A stretch of 56,476 nucleotides of DNA from a virus (lineage: Duplodnaviria > Caudoviricetes). Under the pieces are notes generated by a model. It was not told where the DNA came from. It saw nothing but the letters and a program-made list of their open reading frames with translations, and ran no database searches. The translations under genes and the position numbers were made by a program. Every line of letters starts with the position of its first letter. Position 1 is the stretch's first letter. Positions 1-56,476 of the stretch are shown in pieces. Location of the stretch: positions 1-56,476 of the IMG/VR virus record IMGVR_UViG_3300034096_000849; one strand, 5' to 3'.

Positions 1-127
1 CCTGGGAGATCTCGGATCGCGCCTGGCACATCCACGACGTGCTCGGCTGGCGCATCCTCAAGGTCCACGGCGACCAAGTGCGCGGCGGCTTCGCGGGCTT
101 CCCCTGGTACGGCGTCGGCCGGCGCGC
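1..127 (+). repeat. Exact repeat of 55120-55246 (circularisation/assembly overlap), followed by imperfect homology
   Basis: Identical through base 127; first mismatch is 128 A vs 55247 G. Confidence 0.9.
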
Positions 128-401
128 ATCCGGCTGGAAGGACGCCATCCCCGGCGGCTACGACATTCTCCTGCACGGCCACTTCCACACGCCGGCCATG
201 TTCGTGCAGAACTCCTCGATCGTCTTCGCCTGCGGCTCGCCCGAGTCGAGGAACGAGTACGCTCGCTCGGAGCTGGCTGCCTCGGGCGACCCGTCGCAGC
301 GGCTTCTGTTCGTTTCCAAGTCCCACGGCGTGGTCGCGGATCACCTGCTCTGGTGCGTCGAGCGCAAGCCGTTTAATGCACGCATCACGGAGGCTGGTTG
401 A
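1..401 (+). CDS. Calcineurin-like metallophosphoesterase, C-terminal part (continues 54438.. across the circular junction)
   Basis: HGD and GHFH motifs; near-identical to the 3' end of 54438..55520. Confidence 0.85.
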   Translation, partial: WEISDRAWHIHDVLGWRILKVHGDQVRGGFAGFPWYGVGRRASGWKDAIPGGYDILLHGHFHTPAMFVQNSSIVFACGSPESRNEYARSELAASGDPSQRLLFVSKSHGVVADHLLWCVERKPFNARITEAG

Positions 402-799
402 TGGACGCTCGCCAGATCAAGGCCCGGGCTCGCGCTGCGCTTAAGGACTGGAGCGCGCGCCTTGGCCTGTCTGACTGGCACATCGACCTTGAGTTTGCCG
501 AGGGCGACGGCGGCACTTACGCAAGCAGCCTGTGCGATCCCGAGCTGCTGCGCATGGACCTCTCGTTTTTCGTGGGACTCCATCGAGCCGAGCCTCACCA
601 CATCGAGGCGACGATTGCGCACGAGCTAGTGCACGCCGTGCTGTCGCCGATCATGCACGCTCTCGACTCGGGCCTGACGCGCGAGGAGGCGATGAGCATC
701 GAGGAGCAAGCCGTCGTCCGCCTTGAACGTGCGATCTTCAACACCTACCCTGGCGCCAAGCGCGCGCGCCAGGGGAGCAGCCACAAGCGCGCATCCTGA
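401..799 (+). CDS. Hypothetical protein with HExxH motif (putative zinc metallopeptidase-like)
   Basis: TIAHELVH; homolog at 55520..55960. Confidence 0.6.
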   Translation: MDARQIKARARAALKDWSARLGLSDWHIDLEFAEGDGGTYASSLCDPELLRMDLSFFVGLHRAEPHHIEATIAHELVHAVLSPIMHALDSGLTREEAMSIEEQAVVRLERAIFNTYPGAKRARQGSSHKRAS

Positions 800-807
800 C
801 CCTGACC

Positions 808-1203
808 ATGCAACAGATCGAACCCTACCTGGAGTGCGGCGCCGCGCCTGAGCCTCACGAAGTCGAGCTGATTCAGCCTGACATGATCGAGTGCCTCGAG
901 ACGCTCGCCGACCTCTGCCACACCATTGCCCGCTCGAAGGGCTTCTGGGACACGCCGCGCAACACCGGCGAGGCTATCGCGCTGATTCACTCCGAGCTGT
1001 CGGAGATGCTTGAAGCCTGCCGCAAGCCCGGCCAATCGAGCGACCACATCGAAGGCTTCCAGGCCGCCGAAGAGGAGGCCGCTGACGTGCTGATCCGACT
1101 TCTCGACCTTTCCCGCGGCATGCAACTCGACCTGGGCCGCGCCGTCATGGCCAAGCTCAAGTTCAACCTCTCGCGGCCGGCCAAGCACGGCAAGGCTTTT
1201 TGA
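808..1203 (+). CDS. MazG-like nucleotide pyrophosphohydrolase
   Basis: ALIHSELSEMLEA...EEEAADVLIRLLD acidic helical motifs. Confidence 0.85.
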   Translation: MQQIEPYLECGAAPEPHEVELIQPDMIECLETLADLCHTIARSKGFWDTPRNTGEAIALIHSELSEMLEACRKPGQSSDHIEGFQAAEEEAADVLIRLLDLSRGMQLDLGRAVMAKLKFNLSRPAKHGKAF

Positions 1204-1205
1204 CC

Positions 1206-1613
1206 ATGAACACAGTGACCCTCATCGGCCGACTGACCGCAGACCCGAAGGTCAAGAACCAAGGCGCGGACAACTGCATCGTCAACTTCTCGATCGCCGT
1301 GAACGAGCGCTGGCGCGACGAAGGAGGCGAGTGGAAGGACCGCGCTTCGTTCTTCGAGTGCACGATGTTCGGCAAGCGCGGCGAGAGCTTTCTGAAGTTC
1401 CACCAAAAAGGCTCGCTTGCTGCGATCACCGGGAAGCTGCGCCAGGAGCGCTGGACTTCGAAGGAGGGCGACAACCGCTCGAAGATCGTTGTCCTCGTCA
1501 ACGACTACACGCTGACGGGCAAGACCGAGCAGGCGCAAGGCTCTTCACCGCGCCAGCACACGGCGCCCGCCGAGGAACCCGCGGGCGACGATTGGGGCGA
1601 GACCCCGTTCTGA
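1206..1613 (+). CDS. ssb: Single-stranded DNA-binding protein
   Basis: MNTVTLIGRLTADP N-terminus, NFSIAVN, acidic DDWGETPF tail. Confidence 0.95.
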   Translation: MNTVTLIGRLTADPKVKNQGADNCIVNFSIAVNERWRDEGGEWKDRASFFECTMFGKRGESFLKFHQKGSLAAITGKLRQERWTSKEGDNRSKIVVLVNDYTLTGKTEQAQGSSPRQHTAPAEEPAGDDWGETPF

Positions 1614-1678
1614 GCGCATGGCAGGGGGCCTCGGAGGCCCGGGGCGGCGAGCCGGCGCCGCTACCTGCAACCCGGCGG

Positions 1679-1711
1679 GGCGGCCCTGGCATCGGCTGGG
1701 GCCGCCTTCTT
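1679..1711 (+). terminator. Intrinsic terminator after ssb
   Basis: 12-bp stem GGCGGCCCTGGC-ATCG-GCTGGGGCCGCC (2 G-U pairs) followed by TTCTT. Confidence 0.6.
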
Positions 1712-1731
1712 ACCACCTACCACGCGACCAC

Positions 1732-2052
1732 ATGACAGAGATCCCCGACGGAATGGATGGCCCGCTCGAGCTGCCGGCAGAGTGGCCCGAGGCGAGTCTG
1801 CGCGCGTTCGCGGAGACTCATGACGTGCGCGTTGCCTTCGACGGATTCCTCGATGAGGCCATGAAGTGCATGCACGACCGCCCAAATCCAAATCGTCGGT
1901 GGCAGGTGTCTTTGAACGTCGAGGTGCGTTCGCTTCCCAAAGACGAGCGGACTCCGGAGCACTCGCTTGGGCTTTTCGTGCATGTCCACTGCGACGATTG
2001 GGTTGGCCCATCCCATTTCATCTACAGGCCCGAAGACGAGGACGACCAGTGA
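1732..2052 (+). CDS. Hypothetical protein
   Basis: ORF in operon, GTGA overlap with the next gene. Confidence 0.6.
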   Translation: MTEIPDGMDGPLELPAEWPEASLRAFAETHDVRVAFDGFLDEAMKCMHDRPNPNRRWQVSLNVEVRSLPKDERTPEHSLGLFVHVHCDDWVGPSHFIYRPEDEDDQ

Positions 2053-2675
2053 CTACCCACGAAGACCGCGCGCACATGATCGCGCTGGCGCAGGCGGGCG
2101 ATCGTGATGGGCTGGAGTGGCTGCACCGAGAGGCGACGCGCTACATCCAGCGCTATGCGCGTGGGCGGGTGCCCAAGCAAGACCAGTCCGACTTTGTTGC
2201 CGATGCGGTCTCCAGGACCATGATCGGGTTCCGCCGCTACGACCCCGCGCGCGGGAGCTTCTTCGCCTGGATCCACCGCGAGGCCTTCTATTGCCACATG
2301 GAGGCCCGCCGCAAGCACTACCGCGACGTTGTGCAGTCGCAGCGGGCATCCGCCCCCATCGTTGACGGGCAGCCCCAAGACGAGCTGGCTGGCATCGGCC
2401 ACGAGGACCAGAGATTCGGGTTCATCGGGTCGCTTGAGGAGTCCGAGGCCCTCCTTGCCATACTGCACCCGCGCGACGCCGAGATAGCCCGAGCCCACTG
2501 GATCTGCGATGAGCCCCGGGCATCAATCGCCGCGCGGCTGGGGCTCAACGCCTGGAACGTCAACGCCAGCCTGGCGCGGTCCAAGTCGCGACTGCGAGCT
2601 GCCGTCTTGGACCGCCTCGATGGCCGCTCAGGCCTTCCCCAGCACCCAGGCCAGAAGCTGCGTGCCCACGGCTAG
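2049..2675 (+). CDS. Sigma-70 family (ECF-like) RNA polymerase sigma factor
   Basis: AQAGDRD, YDPARGSFFAWI (region 2) and C-terminal HTH (region 4). Confidence 0.8.
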   Translation: MTTHEDRAHMIALAQAGDRDGLEWLHREATRYIQRYARGRVPKQDQSDFVADAVSRTMIGFRRYDPARGSFFAWIHREAFYCHMEARRKHYRDVVQSQRASAPIVDGQPQDELAGIGHEDQRFGFIGSLEESEALLAILHPRDAEIARAHWICDEPRASIAARLGLNAWNVNASLARSKSRLRAAVLDRLDGRSGLPQHPGQKLRAHG

Positions 2676-2918
2676 TGTCACCGCAGCGAGTATCGCCACG
2701 ACCCAGCGCAGCTTCTCGGCCGTCCGCTCGTTGGAGGCCTCGGCCCTTGCCAGGCGGGCGACCAGCCCGGCCTCGCCCTCGTTGGCGGCCTTGATCGACT
2801 GGAGCGCCTCGGACAGGTGCTCCAGGGTGTGCTTAACCCAGGCGCGCCATTCCGCGTCCTGGCGGATTTCAGCGAGGAGCTCGGGGCTGGGCTCTCCCTG
2901 CTGGCCGATCGGGTTCAT
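2628..2918 (-). CDS. Coiled-coil protein with C-terminal TM helix, putative holin/lysis accessory
   Basis: Single C-terminal hydrophobic segment; ATGA overlap with upstream membrane gene; homolog at 56034..56300. Confidence 0.5.
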   Translation of the reverse strand: MNPIGQQGEPSPELLAEIRQDAEWRAWVKHTLEHLSEALQSIKAANEGEAGLVARLARAEASNERTAEKLRWVVAILAAVTLAVGTQLLAWVLGKA

Positions 2919-3511
2919 TTGCCCTTGCCCCTGCGCAGCGTGCTGGCGACGCCGGCGGCCACGGTCGGAATAAGGAACGCGAGCCACGGCAGGCCAGTCA
3001 CGGCAGCGGCCGGCGCGGCAATCGCCTGGGCCCCGGCCTCGAGGACGGTGGTCACCGCCCCCGGCTCAGGCTGCGGGGGCTCATAGGTCACGGTCCCCGC
3101 GCCATCCGGCAGCGGCACCTCGACCGGCTTGGGCTCAGGCTTCACCAGCTCGCCGCTGGCCTGCGTGCCGTCCGGTAGCTGGATGGTCGCCTCTTGGGGG
3201 CCCACAGGCGCCAGGAGCGCATTCTGGAGCGCCTGGCAGCCAGGCAGTGCCAAGACCAGCGCGAGGGCCACCCCGGTAGCCACCGGAGCCGCGACCTTGG
3301 CCGCCGCCGCCGAGCCCGCCGGCAGCTGCTCGACCAGATCACCCTTGCCCCAGATCTTCACCGCGGCCCGGGCCAGCAAGTAGGCGATCAGGATGCCCCC
3401 GGTCCACGGGATCACCAGCTCGGGGCGATCGCCATAGACCTCCCACAGGTAAGCCAAGCCCACGGCTGCCAGGTGCATCTCAGAGGTGGTGTAGCCAGCG
3501 GTCGGTTTCAT
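2915..3511 (-). CDS. Membrane protein: holin-like N-terminus plus internal lipobox-like motif
   Basis: GYTTSE holin-like start, TM segments, LALPGC, Pro-rich linker, C-terminal TM and basic tail. Confidence 0.5.
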   Translation of the reverse strand: MKPTAGYTTSEMHLAAVGLAYLWEVYGDRPELVIPWTGGILIAYLLARAAVKIWGKGDLVEQLPAGSAAAAKVAAPVATGVALALVLALPGCQALQNALLAPVGPQEATIQLPDGTQASGELVKPEPKPVEVPLPDGAGTVTYEPPQPEPGAVTTVLEAGAQAIAAPAAAVTGLPWLAFLIPTVAAGVASTLRRGKGK

Positions 3512-3580
3512 CGTTCGGTCCGTGGAAAGGCCTCAGGCCGTGTCTTGGGTAGAGGGACCCCACCTACTAGCTTCGGACGC

Positions 3581-3964
3581 ATGGCAAACCACCCGGCAGC
3601 GCGGAACACTGACCAAACCAAGGCCACGCAGGCGCCCAAGATTCACAGCGCTTGGCTCCCCGCCGGCGTCGGCATCACCGAGTGCGAGGTGCCGCTCCTG
3701 CTCTTCATCGGCCTATACCACCGGCGCACCGGCCTATGCCCGAACTACCCAGAGATCCAACGCGCCTTCGGCTACCGGTCGAAGCGCACCGTCTTCGACA
3801 AGCTCGAACGCCTCCGCCGATTCGGCCTGCTGCATCGGCCTCGAGTTGACGCCCGCCGAGCGATCTCCTTGACCGAGCGGGGGGCCTTGTTGTGCGCCCG
3901 CATCGAAGCGCTGGCGCCAAACCAGGGCCAAACAAGGGCATTGAGCGCCACCGAATCCGCCTAA
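3581..3964 (+). CDS. LexA-type winged-HTH DNA-binding protein (no peptidase domain)
   Basis: PNYPEIQRAFGYRSKRTVFDKLERLRRFGLL...RAISL resembles the LexA N-domain. Confidence 0.75.
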   Translation: MANHPAARNTDQTKATQAPKIHSAWLPAGVGITECEVPLLLFIGLYHRRTGLCPNYPEIQRAFGYRSKRTVFDKLERLRRFGLLHRPRVDARRAISLTERGALLCARIEALAPNQGQTRALSATESA

Positions 3965-4315
3965 CTTGCCCCTGCTCGGATCGCGCCACCAAGAGACCAG
4001 CTAGCAGGTCGGGCCTGCTGGCAGCCTCCCGGATCCTCCGGCATCTCTAGCCATCGGCTTGATCTCTCAGCTCTCGTGGAGCTTGGAGCCTCTAGCAGGT
4101 GAGAGAATCTCCAAGCGCTCTCTGTGAGAGACTGGATGAGAGCATCTCACATCAAGATGGTTGTTTGATAGCCAGGAGTCTAGCTCGGAGCTTCAACGCT
4201 TGGAGCTATTCACCTTGTGAGTATGTTGATGGTATTCAGCTAGCTAATACTTCTGCAATTGAGATTGCTTGAGTGTTGGTTGATTGGCTGAAGGTGATTC
4301 TGAGCAGGATTCAAT

Positions 4316-4723
4316 ATGCTTAGTCGCGCCCGCGCATCCGAACAAGAAAACAAAGAACCCGAAGGGGGTCCGTTTACCGATCAAGAGCGTTCCGAGATCG
4401 AGCGCATGGCCTCGATCGGCCTGTCACGTGACGACATCGGATTCGTTCTCCGCCGATCGCCGAAAGAAATCGAGAAGCACTGCATGAACTCGCTCAGCCG
4501 TGGGCGAGCGATGGGCGTCGAAAAGGTCGGCGGCGCCCTGATGCGAGCCGCGATCCAATGCGAGCACGACCCGCGCTTCCTTCAGGCCGCAATGTTTTAC
4601 TTGCGCTGCATCGGCAAGTGGCGCGAGGAGTCCACGATCGACGTTCGTACCGGGCCCGAGGTGCAGACCGTCATCGTCCAGGTGCCAGGCAAGGCCAAGG
4701 CCGAGAAGGAACCCAAGCCTTGA
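4316..4723 (+). CDS. terS: Terminase small subunit (putative)
   Basis: HTH, GRAMG...AAMFYL..GKWRE pattern; directly upstream of terL. Confidence 0.7.
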   Translation: MLSRARASEQENKEPEGGPFTDQERSEIERMASIGLSRDDIGFVLRRSPKEIEKHCMNSLSRGRAMGVEKVGGALMRAAIQCEHDPRFLQAAMFYLRCIGKWREESTIDVRTGPEVQTVIVQVPGKAKAEKEPKP

Positions 4724-6048
4724 CCGAGGCCGTCGCGGAATCCGAAGGACTGGTCCTGCGCTTCAACGAGGCGCAGGGCGCGGCCTGGATGGCAGAGGAG
4801 CCGTTCGTCGGCCTCTGCTTTGGTATCCGCGGCGGCAAGACCTACTTCGGGCGCAACTGGATCGTCGACCGCGCAGTCCGCTTCCCGCGGTCGCTGCACA
4901 TGGCCACGGCCAACAGTTACCCGCAGCTCGAGCTGGTCACGATCCCCAACCTGATCGAGGCGCTAGACCAATGGGGCGTTGACTGGCGGCACATGTCCAG
5001 CAAGCGGCGCTTCGAGATCAGCACGCCGCGGGGCGTCTCGCGCATCGAGTACCGCTCAACCGAGAAGGTCCACCACCTGCGCGGCGCCGAGCTTGGGTCG
5101 GTCTGGATGGACGAGGTGCGGGACGCCAAGCGCGGCGCCCTGGACGTGATGAAGGGCCGCCTTTCGTGCCCGCACGTGGACAAGCCGCGCATGCTCTGCA
5201 CGACCACGCCCAACGGCTTCGACGCGTTCTACGCCGAGTTCGTCGGCGAAGGGCGCCCAGGGACGCACGCCTTTTTTAAGTCCACGACGCGCGACAACCC
5301 ACACCTGCGCCCCGATTACATCCAGCGCATCTACGACGACTACGACCCAGACATGGCCGCGCAGGAGCTGGACGCGGACTTCAGGGTGATGGGCGTCGGC
5401 AAGGTCTATTCCTCGTACGCACGCGAGGTCAACGGCCGAGGCAACGACTACGACGCGAGTCTGCCGCTGTGGCTGTGCGTGGACTTTAACATCGGCTCGA
5501 TGGGCTGGGCGCTGGTGCAGATCACTGGATCGGGCGAGGTCCACGCTGTCGCCGAGGTCTTCGCCCGCGACTGCACGATCCCGCGCATGGCGAAGCTGCT
5601 CGCCGAAGGCGGCAACACCGGGCGCGCAGAGTATCCCGCCTGGGCGAAGCTCCACAAGGGCCCGTGGAATCTTGACGGCGACGCGACCGACGGGCGCAAC
5701 CGGGAGACCGGCGCGAGTGATTGGAAGGTGCTCACCGATGCGCTGCGCGCGCACGGCATCGTGCCCACGGTCCACAAGTCGCGCACTAACCCGGCAGTCA
5801 AGGATCGCGTGAACAGCGTGAACGCGCTACTGCGCTCCGCCACGGGCCGGCATCGGCTCTTCCATCATCCGCGCTGCACCGAGCTGCAAAAGGACTTTGA
5901 GCAGCTTGTGTGGAAGAACGGCGACATCGACAAGGCGCGCGACCCGATGCGTTCGCACCTGTCGGACGCCGTGGGCTATCTCGTGCACAACAAGTTCCCA
6001 GTCACCGGCTCGCCGCTGCTCCAAGGCCGCTTCACCACCGCCCAATGA
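4720..6048 (+). CDS. terL: Terminase large subunit
   Basis: Walker A GIRGGKT, LRG, Walker B WMDE, TTTPNG, nuclease DFN and HLSDAVGY; TTG start inferred from TTGA overlap. Confidence 0.95.
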   Translation: MTEAVAESEGLVLRFNEAQGAAWMAEEPFVGLCFGIRGGKTYFGRNWIVDRAVRFPRSLHMATANSYPQLELVTIPNLIEALDQWGVDWRHMSSKRRFEISTPRGVSRIEYRSTEKVHHLRGAELGSVWMDEVRDAKRGALDVMKGRLSCPHVDKPRMLCTTTPNGFDAFYAEFVGEGRPGTHAFFKSTTRDNPHLRPDYIQRIYDDYDPDMAAQELDADFRVMGVGKVYSSYAREVNGRGNDYDASLPLWLCVDFNIGSMGWALVQITGSGEVHAVAEVFARDCTIPRMAKLLAEGGNTGRAEYPAWAKLHKGPWNLDGDATDGRNRETGASDWKVLTDALRAHGIVPTVHKSRTNPAVKDRVNSVNALLRSATGRHRLFHHPRCTELQKDFEQLVWKNGDIDKARDPMRSHLSDAVGYLVHNKFPVTGSPLLQGRFTTAQ

Positions 6049-7547
6049 TCGCTGACAAAATCCCCTTCACGGACGGCTATGCGCCCGACCAGCACGCCAA
6101 GCTCCTAGGGCAGGGCAGCCAGTCGCAAGGACCCGGCACGCCGTCGCTGTGGTTCCTACGCATGAGCCCGCGCTGGCCGATGATCGACGCGCTGCTACAA
6201 AAGACCGAGGGGATGCGCGGCCTCAAGGAAAAGGCGCTGCCCAAGTGGCCCAAAGAGCCGCTCGATGCGTACTTCTACCGCCTGCACCGATCGACATGCC
6301 ACGGTTTTTTTTCTGACGCCGTTGACGGTCTCTCGCGCAAGCCGTTCGAGAAGACGCTGACTCTTAGCGACGATCTGCCGCCTGGGCTCGAGGTCCTGCT
6401 GAGAAACGCAAGCGGCGAGGGCGCCTCGCTCGAAGCCTTGGCTTGCGCCTGGCTCTCGCGCGCCATCGCCAAGGGCGTCGCTCACGTGTGGGTCGATTAC
6501 TCGGCCGAGGTTCCCGCCGCGACCCTGGCCGAGCAGCACCAGGCCGGCAATCGCCCACTGCTCAAGCTGCTTGACCTGTCGAGCGTCATCGCTGGCAATG
6601 CCAACGAAGCCGGGCAGATCAAGCACCTGCGCATCCGCGACCTGGAGATCTACTCCGAAGGCTACGCCGAGCGCGAGCGGCCGCGAATCATCGAGTTCAA
6701 CCTTCAGCCTGGCGGTGGATACGTTCGCACGGTCTGGAAGGTGATAAAGAACGGAGGCGACTGGGAGAAGATCGAGGAAGGCGAGTTTTCGCTGCCCGAG
6801 CTGCCGCTGGTGACGCTCAACCTCGGACACCTTGGGCGCTTCGAGGCCGAGCCGCCGCTGCAATCGCTGGCCGAGATCGAGGCCGCGCATTTCCAGCAGA
6901 CTTCCGACCACGAGAACAACCTCGCCTCGAGCGTGGGCGGCCTCTTCTTCGCCGGCGCGAGCGAGGACGAGGTGTCTAAGGGCATCGTGCTCGGGCCGAA
7001 CACGCTCAACGCCAGCCGCGACCCGAACGCCAAGCTGACGTTCGTTGAGCCCACCGGCGCCTGCTTGGAGCGGCGCGCAGAGTGGATCGCGCGGCTCGAA
7101 AGCAAGATGCGTGAGCTGGGCGCGCGCCCGATGGTCGAGCAGGCGGCCGCCAGGACCGCAACCGAGGTGAACAGCGGCGACAAGCGCTCGCAGACGGTCC
7201 TCCAATCGTGGGTGCGGCTGCTCGAGTCGCGTCTTGTCGAGGCCCTGCGCTTCGCCGCAATGTGGACTGGCGAGGCGCTCCCCGTAGACTTCGCGGTCGA
7301 GTGCTACTCCGATTGGAACTCGACCCTGGCGCAAGCTGAGCATCTGCGCACGCTCGAAGCCGGCCGCGCGCGGAAGGACATCGACCGCAAGACCTACCTG
7401 AACGAGCTGCAACGCCGCGGCGTCCTCGGCGAGTCGGTCAACGTCCAGGAGGTCATCGAGCTTGCCGAAGCCGAGGGCGAGCTGCCGGACATGCCGGACC
7501 TCGGCGACAACCCGCCGCCCCTGGGCCAGCCTGAGCCCCCGCAATGA
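6045..7547 (+). CDS. Portal protein (DUF4055-like)
   Basis: Follows terL; LPK..E...Y..RL, PPLQSLA...H.Q..SD and TATE motifs. Confidence 0.85.
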   Translation: MIADKIPFTDGYAPDQHAKLLGQGSQSQGPGTPSLWFLRMSPRWPMIDALLQKTEGMRGLKEKALPKWPKEPLDAYFYRLHRSTCHGFFSDAVDGLSRKPFEKTLTLSDDLPPGLEVLLRNASGEGASLEALACAWLSRAIAKGVAHVWVDYSAEVPAATLAEQHQAGNRPLLKLLDLSSVIAGNANEAGQIKHLRIRDLEIYSEGYAERERPRIIEFNLQPGGGYVRTVWKVIKNGGDWEKIEEGEFSLPELPLVTLNLGHLGRFEAEPPLQSLAEIEAAHFQQTSDHENNLASSVGGLFFAGASEDEVSKGIVLGPNTLNASRDPNAKLTFVEPTGACLERRAEWIARLESKMRELGARPMVEQAAARTATEVNSGDKRSQTVLQSWVRLLESRLVEALRFAAMWTGEALPVDFAVECYSDWNSTLAQAEHLRTLEAGRARKDIDRKTYLNELQRRGVLGESVNVQEVIELAEAEGELPDMPDLGDNPPPLGQPEPPQ

Positions 7548-8608
7548 CCGACAACAAGACCGCGGCCGAGATCCTCCTGGACCAGATCATCCGGCGCCAG
7601 ATCGTGGCGCTGCGGGTCCGGGAGGGCTTCGCGCGTGAGCAGTCGCGGTTCTTTGACATGGAGTTTGCGCGGCCCCTGTTGGCCGAGGTCATGGCCAGGC
7701 TGCCGAACGTTCCGCAGCTCGGCCAGGACATCAGCGAGGCCACGAGCAAGCGCCTGGCGGCCCTGTACGAGAAGCTCGACAACATGACCGACGAGGCCTA
7801 TTCGTCGATGCGAGGTGCTGCGCAGAAGACGCTCCTCACGATCGCCAAGGTCGAATCGAGCTGGGCCGCATCTGCGCTTGCCCGATCGGTTCCGATCGAA
7901 TTCTCGTTCCAGAAGGCCTCTCCCGATTACCTTCGATCGATTGTCAGAGCGCGCCCGTTCCAGGGGAAGGTGCTCAAGGCGTGGTACTCCGAGCTTGGAG
8001 ATGCGACCAAGGCGCGCGTGCGTTCGGAGATCCAGCAGGGACTCCAGACCGGCCAGAGCGTCACGGACATCGCCAAGCGGCTCAGCGGGACCAAGGCAGC
8101 CGGCTATCAGGATGGGGCTCTGGCGATCAGCCGGCGGCATGCGGAGACGATCGCGGCGACGGCCGCCAACCACGTTTCGACGCACGCCAGGCAGGCCACC
8201 TACGAAGCCAACGCGGCGCTCATTAAGGGCTATCGGTTCGTCGCCACGCTGGACAGCCAGACCTCGAAGGTTTGCGCCAGCCTCGACCAAAAGACGTTCG
8301 AGCTGGGCAAGGGCCCGATGCCGCCGATGCACATGCGCTGCCGCTCGAGCACCGTGCCTTGGCTCAAGAGCCTCCGCGAGCTAGGCATCGACGTTGACGA
8401 TGCACCGCCAGGCGCGAGGGCTTCGATGAACGGCGCGGTCCCTGGCGACCTCAGCTTCGAGAGGTGGCTCAAGCAACAGCCTGAGGAGTTCCAGCGCAAG
8501 TGGCTGGGTCAGGGGCGATTCGAACTGTGGAGCAAGGGCTTGTCCATCGGCGACATGATCGGGCCCGGCCTTAAGCCGCTGCCGTTGTCGGCGCTGACCG
8601 CGGACTGA
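7544..8608 (+). CDS. Minor head/head morphogenesis protein (SPP1 gp7 / Mu gpF-like)
   Basis: ATLDSQTSKVCASLD...PPMHMRCRS motif. Confidence 0.9.
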   Translation: MTDNKTAAEILLDQIIRRQIVALRVREGFAREQSRFFDMEFARPLLAEVMARLPNVPQLGQDISEATSKRLAALYEKLDNMTDEAYSSMRGAAQKTLLTIAKVESSWAASALARSVPIEFSFQKASPDYLRSIVRARPFQGKVLKAWYSELGDATKARVRSEIQQGLQTGQSVTDIAKRLSGTKAAGYQDGALAISRRHAETIAATAANHVSTHARQATYEANAALIKGYRFVATLDSQTSKVCASLDQKTFELGKGPMPPMHMRCRSSTVPWLKSLRELGIDVDDAPPGARASMNGAVPGDLSFERWLKQQPEEFQRKWLGQGRFELWSKGLSIGDMIGPGLKPLPLSALTAD

Positions 8609-8754
8609 AAGCCAAACGCGGGCCAAACGCAAGCTTGGCGAGTGCGCGCCGCGCCTAAGACGGGGCAGCCGCGGCGCGTAGGCAGGGCCTTCGTTGCGCG
8701 CGGCGCTCCCGTTCTCTGCGGCCTGTGGCCGTGGGCAGTGCCCGAACGCCTCGA

Positions 8755-9543
8755 ATGTCTCTGAAACTCCAACTCGCCAGCAAAGACGGCGTGCCCGAGG
8801 GGCTCGCCCAATTCGTCAAGACCGACGGCAACGCCACGATCCTCGAGCTTCCCGATGGGTGGGGCATCGACAACGTGTCGGGTCTGCGGTCCAAAAACAG
8901 CGAACTGCTGGGCGAAGTCCGCCAGCTCAAGTCGAAGCTCGACCCGATCAAAGACCTCGATCCGTCCGACGTGCAAGCGAAGCTCGCGCGCCTGGCTGAG
9001 CTCGAGGCGCAACCTCCCGGCAGTGGCATCAAGGCCATCGAGGAGGCCCGCAAGCAGCTCGAGTCCCAGTACCGCAAGGATCTGGACCAGACCAAGGCCG
9101 AGGTGCTGACGCTGCGCGAAGAGCGCAAGCGCGCCGCGCTCGCCCAGGCGGAAGCCCAGGCGCTGCGCGAGAGCAAGCACAAGCCGCTGCCCGGTGTCGA
9201 GTACCTGCTCCGCGAGCACCTGAGCGTGCTCGAAGAGGACGGGCAGCTCCACGTCGTAGTGGTCGATCCCGCGAGCCGCAGGCCTCGCGTCACGACCAAG
9301 CCCGGCGGCTCTGGCTACATGCGCGCCGACGAGCTGATCGAAGAGCTGGCGACCAACGAGCGATTCGGCCACCTGTTCCAGGGGAACGGCAAGGTCGGAG
9401 CTGGAGTCACGGGACGCAACGGGGCTGCTGTGCCCAATCCCTGGATGAAAGGCCAGGTGAACGTCACGAAGCAGATGGAGCTGATGAGCACAAACCCCGA
9501 CCTCGCCAACCAGCTCAAGGCGCAAGCCGCTTCGAGCAAGTGA
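8755..9543 (+). CDS. Capsid scaffolding protein
   Basis: GLRSKNSELLGE coiled coil, C-terminal NPW..GQVNVTKQ; directly before the capsid gene. Confidence 0.8.
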   Translation: MSLKLQLASKDGVPEGLAQFVKTDGNATILELPDGWGIDNVSGLRSKNSELLGEVRQLKSKLDPIKDLDPSDVQAKLARLAELEAQPPGSGIKAIEEARKQLESQYRKDLDQTKAEVLTLREERKRAALAQAEAQALRESKHKPLPGVEYLLREHLSVLEEDGQLHVVVVDPASRRPRVTTKPGGSGYMRADELIEELATNERFGHLFQGNGKVGAGVTGRNGAAVPNPWMKGQVNVTKQMELMSTNPDLANQLKAQAASSK

Positions 9544-9557
9544 CCACCTACTGACAG

Positions 9558-10622
9558 ATGGCAACCGCAGTCACCAACGTGATCGTTCCGAGTGTGTTCG
9601 GCCAGTACATGGCCGAGCAGTCCACTCTCTCCTCTCGAATCATCCGCAGCGGCATCGCCCAAGCGGACTCGAGCATCGGAGCGCTCTTTCCCAACTCCTC
9701 GGGCATCATCGCCCGAATTCCCTTCTGGCAGCCGCTGGCCGACGCTGCCGCCAACGCTTCCAGCGACACCCTGGCCAACTCGGCGACCCCGCGGACTCTG
9801 ACCGCTGACGATCAGATCTGCCGCCGCATCGACCGCAACGACTCGTGGCGCACGATGGACCTGGCCGTGATGCTGGCCGGGGACGACCCCTTCGGCGCCC
9901 TGCTGTATGGCAACGGCGCAATGCAGGGTGGCGCGATGGAGTGGCTGTTCCAGCAGCAGCAGCGAGACCTCGTTGCGACCCTCACGGGTGTCGTTGCGGA
10001 CAACATCGCCAACGACTCGGGGGACATGGTGTTTACCGTCGGCGTCACCGGCACTTCTGCCGCCGGCGCTGCCGCTGCAACCGACAAGATCAGCCCGACC
10101 GCGATCGCTCTTTCCCGCCTGACCCGCGGGGACAAGGGCATGCAAGCGCCGATCTTCGTCTGCCACTCGGTTGTGGCCGCCGAGCTGGCGATTCAGGGCC
10201 TGCTCCAGAAGATCGACTCCAACGGCCGCGTGCTGTCGGAGTTCGAGTCGCTGTCCACCCAGACGCTGAACTACAGCCAAGCGCTGGGCATGACCATCTT
10301 CATCGACGACCGCTGCCCCGCGGTGGCCGACGGCGCCTCGCGCACCATGTACACCAGCTACCTGGTGGAGCCTGGCTTCATCCGGTACGCGCCGCTGGTG
10401 CCGAAGGTCCCGATCGAGTTCGACCGCCTGCCGCTTGTCGGCGATGGCGGCGGCGCGGATCAGATCACGATCCGCTTCGGCTACGTGATGCACCCGACCG
10501 GTTTCGAGTGCACGGTCTCCACTCCGACGATCTCTGCCGCCACCCTGGCGACCGCCACGACCTGGAACCGGGTTTGGGGCCGCAAAAACATCGGCTTCGT
10601 CGCCATCCGCTCGAACGGCTGA
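9558..10622 (+). CDS. Major capsid protein
   Basis: VIVPSVF..Y, SGI, IPFW, HPTGF, NRVW..KNIGFV coat-protein motifs; position. Confidence 0.9.
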   Translation: MATAVTNVIVPSVFGQYMAEQSTLSSRIIRSGIAQADSSIGALFPNSSGIIARIPFWQPLADAAANASSDTLANSATPRTLTADDQICRRIDRNDSWRTMDLAVMLAGDDPFGALLYGNGAMQGGAMEWLFQQQQRDLVATLTGVVADNIANDSGDMVFTVGVTGTSAAGAAAATDKISPTAIALSRLTRGDKGMQAPIFVCHSVVAAELAIQGLLQKIDSNGRVLSEFESLSTQTLNYSQALGMTIFIDDRCPAVADGASRTMYTSYLVEPGFIRYAPLVPKVPIEFDRLPLVGDGGGADQITIRFGYVMHPTGFECTVSTPTISAATLATATTWNRVWGRKNIGFVAIRSNG

Positions 10623-10627
10623 TCCCC

Positions 10628-10843
10628 ATGACTGAACAACTCGACTTCTCGGAATGCGTCCAGCGCAAGCTGGCGGAAGAGCGCGCCGCGCTTCAGCTGC
10701 GCGCTCAGGCCCAAGCGGCAAACTCGCCCGAGGGCATCAGCAAGGCGATGCAGGCCGAAATCGCTGCTGTCGAGGCTCGCCTTGCCAAGCAGATCGATTC
10801 GGTCTTCGCCAAGATCGAGGCCGTGATCAAGGCCAAGGGCTGA
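10628..10843 (+). CDS. Small helical hypothetical protein
   Basis: 71-aa ORF between capsid and next gene. Confidence 0.6.
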   Translation: MTEQLDFSECVQRKLAEERAALQLRAQAQAANSPEGISKAMQAEIAAVEARLAKQIDSVFAKIEAVIKAKG

Positions 10844-10851
10844 CCTGACGG

Positions 10852-13254
10852 ATGGCGCGCCCGCTGCTCCTGAACCAGGCGATCCTCGAGGACTTTGAGT
10901 CGGGGATCCCTTTCAAAAATCTGTTTCTCCAGAGCCGCCCCTGGCTCAGCGAAGCAGCGGGCACCTTCGGTCTTTTCGTTAGCAACGGCGGCACCGTTGC
11001 GACCGACGCGAACGGCTGGCAGACGCTCTCTGCCGGCCAGCGCGCGGGAACACTCATGTGCCGTGAGCTGCAAGTGTCCGGCGTGGACGGGGCTGGCCTG
11101 TACCCGCCGGGCAACTACGTTCTCACCTACACGGGCGTAGGCCGCATCATCCTGGGATTCGACGCTGTGCCCCAGGAGAAAGAATCGAACAACCTCTGGG
11201 CCAAGCCGCAGAGCCCTGGGCGGATTCTGTTCAGCGTCCCGGCGGCAACCGGCGCGGGCATCTATCTGGGGATCGACGAGCAGGACGCGGGGAACCCGGT
11301 CCGCAATATCGTCGTCACGCGCACCGAGTTCGAGGGGACGCTCGCCGCGAACCCGTGGGACCCGGCGTTCCTGATCGACATGGCGCCGTTCTCGTGCCAG
11401 CGGGTAATGAACTGGCAGCGGATCAACTATCACCCGTACGCCAACTGGAGCGACCGCGCGACGCTTTCCAGCGCACGCTACACCACGCGCCGCGGCGTGC
11501 CGTTGGAGCTGCTGATCGACCTGGCGAATCGCACCGGGGACGATCTGTACGTCTGCATCCCGCACAAGTACACGGACGCGGCTGTCCAGTCGATGGGGGA
11601 CCTCATCAACTCGACGCTGAATCCGCAGATCAACGTATGGGTCGAGTACTCCAACGAGATCTGGAACTCGCTATTTGACTTCAACCCTGGTTTTTCAGAC
11701 TGGGACGCGAGCGACGGCCAGGGCGCCTACTGCGAGACCCAAGGCCTCGCGCTTAGCCTTGACGCAAACGCATACCAGGCACGGCTCAAGTTCTACTCGC
11801 GGCGCGCACGGCAGGTGCTTGGGATCTTCCGCGCCCGATTCTCGAACCCTGCGCGCGTCAAGCGCGTAATCGGCGGCCACCACGAAGGCGACGACTCGAA
11901 CAACAACACGATCCTCGACTTCGAGTCGGCAAGCTCGAACGCTGAGGCCTTCGCCACTGCGCCGTACTGGGGTGACAACTCTGGCGGCCTGGCGAACGCG
12001 CAGAACACGATCAACTCGATGCAGACCGACCTGAACGGCACGGTCAGCGCGAAGATCGCAGACCACAAGGCGCGCTCATCGTCCCGCGGGCTCCAGTACA
12101 TCTACTACGAGGGGGGCACGTCCCCGATCCCGACGAACGGCGCGCAGGTGGAGGTCGTCAAGGAAGCCCTATACGACGTGCAGATGCTCGACCAGTACGA
12201 GCAGTTCTTCGCCACGAGCCTTGCTGCTGGCGTCGATCTTGTGGGGGTCTACAGCTACTGCACGAAGTACGGCACGAACGGGGCATTCGGCCACCTGCGC
12301 CGCGTTGGCGAGAGCCCGCGCCCGCCTCGTTGGATTGCGCTTGAGAATTTCGTCAACCAGACCGTCACCGCGCCCACGACTCCGCCGAGCCAAGCGCTTG
12401 TGGACGCCTACTACGGCTTCGACTTCGGGTCTTCCAAGTGGAAGGCCTTCGCTGGCCCGCAGCCGAAGACGACCTTCTTTGGCAGCGTCATCGACTTCTT
12501 TGGGCCGCTGTATCGCACGCAGATCCTAGCCTCGAACACGGAGTTCACCGTCTCGAACGCGCTCCGCGGCGCCCGCCTTGTGCTTGAACTGCAAGGGGAC
12601 TTCCAGGTGCGCTGGCCTTCGAGCTTCCGCATCCGCTCGGGGCGCTACGACGGCCGCGACAGCCGCCTGAACATCGTCAGCATCTATTGCGTCGAGCACT
12701 CGGGAACCCCTCAGTTCGACGTGACGATCGAGACGCTGCCGGCTGCGCAGACTGGCCTGCTGCTTCGCCAAGCGCTTGTGACTAACGACTTCACCACGCT
12801 CTTCGGGAGCTGGGCCGAAGTGTTGAGCACCACCGCGGCAACGCCGGCGACAGCGAACCGCTACAGCCGACTGGGCGAGATCGAGCGCTTCCGCCGCCGT
12901 GATGGCTTCTTCTATCTGCGCGTCCGCTACCCGCTCAGCAATGGCGGCGACAGCCAGCCCCAGTCAATCGCTTGGCGCCAGCGCAGCAGCCCGATAGAGC
13001 CGATCGCCCGCGAACGAGTCGTTGGCTACCAGCTCTTGGCGAACAACCTCATCAACGCCACGCCCTACGGCGGCCTGTGCCGTACCTCGGTCAACGAGGC
13101 GTGGCTCAGCTACGCCCCCGGGCAGATCGCGGCCTTCGTGCCGTTCCTCGCCATATCGAGGCACGGCCTGGCGCCTTTCTTGGCGCTCGGCAACTCGCTG
13201 ATCCTGAGCCCCAACCAGCTGCTTACCACGGCCGTCGAGCTGTACGCGGACTGA
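10852..13254 (+). CDS. Putative glycoside hydrolase / carbohydrate-binding virion protein
   Basis: RVMNW, GVPLELLIDLAN, VCIPH, WVEYSNEIWN, APYW, YYEGG (GH-A-like NE motif); beta-rich C-terminal domains. Confidence 0.65.
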   Translation: MARPLLLNQAILEDFESGIPFKNLFLQSRPWLSEAAGTFGLFVSNGGTVATDANGWQTLSAGQRAGTLMCRELQVSGVDGAGLYPPGNYVLTYTGVGRIILGFDAVPQEKESNNLWAKPQSPGRILFSVPAATGAGIYLGIDEQDAGNPVRNIVVTRTEFEGTLAANPWDPAFLIDMAPFSCQRVMNWQRINYHPYANWSDRATLSSARYTTRRGVPLELLIDLANRTGDDLYVCIPHKYTDAAVQSMGDLINSTLNPQINVWVEYSNEIWNSLFDFNPGFSDWDASDGQGAYCETQGLALSLDANAYQARLKFYSRRARQVLGIFRARFSNPARVKRVIGGHHEGDDSNNNTILDFESASSNAEAFATAPYWGDNSGGLANAQNTINSMQTDLNGTVSAKIADHKARSSSRGLQYIYYEGGTSPIPTNGAQVEVVKEALYDVQMLDQYEQFFATSLAAGVDLVGVYSYCTKYGTNGAFGHLRRVGESPRPPRWIALENFVNQTVTAPTTPPSQALVDAYYGFDFGSSKWKAFAGPQPKTTFFGSVIDFFGPLYRTQILASNTEFTVSNALRGARLVLELQGDFQVRWPSSFRIRSGRYDGRDSRLNIVSIYCVEHSGTPQFDVTIETLPAAQTGLLLRQALVTNDFTTLFGSWAEVLSTTAATPATANRYSRLGEIERFRRRDGFFYLRVRYPLSNGGDSQPQSIAWRQRSSPIEPIARERVVGYQLLANNLINATPYGGLCRTSVNEAWLSYAPGQIAAFVPFLAISRHGLAPFLALGNSLILSPNQLLTTAVELYAD

Positions 13255-13257
13255 CCC

Positions 13258-14730
13258 ATGGCAGACGTCCTGATCCCCGAGGCCGGCGCGCCGATCGACT
13301 TCTGGCGCTTCATGGCCTCCAGCTCTGAGACCCCGCGGCGCCTGTGGGTGTTCCTCGGTCAAAGTAACATGGTCGGCTACAACTCGGGCCGGTCGGTGCT
13401 GACCATTGACCAGCTCTTGCCGAACATTGAGTGCCAGGACGTCGACGACGCGATCGTCCCCGCGCGCTACCCGTTCCCGTTTTACCTGCCGAACTCGACC
13501 GAGTACGAGCCGCTCTGGAGTATCGCCAACATCAACGTCTCGCCGGCGATGAGCTTCATGCAGTCGCTCGCGCGGACGAACACGGAGGCGCGTCTTGTCG
13601 CTTCGATGGGCGCGATCGGCGGCTCGAGCTTCACCGGCGCGCTCGCCGCGCGCAACTGTGCAAGCCCGGGCAGCACCTACAAGCTGGCGAACAATCTCCG
13701 CGATCGCATTGTCGCCAGGATCAACTCGGCGATCGGTCAAGGGTGCATCCTCGAAGGCTTCGTCTGGTGCCAGGGCGAAAACGACGCTGTGAACCTGCAC
13801 AACGCCGGCAACACGGCGGCGCAGACGCAGGCAATCTACAGCGCAGAGCTGATCCGCCTGATCGACGATCTGCGCGGCGGCGCGATCATCAACGACGCGT
13901 TCGGCAGCCATACGCACAAGCCGTTCCTCATCCTGGAGATGCCGCGGACGCTGACCGGCACGGCGTCTTCCGCGATCCCGGCGCCGACTCTCGCGCCGAC
14001 TCTGCCCGAGTCGATCCTTTTTGCCATCGAGGCCGCCAAGCGCGTGGTCGCCCGCGACGTGCCCTATTGCGCCTACGTGGAGAGCGGCGGCCTTGCCAGC
14101 GAAGCGGACGCGATCCACTACACCGGCGCTGCTGCCCGCGAGCTTGGGCACCGCGCATTTGGTGCCATCGACCGGGCGCGCCAAAACGTCACCAGCACCA
14201 CGACGAACGCGCGCCAAGGGCTCCCGACGCTGCCGCGCGCGCGCTACGTCACAGTCAACGGCCGCCGCTGCGAATTCGAGTTCGGCAACAACCTCCGCGG
14301 GGCAGGCTTCTCGGGCGCCGCGATCTCTGACTCCCTGGGCACGGTGGTGAACCAGCTCTGGGGTGGCACTGGAGTCGGCGCCCTCTTCAGTCAAGCGCTC
14401 GCGTTCGACGGCGCGCACCTCGTCAGCGTCAACCTGGGCACCGGCGCCAAGGTCAGCGAGTCGGCCGTTGCCGTTGGCACTGGCGGCGCTCCCGAGCACT
14501 GCATCCAAGTGGACGGTCTGTCTGGAGTTTTCGGAGACGTGCGCCTTCGCACTACGCCGACCGCGATCACGCTCGAGCGCAACGGCGCCGTCCTGTTCAC
14601 GTTCGCGCTGTCCACGGGCTCGGTCGAGAACCACACCAGCAATGGCCCGCTGATTCTCCGCAGCCCAAACGGCACGCGCTACGCGCTGCGGGTCACCAAC
14701 GCCGGCGTCCTCGACATCACTGCCGCCTGA
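13258..14730 (+). CDS. SGNH carbohydrate esterase (sialate O-acetylesterase/CE6-like) with fibre-like C-terminus
   Basis: GQSNM, WCQGEND and DAIHY catalytic blocks; ILRSPNGTRYALRV C-terminus. Confidence 0.85.
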   Translation: MADVLIPEAGAPIDFWRFMASSSETPRRLWVFLGQSNMVGYNSGRSVLTIDQLLPNIECQDVDDAIVPARYPFPFYLPNSTEYEPLWSIANINVSPAMSFMQSLARTNTEARLVASMGAIGGSSFTGALAARNCASPGSTYKLANNLRDRIVARINSAIGQGCILEGFVWCQGENDAVNLHNAGNTAAQTQAIYSAELIRLIDDLRGGAIINDAFGSHTHKPFLILEMPRTLTGTASSAIPAPTLAPTLPESILFAIEAAKRVVARDVPYCAYVESGGLASEADAIHYTGAAARELGHRAFGAIDRARQNVTSTTTNARQGLPTLPRARYVTVNGRRCEFEFGNNLRGAGFSGAAISDSLGTVVNQLWGGTGVGALFSQALAFDGAHLVSVNLGTGAKVSESAVAVGTGGAPEHCIQVDGLSGVFGDVRLRTTPTAITLERNGAVLFTFALSTGSVENHTSNGPLILRSPNGTRYALRVTNAGVLDITAA

Positions 14731-14732
14731 GC

Positions 14733-15815
14733 ATGGCACTTCTTCGACCCAATCACGTCGTAGCCTACGACCCGTCGGGCGTCTTGACTGCCAACCAGCA
14801 AGCGCGCGTCTACTACGACCCGACGATCAAGCCGGACACCGGCGGCCGTCGGCGCGTGTACGTGCTCCAAGGCGGCGGCTTCCTGCCTGGCTCTGGCACG
14901 CTGCCCGATGGCTGGGACCCTGACCTTGGTGGCGAGCTGGGGCTCTGCTACAAGGCCGGGGATGCCGTGGTGATGGTCGGCTATACGCCGCACTCGCCGA
15001 CGATCTTGGGCCAGGGGGCGTTCGACTATCAGCAGTGGAACCTCGGCCCTGGCGAGGTGCTGACGCTGGATAGCAGCAATCCGGCGAAGATGGCGCGCCG
15101 CTGCGCAGAACGCGACGTGGTGAACTGCCTGCAACACTTCGCCACGTTCCAGGTTGGCGACCTGTCGCGGAGCCCGCGGCGCGCGGCGCTGTGGGCAAAG
15201 AGCGCGGGATTCCTTGCTAGCAGCTTCGCAGTGTTCGGCCCTCAGCGCGGCGATTCGACCGCGACGATCGAGCGTTTCAGGGCCCCGACGCGCGTCGCCG
15301 CGTTCATGGGCCGCGCTTCGATCTCGAGCCCGCCGGCTTGGCTGCACACTCGCTTCTTGCGCCACTGGAGCAACGGCTTCGGTGTGGCGGCGCAGACGAT
15401 TGGCGGCGCGGTCAACGCATCGAACCCGGCCAACCTCTTCTCTGGCCTGATCAACATGCGCCAATCGTCGGCGCTTTGGATGATCGAGGCGAACAGCCCG
15501 CAGATGGCCCAGGCGCGCCGCGACAACGCCTCGATGCCCGTCTGGATCGAGAACACCGGCAGCGTGGCGTTCCAAGGACCCTACACCTACAGCGGCATGT
15601 GGAACGTCCTAACCGAGGATCACCCGCCCGAGGCCGTGATGTCGATCCAGACCGTGCTGCAAGCGCTCCAAGCGGAGTTCCCTGCCGAGTACGTCCACGA
15701 CGCAAAGTCGGCATTTGTGCTGACCGGGCCTGGCGAGACCGCGCCCACCGACGAAGACCGTTGGGCTTGGCTCGACCAGTCGATGGAGCAGGCCCCCTAC
15801 GTCAAGGTGCTCTGA
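14733..15815 (+). CDS. Putative alpha/beta hydrolase (esterase-like)
   Basis: QGGGF oxyanion-like motif and AKSAG nucleophile elbow. Confidence 0.55.
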   Translation: MALLRPNHVVAYDPSGVLTANQQARVYYDPTIKPDTGGRRRVYVLQGGGFLPGSGTLPDGWDPDLGGELGLCYKAGDAVVMVGYTPHSPTILGQGAFDYQQWNLGPGEVLTLDSSNPAKMARRCAERDVVNCLQHFATFQVGDLSRSPRRAALWAKSAGFLASSFAVFGPQRGDSTATIERFRAPTRVAAFMGRASISSPPAWLHTRFLRHWSNGFGVAAQTIGGAVNASNPANLFSGLINMRQSSALWMIEANSPQMAQARRDNASMPVWIENTGSVAFQGPYTYSGMWNVLTEDHPPEAVMSIQTVLQALQAEFPAEYVHDAKSAFVLTGPGETAPTDEDRWAWLDQSMEQAPYVKVL

Positions 15816-16378
15816 TGGCTCTGATCGTCGAAGACGGCTCCGCGGTCGCTGGTGCAGAGAGCTACATCAGCGTGGCCGATGCGGACGACTACATCGGCAA
15901 GTGGGTCGCTGACCCTTCCGCGTGGCAGGCTCTTGCAACGTCGGCTAAGGAAAACAAGCTGCGCCAGGCTACGCAGTACCTGGATGCCGTGTTCGTGACT
16001 CGCTGGAAGGGCTACATCGCCACCAGCGGGCAATCGCTCAACTGGCCGCGCCAGTACGCCTACGATGAGCGCGGCAATAGCATCGAGGGGGCGGTCCCGC
16101 TTGAGCTGCGGCGCGCCACGGCGACGGTTGCGGCTGCTGCTGCTGCTGCTCCGCTCGTGCCGCTCGGTGGCAGCGCCACGACCGACAACCAAGCGATCGT
16201 CGAGCAGGAGGTCGAGGTCGGCCCGATCAAGCGGCGGACCAAGTACGCAGAGCCCGCAGCGCTCAGCTCTGGCGGATTCCCCAAGATCGGCGCGGCCGGC
16301 GGCATCATCGCCCTGGTCTCGTCCATGCTTTCGCCGCTCCTTGCGGGTGGTGGCAGCGGGAGCGTGATGCGCTCGTGA
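15815..16378 (+). CDS. Head-tail adaptor (DnaT-like family)
   Basis: MALIVEDGS..AESYISVADAD, ATQYLD, QSLNWPR, VGPI. Confidence 0.85.
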   Translation: MALIVEDGSAVAGAESYISVADADDYIGKWVADPSAWQALATSAKENKLRQATQYLDAVFVTRWKGYIATSGQSLNWPRQYAYDERGNSIEGAVPLELRRATATVAAAAAAAPLVPLGGSATTDNQAIVEQEVEVGPIKRRTKYAEPAALSSGGFPKIGAAGGIIALVSSMLSPLLAGGGSGSVMRS

Positions 16379-16740
16379 CTGAGCTAGACGACCAGATCCG
16401 GCCCGAGGTCTTGGATATCGTCCAGGAGCTCGGCAAGGCCATCGAGTTCAGGGTGACGACCGAGGCGTACGACGTCGCGTCGGGCGTGACCACGCCGCTG
16501 TCCATCCAGTGGGTGTCGGTTAAGTGCTCGCCGCCCAGCCAGTACCAGATCAGCCGCGACGGTGAGCCGGACAAGCTCATGGAGACGCTTGGCACGCTCG
16601 TGCCTGCGCTCGGGCTTACGTTCGAGCCCAAGGTCGAGCAGATCGTCCGCTTCGACGGTCGGGAGCGGCGCATCGTTTCCGTGGGCAAGATCTACTCGGG
16701 CGACCTGATCGCGGCTTTCGTCCTGGGGCTGTCCACGTGA
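16375..16740 (+). CDS. Head closure protein (putative)
   Basis: Size, position, YDVASG motif. Confidence 0.6.
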   Translation: MTELDDQIRPEVLDIVQELGKAIEFRVTTEAYDVASGVTTPLSIQWVSVKCSPPSQYQISRDGEPDKLMETLGTLVPALGLTFEPKVEQIVRFDGRERRIVSVGKIYSGDLIAAFVLGLST

Positions 16741-17234
16741 GCTTCCGCGACCTGAGCCTCCAATTGTCGGACGAGGGCGACAATCTCGAGCTGCGCTACC
16801 TGATCCTGGTGCGCCGGCTCGCGCTGGACGCGCTGACTCGCGTCGTGCTCCTGTCGCCCGTGCGGCTGCCGCCGAAGCCCGGGAGCAAGCGCCGGCGCAT
16901 CCCTGGAGGGCGGCTTCGCGGCGGCTGGCAGCTCGGGCTCAATGCGACGCCCCAGGGCGTGCCGCCGACCAAGGACCAGTCCGGCTCGGCCACTATCGCG
17001 GCGAACCAGGGCAAGGCCGAGTCCGTGAGCCTGGGCGACGTGGTGCACCTCGCCAACAACGTGGCATATGCCCCGATCATCGACGAGGGCCGCAAGGCCG
17101 CGACCGTGACCGTCCGCCGCGGGGGCAAGGCCGTGACCTTCTCGCGGCAGCAGGGCTCGATCCAGGCGCTCCGCGGCATGACGTTGGTGGCCGCCGAGGA
17201 GCTGCGCGCCAGCTACGGCGGGAGGGTGGTGTGA
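16737..17234 (+). CDS. Neck/tail-completion protein (HK97 gp10-like)
   Basis: SPV...GRLRGGWQ, NNVAYA, GSIQA..GM. Confidence 0.75.
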   Translation: MSFRDLSLQLSDEGDNLELRYLILVRRLALDALTRVVLLSPVRLPPKPGSKRRRIPGGRLRGGWQLGLNATPQGVPPTKDQSGSATIAANQGKAESVSLGDVVHLANNVAYAPIIDEGRKAATVTVRRGGKAVTFSRQQGSIQALRGMTLVAAEELRASYGGRVV

Positions 17235-18082
17235 GCTACTCGGAGATCGCCTCCAGGCTTCGCCAGGCCATCCAGAGGCCGCTGGATGCCGCCATGCCCC
17301 CGGGAGCCGAAGTGCTGTGGCCGAATGCGCCAGGTGCCACGGCAGAAAGCCAGGAGGCCGGGCCCTGGGCCGCCGTGGACATCCAGTGGCTAGGCGTTGA
17401 CTCCCTAGCCTTCGGTGCGGGGCTGAGGCTGCGCCACCGGGGCATCCTCGAGGCCGTCCTGGTCTGGCCGGCGGGCGCCGGCGAGGGCGGCCTGTTCGCT
17501 GCCGCCGATCAGCTGGCCTCGGCGCTGACCGAGACCACGGCGGGGCCGGTGCGCATCCGCCAGCCCGAGCTGGTCGATGCCGATGCGGGCGAAGGGTGGG
17601 CAGCGAGAGCGTTTCGCCTCGCCTGGACGGCCGATGAAACCAAAAGCAAACCTTCGGAGATTGAAGCGCCCGAGGAGGGTACATGGGCGCTTGGATCTGC
17701 TGCGATCAGGCAGGCACTCTCCGCAGTCGTCGCCGCGAGTACAGGCCTCACGGTGGTCTACGGGAACGCTCCGCAGGAGTCGCCGCCCGTGACCGAGGCC
17801 AGCGTCTACGCGAGAGTCCTGACTGGCGCGCAGATCCCTAACCAAGCATCCGAGTCCAGCGACGCAACGAAGATCGGCGCCTTCCTTGCCGACATCGTGA
17901 CGCCCGCTGGCACCGGAACCGGACTAGCTTTCTCGATCGCCGACAAGATCTCGAATGCCCTCTCGATGGCCAAGGCTGGCCGCATCGAGCTGGGCGCCGC
18001 GACCTTGACCGATCAGAGCCTAGTAGGCCCCTCGTGGGTCACCACGATCCAGATCCCGTACCGCTTGACCCACGCTCACTGA
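17231..18082 (+). CDS. Tail terminator-like protein, apparently two tandem domains
   Basis: WPNA..PAGAGEG..AADQL and YGNA..PAGTGTG..IADKI halves; directly before the tail tube gene. Confidence 0.6.
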   Translation: MSYSEIASRLRQAIQRPLDAAMPPGAEVLWPNAPGATAESQEAGPWAAVDIQWLGVDSLAFGAGLRLRHRGILEAVLVWPAGAGEGGLFAAADQLASALTETTAGPVRIRQPELVDADAGEGWAARAFRLAWTADETKSKPSEIEAPEEGTWALGSAAIRQALSAVVAASTGLTVVYGNAPQESPPVTEASVYARVLTGAQIPNQASESSDATKIGAFLADIVTPAGTGTGLAFSIADKISNALSMAKAGRIELGAATLTDQSLVGPSWVTTIQIPYRLTHAH

Positions 18083-18088
18083 CCAGAC

Positions 18089-19543
18089 ATGGCTCTCATT
18101 AACGCGCCCGCAGTCGCCGAAGGCACCCGAGTCGCCATCGCCAAGGAGACGACCTACAAGGTCGCGCCGACCGGCGAGGCCAACGTCCTGCCGATCTCCG
18201 GCGAGAGTCTGCGCCTCGACAAGCGCTACACCGACAGCCCGACGATTTCGAGCAACCGCCGCTCGCAAGGCCAGACCCAAACCGGGCAAGGCGTGAGCGG
18301 TGGCGTCAACTTCGCTCTGCGCGCAAAGGCCTTCGACGAGTACTTGGGCGCCGCGCTGTGGGCCCCCAACTGGACCTCGGGCGTCGCCGCGTTCCCCTCT
18401 GGCACGCCGCTCGATGCGACGATCGCGGTTAACTTGACCCGCTTCGAGTTCTTTTCGGCCGGCAATCAGCTGCCGGTGTTCGCCGCTGACGACGTGGTGA
18501 GCGTGACCGATGCGCGCAACTGGAACCACGTCGGCACCTACCGCGTGGCCACTGGCAGCACGCCGACCGCCGGCACCTTCCTGGCGCTCAAGCTGGACGG
18601 CACCGCGCCCTTCGCCGATGCCGTGGCTCAATCGCTGCGCATCGTCAAGGTTGGCGAGTTTGGGAGCTTCACCCTGACCGCGACCGTGGGCGGCACGAAG
18701 GCCACGATTGACATCCTCGACTCGAACGGCGCCGCTGCGGCTGTAGCTCAGGGCTGGATCAAGCTGGGCGGGTTCACTACCAACCAGGGCAACAACGGCA
18801 TCTGGCAGGTCGAGTCTGCGAGCACCACGACCCTGACGCTGGTGCGAAACGACGGCAGCTCTCTGTTCGTCACCGAGACTGACGCTTCCTCCTGGTGGGC
18901 CATCGGCGAGTACGCGCAGGACGGCCAGACCCGCAGCTCGTACTCGATCGAGAAGCGCTTCGACCTCGCGTCCGATGTGTTCGAGCTGCACCTCGGCTGC
19001 GTCGTGGACCAAGGGACGCTCAACTTCAGCGTGGGCGAGCCGATTTCTGGCACCTTCGCGTTCCAGGGTGCGACCATGACCTCGCCGGCCGCGGCGCAGT
19101 TCTCGACCTACATCGCCCAGCCTCAGACCACCGAGTACGGGCCTGCTCAGGACGTGCGCGCCGTGCTGGCTGGTGGCGTCGGTGTGAGCCTGCGTTCGGC
19201 CAGCTTTCAGGTTGCCAACAACGTGCGGCCGATCGAGGAGCTGGGCGTGCTCGGCGCGTCGCAAGTCGTGCCCGGCACCTTCGCGCTGACTGGCACGCTC
19301 CAGGCCTACATCGAGGATGGCTCGCTGCTGTCGCGCTTCGCCAACGGGACCTTCACCCGCATTGACCTCTTGGCCTTCGACTCGCAGGCGAACGGCTACC
19401 TCATCGTCCTGCCGCGCACCAAGTTCACCGAGGCGCCGGCCAATGCCACGGGCAAGAACACCGACGTGTTTGCCCAGGTGGCGTTTGCCAGCGAGGAAGA
19501 CCTTGCCGCCGGCTACCAGGCCCGGATCTACCGCTACCTCTGA
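18089..19543 (+). CDS. Major tail tube protein
   Basis: GESL, SGGVNF, SYSIEKRF, GTF.LTGTL.AY; precedes the chaperones. Confidence 0.8.
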   Translation: MALINAPAVAEGTRVAIAKETTYKVAPTGEANVLPISGESLRLDKRYTDSPTISSNRRSQGQTQTGQGVSGGVNFALRAKAFDEYLGAALWAPNWTSGVAAFPSGTPLDATIAVNLTRFEFFSAGNQLPVFAADDVVSVTDARNWNHVGTYRVATGSTPTAGTFLALKLDGTAPFADAVAQSLRIVKVGEFGSFTLTATVGGTKATIDILDSNGAAAAVAQGWIKLGGFTTNQGNNGIWQVESASTTTLTLVRNDGSSLFVTETDASSWWAIGEYAQDGQTRSSYSIEKRFDLASDVFELHLGCVVDQGTLNFSVGEPISGTFAFQGATMTSPAAAQFSTYIAQPQTTEYGPAQDVRAVLAGGVGVSLRSASFQVANNVRPIEELGVLGASQVVPGTFALTGTLQAYIEDGSLLSRFANGTFTRIDLLAFDSQANGYLIVLPRTKFTEAPANATGKNTDVFAQVAFASEEDLAAGYQARIYRYL

Positions 19544-19546
19544 CCA

Positions 19547-19963
19547 ATGCCCAGCCTCCAGAAGATCAAGCTCTCGACCGTCGCGCTCGACAACGGCGCG
19601 TGGTTCACGCACGCGCTCGGCTTCAAGTTTCGCGTTCGCCGGCTGACCTACAAGCCGTACCGCGAAGCGCTTGAAGGCGCTCTCCGTGAGCTGCGCGGCC
19701 GCGGGCTTGAAGCCGCGGAGCTGTCGGCGGCGATCGACAAGACCGTTGCCGTCCTGTTCGCTACGCACGTCGTGGTGGACTGGGCGGAGGTCACCGAGCC
19801 CGGCCCCGATGGCGTCGAGGTCTCGGTGCCATTCAGCGCTGAGCGGCTCAAGGCCATGCTGTGCGATCGGGCCTACTCCGATCTGTACGACTGGCTGACC
19901 GACTGCGCGCGCACCGGCGAAGCCTTCCGCGAGAAAGCCGCCGCGGAGACGCTGGGAAAGTAG
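19547..19963 (+). CDS. Tail assembly chaperone (gpG-like)
   Basis: Position between tube and TMP; ends at a slippery site. Confidence 0.8.
   Translation: MPSLQKIKLSTVALDNGAWFTHALGFKFRVRRLTYKPYREALEGALRELRGRGLEAAELSAAIDKTVAVLFATHVVVDWAEVTEPGPDGVEVSVPFSAERLKAMLCDRAYSDLYDWLTDCARTGEAFREKAAAETLGK
19954..19960 (+). other. -1 programmed ribosomal frameshift site GGGAAAG
   Basis: G GGA AAG TAG, identical to the lambda G/T heptamer; -1 frame open to 20295. Confidence 0.9.
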
Positions 19964-20295
19964 CCAAGCGGCTGCGCTGGTTTCGCAAGTGGGGCGCCGA
20001 GCTGGATGCCTTGCGAGTCGAAGCCAAGCGCGGCCGCAAGCGGCAGGGCTGGATCGAGTATCTGGCCCTGCCCGAGCTGCAACGAGACGAGGCCTGGTTC
20101 GAGAGCGCATTCCTCGAGCTGAGCGCGCAACGCGGCATGGGCTTCAGCGGGCCTGAGGCCCTCAAGTTTACCGAGATCGAGTCCTACCTGAGACTCGCCG
20201 ACGTCACCAGCTACGACTCGCGCCGCGAAGCCCTAACGATCCTCCTGGCCCTGGACCGCGACTACCTCAATGACCTCCGTCGAGCTCAAGATTGA
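19960..20295 (+). CDS. Tail assembly chaperone, frameshifted extension (gpT-like)
   Basis: -1 frame with AFLELSAQRGMGFSGPEALKFTEIESY. Confidence 0.8.
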   Translation, partial: VAKRLRWFRKWGAELDALRVEAKRGRKRQGWIEYLALPELQRDEAWFESAFLELSAQRGMGFSGPEALKFTEIESYLRLADVTSYDSRREALTILLALDRDYLNDLRRAQD

Positions 20296-23200
20296 CAGCC
20301 GGCCGGCGTCGGAGGGCATCGAGAGACTTAAGGGCAGCCTCGAGAGCGCGGCGAAAGCTGCTGACACTGCGCAGGCCGCGACCGAAAAGCTAGTCGAGGA
20401 GCTGATCGACACGGCGCAGGTGTCGAAGACCACGGCCACCAACCTAGAAGAGGTGGCGCAGGCCAGCAGGCGCACTGCTGAGCGGCAGAGAGACGCCGCA
20501 AGCAAGATCACGACCACGACCGATGCCGCTGCCAAGGCGTCAAGCGCCTACAAGGACACGACCGGGCGCTTGGTCGAGATGGACCGCAAGCTAGTCTCTG
20601 CCGGCAACTCGGCCCAGGTGATGGGCCAGAAGATCAGCGAGTCTGCCCAGGGCGGCATCGAAGACCTGAAGCGGATCGCGCTCCAAGCCGCTGCCGTAGC
20701 CGGTGCGTTTGTCGGAGTCCGCGCGTCTGTCGAGGCGTTCTCGGGCTTCGAGCGGACTCTTGCCCAGGTCGGATCCGTTGCCGGCGCAACCGAGGGTGAG
20801 CTGCGCCAGCTTGAAGCTGCGGCGCGCGAAGCCGGGGCTTCGACTGAGTTCTCCGCGCGCCAGGCGGGCGAGGGCCTGCTGCTGCTGGCACGTGCCGGCT
20901 TCACTTCGCAGCAGGCGATCCAGGCGCTACCCGGCGTGCTCAACTTGGCCATCGCCGACGCTGTGGAGCTTGGGGAAGCCGCGGACATTGCCGGCTCGGC
21001 GCTCAACATCTTCGGGCTCCAGGCGGCCGAGCTGAACCGCATCGCCGACGTGCTGGTGCAGACCAGCAACAAAAGCAACACGGGCGTGCGCCAGCTTGGC
21101 GAGGCGCTCTCGTACGTCGGTCCCATCGCCAAGGTTACGGGCCTGTCGATCGAAGAGACGGGCGCGCTTGTGGGCGTGCTTGGCAACGCCGGCATTCAGG
21201 CCAGCCGCGCTGGCACGGCGCTCTCGAACATCCTGCGCGGGCTGGCGAGCATCTCGGGGCCTGCCGCGGAGACGCTCCGCCGTCTTGGCCTGTCGCAGCG
21301 CGACGTGTCGCTCGAAAGCAACACGCTCGTTGAGGTTCTGCGCAAGCTGCGGGATGCGCAGATCGGGGCCTTCGACGCTGAGCAGCTATTCGGCGCCTAC
21401 GGTCAAGCCGCCGCGCTGGCGTTGTCGGCCAACGTCGAAAAGGTAGTCGAGCTGACGGCGGCCAACCGCGCCAGCGAGGGCGTGGCCGATGCTGCCGCCA
21501 AGGCTGTCGGCGACAACCTGACGGGCAGTTATCGAAACTTGCAGTCCGCAATCGAAGCGGCGCAGATCGAAATCGTTGGCGGGATCAACCCGGCGCTGCG
21601 CGGGCTCACGGACACCGCGACCGAGGCCGTGCGCGGCGTGTTTAATCTTGGCGACACGCTCGAAGAGACTGGCACTGGCGCCCGTGTGCTGGCGACCGGC
21701 CTTGCTGTGCTTACCGGCGTTGGCGGATTCGTGGGCCTCGTATCTGGAGCCAAGGGCGCCAACATCGCTCTGACCGCGCTCACGGCCACGATCAAGGCAA
21801 ACCCCTACACCGCCGCGGCGTCTGCGGTGCTGACGCTGGCTGGCGCTTATGCGACTTGGCGTGGCTCCATTAGTCAAGTCGATCAAGCCGTCATCGGCAA
21901 CGTCGCCCTGCTTGAGTCGCTAAAGGACGTGACTGCTGCGCTGCCGCGGCAGATCGCCAACTTCAATTCGTCGCTTGCCAGTGACGGCCAGGATGGGGCG
22001 CAGCAGCAGCTCCAAACCGTAATCCAACTGCTGGACATTGTGAAAACCCGCGCTGAGCAGGCGGGCACGGCAGTCAATCTCGACAACCTGGCAAAGCTGA
22101 CCGGCGGCGGCGACCTTGAGCGTTTCCTGCTTGAGCAGGAACGCCTCGCAGAGTCTCGCCTTATCGGCGCCCTCTCTGGCCCGATTCGATCCGAGAACTT
22201 TGACGCATTCCAAGCCGCGCTTGCTGACATTGGCGCGCAGGTCGAAACCATCGCCGAGTCCAACTTCGATCGCAAGGTTGATGAGCTAAAAAGCGCGGCT
22301 AGCCTGCTGCGCTCGGCCGAGGAAAACTTTGACCGCCAGCCGAACGCGGGCAACCTTGAGCGGCTTGAGGAGCGCAAAGAGCGCTTCCGCCTGGCGAGCC
22401 AGGAGCTTGCCTCCGAAATCGTCTCGGGCGTTCGCCTTGTCGCGCTCGACTCCGAAGCCTTTTCCGCCGCCGTCGAAGTCGTTAAGGGCCAACTCCGCGA
22501 GAGCTTTAACGCCGCGCCCGAGAACGGCCAGGCTCAAGGCGCTGGCCTGCCCCGCGGCGCATCCATCGGCGAGGAGCTGGACGAAGAGACTAAGAAGCGC
22601 GACAAGCTGCGCCAAGAGCTGAGCGCGTACCTGTCCGCGCAGCAGCTCGAGCTTGACCTGCTTAACCTGTCCGAGCGAGATCGGGCAATCGCAACGGCGC
22701 AGATCGAAGCGATGGCAAAGGCGATGGGCCTCGGCACCCAGGCCGCTATCGCCATCGGCGCGGCCAACGGGCTATTCGCTCGCCAGCTCTTCGATGCGAG
22801 GGACGATCTCTCGGCCTACAACGAGGCGCTCGCGCGGCAAGCGCAGCTTCAAGACGAGCAGGACAACGCGCGGCTTCGCGGCAAGCGCGCGCTGGCTGAA
22901 AACCTCGTCACTGTCCAGCAGGAGATCGACCTGCTCAAACTGGGCAACCGAGAGCGCTTCATCGAGCTGGAGCTGCTTCGCGCTCGCCAGCAGTTCGACG
23001 GGGCGCCGCTGGATGAACAAGACCAGGCCGAGCTTGAGCGGCTTCGCAAGGCGCTTGGAGAGCTTGCCGATGGCGATGCCGCGGCGCGCGCAGCCCAGAA
23101 CCTCTCCCGCTCTTTCGGCCAAGCATTCGCCGACATCATCCAGCAGGCCGAGAGCGCGAACGACATCCTGCGCGGGCTGTTCTCCAACCTGGGCAACCAA

Positions 23201-23659
23201 CTTATCTCCGGCTTTGCGGCGCAGGGGTTCCAGGCGTTCTTCACTGGCGCAGGATCGCCGATCGCTGGCGCCTTCGCCAGCGCAGCCGGAAACGCCAACG
23301 GCAACGCCTTCTCGAACGGCTCCGCTTCGCCGCTGCCCAACTGGACGATGGCTAAAGCCTTCGGGATGGGCGGCGTGTTCAGCGGACCGACGTTCTTGCA
23401 AGGAGCCCAGGGGCTCAACCTTTTCGGCGAAGCCGGGCTCGAGCTTGCGGCGCCGGCTGTGCGCAACGCCCGCGGGCAGGTCGCGATCTCGATCGCCGAC
23501 AACGTGCGGGCCATCGCTCAAGCGATGCAGCCGAACGTCACGGTCATCAACAACTTTTCCGGTGGCGCTGGCGGTCCCCGCTCCTCGAATGGCGTCGGCG
23601 GCCTGGGGCTGTCCGAGCGCCAAATGGTCAACAACGCGCTTCGCCGCGCCGCGATCTGA
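20270..23659 (+). CDS. Tape measure protein
   Basis: 1129 aa, Ala-rich helical, TP901-type core (TEFSARQAGEG, GIQASRAGT), C-terminal GGVFSGPT..GEAG.E. Confidence 0.95.
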   Translation: MTSVELKIDSRPASEGIERLKGSLESAAKAADTAQAATEKLVEELIDTAQVSKTTATNLEEVAQASRRTAERQRDAASKITTTTDAAAKASSAYKDTTGRLVEMDRKLVSAGNSAQVMGQKISESAQGGIEDLKRIALQAAAVAGAFVGVRASVEAFSGFERTLAQVGSVAGATEGELRQLEAAAREAGASTEFSARQAGEGLLLLARAGFTSQQAIQALPGVLNLAIADAVELGEAADIAGSALNIFGLQAAELNRIADVLVQTSNKSNTGVRQLGEALSYVGPIAKVTGLSIEETGALVGVLGNAGIQASRAGTALSNILRGLASISGPAAETLRRLGLSQRDVSLESNTLVEVLRKLRDAQIGAFDAEQLFGAYGQAAALALSANVEKVVELTAANRASEGVADAAAKAVGDNLTGSYRNLQSAIEAAQIEIVGGINPALRGLTDTATEAVRGVFNLGDTLEETGTGARVLATGLAVLTGVGGFVGLVSGAKGANIALTALTATIKANPYTAAASAVLTLAGAYATWRGSISQVDQAVIGNVALLESLKDVTAALPRQIANFNSSLASDGQDGAQQQLQTVIQLLDIVKTRAEQAGTAVNLDNLAKLTGGGDLERFLLEQERLAESRLIGALSGPIRSENFDAFQAALADIGAQVETIAESNFDRKVDELKSAASLLRSAEENFDRQPNAGNLERLEERKERFRLASQELASEIVSGVRLVALDSEAFSAAVEVVKGQLRESFNAAPENGQAQGAGLPRGASIGEELDEETKKRDKLRQELSAYLSAQQLELDLLNLSERDRAIATAQIEAMAKAMGLGTQAAIAIGAANGLFARQLFDARDDLSAYNEALARQAQLQDEQDNARLRGKRALAENLVTVQQEIDLLKLGNRERFIELELLRARQQFDGAPLDEQDQAELERLRKALGELADGDAAARAAQNLSRSFGQAFADIIQQAESANDILRGLFSNLGNQLISGFAAQGFQAFFTGAGSPIAGAFASAAGNANGNAFSNGSASPLPNWTMAKAFGMGGVFSGPTFLQGAQGLNLFGEAGLELAAPAVRNARGQVAISIADNVRAIAQAMQPNVTVINNFSGGAGGPRSSNGVGGLGLSERQMVNNALRRAAI

Positions 23660-24615
23660 TGGGCTTTCACGAAGTCAGCTTCCCGCTTCCGCTCGCCTAT
23701 GGCACCAGCGCAGGCCCCGGCTACAGCTCCTCCGTGGTTCAGCTTCGCAGCGGGGCCACGCAGCGAGTCGCAACGTGGGAGGATCCGTTGCACGTCTACG
23801 ACGCGCTGGACGCTGTGCGCGACGAGGCGTCCATGTCCACGCTCAAAGCGTTCTACATTGCGCGGCGCGGCGCGCTCAACGGTTTCAGGCTTAAGGACCC
23901 CGGCGACTATTCGACGGGCGCCAATGACCGGGGCGCGCCTTCCGCTGGCGACGTGCTGCTCGGCTACGGGGACGGCTCCAACACCGAGTTTCAGTTGGTC
24001 AAGCGCTACAACCCGGCCACGGATTACGAGTGGGAGCGGACGATTCGCAAGCCGGCATCCGGTTCTGTGCTTGTGTCTGTCGCCGGCGTGACGACCTCGG
24101 GCTTTACCCTCGACACGACCACTGGCAAGGTCACGCTGTCCACGCCTCCGGCGAATGGCGCGGCCGTACGCGCGGGCTTCCAATTCGACGTGCCGGTCTT
24201 CTTTGCCCCCGAAGCTGACCGGCTGCTGTCGATCAGCTTTGCCCAGTTCAACGACCATCGCGTGCAGGTGCCGATGATCGAAGACCGGGCCGACTATCAG
24301 ACGCCTGCCGGCTACTTGTACGGGCAGGCTCAAGAGTCGTTTAACCCTGGGGCGGACATCCAGGTCTCGCCGCTTGTCGCGCGGCTGTGGATCATTTCGG
24401 GCAGCGTAAGCAACGGCGCCGGCTGGCGACTGCCTAACGCATCCGGGCTCAAGCTGGGCGGGCCTCTGTTTGCGCTGTCGAATCAGACCTCTGATTTGCT
24501 GGCAATCCGCGACGCAAGCGGCACTCTTGTGCAGACTATCCCCGGGCTGACGACCTATCAGGTGTATTTGGGCCAGTTGGCGTCGGGGCAAAAACGCTGG
24601 GTGTTTGCCCGATGA
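23659..24615 (+). CDS. Distal tail protein (DUF2460, GTA-like) with C-terminal extension
   Basis: FHEVSFP, ARRG..GFRLKD, GDG..TEFQLVKRY, AGFQFDVPV. Confidence 0.9.
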   Translation: MGFHEVSFPLPLAYGTSAGPGYSSSVVQLRSGATQRVATWEDPLHVYDALDAVRDEASMSTLKAFYIARRGALNGFRLKDPGDYSTGANDRGAPSAGDVLLGYGDGSNTEFQLVKRYNPATDYEWERTIRKPASGSVLVSVAGVTTSGFTLDTTTGKVTLSTPPANGAAVRAGFQFDVPVFFAPEADRLLSISFAQFNDHRVQVPMIEDRADYQTPAGYLYGQAQESFNPGADIQVSPLVARLWIISGSVSNGAGWRLPNASGLKLGGPLFALSNQTSDLLAIRDASGTLVQTIPGLTTYQVYLGQLASGQKRWVFAR

Positions 24616-26057
24616 AAGCCGGCGAATACTACGGCGGGTGGATGATCGTCTCTGGGCGGGATGATCTGGTGGTCATCCCCGGGCGGCGATTCGTTGACGT
24701 GGACTGCGGCGGCGGCGAGATTCCGCTTGTGCTGCCGGATCCGCAAGACTTGGCGCCTGGTCTGGAGCACTGGCGTATCTTCGTCCGCAACGGCTCGCTG
24801 AGCTTCGGCAACGTCGTTTTCGAGCCCCCGGCCCTGCCCGTGGACTTCGGCGGCGGAGTCGTGGTGCTGCTTCAACCAATCAACGCCGCGGGCGACTTCG
24901 AACTCCGCGACAACGTGACCGGCTTCGATACCGTGCTGCAATCTCAGACCCGCGGCACGGTCTCGCCTTTCGTCGTGCGCGACGGGGCCGAGCAGCTCAT
25001 GCTGTTCCAGGAGGGCGAGCTAGTCGAGGAAGGCACGGCATCGGCCGGCCAGTGGCTCAGCGTCAGCTTCGCCGGCTACCAAGGCGGGGCGCCGCGCTGG
25101 GTCTATCAGGTGGGCGACTACACCGACGCCAAGGCGCTCGATAGCACGCCGGGGCTGGTGTTCTCGCACGGCATTGACGGTGCTGCTGCGCCGAACAACC
25201 AGGCTTTCCGTTTTGATGCGGGCCTCGCGTCGTGGCGCAATCTCCCCGCTGCGCCGACGAATCGCGCAGAGGCGCATGCATTCGCTCTGCCGGCAAGCGG
25301 CCAGGATTGGCACTTCGTGTGCGGGGGAGACGGGCCGCTAAGCAGCGCCGAGCGCTACCTGCTCGACACCTGGGGCACCATGACGGCGCTGCCCGCTGCA
25401 ATCACCGGCGGGGCATCGTGGGACGCCAACGCGCTGGGCTATGTCCACGGCGGGGTGGGGCAGAGCGGCAAACTCAGGGAGTTCCTGGCGACGGCCGGCT
25501 TCGGCGCATGGACTGAGCGCTCGACCTCGTTGCAGGCGCGGGTCTCGCACACCGGGGGACGACTCGGCGGCGCGCCGCTGCCGTTCGGTTACCTGTCCGG
25601 CGGCGCCATGGGGCAGGATGCATCGCTGGTGCAGCGTTACCAGTCTGGACTCGATGCCTGGGGCCTCGCGCCGCATCGGCCGAGCGGCACGGCGATCGGG
25701 GTCTCCAGCGCGGCCTACGTCTCGGACCAGGGCGTCGGCTGCCGGGTGTTCCTGGGCGGCCGGCATCAGTGGCAGGGGACCGACCTCGCCGATGGATCGC
25801 GGCAGGCCTGGGAGCTGTCGGCCTCTCCGGTCGAGGGCTGGCGCTCGCTCCCGTCTGCGCCCGCTGTTGTGGCGCGCGCCGCGGGGGCCGGACCTGGCGT
25901 CGGCGGCCGGGTCTACTTCGCCGCAGGCGGCCTGAGCAATCCCATCTCCGCTGCCTGGAGTTACGGGCCGCTGGAAACCTGGAGGGCTGAGCCTAGCGCG
26001 CCGGCTCCGCGGACGGGTATCTCCCAACATGGCACCTCGGGGAGGAGCCAGGCATGA
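24612..26057 (+). CDS. Kelch-like beta-propeller protein
   Basis: Repeated GG...Y/F...W...P spacing in the C-terminal two thirds. Confidence 0.65.
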   Translation: MKAGEYYGGWMIVSGRDDLVVIPGRRFVDVDCGGGEIPLVLPDPQDLAPGLEHWRIFVRNGSLSFGNVVFEPPALPVDFGGGVVVLLQPINAAGDFELRDNVTGFDTVLQSQTRGTVSPFVVRDGAEQLMLFQEGELVEEGTASAGQWLSVSFAGYQGGAPRWVYQVGDYTDAKALDSTPGLVFSHGIDGAAAPNNQAFRFDAGLASWRNLPAAPTNRAEAHAFALPASGQDWHFVCGGDGPLSSAERYLLDTWGTMTALPAAITGGASWDANALGYVHGGVGQSGKLREFLATAGFGAWTERSTSLQARVSHTGGRLGGAPLPFGYLSGGAMGQDASLVQRYQSGLDAWGLAPHRPSGTAIGVSSAAYVSDQGVGCRVFLGGRHQWQGTDLADGSRQAWELSASPVEGWRSLPSAPAVVARAAGAGPGVGGRVYFAAGGLSNPISAAWSYGPLETWRAEPSAPAPRTGISQHGTSGRSQA

Positions 26058-26671
26058 CCAGCCACACGCTCGCAGAGATGCTCCAGGACCTCCGGCGGAT
26101 GAACTCTGCCTGGGAGGTCGATCAGGTCGTCCTGCTGCCGCAGGCGGCCACGCCGTGGGGCCTGTACCGCCAGATCCTCCGGGAGATCGACGCTCGCCGC
26201 GGGGCGATCCGGGACCAGGCGATTGCGGCCGAGGGCCATCGCCGGGGCGCCCTGTGGGCGGCGCTCACGCTGAGGCCCCTGCGCGCGCGCGGGCTGCGCC
26301 TGGCCGCTCAGGAGGCTGAGAGGCATGCCCAGGAGCTGGCGTCGATCCTAGCGCATCTGGAAGCGCGGGCGCGGGCTGTTCGCCTGATGCTGCCCGAGCG
26401 CCTAGACGATCGAGCCGTTGCCCAGCTCGAGGCTGAGGATGGCATCGCCAGGCTGGCTCGCAGCGTGCGCGCGGCCGCTGCCCGTGGGATGCTGCCGGCC
26501 CAGGAGATCGAGCAGGCTATCGCCGCGCTGCCGGCACCGATGCGCGGGCGCGTCCAGGAGCTCGCGGCGCCCGGGGCTGATTCCTGGCGCGAGAGCTGGC
26601 TGGTGCAGGTCCACGAGGCGCCTGGGCTGCCCGCGGTCGAGCCGCGGCGCGCACTGGAGGCGGCATGGTGA
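26054..26671 (+). CDS. Hypothetical helical protein
   Basis: ATGA-coupled ORF in the tail operon; TPWGLYRQ. Confidence 0.6.
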   Translation: MTSHTLAEMLQDLRRMNSAWEVDQVVLLPQAATPWGLYRQILREIDARRGAIRDQAIAAEGHRRGALWAALTLRPLRARGLRLAAQEAERHAQELASILAHLEARARAVRLMLPERLDDRAVAQLEAEDGIARLARSVRAAAARGMLPAQEIEQAIAALPAPMRGRVQELAAPGADSWRESWLVQVHEAPGLPAVEPRRALEAAW

Positions 26672-27525
26672 CCCTGGCGCCCAAGAGTCTGCGGGACGAG
26701 CTGCTGGCCACCTTCGCGCACCGGCACGCGCGGCTCTACCGGATCGCGCGCCGGGATGGCGTGGTGATTCGCCTCACCGAGCACTCTGCGCCGATCGAGT
26801 TCGACGGCGAGCAGTATCTGCCGACGCAATCGGCCAACGCCTCGGCCGCGATTTCGCGCGCCGGCCTGGCCGAGACCAGCCTAGACACGCAAGGCGCCAT
26901 CACCTCCGACCTCATCACCGAGGCCGACCTAAGGGCCGGGCGATACCGCGGCGCCGAGGTGTTGGAGATTCTGGTGGACTTCCGCTTTCCGTTCCTTGGC
27001 GCGCTCGAAGTCAACCGCACGTGGGTCGAAGCAACCAAGCAGGACGGCGCCATTTGGCAAGCGCAATGCGGCGGCATCGGCTCGCGGCTCAAGCGCAAGG
27101 TCGGGCGCTACCTAGAGAAGAGCTGCTGGAAGGTCTTGGGCGATCCGCTGACCTGCAAGCTCGACATCGTGCCGCTGTCGAACTACTACGCGCCGATCTC
27201 GCACGTGCTGGACCCGCGGAGCTTCCGAGTCCAGGATCTTGGCAACACTCGGCCGCTCGGCTGGTTTGCTTACGGCTCCGCGATATTCCGCAGCGGGCCG
27301 AACGATGGCATTGAGTTGCTCATCCAGTCCTACGACAACGCCAACCAACTCATTGTCCTGGCTCAGCAGCCGCCGTTCGCGCTCCAAGTCGGCCACCGAG
27401 TGGACCTAATCGTTGGCTGCAACCGTACACAAGCAAAGTGCAACAGCTTAGGCAACTACATCAACTTCGGAGGCCTGCCGTTCCTGCCCACGACGGACGA
27501 GCAGATCAAGCCGGCAACGAACTGA
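26665..27525 (+). CDS. Baseplate hub protein (DUF2163/BR0599, GTA-like)
   Basis: RRDGVV.RLTEH, ITEADLRAGRY, C...LGD..C, GC......C...GNYINFGGLP. Confidence 0.9.
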   Translation: MVTLAPKSLRDELLATFAHRHARLYRIARRDGVVIRLTEHSAPIEFDGEQYLPTQSANASAAISRAGLAETSLDTQGAITSDLITEADLRAGRYRGAEVLEILVDFRFPFLGALEVNRTWVEATKQDGAIWQAQCGGIGSRLKRKVGRYLEKSCWKVLGDPLTCKLDIVPLSNYYAPISHVLDPRSFRVQDLGNTRPLGWFAYGSAIFRSGPNDGIELLIQSYDNANQLIVLAQQPPFALQVGHRVDLIVGCNRTQAKCNSLGNYINFGGLPFLPTTDEQIKPATN

Positions 27526-27944
27526 TCGACGCGGCCACCGGCGAGGCGATCGCGGCGGCTGCCGTGCGCCTTGTCGGCGCGCCGTTCCAGCATCAAGGCC
27601 GGGATCCGCAGTTTGGCCTCGATTGCGCGGGCGTGGTTATCGCCGCGCTGCAAGCTGTCGGCCTGACGATCAAGAACGAGGAAGCCTATCGCATGGACCC
27701 ATCTGCCTTCGTCTTGATGCGTAGCTTGCTCGCAACGTGCGTGCCGGTCGAATCGCCGCGCGCGGGCGACGTGCTTGCGCTGCGCACGAACGGCTCGGAG
27801 CCAAAGCACCTTGCCGTGGTGGTCGATCATTCGAGCATCGTCCACGTCTTCGGCCGATGCTCGCGTGTGCGGCTCGATTCGATTGCCACCTGGTGGCCCA
27901 ACGTTCATTCCATCTGGAGGCCCAAATGGCGTCCATCGCTCTAG
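27522..27944 (+). CDS. NlpC/P60 tail-associated peptidase
   Basis: PFQHQGR..GLDCAG, GDVL, HLAV, IVH; probable CTG start. Confidence 0.85.
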   Translation: MIDAATGEAIAAAAVRLVGAPFQHQGRDPQFGLDCAGVVIAALQAVGLTIKNEEAYRMDPSAFVLMRSLLATCVPVESPRAGDVLALRTNGSEPKHLAVVVDHSSIVHVFGRCSRVRLDSIATWWPNVHSIWRPKWRPSL

Positions 27945-29611
27945 TCGCTGCTCTCGGCACTTCGACCGCTGGCCTCACTGGCGGCGCGCTTACTGGCGCG
28001 ATTCTGACCAACCTTGGCCTGTCGGTCGCCGGCTCGATCCTTGACCAGACGGTCATCTTCCCCGCGCTGTTCCCGCGTGAAGCGCAGGACGGCCAGCGCG
28101 TGGACGATTGGCCGATTGGCCAGAGCTTCGAGGGCGCGCCGATGGGCTGGGTCGATGGCACGGCGCGGATCGAGGGCGTGCCGATTTACCTTGGCGAGCC
28201 GGTCGAGGAACAGGTGACGATCGGTGGCGGCAAGGCCGGCCCCGATTCGACGCAGTTCCGCTACAAGCGGGACGTGGTGGTGCTGTTCTCGAGCGACGTG
28301 CCGCCGCAGGGTGGGATCATCACGGATCTGTGGATCAACGGCGAGCGGGTGTTCCAGCTTTCGCCGGATATCAACCTCGCTTCAAACCAGATTAGCGCGA
28401 CCACCTCCGTTAACCCTGGGACGAACAACAGCAAACCGTACGCTTATCTGAGGGTGACTTCTCCGCCGTCTGGACCGAACCTTGCCTTGCTCCAGATCGG
28501 CTACCCTGTGACGGTTTCCGGATTCGCTCATCCTGGAAACAACTTCACTACTGGCACGGACCAGTTCGATGTCACGCTACAGCAAGTCTTCACCGACAAG
28601 CAGGGGAACCGTATCGCCGTATTCGCCAAGCAGCTATTTCTTGCCGGCAGCCCGAACCCCTTCGCCGCCGCCACCGCTGGCCCCACGATCACGATTTCGC
28701 AGGACTTGCCCCAACTCGTGCCCGATGTTGCCGAGTCGCTCGAACTCTACACCGGCGAGCAGCTCCAGGGCGCAGACCCGTACATCGAGGCCGCTGTTGG
28801 CAGCGGCAACGTGCCGAGCTACGAGGGCCTGGTGTGCATGCGCTTCGGCGGGCTAAACATGACCCGCTATGGCAACGGCGTTGCTCAGTATCAGGCCATC
28901 GTCCTGACGATCAGCCCGACGAATCTCGGCGAGCACATCGGCCGGGTGATGAAGCGGGCTGGCATCCAAGCGGGTCTATTCGACACGTTCGGCATGGCCG
29001 GCAATTTCATCGGCGCCGTGGCGCGTGGCCCGCAGGAGGCGAGCGCGCTTCTCGGCACTGCGCTCCAGGCGACCAACAACGTCGCTGCCGAGGTCGATGG
29101 CCGCCTCATCTTCAAGCGCCGGCCTGTGCTGGTGGATTACGAGCTGGCGGCTGACGAGCTGGGCGCTGTCGAGGTCGGCCAAGCGATCCCCGCTGCGCCT
29201 TTCCCGATCGACGATGCCGGCCCGCTTAGCCTGCCGCGCGCGGTCACGGTGCAGCACATGGACCCCAATCTTGAGTACCAGACCGGGGCACCGCGGCAGT
29301 TTTCGCCGCCTGGCAGCGAGGGCGAAGAGCTGAAGCTCAGCCTGCGCACCTGGGCCATGACACGGCAGGATGCGGCGAAAGCCGGTTGGAGCGCCGTGTG
29401 GAATGCGCAGAGCACGCGCCAGTCTGTGCGCTTTACGCTCCCGCCTTCGCGGCGAATGATTCGGCCTGGGCACCTGGTCTCGCTGCCTGTCGATGGCGGG
29501 GCGCCGCTCCGCGTGTTGATCCAAGAGCGCACGGCCGGGATCAACGGCATCCTCGAGTTCGTGGGCGTTGTCGAATCGCCCGAGGTCCACCTGTTCACCC
29601 CAGCCGCATGA
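27926..29611 (+). CDS. Tail tip / host-specificity protein, N-terminal part
   Basis: GT.RI.G, GGKAGP, LYTG...Q..DP.IEA..G..NVPSYEG, LPR.VTV...D...YQ. Confidence 0.8.
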   Translation: MASIALVAALGTSTAGLTGGALTGAILTNLGLSVAGSILDQTVIFPALFPREAQDGQRVDDWPIGQSFEGAPMGWVDGTARIEGVPIYLGEPVEEQVTIGGGKAGPDSTQFRYKRDVVVLFSSDVPPQGGIITDLWINGERVFQLSPDINLASNQISATTSVNPGTNNSKPYAYLRVTSPPSGPNLALLQIGYPVTVSGFAHPGNNFTTGTDQFDVTLQQVFTDKQGNRIAVFAKQLFLAGSPNPFAAATAGPTITISQDLPQLVPDVAESLELYTGEQLQGADPYIEAAVGSGNVPSYEGLVCMRFGGLNMTRYGNGVAQYQAIVLTISPTNLGEHIGRVMKRAGIQAGLFDTFGMAGNFIGAVARGPQEASALLGTALQATNNVAAEVDGRLIFKRRPVLVDYELAADELGAVEVGQAIPAAPFPIDDAGPLSLPRAVTVQHMDPNLEYQTGAPRQFSPPGSEGEELKLSLRTWAMTRQDAAKAGWSAVWNAQSTRQSVRFTLPPSRRMIRPGHLVSLPVDGGAPLRVLIQERTAGINGILEFVGVVESPEVHLFTPAA

Positions 29612-30474
29612 TCGCCACCTATCCGCAGACTCCGCACGTCGTGGTCTGCGATCTGCCCCACGGCCCCGAAATGTCGATGCGCATCGGGTGCGCGACGCCA
29701 AGGCATGCTCAGGCGCGCAAGCCGTCGGCCGTGTTCCTGCGCCGTGCAGATGGCGCGGGCTGGGAGCACGTCGAAACCACGTCGGGGCAGGCTGTCATCG
29801 GCGAGGTGGTGGACTTCGCGGACGTGTCGAAGCCGTACCAAGGCGAGTGCACAGTCGATTCGGCCTCGCGGCTTCGCGTGCGCCTGTTCGCAGGCCGGCT
29901 CTACTCGACCCCGATCGTGGACGCGGTTCTCGGCGCGTCGATGCTCATGGTCGGGTCTGAGCTGCTGGCGTTCACTAAGGCCGAGCAGATCGAGTCCTCC
30001 GAGTGGATGCTGTCCGGCATGGTGCGCGGCCTCAGGGACACCTCGACCTCTTGCGGCGGCCACATGCCGAGCGAGCCCGTGATGCTTATGTCCTCGGCAT
30101 CGGTGCGCATCCCCTATGACCCGAGTCAGGTGGGCCAGCGCTGGGCGATCAAGGCCGCGGCCGCCGGCCAGTCGCTCGCGGACGTGCCGATCGTTTGGGA
30201 GGGCGTCTTGTCCGGCGCCAGCGGGGTGCCGATGCGCCCGGCGATCATTGACGGCCGGCCCGTGGCGCGGTCTCGCTGGGTCGGTACCTGCTACGACGAT
30301 CGGACCGAGCTGCCTGCGTCGGAGATCGTGGAGCGTTGGGAGTGGTCGATCGCAGGCGGGCGGCCGATCGTGCGCCAGATCGGTGCGATGGGCGCGGGGC
30401 GCTGGACCGAGCGCGATGCGCCGTGGGTGTGTCTGCTGCCGCGCGAGCCGGCCCCGCTCAGCGCCCCGCGATGA
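29608..30474 (+). CDS. Tail tip protein, C-terminal part (GTA Rcc01698-like)
   Basis: VLGA...VGSELLAF..A......W.LSG..RGLRDT. Confidence 0.7.
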   Translation: MIATYPQTPHVVVCDLPHGPEMSMRIGCATPRHAQARKPSAVFLRRADGAGWEHVETTSGQAVIGEVVDFADVSKPYQGECTVDSASRLRVRLFAGRLYSTPIVDAVLGASMLMVGSELLAFTKAEQIESSEWMLSGMVRGLRDTSTSCGGHMPSEPVMLMSSASVRIPYDPSQVGQRWAIKAAAAGQSLADVPIVWEGVLSGASGVPMRPAIIDGRPVARSRWVGTCYDDRTELPASEIVERWEWSIAGGRPIVRQIGAMGAGRWTERDAPWVCLLPREPAPLSAPR

Positions 30475-30760
30475 ACCGGGGGACGCGGGTGGTGTACATG
30501 CCCCCGCATCGGTTGCACCCAACCCACAGCGGCGCCCAGGACTGGTCGGCCATCTCCAGGAGCTGAGCCTCCTGGCGCTCGTCCAGGCCGGGGTGCTTCT
30601 CCCGCAGCTCCTCGAGCAGCATGTCGGGCGGGAAGCGCTGCCCCGGGTGGATGCAGACCCCGCCGCACTGGGGGCACACCCAACGCCAGGCGACGCGCAG
30701 CTCTACCTCGCCGTGAGACGGCAGCGCCTCGAACTCGCGCCGCATCTTCTCAGGATCCAC
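30458..30760 (-). CDS. Small zinc-binding hypothetical protein
   Basis: CPQC and CNRC pairs. Confidence 0.6.
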   Translation of the reverse strand: MDPEKMRREFEALPSHGEVELRVAWRWVCPQCGGVCIHPGQRFPPDMLLEELREKHPGLDERQEAQLLEMADQSWAPLWVGCNRCGGMYTTRVPRFIAGR

Positions 30761-31154
30761 GCTGGCCCCCGCGCTTGCCCAGCCGGCGCAGTCTGTCCAT
30801 GACCTCCTGAGGCGGCCCGTAGCGCTCCAGGGTCCAGCCGAGAGCTGAGAGCCTGGAGATCGTGGCGCGGCTCACTCCGAGCGCGTCCGCGGCCTCCTGG
30901 TGGGTCGCACCGCCCTGGACCATCTCGCGGGCCCGCTCCACGGCCTCGCGGCTCATCCTGGACTGCTGCGGGTAGGCCGTGCCGTCGGCTGACCTCGAGG
31001 CCCGCGCGTAGTGGGTCGCGCACAGAGGGAGGTCGGTCCAGGCCCAGCCGGAGTCGGTCAGGAGCCTGACGTGGCGCCAGTGCTTGGCGGGCTGGCCGCA
31101 GGGCGGCGCGCCCGGGGTGTCGGTCCAGGCGCAGATGGAGGCGTCGCGGGGCAT
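30750..31154 (-). CDS. HTH DNA-binding protein with N-terminal Cys/His cluster
   Basis: THQEAADALGVSRATISR. Confidence 0.75.
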   Translation of the reverse strand: MPRDASICAWTDTPGAPPCGQPAKHWRHVRLLTDSGWAWTDLPLCATHYARASRSADGTAYPQQSRMSREAVERAREMVQGGATHQEAADALGVSRATISRLSALGWTLERYGPPQEVMDRLRRLGKRGGQRGS

Positions 31155-31246
31155 GCGGGCAGCCTCGCAGGGCTGCCGCGGGGCCGCAAGGGGTGGCCCG
31201 GGATTGGGAGCGCGGGGGCATTTTCCGGCGCCGGCGAAATGGCCGC

Positions 31247-31289
31247 AAAAGACCGAGGCCCTGGGTTCCGTTACGGATCCCAGGGCCTC
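31247..31289 (-). terminator. Intrinsic terminator of the ribozyme-containing operon
   Basis: Minus strand GAGGCCCTGGG-ATCCGTAACGGAA-CCCAGGGCCTC followed by GGTCTTTT. Confidence 0.7.
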
Positions 31290-31389
31290 TGTTGGATGCG
31301 GCCGGCCCCCCCTTTCTTGGCGGATCGCGGGGGCTCGGCGCGGGCGTCGTTCTGGGGACCAGTCTAGCTGGTGCCCCAGTGCCAAGACC

Positions 31390-31587
31390 CTACTCGCCAT
31401 GCCGGGCGGCAGTCAATAGCGCCGCCAGCACCTCTTCCCGGGACGCGGACTGGAGCCCCCGAGCCGAAGCCCAGGCCTCGATCTGGGCCGCCAGCCCGGC
31501 CGGCAGGCGGACCTCCCAGCGGACCTTGGGCGCGGGCGGCGGGTCCAGGCGCGGCCGGCCGGGGCGGCGCTTGGGGGGTGTGGTCAC
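31390..31587 (-). CDS. Small DNA-binding protein (AT-hook-like GRPR plus ribbon-helix-helix)
   Basis: KRRPGRPR...VRWEVRLPAGLAAQIEAWA...SREEVL; GTGA coupling. Confidence 0.7.
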   Translation of the reverse strand: MTTPPKRRPGRPRLDPPPAPKVRWEVRLPAGLAAQIEAWASARGLQSASREEVLAALLTAARHGE

Positions 31588-31841
31588 TGAGACACCCCCA
31601 GATCGTCTGCGCAGACGGCAGCCCATTCGGCGGGGGGCACGCTGGACATCGGCGCGGTCAGCTCCCGGTCGCAGACGTGGAGCAGCCACCGGTCAGAGAG
31701 CTGCTCCGCATAGCCGTAGCAGCCCTCGGCAAGCTCCACGCGCCAGAGCTGGACGCACTCGGGCGAGGGGGTGTAGCCAGGCTGGTCAGCGCCGCAGGGC
31801 CCCCAGGCGGAGGGCAGGTCGGTCGTGGCTTGGGTGGTCAT
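31584..31841 (-). CDS. Hypothetical protein (cassette 3, downstream of ribozyme copy 2)
   Basis: ATG immediately after the repeated leader; MTTQATTDLPSAW. Confidence 0.75.
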   Translation of the reverse strand: MTTQATTDLPSAWGPCGADQPGYTPSPECVQLWRVELAEGCYGYAEQLSDRWLLHVCDRELTAPMSSVPPAEWAAVCADDLGVSQ

Positions 31842-31929
31842 GGCTTGGTGGGGTCTGTGGTGGTCTTGGCTTGCCTCATCAGTGCGCCGGGGGCCACCCG
31901 AGCGCAGACCGGCCGGGGCCGGTTTCGGC
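31838..31929. repeat. 92-bp direct repeat (copy 2), one mismatch vs 32307-32398
   Basis: Direct alignment; offset 469 bp; mismatch 31892 G vs 32361 A. Confidence 0.95.
31867..31929 (-). ncRNA. Type II hammerhead ribozyme, copy 2
   Basis: GCC-GAA-ACCGGC(CCCG)GCCGGU-C^UGCGC-U-CGGG(UGGCC)CCCG-GCGCA-CUGAUGA-GGC-AAGCCA; full core, three stems, loop I/3' tail pseudoknot; cleavage 31907/31906. Confidence 0.92.
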
Positions 31930-31935
31930 GGGGGT

Positions 31936-32310
31936 TTAGGCCCCCAGGAGTTGGGTCGGGTGCGGCTGGAACCCTTGCGCCTCATATTCGGCGGCGCGGG
32001 CTGCGATCAGGCTTCGAGCAAAGTGCGCAGCCTGGTCGGCACTCGCGCACTTGAAAAGAACCCGGCCGGACTTCTGCCCAACCAGCCAGCCGCGCACCGA
32101 GTAACCCTCGCCAAGCGGCTCGACCTGGAGGCGCTGGAGGTTGGGGCTGCCCTCCCAGCGCCAGGCCTTAGCGGCTTGCACTTTGCCGGCCCAGCCGCGA
32201 GGCATAGCAAGGTCGGATGGCATGAATTGTCCGCCCTCATAAAACAGCTTGTTGACCTCGGAGAAGGCGCCGCCGATAGGGGCTTGCTCGGGAAGGGCTT
32301 GGGCGTTCAT
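31936..32310 (-). CDS. Hypothetical protein (cassette 2, flanked by both ribozymes)
   Basis: 124 aa, MNAQALPEQAPIGGAFSEVNKLFYEGGQFMP. Confidence 0.75.
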   Translation of the reverse strand: MNAQALPEQAPIGGAFSEVNKLFYEGGQFMPSDLAMPRGWAGKVQAAKAWRWEGSPNLQRLQVEPLGEGYSVRGWLVGQKSGRVLFKCASADQAAHFARSLIAARAAEYEAQGFQPHPTQLLGA

Positions 32311-32398
32311 GGCTTGGTGGGGTCTGTGGTGGTCTTGGCTTGCCTCATCAGTGCGCCGGGAGCCACCCGAGCGCAGACCGGCCGGGGCCGGTTTCGGC
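32307..32398. repeat. 92-bp direct repeat (copy 1)
   Basis: Direct alignment with 31838-31929. Confidence 0.95.
32336..32398 (-). ncRNA. Type II hammerhead ribozyme, copy 1
   Basis: Same fold; loop UGGCU pairs with downstream AGCCA; begins immediately after the upstream TGA; cleavage 32376/32375. Confidence 0.92.
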
Positions 32399-32668
32399 TC
32401 AGTCGGTGCGCCGCACGTACCGGCCCTCGGAATCCACGTCGAGGGTGGCCACCAGGAACTGATAGGGGATGTAGTCGCGCTCCCGTTCGCCAGGCAGCAG
32501 GGATGCCATGAGGCGAAAGTTGTCCCGGGCAGCAACCCCACCTTCGACCAGCGTGCCCACCAGGACGCCCACAGCTTTGTGGTGCAGGCTGCCCTCAATG
32601 CGGGCCAACTGGACAGCTTGGGCGAGGGTTTGCTGGGGCAGGCAGGTGGCTTGGGCGCTGGCGTTCAT
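32399..32668 (-). CDS. Hypothetical protein (cassette 1)
   Basis: MNASAQATCLPQQ after a related AAGCC-ATG leader. Confidence 0.7.
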   Translation of the reverse strand: MNASAQATCLPQQTLAQAVQLARIEGSLHHKAVGVLVGTLVEGGVAARDNFRLMASLLPGERERDYIPYQFLVATLDVDSEGRYVRRTD

Positions 32669-32725
32669 GGCTTTGGGCTTGCTGGGGTCAGGTGGTCTGT
32701 CAGGCCGCGGCGTCAACCGCGATGG

Positions 32726-32758
32726 GAGTACCTTCGCACGGCCGCGCCGGCCAGTCAA
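32726..32758 (-). promoter_or_regulatory. Putative early promoter TTGACT-N16-CGAAGGTACTC
   Basis: Same motif at 45161-45194; upstream of the inverted operon. Confidence 0.65.
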
Positions 32759-32965
32759 TACAAAACCGGCCGGAAAATATCTGGCAGCCGCAAACGTGGG
32801 CCAGAACGTCACTTAGGGCCTTCCCAGCCGCCCCGCCTAGCCCCCGGAGTGTAAGGGATGCGCAAAAACAGGGCTCCTAGGGGGCTCCGGTGGCCGTCTC
32901 GGAATCAGAATTGGGCAGTCCGCACCCTCATATCTGCCCCTGTCATGGTCTCAACCTCTGCCCAC

Positions 32966-33394
32966 ATGGCCCGTCCCGAGGCTGCCGCGCGCCTGATCCA
33001 GTCCCTCCTGCTCCAGTCCTACCGCTCGGACCTGCCTCGCCTGGCCGACCTGCTCGCCAGCCCACGCCTGCGAGCCGGTCTCGATCCCGACGACTCCCAG
33101 CGGCTCCAGGAGCTGGCCGGGATCCTCGCCGATGCGGCGCAGTTGGGCGGCGCAGCAAACCAAGCGCAAACCTTGGCCCCCTCCGAGGGCCTAGATCGTG
33201 CTGCCCGGTGGATCGCGCGCGAAAAGCGTCTAGCTATCTCGATGCTCGCCGCCGTGGTGGTCATCGTCGCCGGCCTCGTGGCCTACCTCGCGGCATCGCA
33301 TCGGGTCTCCGAGCGGCTGCGGATCGTCGAGGCGAACATCGACGAGCTGCGCGGCACCGCTGACACCCTCTCCCGCCTCGTTGCGGATCGCTGA
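32966..33394 (+). CDS. Membrane protein with one TM helix
   Basis: LAISMLAAVVVIVAGLVAYLAA plus coiled-coil tail. Confidence 0.6.
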   Translation: MARPEAAARLIQSLLLQSYRSDLPRLADLLASPRLRAGLDPDDSQRLQELAGILADAAQLGGAANQAQTLAPSEGLDRAARWIAREKRLAISMLAAVVVIVAGLVAYLAASHRVSERLRIVEANIDELRGTADTLSRLVADR

Positions 33395-33395
33395 C

Positions 33396-33683
33396 ATGGC
33401 TTCGAAGAACATCTCCGGCTCCTGGTCTCCCGCGAATCCGCCGAGCCCTGGCAGCCTCGCCAGCGTCTACGACGACTACACCGACTCGCAGGTCGTCGAA
33501 GCGCACCTGCTAGGCGTCGGCGGGATGCTCGGCAGCTCGGTCGATGCGATCTCGACCACCTGGCCGGGATTGCCTGCTCCCGTGCTTACGGCCAAGCTGA
33601 CCGGGGAATCGGCAACTGCCACGCTGCGCCGGCACAAGAGCGCGTGCCTGCTCGCCGTGGCGCAGCACCCCATCACTGGCTGA
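33396..33683 (+). CDS. Hypothetical protein
   Basis: Tightly packed ORF in operon. Confidence 0.6.
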   Translation: MASKNISGSWSPANPPSPGSLASVYDDYTDSQVVEAHLLGVGGMLGSSVDAISTTWPGLPAPVLTAKLTGESATATLRRHKSACLLAVAQHPITG

Positions 33684-33686
33684 GCC

Positions 33687-34043
33687 ATGCCCAAGGTCTC
33701 GAACCTGCCCGAGTCGCTCGAGCTTCAAGCGCTGCTCGGTGCCACGTTGACGTTCGCGGTCGCGCCGAAGAACAGCGACGGGTCCGCGATCGACATGACC
33801 GGCCAGACGCTCACGCTGACCGTTCGCCGGCAGGGCCAAACCGCGGCGCTGCTCACGCTGACCTCGCCTAGCGGCGGCATCTCGGCGCCTGGCACGTCGG
33901 CCACCGTCACGCTGACCCCAGCCAACACCGCGACGCTAGGCGCCGGCGAGTTCGTGTACACGCTGAACCGCGCATCGGGTGGCGTTGTCCTCCCCCTGCT
34001 GTCCGGTCCGCTCTCGGTGCGCGCCGAGTCGATCTACCCGTGA
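33687..34043 (+). CDS. Beta-rich virion structural protein (fibre adaptor-like)
   Basis: GAT.TF...DG..IDMTG.T...VR...TLT...T.TL...VY.L pattern; precedes the collagen gene. Confidence 0.6.
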
Positions 34044-35527
34044 CGGTCCAGGTCATCGCATCGCCGGTCCTGGTCGAGGTCACGGGGCTGCCCGTGGGCC
34101 CGGTTACGGTCGAGACCGCGGGCCCGGTGTCGGTCGAGGTCACAGGCGGCGGCAGCGGGGGCGCTGTCGGCCCGCAGGGCCCGCCTGGCCCCGAGGGGCC
34201 TGCTGGCCCTCAAGGCCCTGCCGGGCCTGCCGGAGCGACCGGCGCCCAGGGCCCGCAAGGCGTCGCTGGACCCGCCGGCGCAACCGGACCGCAAGGTTCC
34301 GTCGGAGCCACGGGCGCGACCGGGCCCGCTGGCCCGAAGGGAGACACGGGAGACACGGGCCCCCAGGGTCCGCAGGGCACCCAAGGACTCCAGGGGATCC
34401 AGGGCCCGGCCGGCCCTGCCGGCGCAACCGGGGCGACCGGCCCGGCCGGCCCCGAGGGTCCCCAGGGTCCGCAAGGGCCCGCGGGCGCAGCAGGCGCGAC
34501 GGGCGCCACTGGCCCCCAGGGCCCGGCCGGCCCGCAAGGTGACCCCGGCCCGACTGGTCCTCAGGGCCCGGCCGGTGCAAATGGTGCCACGGGAGCCCAG
34601 GGCATCCAGGGGCCAGCCGGACCCACTGGCCCGACGGGCGCCACAGGTCCAGCCGGACCCGAAGGCCCGCAAGGTCCAGCAGGCCCGACGGGTCCGACTG
34701 GAGCGGCCGGCGCCACGGGCCCGGCGGGAGCAACTGGGGCCACCGGCCCCGCAGGACCCGGCTTGCCCGTCGGCGGCATCGCCGGCCAACTGCCGGTCAA
34801 GTTGAGCTCCACCGACTACGCGACGGCCTGGCGCTTCCTGACGCACCTGCCGAGGCTGCAACTCGGCTACTGGCCGACTGCCAGCGGCGCGGGCACCGGC
34901 ATCGGCACCGCCTGGACCAACGCAGGCTCAGCCAGCACTCCGGCGCTCGGCTCGGGATCGGTCTGGGACAGCACGGCAAGGAATCGACTTTCCACCACCG
35001 CGGCCACAGGCCAAAACGCGTCCACTCGCAGCTCGCTCAAGGTCATCCCCGGCAGTTTCGACGCGCTTCCCGGCTTCCGCTTGCGCGCCCTGTTCGGCTT
35101 CAACTCCATGATTGCGGGCCATCGCTGCTTCGTCGGCCTGCAAGGGTCCGCCACTGCCATCGGCAACGTAGAGCCTCAGACGATCGCAAGCTCAATCGCG
35201 TTCATTTCAAGATCGACAGACACTCAATACCAGCTAATGTCGCGGCGCGCCGGCAGCACCGACTTTGTGCCGCTTGGCGCCGACTTTGAAGTTGGCTCGC
35301 TGACGAATGTGCCTCTCGATCTGCTCATCGCGCATGCCCCGAACAGCGCAACCTACGAATGGCGCGTGACCAGGCTAGACACGGGCGCGACGCAAAGCGG
35401 CACCGTGACCAGCGAGAACAGCCCAGGGGTTAACACGCAGCTTGCGTTCCACGCTTGGGTGAACACCGCAAGCTCTTCGACCGCAGCCGTCATTGAGCTT
35501 GCGTCGGTGCTGGCGTACGACTACTAA
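34040..35527 (+). CDS. Collagen-like fibre protein
   Basis: About 200 aa of Gly-X-Y repeats followed by a globular beta-rich domain. Confidence 0.9.
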
Positions 35528-36276
35528 CCTCCGTGCCGCGAGTGGTCGCCATCGCTCCACTCGTACTTTTCGGGGCCTGTCTGGATGATCTTCTCGACCT
35601 GGATCCGAACCAGCTTGATGCAGGTCTCAAAAATCGTCTTGTCTTTTTTCGTCTCGATCGCGTCGCGGCGCCGTTGCAGCTCGAGAATCTGAGCATCGAG
35701 CCGCGCCAGCTCGTCTAGCCAGGGCTGGATATCGCGCTTGGCCGTGGCGATCAGCGCCTCGGCGTCCTCCATGCTGTGCGGCTGTGCGCAGCCGTCGCCT
35801 GTCACTAGGTGGCGGCCTAGGTCCTCCGGCATCCACGACTTGCCGCAGACTGGGCAAACGAGCCGGTAGCGACGCGGGGCCCCCGGCGCAAGGGGCGGGC
35901 GCAGCGGGTAGGGGGGCGGCACGTCCGGCGGGGGTTCCGGGTAGCGGACGGCTTGATCCGACACCCGGGAGGCGATCGGCTCGGGCAGGGCCGCTGGCGC
36001 GCTGCCGGGGCCGGGGCCTTCGCCGGTCTGGAGCCATTGGACGGACACGCCGTAGAGCCTGGACAGCACCCGCAGCGCGTAGGGCGTGGGGTGGTTGTCG
36101 GCCCGCTCGTAAGCCCAGATCGTGGCGGAGCTTCGGGCCAACTCTCTGCCGGCCTGGGCTGCGCCAATTCCTGCCGCCTCCCTGGCCTCACGAAGGCGCC
36201 TGCCCAGCTCCTGGGAGTGCTCCGTCTTCTGCTGGTCCTGGGGAGCCGACACGGGGTCGGCGATGCTAGGCGGCAT
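35524..36276 (-). CDS. XRE-family HTH repressor with C-terminal zinc-finger/coiled coil
   Basis: [10 protein letters not shown]...YER....P...[14 protein letters not shown]; divergent from xis/int. Confidence 0.85.
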
Positions 36277-36339
36277 GCTGGCGTGATTTTCCGCGCTGTC
36301 GCCAATTCCCGCAACCGGAACGGTGGCGAAAAAATACGC

Positions 36340-36384
36340 TCTGAGGCTTGCTGAGTTCAGTCAGTTCAGGAAAGCTGAGCCTCC
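36340..36384. promoter_or_regulatory. Putative immunity operator/promoter region
   Basis: CTGAG x3, AGTTCAG x2, GAGGCT...AGCCTC inverted repeat; TTGCTG-N17-AAAGCT. Confidence 0.45.
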
Positions 36385-36594
36385 ATGAAGCCCTCGCCCG
36401 CCGACCTGCCGCCCATGCACACGCCCCGGAGCGCCGCCGAGGCCCTCGGGGTGAGCGTGAGCTGCATTCACAAGTGGATCACCTCTGGAGCCCTGCCCGC
36501 CGTCCGCGTGGGCAGCCGCTATCGCATCCCCGAGTCCAGCCTGGCCGCCGTCGTGAGCCAGGTCCCCGCCCCCGCCGGCCAGCCCGGCAACTGA
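36385..36594 (+). CDS. xis: Excisionase / Cro-like HTH protein
   Basis: TPRSAAEALGVS..CIHKWI.SGALPAVRVGSRYRIPESSL. Confidence 0.85.
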   Translation: MKPSPADLPPMHTPRSAAEALGVSVSCIHKWITSGALPAVRVGSRYRIPESSLAAVVSQVPAPAGQPGN

Positions 36595-36614
36595 CCCCGA
36601 GACCCCATCCCGCC

Positions 36615-37994
36615 ATGCAAGCAACCATCGAGACCACCCGCCTGGCCGAGGCGATCGCCGCCCTCGTCCAGGCCCCGGCCAGGCCCAGCGCCCGGCTGGA
36701 ATCCGTCGTCCAGGCCTACCTGGAGGCCCAGGCGCCCCACGTGGGGGCCGAGCATCACCGATTCACCCAGCGCAAGATCCGCGACCTCCTGGGAGCGCTC
36801 CAGGCCACGGCGCGAGCCGCCGGCCGCCGGCTGGAGCTCGTCGCCGACCTCGAGGCCGGCCAGGTCTCGGCCTGGATGCGGGCCCGCCTGGACCAGGGCA
36901 TGGCCAGCGCGACCGTCCGGGGCCACGTGGCGGCGCTCAAGACCGCGCTGGCCTGGGCAGTCGAGCAGGAGATCATCGAGCGCAGCCCCCTGGGCAAACT
37001 GCGCCTGCCGGCCATCGGGCGGGCGCGCCAGACTCGGCCCCGGGGCCGCCCGGACTCCGAGCAGATCGCCGCGCTGATCGGGGCCGCCAGCGCCCAGGAC
37101 CATGCAGCCGCCGACGGCATCCCCCAGCTCCCGCTGCTGTGGACGATGATCCGGACCGGCATCCGCCGGGGCGAGGCCATCGCCGCGCGCCGTGGCGATT
37201 ACGACCGCCGCGCCAGGGTGCTCCGAATCCGCGCGGAGAGCGCCAAGACCAAGCGCGGCCGGGTGCTGCCGCTGGAGGACGAGGACTGCGCCGCCATCGA
37301 TGGGGCGATTGCCGCGACGGATCGCCTCCTGGGCCGCCAGCTCGACACCGCGCCGCTATTCCGCTCGCGCCGCGGGGCGAAGCTCCAGCCGCGCAACGTC
37401 TCACGCTGGATGGACCAGCTCTTGCGCGCCGCCGGCGTCCCCAAGCGCAACGCCGCGGGCGAGGCCATCTGCCTGCACTCGCTGCGCCACGCCGCGGCCG
37501 ACAGCCTCGCGGCCACCAACCTGCGCGCCGCCCAGCTCCTGCTCGGGCACACGACCAGCCGCACGACCGAGGGCTACCTGCACTCGACCGATGCTGACTA
37601 TCTGCGCGCCGCGATCCAGGGCCTGCCGCGGCCCGATGTGCAGAACCTGCTCACAACTGGTGTCCCAGGACTCGCAGTCGAGGCTCAGGTGTCCACCGGA
37701 GGAGGCGGCAAAAAACCGCCCCGCAGGGCCACTGGAATGGGTGAGCGAGGGGACTCGAACCCCCGACCCCGAGAACCACAATCTGGGGACGGTTTTCCGG
37801 CATCTTCCAGACAAACCGCCCAGACGAAACCCGAACAGCTGGCCGTCGAAATCCAGGTCCAGTGGCTCCGGGAAGGCCAGGAGATCCTGCTCCCGACTGT
37901 CGAGGCGCTCCGCGCGCTCCTGCTCGCCCAGGAGCCGCTCGCCACGCTTCTTCGCCGCGGCGCCGTGCGCATCAAGGGGGTGGCCCGTGGCTGA
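36615..37994 (+). CDS. int: Tyrosine integrase
   Basis: TGIRRGE (R), KTKR (K), HSLRH, LLGH, TEGY (Y). Confidence 0.95.
   Translation: MQATIETTRLAEAIAALVQAPARPSARLESVVQAYLEAQAPHVGAEHHRFTQRKIRDLLGALQATARAAGRRLELVADLEAGQVSAWMRARLDQGMASATVRGHVAALKTALAWAVEQEIIERSPLGKLRLPAIGRARQTRPRGRPDSEQIAALIGAASAQDHAAADGIPQLPLLWTMIRTGIRRGEAIAARRGDYDRRARVLRIRAESAKTKRGRVLPLEDEDCAAIDGAIAATDRLLGRQLDTAPLFRSRRGAKLQPRNVSRWMDQLLRAAGVPKRNAAGEAICLHSLRHAAADSLAATNLRAAQLLLGHTTSRTTEGYLHSTDADYLRAAIQGLPRPDVQNLLTTGVPGLAVEAQVSTGGGGKKPPRRATGMGERGDSNPRPREPQSGDGFPASSRQTAQTKPEQLAVEIQVQWLREGQEILLPTVEALRALLLAQEPLATLLRRGAVRIKGVARG
37738..37784 (-). other. attP core: 3' half of tRNA-His(GTG), inside the integrase ORF
   Basis: AGA-TTGTGGT-TCTCG-GGGTC-GGGGG-TTCGAGT-CCCCT-CGCTCAC-C-CA: GTG anticodon loop, T-arm, acceptor strand, C73; no D-arm. 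Confidence 0.85.
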
Positions 37995-38319
37995 GCCCAA
38001 GACCTGCTTCTCGTGCCGGCGAGAGTTCACCGGCTCGCAGCTCCTGCGGACGCACGCCCTAGTCCAGGGCTTCGCCGTCCGGGTCTGCCCGATGTGCCTG
38101 GACGAGCGCCTCCGCCGCGAGCCGCGACTCGGTGCCGAGCGCGAGGCCGTGCTGTGGCGCGGGTTCGCTCTCGTGCTCATGGAGTCACTGGAGCGGCCGT
38201 CGCCTCTGAGCACGGCGGGTGACCGTGCGGCGCGCGAGCTGGCGCTCGAGCGCCTCGGGTGCGAGACGACCCGCTCGGCGATCCTGGCCCTGCTGACGAG
38301 TGAGGAGGTGGTGTGGTGA
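37987..38319 (+). CDS. Hypothetical protein with CxxC pairs
   Basis: CFSC...CPMC; overlaps the int stop. Confidence 0.6.
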   Translation: MAEPKTCFSCRREFTGSQLLRTHALVQGFAVRVCPMCLDERLRREPRLGAEREAVLWRGFALVLMESLERPSPLSTAGDRAARELALERLGCETTRSAILALLTSEEVVW

Positions 38320-38546
38320 GCGACCTACTGAGCTACGAGAGGATCGAGATCGGCGGAGGCCGCGCACTGAGCGTCTCTGCGCACCCGACTAGCGCCAGAT
38401 GCGTCTGCATCTACGTCTCCTCCGATGGGGTGCAGGCCTACCTCCACCTGGGACCGGATGAAGCGCTGTGGCTCGCCAAAGCCCTGGAGGCGGCTGCGAA
38501 GGTGGCTATCGCCGCGAGGGCAGAGCAGCAGGAGGTGGCGTCGTGA
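38316..38546 (+). CDS. Hypothetical protein
   Basis: GTGA-coupled chain. Confidence 0.6.
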   Translation: MSDLLSYERIEIGGGRALSVSAHPTSARCVCIYVSSDGVQAYLHLGPDEALWLAKALEAAAKVAIAARAEQQEVAS

Positions 38547-38773
38547 GCAAGAAAGCGCAGCAAGCCAAGATCGGCAAGGTGAAGAGTAGCGATAGGCTTT
38601 CTATCGACGTGCACGCCACCTACCAAGGCTATGGGGATGGCCTTGTGCCGGTGCTCTTCCAGGGCGACGGCATCATGTTCTTCACTTTGCCGCCTCAAGC
38701 GGCCTACGAGCTTGGCCTCTACCTCTGTGAAGCTGCCGATGCAGTGGGCAGGATGAAGGAAGGTGCGTGGTGA
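38543..38773 (+). CDS. Hypothetical protein
   Basis: GTGA-coupled chain. Confidence 0.6.
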   Translation: MSKKAQQAKIGKVKSSDRLSIDVHATYQGYGDGLVPVLFQGDGIMFFTLPPQAAYELGLYLCEAADAVGRMKEGAW

Positions 38774-40173
38774 CCAACCTCGACGACTACCGCCGCCTCA
38801 TCGCATCCAAGTCCCGGCTCTACCGCGGCGACGGCATCAAGCACTGGGACAGCGTGGAGCTGCACCCTTCGCTGAAGCCGCACCAGGAGCACGGCGTCCG
38901 CTTCGCCCTTCGCACGGGACGCAGCGCCGCGTTCTACGACACCGGCTTGGGCAAGACTCGCATCTTCCTGGAGTTTGCCAGGGTCATGCGGCAGGTCACC
39001 GGCCGCCCCGCGCTTGTGCTTACGCCGATCGCCTGCGGACGGCAGCACGCCCGCGAGGCTCAGAGCATCGGCGTCGATGCCGAGGTGTGCCGAGACGGCA
39101 ACTCGGGACGGCACGACATCGACATCACCAACTACGAGCGGCTCGACAAGTTCGACTTGGGCCGCTACGGGACGGTCGTGCTCGATGAAAGCTCGGTGCT
39201 CAAGGCCTTCACTGGATCGACTAGCCGCTCGCTGATCCAGGCATTCGCCAAGACCCCTGCGAGGCTCGCAGCTACCGCCACGCCTGCGCCGAACGACTAC
39301 ATGGAGCTGGGCCAGCATTGCTCCTTCCTCGGAGTGATGGAATCCAACGAGATGCTCTCTCGCTGGTTCATCGCCGACCAGACGGAGATGGGGCGCTATC
39401 GGCTCAAACGGCCCGCGATCCAGGACTTCTGGGACTGGGTTTCGTCCTGGGCGCGATGCGTGTCGAAGCCGTCGGACCTTGGCTTCGACGATGCGGGATA
39501 CGACCTGCCGCCGCTCCAGATTCTGCGCGCAGTCGTGCCTGCTGAGGACTCCGAAGTGCTGCTCGAAAGCGGCGGGCAAGCTTCGCTCTGGGGCGCCAGC
39601 ATCAACGCAACGAGCATCCACAAGAGCAAGCGCCGCTCTGCCGAGGCGCGCGCAGAGCGAACCGCTGAGATCCTGGCGAGCGAGCCGCGCGAGTCCTGGA
39701 TTGTCTGGGTCGATACCGACTACGAGGCCGACGCCATCATGGCGATCCTCGGCGACTCGGCGATCGAGGTCCGCGGCTCGATGGATCCCGACGAAAAGGA
39801 GGACCGCCTCATGGCGTTCGCCGACCAGAAGGCGCGGATCCTCGTATCGAAGGTCCGCATCTGCGGCTTCGGACTCAACTTCCAGCACTGCGCGCGACAG
39901 GTGTTCATGGGCCCGAGCTACTCCTACGAGCAGTTCTATCAGGCCGTTCGCCGCTCCTGGCGATTCGGGCAGCAGCGGCCCGTGAACGTCTGGCGAGTGA
40001 TGGCCGAAGACGAGGCCTTCGTGGCCGCGACGGTCGATCGCAAGGCCGGCGACCACGAGGCCATGAAGGCCGAGATGCGCGGCGCAATGGCCCGTTCCTT
40101 GGAGCGCACCAGCGAGACGCTCCGCACCTACCAACCAACCCAAAACGTCCGAATCCCCCAATGGCTCAACTGA
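38770..40173 (+). CDS. SNF2-like SF2 helicase
   Basis: DTGLGKT, TNYERL, LDESS, TATPAPND, GFGLNFQ, QAVRRSWRFGQ. Confidence 0.9.
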   Translation: MTNLDDYRRLIASKSRLYRGDGIKHWDSVELHPSLKPHQEHGVRFALRTGRSAAFYDTGLGKTRIFLEFARVMRQVTGRPALVLTPIACGRQHAREAQSIGVDAEVCRDGNSGRHDIDITNYERLDKFDLGRYGTVVLDESSVLKAFTGSTSRSLIQAFAKTPARLAATATPAPNDYMELGQHCSFLGVMESNEMLSRWFIADQTEMGRYRLKRPAIQDFWDWVSSWARCVSKPSDLGFDDAGYDLPPLQILRAVVPAEDSEVLLESGGQASLWGASINATSIHKSKRRSAEARAERTAEILASEPRESWIVWVDTDYEADAIMAILGDSAIEVRGSMDPDEKEDRLMAFADQKARILVSKVRICGFGLNFQHCARQVFMGPSYSYEQFYQAVRRSWRFGQQRPVNVWRVMAEDEAFVAATVDRKAGDHEAMKAEMRGAMARSLERTSETLRTYQPTQNVRIPQWLN

Positions 40174-41072
40174 CCCCCACGATCATCGACCAGCAGTCCG
40201 GCGAGAACTGGACCGCGATCCACGGCGATTGCGTCGAGGCACTGCGCGACATCCCCGAGAACAGCGTCGGCCTGTCGGTCTTCTCGCCACCCTTCAGCTC
40301 GCTGTACATCTACAGCCAGAGCGAGCGGGACATGGGCAACGTGGACGACGATGAGCAGTTCCAGGCGAGCTATCGCCACGTCTGCGAACAGCTCTACCGC
40401 GTTACCAAGCCCGGCCGGCTGTGCGCGATCCACGTCAAGGATCTGGTCTACTACAGCAACAGCAGCGACAAGGGCGACCGGGGCATCCGTGACTTCACCG
40501 GCGAGTGCATCCGCACCCACCAGGCCGCGGGCTGGACCTATCACACGCGGATCACGATCTGGCGCTGCCCGGTCAGGGAGATGCAGAAGACCAAGCCGGA
40601 CGGGCTGCTGTTTCGCAACTTCCGACTCGATGCCGCTCGCGTGCGCGTCGGGATGCCCGAGTACCTGATCCTCTTCCGCAAGTGGGCCGATGGCGAGCAG
40701 GCGCCGCCTGTGGTGCACGACCCTGCGCAGTTCCCGCTCGAGACCTGGCAGGAGTGGGCGTCGCCGGTGTGGATGGACACCGACCAGATGGACGTGCTCA
40801 ACGTCCGCACGGCTCGCAGCGATGAGGCTGAGCGCCACCTGTGCCCGATGCCGCTCGATCTGTCCGCCCGCGCGATCCAGCTCTGGAGCAACCCTGGAGA
40901 CATCGTGCTCACTCCGTTCATGGGCATCGGCTCGGAGGTTGTCGCCGCGCTGCGCCACGGTCGCAAGGCCATCGGCATCGAGCTGAACCCCAACTACTAC
41001 GCGCAGGCCGTCAAGTACGCCCGCGAAGCCGAGGCCAACGCCCGCACGCTGTTCGACGGGGTGCCCGCGTGA
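40161..41072 (+). CDS. N4-C/N6-A DNA methyltransferase (beta class)
   Basis: FSPPF motif IV before PFMGIGSE motif I. Confidence 0.9.
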   Translation: MAQLTPTIIDQQSGENWTAIHGDCVEALRDIPENSVGLSVFSPPFSSLYIYSQSERDMGNVDDDEQFQASYRHVCEQLYRVTKPGRLCAIHVKDLVYYSNSSDKGDRGIRDFTGECIRTHQAAGWTYHTRITIWRCPVREMQKTKPDGLLFRNFRLDAARVRVGMPEYLILFRKWADGEQAPPVVHDPAQFPLETWQEWASPVWMDTDQMDVLNVRTARSDEAERHLCPMPLDLSARAIQLWSNPGDIVLTPFMGIGSEVVAALRHGRKAIGIELNPNYYAQAVKYAREAEANARTLFDGVPA

Positions 41073-41179
41073 TGCTCCTGCACACGATCGGTATCCTGGC
41101 CATCAGCGCCGCGGCTGCGCTGCTGATTGGCTTCGGGCTGTGGCGCGCGGCTGAGTGGCTCCTGGATCGCTCAGAGTGA
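41072..41179 (+). CDS. Small membrane peptide
   Basis: 35-aa hydrophobic ORF, translationally coupled. Confidence 0.45.
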   Translation: MLLHTIGILAISAAAALLIGFGLWRAAEWLLDRSE

Positions 41180-41180
41180 C

Positions 41181-41579
41181 ATGCCGTCCTGCGCAGGCTG
41201 CGGCATCGAGGGGCCTTCGTCGCTCTTCGCATCGCTCGAATGGCTAGACCAGTCGAGGCCGCCGGCCAAGGCCTGCGCTTGCTGCGCCGCTCGTCTCATG
41301 GTGGGCGGCAAGATGCGGCGGTCCGCCGCTAACTGGCTCTCCCTGGCCGTCGCCCTCGACTGCGCCAGGGAAGATGTGGACAACCCCTTGCGCGAGCTGG
41401 CGTCGAAGCCTGAGGCCTTGGAGGCCGCTAGGCAGGTGCGCCTGCTCGTCCCCTGGGCGCTGTGGCTGGAGCGCTACTGGTCCGAGACCGAGAGCGAGCT
41501 GAAAGAGCTAGACCGACTGGCAGAGGAGCGCCGCCGGGCCGCCGAAAGGCGCGCCAGGATGGCGAGTGAGATCGCATGA
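41181..41579 (+). CDS. Hypothetical protein with Cys pairs
   Basis: ORF coupled to the initiator gene. Confidence 0.55.
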   Translation: MPSCAGCGIEGPSSLFASLEWLDQSRPPAKACACCAARLMVGGKMRRSAANWLSLAVALDCAREDVDNPLRELASKPEALEAARQVRLLVPWALWLERYWSETESELKELDRLAEERRRAAERRARMASEIA

Positions 41580-42748
41580 AGAAGACGAGTAACGAAACGC
41601 CGGACATCCGAGTTAGCCTCGCCGAACTGAGCGAGTCTCCCCAGTTCATGCGGCTCAGTTTCCACGAGCAGGGCGTCTATTTTGCCCTGATCCTGGCCTG
41701 CATCAAGGCCGGTGGCAGCATCGGCGCCGACCGGGAGAGCCTGGCCGAGGCGCTGCTGGTGATGCCGGATGAGGTGGCGAGCCTCGTGTCTAGCGCGGTC
41801 CGCGTGTGCTTCGAGGAGGCCGGCGGGAAGCTGACGCACCGGGCGCTCCAGGTCGAGCTGGCGAAGCTCCAGCAGGCTCTCCGCGACAAGGCCGCGGCTG
41901 GCCGGAAGTCGGCTGAAGCGCGCCGCGCGACGGGCAAACTCCAGCCCAAGAGGGACCCGAGGAAGCCCCGATCCGTCGAACAGGTGTTCGATCCTGCCGA
42001 ACAGGTGTTCGAAAAAAAGCAACAGCTGTTCGGCGCCACCGAACAGGTGTTCGAGAAAATCGAACAGCTGTTCGAGCCCACCGAACAGATGTTCGGCGCC
42101 GTCGAACAGGTGTTCGAAAAAAATGAACAGCTGTTCGACGGCCAAAAACCGCGAATTTCCCCCCACGCCACAATTCTCCCCTATCCGATCACCCCCTCTA
42201 TAGTCTCCCCCACGCCGCCGTCGTCGCCGACGCCGGATCCGACCCCGCCGCCGCTGCCGCAGTCGGTCCTGGACCTGGCCTCGCGGCTCGCCGTGCTCGG
42301 CCTGCGGAACACCCACGAGGCCGAGCGGCTGCTGCTGTGGCTGACCCGGCCGGCCTGGGCTCAGCACCCGCCGGAGCTCTGGGTCGCAGCGATCGAGCGC
42401 TGGGTCAGCCGGTCCCGCGACACCGGCGAGTGGTCCCCGGTCCAGGCCATCCGCAAGTGCCTGCTCGGTCGGTCGAGCCGCGCCGGCCACCCGCTGACCG
42501 AGGGCGACCTCGCGGCCTGGATCCAGACCGACGCGGACGCCATCGCGGCGGAGCGCCAGGCCGCCCAGCGAGCCGCTCAGCCGGCGCTCCCCGCGGAGCC
42601 GGCCAAGCCCGCCGAATCGCCGATCGCGCGCCTTCGCCGGGAGCGGGCCGAAGCGACCAAGGCCGCCAAGGCCTCTGCCGCTGCGCCTGGGGCGCGCGGA
42701 GTATCTCCGATGGCCTCGGAGTCAATCCCGGCCCCCGTCGCGTCCTAG
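41576..42748 (+). CDS. Replication initiator protein (DUF1376/YdaU-like N-terminus)
   Basis: LSFHEQGVY..LI, AAAGRKSAEARR; internal iterons; followed by DnaB. Confidence 0.8.
   Translation: MKKTSNETPDIRVSLAELSESPQFMRLSFHEQGVYFALILACIKAGGSIGADRESLAEALLVMPDEVASLVSSAVRVCFEEAGGKLTHRALQVELAKLQQALRDKAAAGRKSAEARRATGKLQPKRDPRKPRSVEQVFDPAEQVFEKKQQLFGATEQVFEKIEQLFEPTEQMFGAVEQVFEKNEQLFDGQKPRISPHATILPYPITPSIVSPTPPSSPTPDPTPPPLPQSVLDLASRLAVLGLRNTHEAERLLLWLTRPAWAQHPPELWVAAIERWVSRSRDTGEWSPVQAIRKCLLGRSSRAGHPLTEGDLAAWIQTDADAIAAERQAAQRAAQPALPAEPAKPAESPIARLRRERAEATKAAKASAAAPGARGVSPMASESIPAPVAS
41976..42139. repeat. Replication origin iterons: 8 palindromic CGAACAG(G/C)TGTTCG units at 21-bp period
   Basis: Units start at 41977, 41998, 42019, 42040, 42061, 42082, 42103, 42124; A-tracts in several spacers. 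Confidence 0.85.
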
Positions 42749-42771
42749 CGCATCCCAGGAGGCCTGAGGCT

Positions 42772-44181
42772 ATGACCAACCAAACCGAGGAACGGCCGGC
42801 TTTGGATGCCGATGCGGCCCGCCTGGCGCTCGCCTGGCTGATCCGCGAGCCGCGGAACGTCCTGGGAGTGCTCGAGGACCTGGAGCCTGCCAGGTGGCCG
42901 ACCCGCGACTCCCGCGAGATGGCCTACGCCATGCACTCGCTGGCTCTCGCAGGCCGGCAGGTCACGGTATTCGCCGTGGTCGATGAGCTGCGCCAGCGGG
43001 CGCGCCTGTCAGAGACCCTGACGCCCCAGGCCATCAACGAAATGCACCGGGAGGGGGTGCTCGAGGAGGAGGGGCGCGCCTACCTGGCGACCGTCCGAGC
43101 GGCGGCCGACCTCCGAGATGTCCGCTCAGCCCTGGACAACCTCCTACGCCGCGCGGAACTGGCTAAGCCGCGCCCGAAGGAGGTCCAGTCCCTACGGGAG
43201 GCCGCTGGCGAGGCCATGCTGCGCCTGGCGAACGCAGGCGGGCAGAAGGCCCGCGGGATCCAGACGCTCACCGAGGCCGGCCGCCGGCACATTGCGCAGC
43301 TAGTCGAGGCCCGCGAGGAGGGCAGGCGGCCCGCGTACAGCTCGGGATTTACTTCGGTGGACGACATGCTCCGCGGTGGATTTCGTCCAGGTCAGCTCGT
43401 AGTCGTTGGCGGTCGGCCTGGAATGGGCAAGTCGGCGATCGCGCTTGATTTCATTCAGCGCCCCGCAGCGAGACTCGGAATTCAACCTGTCGTGTTGATG
43501 CAATCTCTGGAGATGATCTCTGAAGAGGTTGCATCGCGTGTTTTTTCTCGTGAGCTTGGCGAACAACACGGGCGAATGTTAATCGAAGGGGCAACAGCTC
43601 AAGATGCGGAAGTCTTGAATCGCATCCTCGATGAGGCTGCGCCTTCGATGGACGGCGTCCGGATCATGGACGACCCGAAGGCCGGCATCCCGGCGCTCGA
43701 AGCCCAGGCGCGGGCGCTCAAGATGCAGACCGGCCGGCTGGACCTGGTGATCGTGGACTATCTCCAGCTCGTGCGGAGCAACAAGCGGATCGACAACCGC
43801 GTGCAGGAGGTTTCGGGCATCACACGCGACCTCAAGAACCTGGCGCAGAGTCTGCGCGTGCCGGTGATCGCGCTGTCGCAGCTCTCGCGCGCCGTGGAGA
43901 TGCGGCCGGACAAGCGGCCCAACCTCTCAGACCTCCGCGAGTCGGGCACGATCGAGCAGGACGCGGACATCGTGCTCCTCATGTACCGGCCAGGCTACTA
44001 CGGCCTGAAAGCCGATCAGGACGAGGCCTATGCCATTTGCGCCAAGCACCGCAACGGACGCACGGGCGATATCCGACTGCGCTGGATCGGCGAAACGATG
44101 AGCTTCGACGACCCGAAGCTGCACACCGAGAACTTGAACGCCACGATGATCCGCAACGGCGTCTACTCGGAGGAAGACTGA
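42772..44181 (+). CDS. dnaB: Replicative DNA helicase
   Basis: GRPGMGKS, SLEM, IVDYLQL, LSQLSR, DLRESGTIEQDAD, KHRNG. Confidence 0.95.
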   Translation: MTNQTEERPALDADAARLALAWLIREPRNVLGVLEDLEPARWPTRDSREMAYAMHSLALAGRQVTVFAVVDELRQRARLSETLTPQAINEMHREGVLEEEGRAYLATVRAAADLRDVRSALDNLLRRAELAKPRPKEVQSLREAAGEAMLRLANAGGQKARGIQTLTEAGRRHIAQLVEAREEGRRPAYSSGFTSVDDMLRGGFRPGQLVVVGGRPGMGKSAIALDFIQRPAARLGIQPVVLMQSLEMISEEVASRVFSRELGEQHGRMLIEGATAQDAEVLNRILDEAAPSMDGVRIMDDPKAGIPALEAQARALKMQTGRLDLVIVDYLQLVRSNKRIDNRVQEVSGITRDLKNLAQSLRVPVIALSQLSRAVEMRPDKRPNLSDLRESGTIEQDADIVLLMYRPGYYGLKADQDEAYAICAKHRNGRTGDIRLRWIGETMSFDDPKLHTENLNATMIRNGVYSEED

Positions 44182-44186
44182 TGCGC

Positions 44187-44666
44187 CTAGCCCGCGGCCT
44201 TGAGCGGCTGGATGCTGACCGCGAGCGCCAGCAGCACGGCATCTGTCATGTCGAGCGGCGCGCCGGCGAAGTCTTGCCGGAGCATCCGGCCGACCACATC
44301 GCGGACCTGTTCCTTGGTCGCCGACCGGCTGCCGCAGAATCGAGCGCGGAGGTTGGGCACCGCGAAGTTTTCGAGCGCGATCCTGCGCCGGCCGACCGAT
44401 GCCAAGACGATGCCGCGAGCGCAGCCAACCGCCAACGCGGCCTGCGGGCCCTTGCCCACGTAGGCCATTTCTACGCCAGCACGCTCGACTGTGTGCTCGC
44501 CGAGCAGCACGTCAAGCTCGCCTTGCAGGAACGCCAGGCGCTCCTCGATGGGCCGCGCCGCCTTGGCCTTGATGATGCCGCCGTCCACGAAGCGCGGAGC
44601 TGGCGTCCGCTCAATGATCGCGTAGCCGAGGACTTTCGTGCCGGGGTCGAGTCCGATGACAAGCAT
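44187..44666 (-). CDS. ruvC: Holliday junction resolvase
   Basis: IGLDPGT, VE, ARG, ATKEQV, DMTDA. Confidence 0.9.
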   Translation of the reverse strand: MLVIGLDPGTKVLGYAIIERTPAPRFVDGGIIKAKAARPIEERLAFLQGELDVLLGEHTVERAGVEMAYVGKGPQAALAVGCARGIVLASVGRRRIALENFAVPNLRARFCGSRSATKEQVRDVVGRMLRQDFAGAPLDMTDAVLLALAVSIQPLKAAG

Positions 44667-44732
44667 GTGGCCACCCTGGACGCTGGTGCCGCGCGAGCGC
44701 AACACCGGACCGACCCGCATTCCGCGCGTCGC

Positions 44733-45083
44733 TCAGTCGCCGGCGGCAAGCCTGGCCTCAAGGCGCGCCAGCTCCTCGGCCCAGGACGCGACCACGGCCC
44801 CGCGGCGATCGTCGGGCATCTCGAGCTGATCCACGTCCGCGAGGCAGCGGCGCAGCGCCAGCGCCCGCTCGGCCAGCTCGCCCGCCTTGCGCTCGGACTC
44901 GCCCAGCTCCCGGAACTCCTCGATCAGCGCGCCGAACCGCGCCGCCGGCACGCCGTGGGCCTCCATGCACCGCACGAGGTGCTGGCGCCGGCCGCGGGCC
45001 CCGACTATCTCGGAGCAGACGGGGCAGCGACTCGGCCGCTCGGGGCTGGCCGAGCGACCACTAGGCAGGCGGGGGCGGGGCAT
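44733..45083 (-). CDS. Hypothetical protein with zinc-finger-like motif and coiled coil
   Basis: CPVC...H...C...H. Confidence 0.55.
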   Translation of the reverse strand: MPRPRLPSGRSASPERPSRCPVCSEIVGARGRRQHLVRCMEAHGVPAARFGALIEEFRELGESERKAGELAERALALRRCLADVDQLEMPDDRRGAVVASWAEELARLEARLAAGD

Positions 45084-45160
45084 TGGGGACAGAGTGGGCC
45101 CGGCCGACCCCGCGGGCAAGTCTCAGCTCCGAGATTCCCGAAAGTTCTCCAAGATTACCC

Positions 45161-45194
45161 TTGACTGCGCCCCCGAACATCGCCGAAGGTACTC
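45161..45194 (+). promoter_or_regulatory. Putative early promoter TTGACT-N17-CGAAGGTACTC, possibly leaderless
   Basis: Matches the motif at 32726-32758; ATG 6 nt after GAAGGT. Confidence 0.65.
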
Positions 45195-45196
45195 GC

Positions 45197-45418
45197 ATGC
45201 TGACCAAGCAAACCGCCCTGATCGACGGCCGCGAGTGGCTCCTCGAGCCGCGCCCCGTCACCGCGCGCTGGGCTGCCCGCCTCGCCGCCGCCGGCTGCCG
45301 CGCTGAGCTGTGGTCGGTCCGCACCCTGGCGACCGACGACGACCGGCCGACTCGGTACGGCTGGGCGGCGCCCGCAAAGACCACCGGCGAGCTGCGCCTG
45401 CTGAGCGTCGCCGGCTGA
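45197..45418 (+). CDS. Hypothetical protein
   Basis: First ORF after the promoter motif. Confidence 0.6.
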   Translation: MLTKQTALIDGREWLLEPRPVTARWAARLAAAGCRAELWSVRTLATDDDRPTRYGWAAPAKTTGELRLLSVAG

Positions 45419-45446
45419 CCCGACACACCACACCCCACCCCAAGCC

Positions 45447-46895
45447 ATGCAAACCACCGAGACCGCTCCCGAGATCCGCATCGTCAACGTCGGCCCGATC
45501 CAGCGCCTGGAGATCCCGATCCCCCGAGATGGGGGAGTCGTGGTCCTCCGCGGCCACAACGGCGCGGGCAAGTCCACGGCCCTGGCCGCCGTGTCGGCCC
45601 TGGGCGGCACCGCGAGCGCCAAGGACTCGCTGACCGCTCGCTACGGCGCCAAGGAGGGCACGATCGAGGCCCCCGGCATCCGCATGCGCATCGGCCAGCG
45701 GACGACCGCCCAGGGCGACCTGGCAGTCCAACAGATCGAGGCCAGCGCCCCGGCGCGCCTGGTCGATCCCGCCATCAAGGACCCCGAGCGGGCCGATGCA
45801 GCTCGCGCCCGCGCCCTGTGCCAGATCCTCGGGATCGAGCCGCCTGTTGTGGCCTGGGGCCGCCTGCTAGCCGATCCGACCCGCATCGATGATGCGTTGG
45901 CCGGCGCCGACCGCGGCGACGCCACCGAGTGCGCCGCGCAGGTCAAGCGCTACCTGGAGTCTCAGGCCCGCACCGAGGAGACGCTGGCCGAGCGCGACAA
46001 GACCCGCGCGGAGGCTGCCCGCCTCGCAGCGAAGGACTCGATGGCTGGAGTCACGCCGTACAGCGGCGACCCGACTGCGGACGCCGTGGACGCCGCGGGC
46101 AAGCTCCGCGACCTCGAATCCCGCGTCAAGGCCGCGACCGATGCGGCGACCCAGCTCCCGGCTCTGCGCGCCCGCGTCGAGGCCATGCCTGGCCTGTCGA
46201 TCGAGGCTGCGACCGCCGCCGCAAGACATGCCGCAGTGGCCGTGGTCCTGGCCGAGGACGCTCTCCGCGAGGCGCAGCGGGTGATGGCCGAGCGCAAGAG
46301 CGCCGCGAAGGCCGCCGCCGATGCGCTGTCCCTGGCGCAGGCCCGCCACGCAATGGTCCCGCAGCTCGCGGCGCTCGAATCGGCCAGCGCGGCCATGCCG
46401 AGCCTGGACGAGCTGCAAGCGCAGCGGGCACGACTTGCCGCCGCGAAGGAGGCGATGGCCCAGCAGGCGCGGCTCGCCGATGCCGAGCGCCGCAACTCCG
46501 AGGCTGGCGAGCTGTCGGCGAGCGCCGAGAAGCACGCGCAGTCCGCCAAGGTCTACCGCGACTCGGCTGCTCAAGTCGAGCCGATGCTGTTTTCTGGCCT
46601 TCGCTCGGGCCTGGTCGAGATCCGCGATGGCCTGCTGTACGGCCGGCATCACACGCTCGGCATGGTCCGATTCGGCTCGCTGTCGCACGGCGAGCGCTGG
46701 CGCTTGGCGCTCGAACTGGTGCTCGCCCATCAGCAGCCTGGCACTGAGACGCCGATCCTCGCCGTCGCTCAAGAGGCCTGGGAAGGCCTCGATCCGAAGA
46801 ACCGCGAGGAGCTGGTCGATATCGCGCGCCGCTACCGCGTGGCGATCCTGACGGCCGAGGCTGCAACCGGCGAGCTGGCTGTTTCCCAGGCCTGA
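45447..46895 (+). CDS. Rad50/SbcC-like ABC/AAA ATPase with coiled coil
   Basis: NVGPI, GHNGAGKST, long coiled coil, LSHGE, QEAWEGLD. Confidence 0.85.
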   Translation: MQTTETAPEIRIVNVGPIQRLEIPIPRDGGVVVLRGHNGAGKSTALAAVSALGGTASAKDSLTARYGAKEGTIEAPGIRMRIGQRTTAQGDLAVQQIEASAPARLVDPAIKDPERADAARARALCQILGIEPPVVAWGRLLADPTRIDDALAGADRGDATECAAQVKRYLESQARTEETLAERDKTRAEAARLAAKDSMAGVTPYSGDPTADAVDAAGKLRDLESRVKAATDAATQLPALRARVEAMPGLSIEAATAAARHAAVAVVLAEDALREAQRVMAERKSAAKAAADALSLAQARHAMVPQLAALESASAAMPSLDELQAQRARLAAAKEAMAQQARLADAERRNSEAGELSASAEKHAQSAKVYRDSAAQVEPMLFSGLRSGLVEIRDGLLYGRHHTLGMVRFGSLSHGERWRLALELVLAHQQPGTETPILAVAQEAWEGLDPKNREELVDIARRYRVAILTAEAATGELAVSQA

Positions 46896-46917
46896 CCCAA
46901 CCCCGATTTTTTCGCGC

Positions 46918-46954
46918 CCTTGCGCTTGCACGCTTAGCCTGCAAGCGCAAGGAT
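46918..46954. promoter_or_regulatory. 13-bp perfect inverted repeat overlapping a possible promoter
   Basis: CCTTGCGCTTGCA-N9-TGCAAGCGCAAGG; TTGCAC-N17-AAGGAT. Confidence 0.55.
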
Positions 46955-46976
46955 TGCCCCTAGCCCCAAACCTCCG

Positions 46977-47276
46977 ATGAAACACGAACTGATGCGCTGC
47001 GCCGAGTGCGCGGCAGTCCAGCAGATCGGCCCCGTGGCCGAGTGCCGCGAGTGTGGCTCGCGCCAAGTGCGCGCCTACCACCCGATCCCGACGATCAGCC
47101 TGCGCTCGATCGCCGGCCAGGTCCACGACATCGACCCGGTAGGCGTGGTGTCGATGCGCCGCTTCGGCCAGATCACCGTCCTGGAGCTGTCCAGCGGCGA
47201 GGAGGTCGAGACGTACGCCCACGAGGCTCTGATCGCCGCGAAGATCCAGCGGGCGCTGGTGGGAGGTGCGGCGTGA
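46977..47276 (+). CDS. Zinc-ribbon hypothetical protein
   Basis: CAEC...CRECGS. Confidence 0.65.
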   Translation: MKHELMRCAECAAVQQIGPVAECRECGSRQVRAYHPIPTISLRSIAGQVHDIDPVGVVSMRRFGQITVLELSSGEEVETYAHEALIAAKIQRALVGGAA

Positions 47277-47488
47277 CCGACAACCGCGACATCTGCGAGT
47301 GCGAGGCCGGCAACATCTGCACGAAGCTGGTTCGCCGCGGCGGCTCTCAGCTCGCCAGCCTGGAGGTCCGCGAACTCGGCTACAGCCCGAGCGTGGCGTC
47401 GATCGAGCTGTCCCTCGATGAGGTGCGCCGCCTGCGCGACCGCCTGCTCGACATCGAAGCCCTGCTCGAAGAGGAGGCCGGCAAGTGA
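47273..47488 (+). CDS. Hypothetical protein
   Basis: GTGA-coupled on both sides. Confidence 0.6.
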   Translation: MTDNRDICECEAGNICTKLVRRGGSQLASLEVRELGYSPSVASIELSLDEVRRLRDRLLDIEALLEEEAGK

Positions 47489-48414
47489 GCACCCAAGCCG
47501 ATTGGCTGGCCGATCGCCGCACGGGCATCGGGTCGAGCGAGATTGCCGCAGTCTTCGGCGTGAGCCCCTACCTGAGCGCCTATCAGCTCTGGGCCGACAA
47601 GTCGGGGCTCGCGGAAAACGTCGTCACCGAGACCGAGGCGATGGCCTGGGGCAAGCGCCTGGAGCCGATCGTGGCCGCCGAGTTCGCTGCTCGAACCGGC
47701 TACGAGGTCGAGCTGAACGGCCACCAGATCCACCGCAGCGCCGCGCATCCGTGGCTGATCGCCACGCCTGACGCGATCATCACGCGGCCGGACGGCTCCC
47801 GCGGCGTCCTGGAGATCAAGGTCGCATCGGGCTTTGCCGACGGCTGGGAAGAGGAACTGCCGCCGATGCACTATCGGCTCCAGATCGCTCACCAGATGCT
47901 CGCGCTTGGCCTCGGCTGGGGCTCGGTCTGCTGCTTCGACGGCGCGGAACTGAGGCTCAAAGTCTGGGAGTGCATCCTCCCGACCGAGCTGGGCAAGGCG
48001 ATCATTGCCCGCGGCTCCGAGTTCTGGTCCAAGGTCGAGCTGGCGCGCTCGATCCTGACCTCTGGCAACCTCGGCACCGGCAAGCTCCGCGAAGTCGAGC
48101 TGAGCCTTGGCCCGACCGCGCGCGACGTGGCGACGATCCAGCGCGTGCACAGCGGCGGCAAGGACGTTGCCGACTTGAGCGAGCACGAGCAGACCCTGCT
48201 CGAATGGGCCGGCGGATCGGCCCGCGCCAAGCAGGTCGAAGAGGCTGCGATGGACGCCAAGGCTAAGGCGCTGGTTCACGCCGGCGAGGCCGACATGATC
48301 GTCTCGGACGGTCGCACGGTCGCCAAGAAAGACAAGCGCGGAGCCTGGCGCCTCAATGACGACTACCGGAGCCGCGCGCTGGAGATTCTCGAGTCTCGCC
48401 GCGCGAGCGCGTGA
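47485..48414 (+). CDS. YqaJ / lambda-exonuclease family nuclease
   Basis: WL..RRTGIGSSE, WGKRLEP, ATPDA, LEIK, Y.LQ..HQM. Confidence 0.92.
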   Translation: MSTQADWLADRRTGIGSSEIAAVFGVSPYLSAYQLWADKSGLAENVVTETEAMAWGKRLEPIVAAEFAARTGYEVELNGHQIHRSAAHPWLIATPDAIITRPDGSRGVLEIKVASGFADGWEEELPPMHYRLQIAHQMLALGLGWGSVCCFDGAELRLKVWECILPTELGKAIIARGSEFWSKVELARSILTSGNLGTGKLREVELSLGPTARDVATIQRVHSGGKDVADLSEHEQTLLEWAGGSARAKQVEEAAMDAKAKALVHAGEADMIVSDGRTVAKKDKRGAWRLNDDYRSRALEILESRRASA

Positions 48415-48440
48415 CAGCAGACCCCCAACCAACCCCAGCC

Positions 48441-49175
48441 ATGCAACCGAACCAACAACAGCTCCAGGCCCAGAAGGCCGCGCCCACGACCGCCATCCCC
48501 CAAGTCTGGCAACGCTTCGCCGACGTGCTCGGAGTGACGCCGAGCGAGGCCAAGCAAGTCTTGGTCCAGCAAATCATGCCGAAGGGCACGCCGGCCGAGG
48601 TGCTGGCCTTCGTCGCCGTGGCCGGCCAGTACGGCCTGAACCCGCTCACGAAGCAGATCTACGCCTTCCCCAGCAAGGCCGGCGGCATCGTGCCGATGGT
48701 CTCGATTGACGGCTGGCTGCGCCTGATCCAAGGCCACCCCGACTTCGATGGCGTGGAGTTCGCTTACACGGACGCTGACAACGGCAGGCCGATCAGCGTC
48801 ACCTGCACGATGCACCGAAAGGGCATGGGCCACCCCGTCCAGGTGACCGAGTACCTCGAGGAGTGCCACCGCAACACCGACCCGTGGAACAAGAGCCCAC
48901 GGCGTATGCTGCGACACCGCGCGATCATCCAAGCGGCCCGCATCGCCTTCGGCTTCGGCGGCCTGACGGATGAGGAGGACTTCGGCACGCCTGCCCCGGC
49001 CGAGAAGCCGGAGCCGCGTCATGCCGAGGTCGAGGCGCTGACCCGCGCCATGGATCCCAAGCGTGCGCCGGCGGCCCAAGTCGAGCCGGAGATCGTGGTC
49101 GAGACCGAGCCTGAGCCCGATGTGCAGCCCCAAGCTGAGCAGCCGGCCGCCAACTTCGAGGATCGCTTCCAGTGA
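48441..49175 (+). CDS. bet: RecT/Bet single-strand annealing protein
   Basis: QYGLNPLTKQIYAFP, VSIDGW, EYLEEC, PRRMLRHRA.IQAARIAFG. Confidence 0.92.
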   Translation: MQPNQQQLQAQKAAPTTAIPQVWQRFADVLGVTPSEAKQVLVQQIMPKGTPAEVLAFVAVAGQYGLNPLTKQIYAFPSKAGGIVPMVSIDGWLRLIQGHPDFDGVEFAYTDADNGRPISVTCTMHRKGMGHPVQVTEYLEECHRNTDPWNKSPRRMLRHRAIIQAARIAFGFGGLTDEEDFGTPAPAEKPEPRHAEVEALTRAMDPKRAPAAQVEPEIVVETEPEPDVQPQAEQPAANFEDRFQ

Positions 49176-49366
49176 TTCCCTTCGATCGGCTTGCAATTGA
49201 TGCCTTGGCGATGCGCGCGAAGATCGTGGCGATCGCCGGGCAGTTCCTTGAATCGCTGGCTCGCCGCGAGCCCAAGCATTACGAGCGCGAGCTGGCGGCC
49301 GAGCTGGAACGAAGCGACGAGCTGCAACCCCTGACCCAAGAGGAGCTCGACCGATGGTCCACCTGA
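49172..49366 (+). CDS. Hypothetical protein
   Basis: Coupled ORF. Confidence 0.5.
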   Translation: MIPFDRLAIDALAMRAKIVAIAGQFLESLARREPKHYERELAAELERSDELQPLTQEELDRWST

Positions 49367-49602
49367 TGCACGCCTGCGATCCTGGGCGCCTGGAGCGCTC
49401 ATCCTTCGTCATCGTGGTCTATGGCCTGATCCCGATGTTCCGCGAGGCTCGCCGTACCCTCCACGAGGCGCGGCCCCTGATCGAGCGGGCGGCAAGACTT
49501 GACGCCGACGCCCGCGAAGCCCTGCGCATCATCGACCGGACGCTCAACCGCCAAGCCCGAGTCATCGAAGCCGCGGAGGTGGATCATGCATCGACTGTCT
49601 GA
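49366..49602 (+). CDS. Hypothetical protein
   Basis: Coupled ORF. Confidence 0.5.
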   Translation: MHACDPGRLERSSFVIVVYGLIPMFREARRTLHEARPLIERAARLDADAREALRIIDRTLNRQARVIEAAEVDHASTV

Positions 49603-49810
49603 CGGCATCGACGTTGACGCGATGGCCGGCCTTTGGGCCCGCCTCGAAGCCCTGCGCGATTCCCTGTCTCGCCTGCGCGCCAAGCTCCGCACTCAAGAGG
49701 AGCCGATCTGGCGCCGGCAAGAGGCGGAAATGCAGCGCGACCTCGACATCCTCGAATCCGAGTGGCTGCTGGCCTGCTTGGCCGAAGCGGCTGCCCAACC
49801 GAACACCTGA
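49586..49810 (+). CDS. Hypothetical coiled-coil protein
   Basis: GGAGG upstream of ATG. Confidence 0.5.
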   Translation: MHRLSDGIDVDAMAGLWARLEALRDSLSRLRAKLRTQEEPIWRRQEAEMQRDLDILESEWLLACLAEAAAQPNT

Positions 49811-49819
49811 CCCCACCCG

Positions 49820-50935
49820 ATGAAGCTCCACCGAACCGACCTGCTCGAAGCCCTGGGCTGCGCCTTGCTCGCACAGAAGGGCAAAAGCCCACGCGCTATC
49901 GACACGCTGTCCATGATCTCGCCGAAGGGCGAAGGTTTCGCGCTCCAGGCTCACGGCTCCATGCTGGCGATCGAGGCCGTGGGCCGCGCCGAAGGCCCGG
50001 TGCTGCCGTTCGTCGTCCAAACGCAACAGCTCCGCGAATTCGTGGCCGGCGCCCGTGGCGAGCTGATCGAGGCCGAGCTGGCCGAGCAGTATATCAAGCT
50101 CCAAGTCGGCGCCCAGTCCGCCAAGGTGCCCACGCTCACGATCACGCCCGAGGAAATGCCGACGCTGCCCGAGCTGCCGGCGGCGGACTCGGACGAGTGG
50201 ACGTTCCGTGTCGAGTACGCCGACCTGACGTCGCTGATCGCCCGCACGATCCACGCGGCATCCCGCGAGGGCGGCCGCTACGCGATGAACGCGCTGCGGA
50301 TCAAGACCGACGGCCCGAAGCTCCAGATTGCGGCGACCGATGGGCGCATGTTGGTCATCGACTCGACCGCGATCGAGGAGACCGACTGGGCCGCGCAATC
50401 GCTGCTGCCCGTCGAAGCCGGCAGCGCCATCAAGGCGATCTTCCAGGGCCCCGCGACGCTCTCCTGTTTCGTCTCCGACGATGGCCGCACCTTCGCCCTC
50501 CGCGGCGGCGGCCGGACGATGATCGCGCGCCCGATCGAAGGCCAGTTTCCGCGCGTCGAATCGGTGGTCCCCAAGGGTAAGCTGCCTGGCTTCGAGGCCA
50601 GGCGATCCGATCTGATCGCCGCGATCAAATTCGCCAAGGGCGCGGCGACGATCGACAACATGGCCGTGAAGCTGGTCCCGGCCGAGGGCGGCAAGCTCGA
50701 GATCTGGTCGCGCGGCTCCGGCGCTGAAGCGCGCGAGCTGGTCGATGCGGATCTCGACTCCGGCTGGGTTGGCGTCACGCTTAACCCTGACTTTGCGCTG
50801 TCGATGCTCTCGGCCGTGTCGTCTGACCGCGTGCGCATCGCCGGCGACAGCAAGACCTCTCCTCACCTGATCCGCCACCTTGCGGACGATTCGCCCTGGG
50901 TGGGCGTCCTCATGCCGATTACGGTGGACACGTGA
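49820..50935 (+). CDS. dnaN: DNA polymerase III beta sliding clamp
   Basis: 371 aa; AAS....RYAMNA, AATDGRML, RPIEGQFP....VP, LNPDF, VLMPI. Confidence 0.9.
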   Translation: MKLHRTDLLEALGCALLAQKGKSPRAIDTLSMISPKGEGFALQAHGSMLAIEAVGRAEGPVLPFVVQTQQLREFVAGARGELIEAELAEQYIKLQVGAQSAKVPTLTITPEEMPTLPELPAADSDEWTFRVEYADLTSLIARTIHAASREGGRYAMNALRIKTDGPKLQIAATDGRMLVIDSTAIEETDWAAQSLLPVEAGSAIKAIFQGPATLSCFVSDDGRTFALRGGGRTMIARPIEGQFPRVESVVPKGKLPGFEARRSDLIAAIKFAKGAATIDNMAVKLVPAEGGKLEIWSRGSGAEARELVDADLDSGWVGVTLNPDFALSMLSAVSSDRVRIAGDSKTSPHLIRHLADDSPWVGVLMPITVDT

Positions 50936-51183
50936 GAGACGATCGCAGCGAATTGCGGATGGCGTGGGGGACATTGGCTGTGATCTCCTGCGCGTCGATT
51001 GTCGGCCTGATCGTCTGCTGCATCGTGCTTTGGATTTCGCGCTGGCACGCCACCAAGCTCACCGAAACCGAGACCCAACAGATCCGCGATCGACTGCAAG
51101 CCATCGAACGCCAGCTCAACGAGCCGCGGCCGACGTGGGTTGAGGTGATCGACGAAGTGAGGCAAGGAAAGGAAAGCCAATGA
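50932..51183 (+). CDS. Small membrane protein
   Basis: One TM helix. Confidence 0.55.
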   Translation: MRDDRSELRMAWGTLAVISCASIVGLIVCCIVLWISRWHATKLTETETQQIRDRLQAIERQLNEPRPTWVEVIDEVRQGKESQ

Positions 51184-51578
51184 CCCTCGCCAACAAACCC
51201 GCGTCGGAGATGACGCTGCTGGAGCACTACGCAGGCATAGCCTTGCAAGGGCTGCTGGTCGATGGCGGCGAAGTCCACTACGACGATTACGCTCACGACG
51301 CTTGCTGCCTGGCCGCCCGCCTCATCGCCGAGCTGGAGAAGTGGCAGCCGAAGGCCGAGGCCCGCATCGCAGAGCTGGAGGCGGAGAACGCCTGGCTCAA
51401 GAACCTACCACGCCATGCCTTTAACGAAGGCTTTGACCAGTGCTGCGGGCTTGGTCCATACAGCGCAAGCGCGATCAAGCCTGACGACCCCGACTTCATT
51501 AGAGATTTGGAGGCAGAGGGCATGCTCTGGCGAGATTCGCTTAGTTGGAAGCTGCTGAACAAGGAGCCCAAGCCGTGA
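51180..51578 (+). CDS. Hypothetical protein
   Basis: MTLLEHYAGIALQGLL motif typical of small phage ORFs. Confidence 0.65.
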   Translation: MTLANKPASEMTLLEHYAGIALQGLLVDGGEVHYDDYAHDACCLAARLIAELEKWQPKAEARIAELEAENAWLKNLPRHAFNEGFDQCCGLGPYSASAIKPDDPDFIRDLEAEGMLWRDSLSWKLLNKEPKP

Positions 51579-51799
51579 AGCTCTCCGAAGCTCAGATCCG
51601 CGGGCTGCGGGCGATAGCGGAAGGGCGTGCCGGCTGGAGCGCTGGATCGCCGGCTGGCATCTTCGAGCCTGCTCGCTGGTGGGGCATCCACGCAGGAACG
51701 GCTGAGGCGCTTGTTCGCCTGGGCTATCTGCTGCGCCGCTCCAAGGAGCCCCTCACCCCAGCCGGCCGCGAGGCGCTGTCGAAGGCCCTCGGGGCCTGA
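51575..51799 (+). CDS. Small winged-helix-like protein
   Basis: KLSEAQ..L...T..ALVRLGYL....LTPAGREAL. Confidence 0.6.
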   Translation: MKLSEAQIRGLRAIAEGRAGWSAGSPAGIFEPARWWGIHAGTAEALVRLGYLLRRSKEPLTPAGREALSKALGA

Positions 51800-51864
51800 T
51801 CCGAGCCCGCCCCTGGGAGACTGGGGGCGGGTCTTACCCCCCCCCGAATAGCTCGCGCGACCCC

Positions 51865-53526
51865 ATGCTTTACGCCAAGATCCTCCCCGTACCCCCCAGC
51901 TCCCCGCAGATCCTCGACGGCCACGCGATCCCCGTGGGCTCGCACATTGCGCAAGCGCAGCCGCTGACATGGCGTGGCGACACGCTGGAGCTGTGCAAGC
52001 TGACCGTGGACACGCGCGCCGTGCCCGACTGGTCACAGGTCCGCTGGGGCGAGGCGCGGGCGCTGACGTTCGCGGAGATCCTGGAGCTGCACGAGGAGGC
52101 GATCGCCTGGGGTGTGGCCGAGATTGGCGAGTCGCTGGAGGCCGTGGTCGCCGGGCCTCTCATGATCGAGTCGAGCTGGTGGCAGCCTGTGGCGCAGCGG
52201 CGGAACTGGGAGCGTTGGCGGGCGAAAGCCGACGAGTATGCCGACGTGGTGTCCGTCTGGAACAACCATGAGGTGACCGGGCCAATCGCGGCGGTCAACG
52301 CGGATCCGCAGCGCGTGCGCTTTATCCACGACGCCTTCGCGCCCTGGGGCCGCAGCGCCCTCTACGGCCCGCTGGGGCTACCGGGGGCCCTGCTGCGCGA
52401 CGCGGACAACGACGAGACTCCCTTCCCCTACGACAGCCCCTACGGAGCTGTGGGCAGCGGCGAGGGAGCTAACCCCTGGGGCCTGGTGCAAGGCAACCGC
52501 TACCTGACTCGCTCGCTGGCCATGGAGCAGCTTGAACTGCGCGGCACCGGCGCCCTCTACGAGCGCGGCCTGCCGCCGTCGAAGCTCCCCGATGGCGCGA
52601 TCTACCGCCTTGACGGTCCGTCGCACGTCCCCGTCTGCCACGGCTGGGACAAGCACCACGACCCGCTTGGGTGGCACCAACGGGACTACGCCAAGACCAC
52701 CCACGGCGTGATCGACTCGCAGCACATGAGCCGCACGCTGGGGCTGTTGTATCCGGCGGCGTATTTCGGGGGCGAGCGCTGGGCGATCAACGAGATCCGC
52801 TGCATGGCGCAGACGATCGTGCTGTGCTATGACCCCGCCCAGCAGCAGCGTTTCGGCCGCGAGGACGCCTGGCGGATGCACGCGGTTGCGGCCGCGGTCC
52901 ACCTGACGCCGCCGAGCGATCCGATGCGCCCGGGGTGGACCCGCTGGCTCGAAGATATGGCCGTGTGCATCGCGGAGGCGGTCGATAGGGACGGCTTCTT
53001 GGACGTGCAATGGGGCCATCACCACCTCCCCGCCGATATGCAGGGCCCCGGTTTCGGCCTCTGCGCCTCCTGGGAGTGGATCTTGCTTTTGTCGGGGCTG
53101 ACGGCGGCGCGCCGGGTCACGATGCTGGGCAGCAGGGTGGACGAGTTCCACCTTTCGGCGCGGCGCTTGCTGGAGAACCTGGACGAAGCCTGGGGCCGCG
53201 GCGAAGAAGGGCGCCTGCCCTACAAGTTCGTCGTGACGCGCGCTGCGCCCAGCCAGATCCACCACGCCATCAACCAGCACCCCAACGGCACCCCGCAGAC
53301 CGACGGCGAGTTCTACATGGGCCTCCTCGGCTGCCTCTACCTGCCCGAGCACACCGGCCTCGACCTGCGCAGGACCCCCGAGCTGGAGATGCTGACCAAG
53401 CGCCTCCAATCCTGGGCCGCCGCGCAGGGCAAGACCCTGGCGCAGTGCTTCCCGGCGGCCCCGCACAGCCCGAGCTTCGGCAACGAGATCGTGGCGAAAC
53501 TGGCGTTGGGAGGTGCGGGGGCGTGA
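51865..53526 (+). CDS. Large hypothetical protein (553 aa)
   Basis: Long ORF with typical codon usage; Trp/His-rich helical C-terminal half. Confidence 0.75.
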   Translation: MLYAKILPVPPSSPQILDGHAIPVGSHIAQAQPLTWRGDTLELCKLTVDTRAVPDWSQVRWGEARALTFAEILELHEEAIAWGVAEIGESLEAVVAGPLMIESSWWQPVAQRRNWERWRAKADEYADVVSVWNNHEVTGPIAAVNADPQRVRFIHDAFAPWGRSALYGPLGLPGALLRDADNDETPFPYDSPYGAVGSGEGANPWGLVQGNRYLTRSLAMEQLELRGTGALYERGLPPSKLPDGAIYRLDGPSHVPVCHGWDKHHDPLGWHQRDYAKTTHGVIDSQHMSRTLGLLYPAAYFGGERWAINEIRCMAQTIVLCYDPAQQQRFGREDAWRMHAVAAAVHLTPPSDPMRPGWTRWLEDMAVCIAEAVDRDGFLDVQWGHHHLPADMQGPGFGLCASWEWILLLSGLTAARRVTMLGSRVDEFHLSARRLLENLDEAWGRGEEGRLPYKFVVTRAAPSQIHHAINQHPNGTPQTDGEFYMGLLGCLYLPEHTGLDLRRTPELEMLTKRLQSWAAAQGKTLAQCFPAAPHSPSFGNEIVAKLALGGAGA

Positions 53527-54152
53527 TCGCCGCGCTGTTTGTTTGCCGGGGCGGCCCCTACTGGGGCCTGCCTGGCGTCGATCCTTGGGACGAGCAGCGC
53601 GACGCCAGGCTGTACGGCGGCCCCTATCCAGTCGTGGCACATCCCCCGTGCTCAAGATGGTGCCGTCTCGCTGGCCTGGTCGAGGCCCGCTGGGGCCACC
53701 GCCGCGGCGACGATGGAGGCTGCTTTGAGGCCGCTTTGCGTGCCGTGCGCACATGGGGGGGGGTGCTTGAACACCCCGCCTACTCCGATGCATGGGCGGC
53801 CTTTGGACTCGCTCGGCCAGCCACGACTCGGGGCTGGACCCGCGATATCAGCGGCGGGGTCACCTGCTACGTCGAGCAGCATCGCTACGGGCACCCGGCC
53901 AAAAAAGCGACGTGGCTCTACGCCTACGGTGTCGAGCCCTTGCCGGAGCTCCGCTGGGGCTTCGTCCACGACCACAAGACCGGCGCCCCGGTCTCCTGGT
54001 GCGGCAACCACGTCGCGTCCGGGGAGGTCCGGCCGAGGGTCGGCAAGGCGAAAGCGTCAGAGACGCCTACCGAGTTCCGAGACGCGCTGATTCGGATTGC
54101 CGAGCTTGCGGCTGATTCCGCGGCCGCGGAAAGCCCGCTCGCGCCCCGTTGA
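53523..54152 (+). CDS. Putative minimal DNA cytosine methyltransferase-like protein
   Basis: IAALFV, VVAHPPC, VLEHP, GHPAKKATWLY, TP.EFRD. Confidence 0.6.
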   Translation: MIAALFVCRGGPYWGLPGVDPWDEQRDARLYGGPYPVVAHPPCSRWCRLAGLVEARWGHRRGDDGGCFEAALRAVRTWGGVLEHPAYSDAWAAFGLARPATTRGWTRDISGGVTCYVEQHRYGHPAKKATWLYAYGVEPLPELRWGFVHDHKTGAPVSWCGNHVASGEVRPRVGKAKASETPTEFRDALIRIAELAADSAAAESPLAPR

Positions 54153-54184
54153 CCGCCCCTTGTCCGCCGGCCCAGATAGATCCC

Positions 54185-54451
54185 ATGACCAAACGACCTC
54201 CCAAGCCGACAGGCCTGGACGCATGGGCCGCCACCCCGAAGACCCGCCGCGGTGGCCCGCCGTCCGACTTCGACAGGCCGCAGATCCGCGAACTGATCGA
54301 GCGTTACGTTTCGATGGTGATGGAAGGCAAGACCGTTCGCTCGGCAGCCGAGTTTGCGGCCTGGCTTCGTGCCGAGCACGGCGTGACGTCGGGAGACAAC
54401 ACTGTGCAGGCATGGGTCCGCAAGGTGAGGGAGTCTCGTGGCAAGCGTTGA
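54185..54451 (+). CDS. Small DNA-binding-like hypothetical protein
   Basis: Coupled to the phosphoesterase gene; HTH-like C-terminus. Confidence 0.55.
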   Translation: MTKRPPKPTGLDAWAATPKTRRGGPPSDFDRPQIRELIERYVSMVMEGKTVRSAAEFAAWLRAEHGVTSGDNTVQAWVRKVRESRGKR

Positions 54452-55520
54452 CGAGTGGGCGGCCGAGCCGCCGGATGAGCTGGTCAGGCTGCGCGAGGAG
54501 AACTCAGCGCTCAAGGCCCGCGTGCGCAAGGCCGAGCGCATGGCAGCGCGGCACGCAAGGATCGAGGAGGCTGTGATCGAGGCCACGCGGCAATCGCTCG
54601 AGGACACGCCGCCGAAGGTTTGGGTTGCTCCGCCGATCAAGTTGACCCCGAAGGCCAAGACGTGGGAGGAGGTCCCGCAGCTCTTGCTGTCCGACTGGCA
54701 GGGCGGCAAGCGAACCGAGGATTACGACCTCGACGTGATGGCCGAGCGCATCGCGCGCGTGACCACGAAGGCGCTGCACCTTGTTGCGGACCGCCGGCAC
54801 AGCGCCCGGATCGAGCAGCTGGACTTGTGCCTACTCGGCGATATGGTCGAGGGCGAAACGATCTTTGCCCACCAGCCGTGGGAGGTGATCGCGCCTGTGA
54901 TTGACCAGACGCAGCGGGTGGCCCAAGTGATTCAGGAAGCGATCGGCACACTGGCCCCGCAGTTCAAGCGCCTGCGCGTGTTTGGAATCTGCGGCAACCA
55001 CGGGCGGACGGGATCGAAGCACAGCAGCGGTTCACCGTTCACGAATTGGGATCGGATGAGCTACCGGGTGGCCTCGATGCTGACCGAGCAGCTCCCCCGG
55101 TCGGTGAGGCGCAAGGTCACCTGGGAGATCTCGGATCGCGCCTGGCACATCCACGACGTGCTCGGCTGGCGCATCCTCAAGGTCCACGGCGACCAAGTGC
55201 GCGGCGGCTTCGCGGGCTTCCCCTGGTACGGCGTCGGCCGGCGCGCGTCCGGCTGGAAAGACGCCATCCCCGGCGGCTACGACATTCTCCTGCACGGCCA
55301 CTTCCACACGCCGGCCATGTTCGTGCAGAACAGCTCGATCGTCTTCGCCTGCGGCTCGCCCGAGTCGAGGAACGAGTACGCTCGCTCCGAGCTGGCGGCC
55401 TCAGGCGACCCTTCGCAGCGGCTCCTGTTCGTTTCCAAGGCCCACGGCGTGGTCGCCGACCACCTGCTCTGGTGCGTCGAGCGCAAGCCGTTCAGCGCCC
55501 GTGTGACGGAGGCGAGCTGA
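54438..55520 (+). CDS. Calcineurin-like metallophosphoesterase
   Basis: SDWQ, GDMVEG, GNHGR, HGD, GHFH motifs. Confidence 0.9.
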   Translation: MASVDEWAAEPPDELVRLREENSALKARVRKAERMAARHARIEEAVIEATRQSLEDTPPKVWVAPPIKLTPKAKTWEEVPQLLLSDWQGGKRTEDYDLDVMAERIARVTTKALHLVADRRHSARIEQLDLCLLGDMVEGETIFAHQPWEVIAPVIDQTQRVAQVIQEAIGTLAPQFKRLRVFGICGNHGRTGSKHSSGSPFTNWDRMSYRVASMLTEQLPRSVRRKVTWEISDRAWHIHDVLGWRILKVHGDQVRGGFAGFPWYGVGRRASGWKDAIPGGYDILLHGHFHTPAMFVQNSSIVFACGSPESRNEYARSELAASGDPSQRLLFVSKAHGVVADHLLWCVERKPFSARVTEAS

Positions 55521-55960
55521 TGAACAGCCGGCAGGTCATGGCGAGGGCCCGGGCGGCGCTCAAGGTGTGGCGCGTGCGCCTCGGGCTGTCGGACTGGGAC
55601 ATCGGCCTTGAGTTCGACGAAGCCGGCGAGCTCGACGCGGAGGGGACCTACGCCATGTGCACGCCGGACCCCGAGCGGCTGGCCATGACGATCACCTTCC
55701 ACCTGGCGCCGCACCGGGCCGAGCCCCACCACATCGAGGCGACAATCGCGCACGAGCTGGTCCACGCCGTGCTGTCGCCGATCATGCACGCGCTCGACGC
55801 GGGGCTCACCCGCGAGGAGGCGATGGGCATCGAAGAGCAGGCGGTTGTCCGCATCGAGCGAGCGATGTTCGAGACCTACCCGGGGGCGACGCGCCGCCGG
55901 GTGAAAGAGCACCGGAGCACAGCCGGACCGCGGCGCCGGGGGGCGACGCGGTTGGGTTAG
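55520..55960 (+). CDS. HExxH protein, diverged allele of 401..799
   Basis: Shared HRAEPHHIEATIAHELVHAVLSPIMHALD. Confidence 0.7.
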   Translation: MNSRQVMARARAALKVWRVRLGLSDWDIGLEFDEAGELDAEGTYAMCTPDPERLAMTITFHLAPHRAEPHHIEATIAHELVHAVLSPIMHALDAGLTREEAMGIEEQAVVRIERAMFETYPGATRRRVKEHRSTAGPRRRGATRLG

Positions 55961-55993
55961 GAGGGGGCGCGCGTCCCCCACTGTGCAGCGCGC

Positions 55994-56034
55994 AGGGGGC
56001 CGGCCGTTCAGCAGACGGGCCGGCCCCCTCCTTT
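55994..56034. terminator. Hairpin between convergent genes
   Basis: AGGGGGCCGGCC...GGCCGGCCCCCT followed by CCTTT. Confidence 0.6.
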
Positions 56035-56300
56035 CACCCAAGCCGGCCGAGCGACTCGATCACCCACATGGTGGCCTTGATGGCCACCGCGGAGCCGACG
56101 AGCCAGAGCCAGCGCAGGGCCGTGCTCTGGCTGGACTTGAGGGAGCGGCAGTCCTCCTCGAGCTGGCGCACGCGCGCCTTGAGCCCGTCGTCGCTGTGCA
56201 GGGCCACCTTCATCTCGCGCACGTCCGCGGCTGCGGTCTCCATGAGGACCTCGATGCGGATCAGCCGCTCTTCGGTCGATTGCTTCGGAGCCCCCTCCAC
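56034..56300 (-). CDS. Coiled coil plus TM protein, counterpart of 2628..2918
   Basis: GL.AR...LE and LRW motifs shared; C-terminal TM. Confidence 0.65.
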   Translation of the reverse strand: MEGAPKQSTEERLIRIEVLMETAAADVREMKVALHSDDGLKARVRQLEEDCRSLKSSQSTALRWLWLVGSAVAIKATMWVIESLGRLG

Positions 56301-56301
56301 G

Positions 56302-56475
56302 TCACTTGCCTCCCTTGCGCCGGCCCGCGGCGCGGGCGGCCAAACCCGTCAGCACGAGGCTCAGGACCGCCCCCAAGGCCGGCTGCCCGGTGACGGCGCC
56401 GATGATGCCGCCGACGGCCCCGCCGAGCTCCGAGCCGACGGTGGGCTGTGCCGGCGGGGTCGGGGGGGTGTAGGT
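56302..56475 (-). CDS. Partial CDS, C-terminus of the counterpart of 2915..3511
   Basis: Translates TYTPPTPP...AVTGQPALG...RRKGGK vs TYEPPQPE...AVTGLPWL...RRGKGK. Confidence 0.65.
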   Translation of the reverse strand, partial: TYTPPTPPAQPTVGSELGGAVGGIIGAVTGQPALGAVLSLVLTGLAARAAGRRKGGK

Positions 56476-56476
56476 G

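Follow-up and report, generated by a model that had tools for sequence, protein, structure and literature searches.

We identified two near-identical repeats that appear to be genuine, complete type II hammerhead ribozymes on the coding strand of a small operon in an uncultured temperate siphovirus, a new instance of an arrangement that has been published before. We consider it probable, at roughly two chances in three, that both ribozymes are active in a ~1.5-kb minus-strand accessory operon transcript and cut it into single-gene messages. The finding alone changes no concept: Perreault et al. described the layout in 2011, together with the proposal that such ribozymes process polycistronic RNA into single-gene mRNAs (PMC3088659). 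The locus is a clean and compact example of that arrangement and could serve as a test construct. What our comparison adds, as a new and testable point, is that homology between phages seems to break at the edges of the ribozymes.

The two hammerhead ribozymes and their operon

The analysed stretch of 56,476 nt, referred to here as the window, is a complete virus record. Within it, positions 31838-31929 and 32307-32398 form a pair of 92-bp direct repeats with one mismatch (31892 versus 32361) and a spacing of 469 bp, exactly as a preliminary description of this DNA had placed them. At lower identity the repeat grows to 103 nt (31827-31929 and 32296-32398, 97% identical), and a third copy, consisting of the leader and first codons and 72% identical, is found 5' of the first operon gene, ORF A, at 32653-32688. 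The same description had read a complete minus-strand hammerhead in each repeat and had proposed a covariance search with the Rfam Hammerhead_II model. Using cmscan, we searched both strands of the whole window against 4227 Rfam families and retrieved exactly two matches at gathering level, both on the minus strand and both to RF02276 (Hammerhead_II, clan CL00010; gathering score 37). The first ribozyme, HH1 (32333-32399), scored 44.4 bits (E 7e-6) and the second, HH2 (31864-31930), 44.1 bits (E 8.5e-6); calculated for this genome alone, the E-values are 1.7e-9 and 2.0e-9. Both matches are full length (model positions 1-66 of 66) and not truncated, whereas RF02276 gave zero matches in 14 control genomes. 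With the R1 model, HH1 and HH2 scored 76.4 and 74.3 bits, respectively.

The whole core can be read directly in both copies. Stem II is formed by GCC/GGC and followed by GAA, stem III by ACCGGC/GCCGGU and followed by the GUC triplet, and stem I by UGCGC(U)CGGG/CCCGGCGCA and followed by CUGAUGA. Measured against the published core list (C3 U4 G5 A6 N7 G8 A9, G12 A13 A14, A15.1-U16.1, H17 and G10.1-C11.1; Methods of PMC3088659), CUGAUGA, GAA, the A...U pair closing stem III, GUC and the G-C pair at the base of stem II are intact in HH1 and HH2 alike. The topology is that of type II, in which loops cap stems I and III while stem II has none, both in the cmscan structure line and in folds of the isolated 65-nt elements, for which the minimum free energy (MFE) and centroid structures are the three-way junction. 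Loop I can pair with the 3' tail in a pseudoknot (UGGCU/AGCCA in HH1, UGGC/GCCA in HH2), and the sole mismatch between the repeats is a base of this loop (UGGCU in HH1, UGGCC in HH2). Counted anew from the sequence, the predicted cleavage sites fall between C32376 and U32375 in HH1 and between C31907 and U31906 in HH2, the positions given previously.

The co-oriented ribozymes, 469 nt apart, bracket a single gene. Read along the minus strand, the order is a promoter-like site, ORF A (32399-32668), HH1, ORF B (31936-32310), HH2, ORF C (31584-31841) with ORF D (31390-31587), and a terminator-like hairpin. HH1 begins 0 nt and HH2 6 nt after the preceding stop codon, the TGA of ORF A abutting HH1, and both ribozymes lead into an identical 23-nt leader and then an ATG, so that the stop-ribozyme-leader-ATG placement described earlier holds at both sites. 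The leader is C/A-rich (32311-32332 after HH1, minus strand), ends in AAGCC before the ATG and contains no Shine-Dalgarno sequence in either copy; this is neutral, because most genes of the phage also lack one.

The ends of the operon are defined at the level of consensus features. A promoter-like -35 hexamer, TTGACT, can be proposed at 32753-32758 (minus strand), with a T-rich stretch 5' of it and a weak -10 candidate, GAAGGT, at 32735-32730, 17 nt downstream. TTGACT and the nearby CGAA..CCCATCG occupy the same place in L004, an otherwise different phage (alignment A2). Downstream of ORF D, a strong G+C-rich inverted repeat (31241-31303, core 31289-31255, minus strand) is followed by GGUCUUUUG and carries UCUUUU; its 111-nt fold reaches -60.4 kcal/mol (z -3.72), and none of 200 shuffled sequences folded as well. 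The promoter and terminator of the proposed layout are candidates at this level: a consensus promoter scan called no site at the operon and a terminator scan did not list the hairpin. The signs of a single transcript are the co-orientation of the genes, the gaps of 0-23 nt, the promoter-like site and the terminator-like hairpin; the promoter scan was negative and neither a contig nor a read bridges the genes.

Transcript-derived contigs were available from freshwater metatranscriptomes of two studies, comprising seven RNA runs represented by contigs only, five of which hold part of the stretch (runs X1-X4 were examined). Six contigs of 167-296 nt, at depths of 2-4, cover parts of ORF A (three runs), ORF B (one run) and ORF C (two runs). 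They bridge no ribozyme core and leave 31200-31641 and 32685-32900 uncovered, and contigs cannot show RNA ends. Because DNA may have been present in these libraries and a 103-nt repeat would break assemblies, the holes in coverage say nothing on transcription or cleavage.

Relatives in other phages and the edges of shared homology

Conservation in homologues was one of the points on which the preliminary description had let its reading stand or fall, and we aligned 27 related ribozymes from other phage contigs (alignment A1). Paired cells made up 96.3% of this alignment, compared with 33-39% in controls in which the partners were slid. Double, compensatory changes occurred at 11 of the 20 pairs, seven of the nine stem I pairs covary, stem II is represented by UA, CG and UG pairs, and the observed covariation score was reached by none of 500 shuffles. 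The search pattern used to gather the relatives had prescribed CUGAUGAG, the tail and a portion of loop I, and in part the core and the 3' strand of stem II, and such positions therefore carry no independent weight in the test. Variants of the pseudoknot were found among matches made by the covariance model only, namely UGGUU/AACCA (L026, L019 and L030), GGUU/AACC (L010) and UCGCC/GGCGA (L018), few of which are independent. Across the 27 relatives the core is kept and the stems covary, and the refuting outcome named for homologues thus did not occur.

Placement is just as strict. In this subfamily all 47 of 47 ribozymes start between -2 and +10 nt relative to the stop codon of a co-oriented ORF, and a start codon lies within 0-48 nt 3' of the ribozyme in 45 of 47. 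Two or three ribozymes per source, spaced 400-1135 nt apart, were present in 13 of 31 sources. Of nine distinct multi-ribozyme arrangements, seven have divergent copies; the copies are close to identical within the window (97%) and fully so within L011 (100%). The ribozyme, with or without its leader, adjoins unrelated genes in other phage contigs and so behaves as a portable module, as had been suggested for the repeat.

Comparison of these contigs suggests that the edges of the ribozymes are where homology between phages stops. The segment 32694-32335, comprising a 26-nt leader, ORF A and HH1 (360 nt), is 99.2% identical to L004; the match stops 1 nt before the 3' end of the ribozyme, and the only other similarity to L004 is a 70% stretch elsewhere. 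Around the second ribozyme of L011, identity to L007 is 98.1% from 1 nt before the ribozyme onward and the upstream genes differ, while around its first ribozyme the part common to L007 is the ribozyme plus 16-19 nt of leader only (96.5%). In L038 the same ribozyme (95.8%) follows a different small ORF. RNA-library contigs from runs X1 and X2 carry ORF C and its leader joined to other sequence at 31861, which lies 3 nt beyond the end of the ribozyme.

Together with the near-identity of the copies within the window and within L011, these edges raise the possibility, which we hold as a tentative alternative, that ribozyme and leader matter chiefly as DNA, as a conserved intergenic patch through which single-gene cassettes are exchanged between phages or duplicated by homologous recombination. 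Such a role is compatible with cleavage, and the two are not exclusive. However, the ribozyme fills the intergenic space, and the joints of phage mosaics fall at gene boundaries anyway, so breakpoints at its edges do not show that it is a recombination substrate. In low-identity pairs the sharp edges reflect conservation of the ribozyme only. The divergent copies of most multi-ribozyme arrangements also speak against this role, and no recombinase is linked to the element.

A combined role may also be imagined, somewhat speculatively, in which the hammerhead and its C/A-rich leader form a dual-purpose portable joint, acting as an RNA insulator that frees each small gene with defined ends and at the same time providing the DNA homology for the swap, duplication or deletion of single orphan-gene cassettes among unrelated phages. 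If true, this would amount to an integron-like exchange of cassettes that needs no integrase of its own and would explain why the ribozymes gather in accessory regions whose gene content keeps changing. In the openly searchable literature, none of the matches listed concerned phage mosaic joints at ribozymes, and no paper linking self-cleaving phage hammerheads with anti-defense was found.

Predicted processing of the operon transcript

For the favoured reading, in which the ribozymes cut the operon transcript, we infer transcription, cleavage and reinitiation, with effects on stability and translation. Stems III and I would form as local hairpins during transcription, the 3-bp stem II would then close, and loop I would pair with the 3' tail, allowing each ribozyme to cut 3' of GUC. 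Three messages would result, one for ORF A, one for ORF B and one for the translationally coupled ORFs C and D. Upstream pieces would terminate in the hairpin of stem III and bear a 2',3'-cyclic phosphate. The 5'-OH of each downstream piece would lie at the foot of stem I, with the unstructured C/A-rich leader and the AUG coming next. Each cistron would in this way be uncoupled from its upstream context, in stability and in the accessibility of its start site, with no need for a host RNase. The hairpin-protected ends that had been envisaged for these messages are plausible from the type II topology, but the MFE folds of the predicted cleavage products lack stems I and III as terminal hairpins, with non-significant z-scores.

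The early polycistronic transcript of phage T7 is cut by RNase III into single-gene mRNAs with terminal hairpins. There too, cuts at structured sites between the cistrons of a phage transcript give hairpin-ended messages, but T7 depends on a host enzyme, whereas here the cutting activity would be built into the RNA. Another point of comparison is RiboJ, an engineered element derived from a satellite-RNA hammerhead and placed after a promoter, while the ribozymes described here occur naturally, belong to type II and lie between cistrons. In both, a self-cleaving ribozyme just 5' of a translation start would strip off the upstream RNA context, and in E. coli RiboJ is described as raising the downstream transcript ~2-fold and the protein level 2-10-fold (PMC6206723).

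The closest precedents are the prophage clusters of Perreault et al. (PMC3088659), in which several hammerheads of one orientation, among them type II examples with the pseudoknot, lie on either side of single genes, or of short gene blocks that vary in identity, in prophage regions near integrases. Clustered prophage hammerheads are reported there to cut ~2-kb polycistronic RNAs in vitro, and a triple arrangement from A. tumefaciens, cloned and transcribed, was cleaved in vivo (PMC3088659). As far as those clusters are described, the present locus differs in its near-identical copies, in a repeat that runs through the leader into the first codons, and in its setting, with orphan genes in an operon antisense inside the tail module of an uncultured high-G+C freshwater phage. 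In D. vulgaris, three type II hammerheads near hypothetical or phage-like genes self-cleave in cells, and cyPhyRNA-seq of total RNA captured their products, which bear 2',3'-cP and 5'-OH ends (PMC8782182). As described in that source, those three ribozymes lie at different genomic locations, not in tandem within one operon; the activity of the present pair is a prediction. A 2019 review states that more work is needed to define the purpose of bacterial and phage hammerheads (PMC6765202).

Cleavage might instead be conditional or slow and act as a switch, for example between lysogeny and the lytic state, that sets how much ORF A, ORF B and ORF C/D are represented relative to one another, instead of processing the transcript constitutively. 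This is suggested by models of the 141-nt context, in which competing long-range pairings win and the MFE folds differ from the hammerhead, and by the recurrence at each start codon (AGCC-AUG) of the tail motif AGCCA, the partner of loop I, which makes an alternative pairing conceivable; Perreault et al. also suggested regulated cleavage for some phage hammerheads (PMC3088659). We nevertheless think a switch unlikely. The core fully matches the consensus, which goes with fast cleavage in the cases tested in that paper (PMC3088659), AGCC-AUG also stands at ribozyme-free genes (at 45447 and 48441, at ORF A and in L038), and the competing folds have low ensemble frequencies and non-significant z-scores.

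Perreault et al. further raised a circular or spliced fate for clustered prophage hammerheads but could not detect such products (PMC3088659). Here the 469-nt RNA between the cuts, which is the ORF B message, could re-form one hammerhead from its ends and be circularized or spliced out, given that HH1 and HH2 are so nearly identical that the two termini of the excised piece can restore stem II and the core. Translation of a circle would bring no gain, as a length of 469 nt is not divisible by three and ORF B is closed by a stop codon, and most multi-ribozyme relatives carry divergent copies; the RNA contigs, whose cover is too thin there to count, showed no such joint. We regard such a fate as quite improbable. 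Least likely of all is that the repeats are defunct relics or no more than duplicated DNA with an incidental hammerhead match, a reading favoured by weak element z-scores (-0.9 and -0.5, neither significant) and opposed by two full-length, above-threshold matches with every core base intact, by compensatory changes that keep the structure across the relatives and by their strict placement.

Genes of the operon and their place in the phage genome

ORFs A-D encode proteins of 89, 124, 85 and 65 amino acids, of which A, B and C are orphans. All four have the GC3-rich codon pattern of real genes, which the overlapping plus-strand ORFs lack. GC contents at the three codon positions are 0.74/0.44/0.81 for ORF A, which resembles confirmed genes, 0.72/0.50/0.76 for ORF B and 0.69/0.56/0.87 for ORF C. 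None of the four matched a Pfam or PHROG family. In a word-indexed search of 5.8 billion proteins, ORFs A and B each retrieved their own cluster and one relative, and ORF D only a 98%-identical cluster. A relative of ORF B in L035 is 34% identical, and the N-terminal FYEGGQFM motif of ORF B recurs in L036 and L037; no hammerhead was found in L035, L036 or L037. An exhaustive HMMER search of 1.84 billion representatives with ORF C returned the protein itself, one 90-aa protein (E 2.6e-4) and a short repeat match. Look-alikes of ORFs A and B in the atlas scored at most 0.83, which is chance level.

ORF D, whose GTG start overlaps the stop of ORF C (GTGA), had been called a ribbon-helix-helix gene. 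In its product a basic N-terminal tail precedes an extended segment and two helices, the latter at residues 30-42 and 50-63 in a single-sequence AlphaFold2 model (pLDDT 78.7). The top Foldseek matches to this model are CopG, NikR, MazE and Arc, but their E-values are only 0.7-9 (best 0.72, TM by target 0.60; none at or below 0.001), and ORF D matched no Pfam family at E <= 0.1 and no PDB sequence at E <= 10. ORF D may be a ribbon-helix-helix DNA-binding protein, though the support for this designation is weak. Reading the coupled ORF C/D pair as a toxin-antitoxin system was considered and found unsupported.

The ~56-kb phage genome encodes a terminase, portal, tape measure, tail fibre, repressor and tyrosine integrase (36348-37994), and its host is probably an Acetobacteraceae bacterium. 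The phage is of freshwater origin and high in G+C (65-73%). No match to the operon was found by blastn among 50,697 GenBank phage records, and no related locus was retrieved when the C-terminal portion of the tail protein served as query. The operon lies antisense between the genes for a J-like tail protein and a tail fibre, ~3-4 kb from the repressor and integrase. This position inside the tail-gene block makes it look like a moron; the early polycistron of the preliminary description is not borne out by it. Past the terminator-like hairpin, two further minus-strand genes (30458-31154; GC3 0.93 and 0.92) complete the antisense block inside the tail module; the product of one has an HTH domain at its C terminus, and that of the other is zinc-ribbon-like and 100 aa long.

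Structure and genomic setting of the two hammerheads

A 92-bp direct repeat lies at 31838-31929 and 32307-32398 of the window, its copies 469 bp apart and differing at one position (31892/32361); when three mismatches are allowed, it extends to 103 nt and takes in the leader together with the initial codons of the following ORF. We scanned both strands of the whole 56,476-bp window with all 4227 Rfam families and obtained exactly two gathering-level matches, both to Hammerhead_II (RF02276), full length and on the minus strand: HH1 (32399-32333, 44.4 bits) and HH2 (31930-31864, 44.1 bits), against a threshold of 37. The same model gave zero matches in 14 control genomes. On the minus strand, each ribozyme comprises stem II (GCC/GGC) followed by G12A13A14, stem III (ACCGGC-CCCG-GCCGGU) followed by C17, and stem I (UGCGC(U)CGGG-loop-CCCGGCGCA) followed by CUGAUGA; the 3' end consists of the stem II partner, an A and AGCCA, the last complementary to UGGCU in loop I. 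The repeat and hammerhead elements set out in the preliminary description were thus recovered base for base. HH1 and HH2 differ only in the final loop I base (U and C, respectively). For each isolated 65-nt ribozyme the three-way junction was both the minimum-free-energy and the centroid fold, with energies ordinary for its G+C-rich composition (z -0.9 and -0.5), and the predicted scissile bonds fall between 32376 and 32375 (HH1) and between 31907 and 31906 (HH2). By every sequence-level criterion, HH1 and HH2 are classed as members of the type II hammerhead family.

The window is a whole IMG/VR virus record with a completeness rating of 100%. Its plus strand carries the large terminase (4558), portal (5910), tape measure (20270) and tail assembly (26665) genes and a J-like tail protein (phrog_4271, 27737-30471). 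The ribozyme operon lies on the minus strand between the J-like and fibre genes, and beyond it are a phrog_1084 protein (33687, plus), a collagen-like tail fibre (34040-35527, plus), a repressor (35524-36276, minus) and a tyrosine integrase (36348-37994). The J-like protein is divided between two overlapping ORFs in different frames (27737-29608 and 29386-30471, plus), which align to successive profile segments (748-956 and 983-1259 of 1309); a frameshift within about 29386-29611, whether real, programmed or an assembly error, could account for this.

Within the operon, ORF A (89 aa, 32668-32399) is followed by HH1, a 23-nt C/A-rich leader, ORF B (124 aa, 32310-31936), HH2, an identical leader and ORF C (85 aa, 31841-31584), the stop of which overlaps the GTG start of ORF D (65 aa, 31587-31390). 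A strong hairpin and then UCUUUU follow (31303-31241), and past these two minus-strand genes, encoding an HTH-domain protein and a zinc-ribbon-like protein, extend down to 30458. A consensus promoter scan found no promoter in the window or in L004, a related locus from another phage; we infer that the operon promoter may lie at a conserved TTGACT (32758-32753). ORFs A-D display the pattern GC1 > GC2 < GC3 of confirmed genes of this phage, and the plus-strand ORFs overlapping them do not, which places the ribozymes on the coding strand. Their unit is small, complete in itself and antisense to the tail module around it, a position typical of morons; the early polycistron proposed previously is not supported. 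In L004, the counterparts of ORF A and HH1 are found about 4 kb from, and on the opposite strand to, a 70%-identical match of window 38.8-41.1 kb, so the module occupies different genomic neighbourhoods.

In the largest protein collections searched, ORFs A-D were assigned to no family and had almost no relatives, and the atlas look-alikes of ORFs A and B scored at chance level. A single-sequence model of ORF D (pLDDT 78.7) consists of an extended segment and two helices; its top fold matches were ribbon-helix-helix repressors, none of which reached significance. The N-terminal motif of ORF B, G..FYEGGQFMP, also opens otherwise different phage proteins and lies inside a 531-aa ORF of L035 (L035 4001-4339, L036 4001-4084, L037 4001-4093); these three loci contain no hammerhead.

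Conservation and covariation among relatives

Searching with a degenerate pattern from the 3' half of the ribozyme, we retrieved 30 IMG/VR loci and two genome contigs, one of which (L033, from a metagenome-assembled genome) shows 100% identity with the window across 8 kb; a stricter pattern retrieved one metagenome contig, L038. The Rfam model detected 24 above-threshold hammerheads across the 30 viral loci, and R1, a covariance model built for this analysis, picked up 47 strong hits (E <= 2.4e-7) across these loci and the window, along with two weak rows. Two or three ribozymes were present in 13 of the 31 sources, in nine distinct arrangements with a spacing of 400-1135 nt.

We aligned 27 distinct sequences, retaining one partly misaligned row (L031b). 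Standard pairs occupied 96.3% of pair cells, compared with 33-39% when partners were slid by 1-3 columns, and 11 of the 20 pairs had changed in both partners; the observed covariation score was not reached in any of 500 column shuffles. In stem I, seven of nine pairs covary, and stem II occurs as either G-U-C/G-A-C or G-C-C/G-G-C, with a single U-G intermediate. The columns for CUGAUGAG, the tail and part of loop I were set by the search pattern and are therefore uninformative. The core is nevertheless kept in eight more ribozymes that the models alone detected (with C at variable position 7 in L003c and L018b), and these include compensatory pseudoknot variants (UGGUU/AACCA, GGUU/AACC and UCGCC/GGCGA). 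Since the homologues keep the core and compensate their pairs, the loss of either that would speak against the preliminary description was not found. Both hammerheads of L018, on the same contig as L034 (3556-3622 and 4617-4680, plus), read GAAUC...GAC, with U15.1-A16.1 in place of the normally invariant A15.1-U16.1; the second carries the wholly different yet complementary pseudoknot UCGCC/GGCGA.

Gene boundaries and transcript processing

At all 47 ribozymes, stem II begins between -2 and +10 nt relative to the end of a co-oriented ORF (>=40 aa), and at 45 an ATG or GTG opens an ORF 0-48 nt past the tail, scripted start choices being possibly a few codons off; of the two exceptions, L009 yielded no start and the GTG of L021, 70 nt away, is doubtful. 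A type II hammerhead lies directly ahead of a conserved MoxR-like AAA_5 ATPase gene (~330 aa) in about 20 loci (L007, 12443-13432, minus; also L005, L006, L008, L011-L017, L019, L020, L023, L025, L029, L030 and L032), preceded by at least four different upstream genes. Other genes after the ribozyme include an ArdC-type anti-restriction/metallopeptidase (L026, 167-1015, minus), a clamp-loader-like AAA protein and many orphans.

Homology between phages breaks off at the ribozyme edges. L004 matches window 32694-32335 at 99.2% identity along 360 nt that hold a 26-nt leader, ORF A and HH1. The match ends one base short of the ribozyme 3' end, and in L004 another leader and a 190-aa orphan come next. 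In L011, the second ribozyme follows a gene unrelated to the one upstream in L007, and the two loci are 98.1% identical from one base ahead of the ribozyme into the ATPase gene; around the first L011 ribozyme, only the ribozyme and 16-19 nt are common to L007 (96.5%). In L038, the window ribozyme (95.8%) stands behind another small ORF, with a leader of similar type and an 'MTSQA' start after it. In RNA-library contigs from two freshwater metatranscriptome runs, X1 and X2, the match to the window covers ORF C and its leader and breaks off at 31861, three bases past HH2; the adjoining ~76-98 nt are unlike the window, which implies a variant phage with a different upstream neighbour of ORF C. 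Such joints would suit a ribozyme acting as a cassette joint at the DNA level; however, the ribozyme fills the intergenic space and mosaic joints fall at gene boundaries anyway, so the edges do not prove a recombination substrate.

In the most likely sequence of events, HH1 and HH2 would fold and self-cleave co-transcriptionally, yielding three messages, A, B and C+D. Given the type II topology, the upstream product would end in the stem III hairpin plus one base with a cyclic phosphate, and the downstream product would carry a 5'-OH at its start, at the base of stem I. Ends of this kind should be poor substrates for 5'-monophosphate-dependent attack by RNase E or J and for 3' exonucleases. 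Predicted folds of the cleavage products did not specifically retain the terminal stem I/III hairpins, so we can only infer protection from decay. Rival readings besides the DNA-level cassette joint are that the RNA between the cuts circularises, that cleavage is conditional or that the ribozymes are inactive relics. The proposed mechanism has good precedent: prophage hammerhead clusters cut ~2-kb transcripts in vitro and a triple arrangement from A. tumefaciens was cleaved in vivo after cloning and transcription (PMC3088659), and activity of type II hammerheads has been shown in D. vulgaris cells (PMC8782182). A synthetic insulator based on a ribozyme increases both transcript and protein levels downstream of it in E. 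coli (PMC6206723).

The mRNA-processing hypothesis was stated by Perreault et al. (2011; PMC3088659), and a 2019 review describes the purpose of hammerheads as still undefined (PMC6765202). By every sequence-level criterion the window pair belongs to the clustered arrangement that Perreault et al. (2011) described for prophage hammerheads, and we regard it as a further example of that arrangement, for which the processing idea has been in print since 2011; the hammerhead alignments of that study may already include this subfamily. What characterises this locus is that its copies are near-identical, the repeat extends into coding sequence, the position is antisense and moron-like, the leaders lack a Shine-Dalgarno sequence, and the block of ORF A and ribozyme is 99% identical in another phage.

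Leaders and translation starts

Lower-G+C relatives have GGAG in the post-ribozyme leader, whereas the leaders of the window, L004 and L038 are C/A-rich and end in AAGCC-AUG. Similar leaders precede several ribozyme-free genes (three ORFs of L038, ORF A, and window 45447 and 48441 on the plus strand). A Shine-Dalgarno sequence is missing from most window genes. The 'fixed leader' of the preliminary description is therefore the ordinary start context of this phage group, duplicated with the ribozyme, rather than a special device for reinitiation. The scarcity of Shine-Dalgarno sequences in the group suggests Shine-Dalgarno-independent initiation in the host. G-poor, C/A-rich leaders ending in (A/C)AGCC-AUG were noted at window 45447 and 48441 and at L038 52, 367, 666 and 1014 (plus), and in L038 an identical 35-nt leader precedes two small ORFs with no ribozyme.
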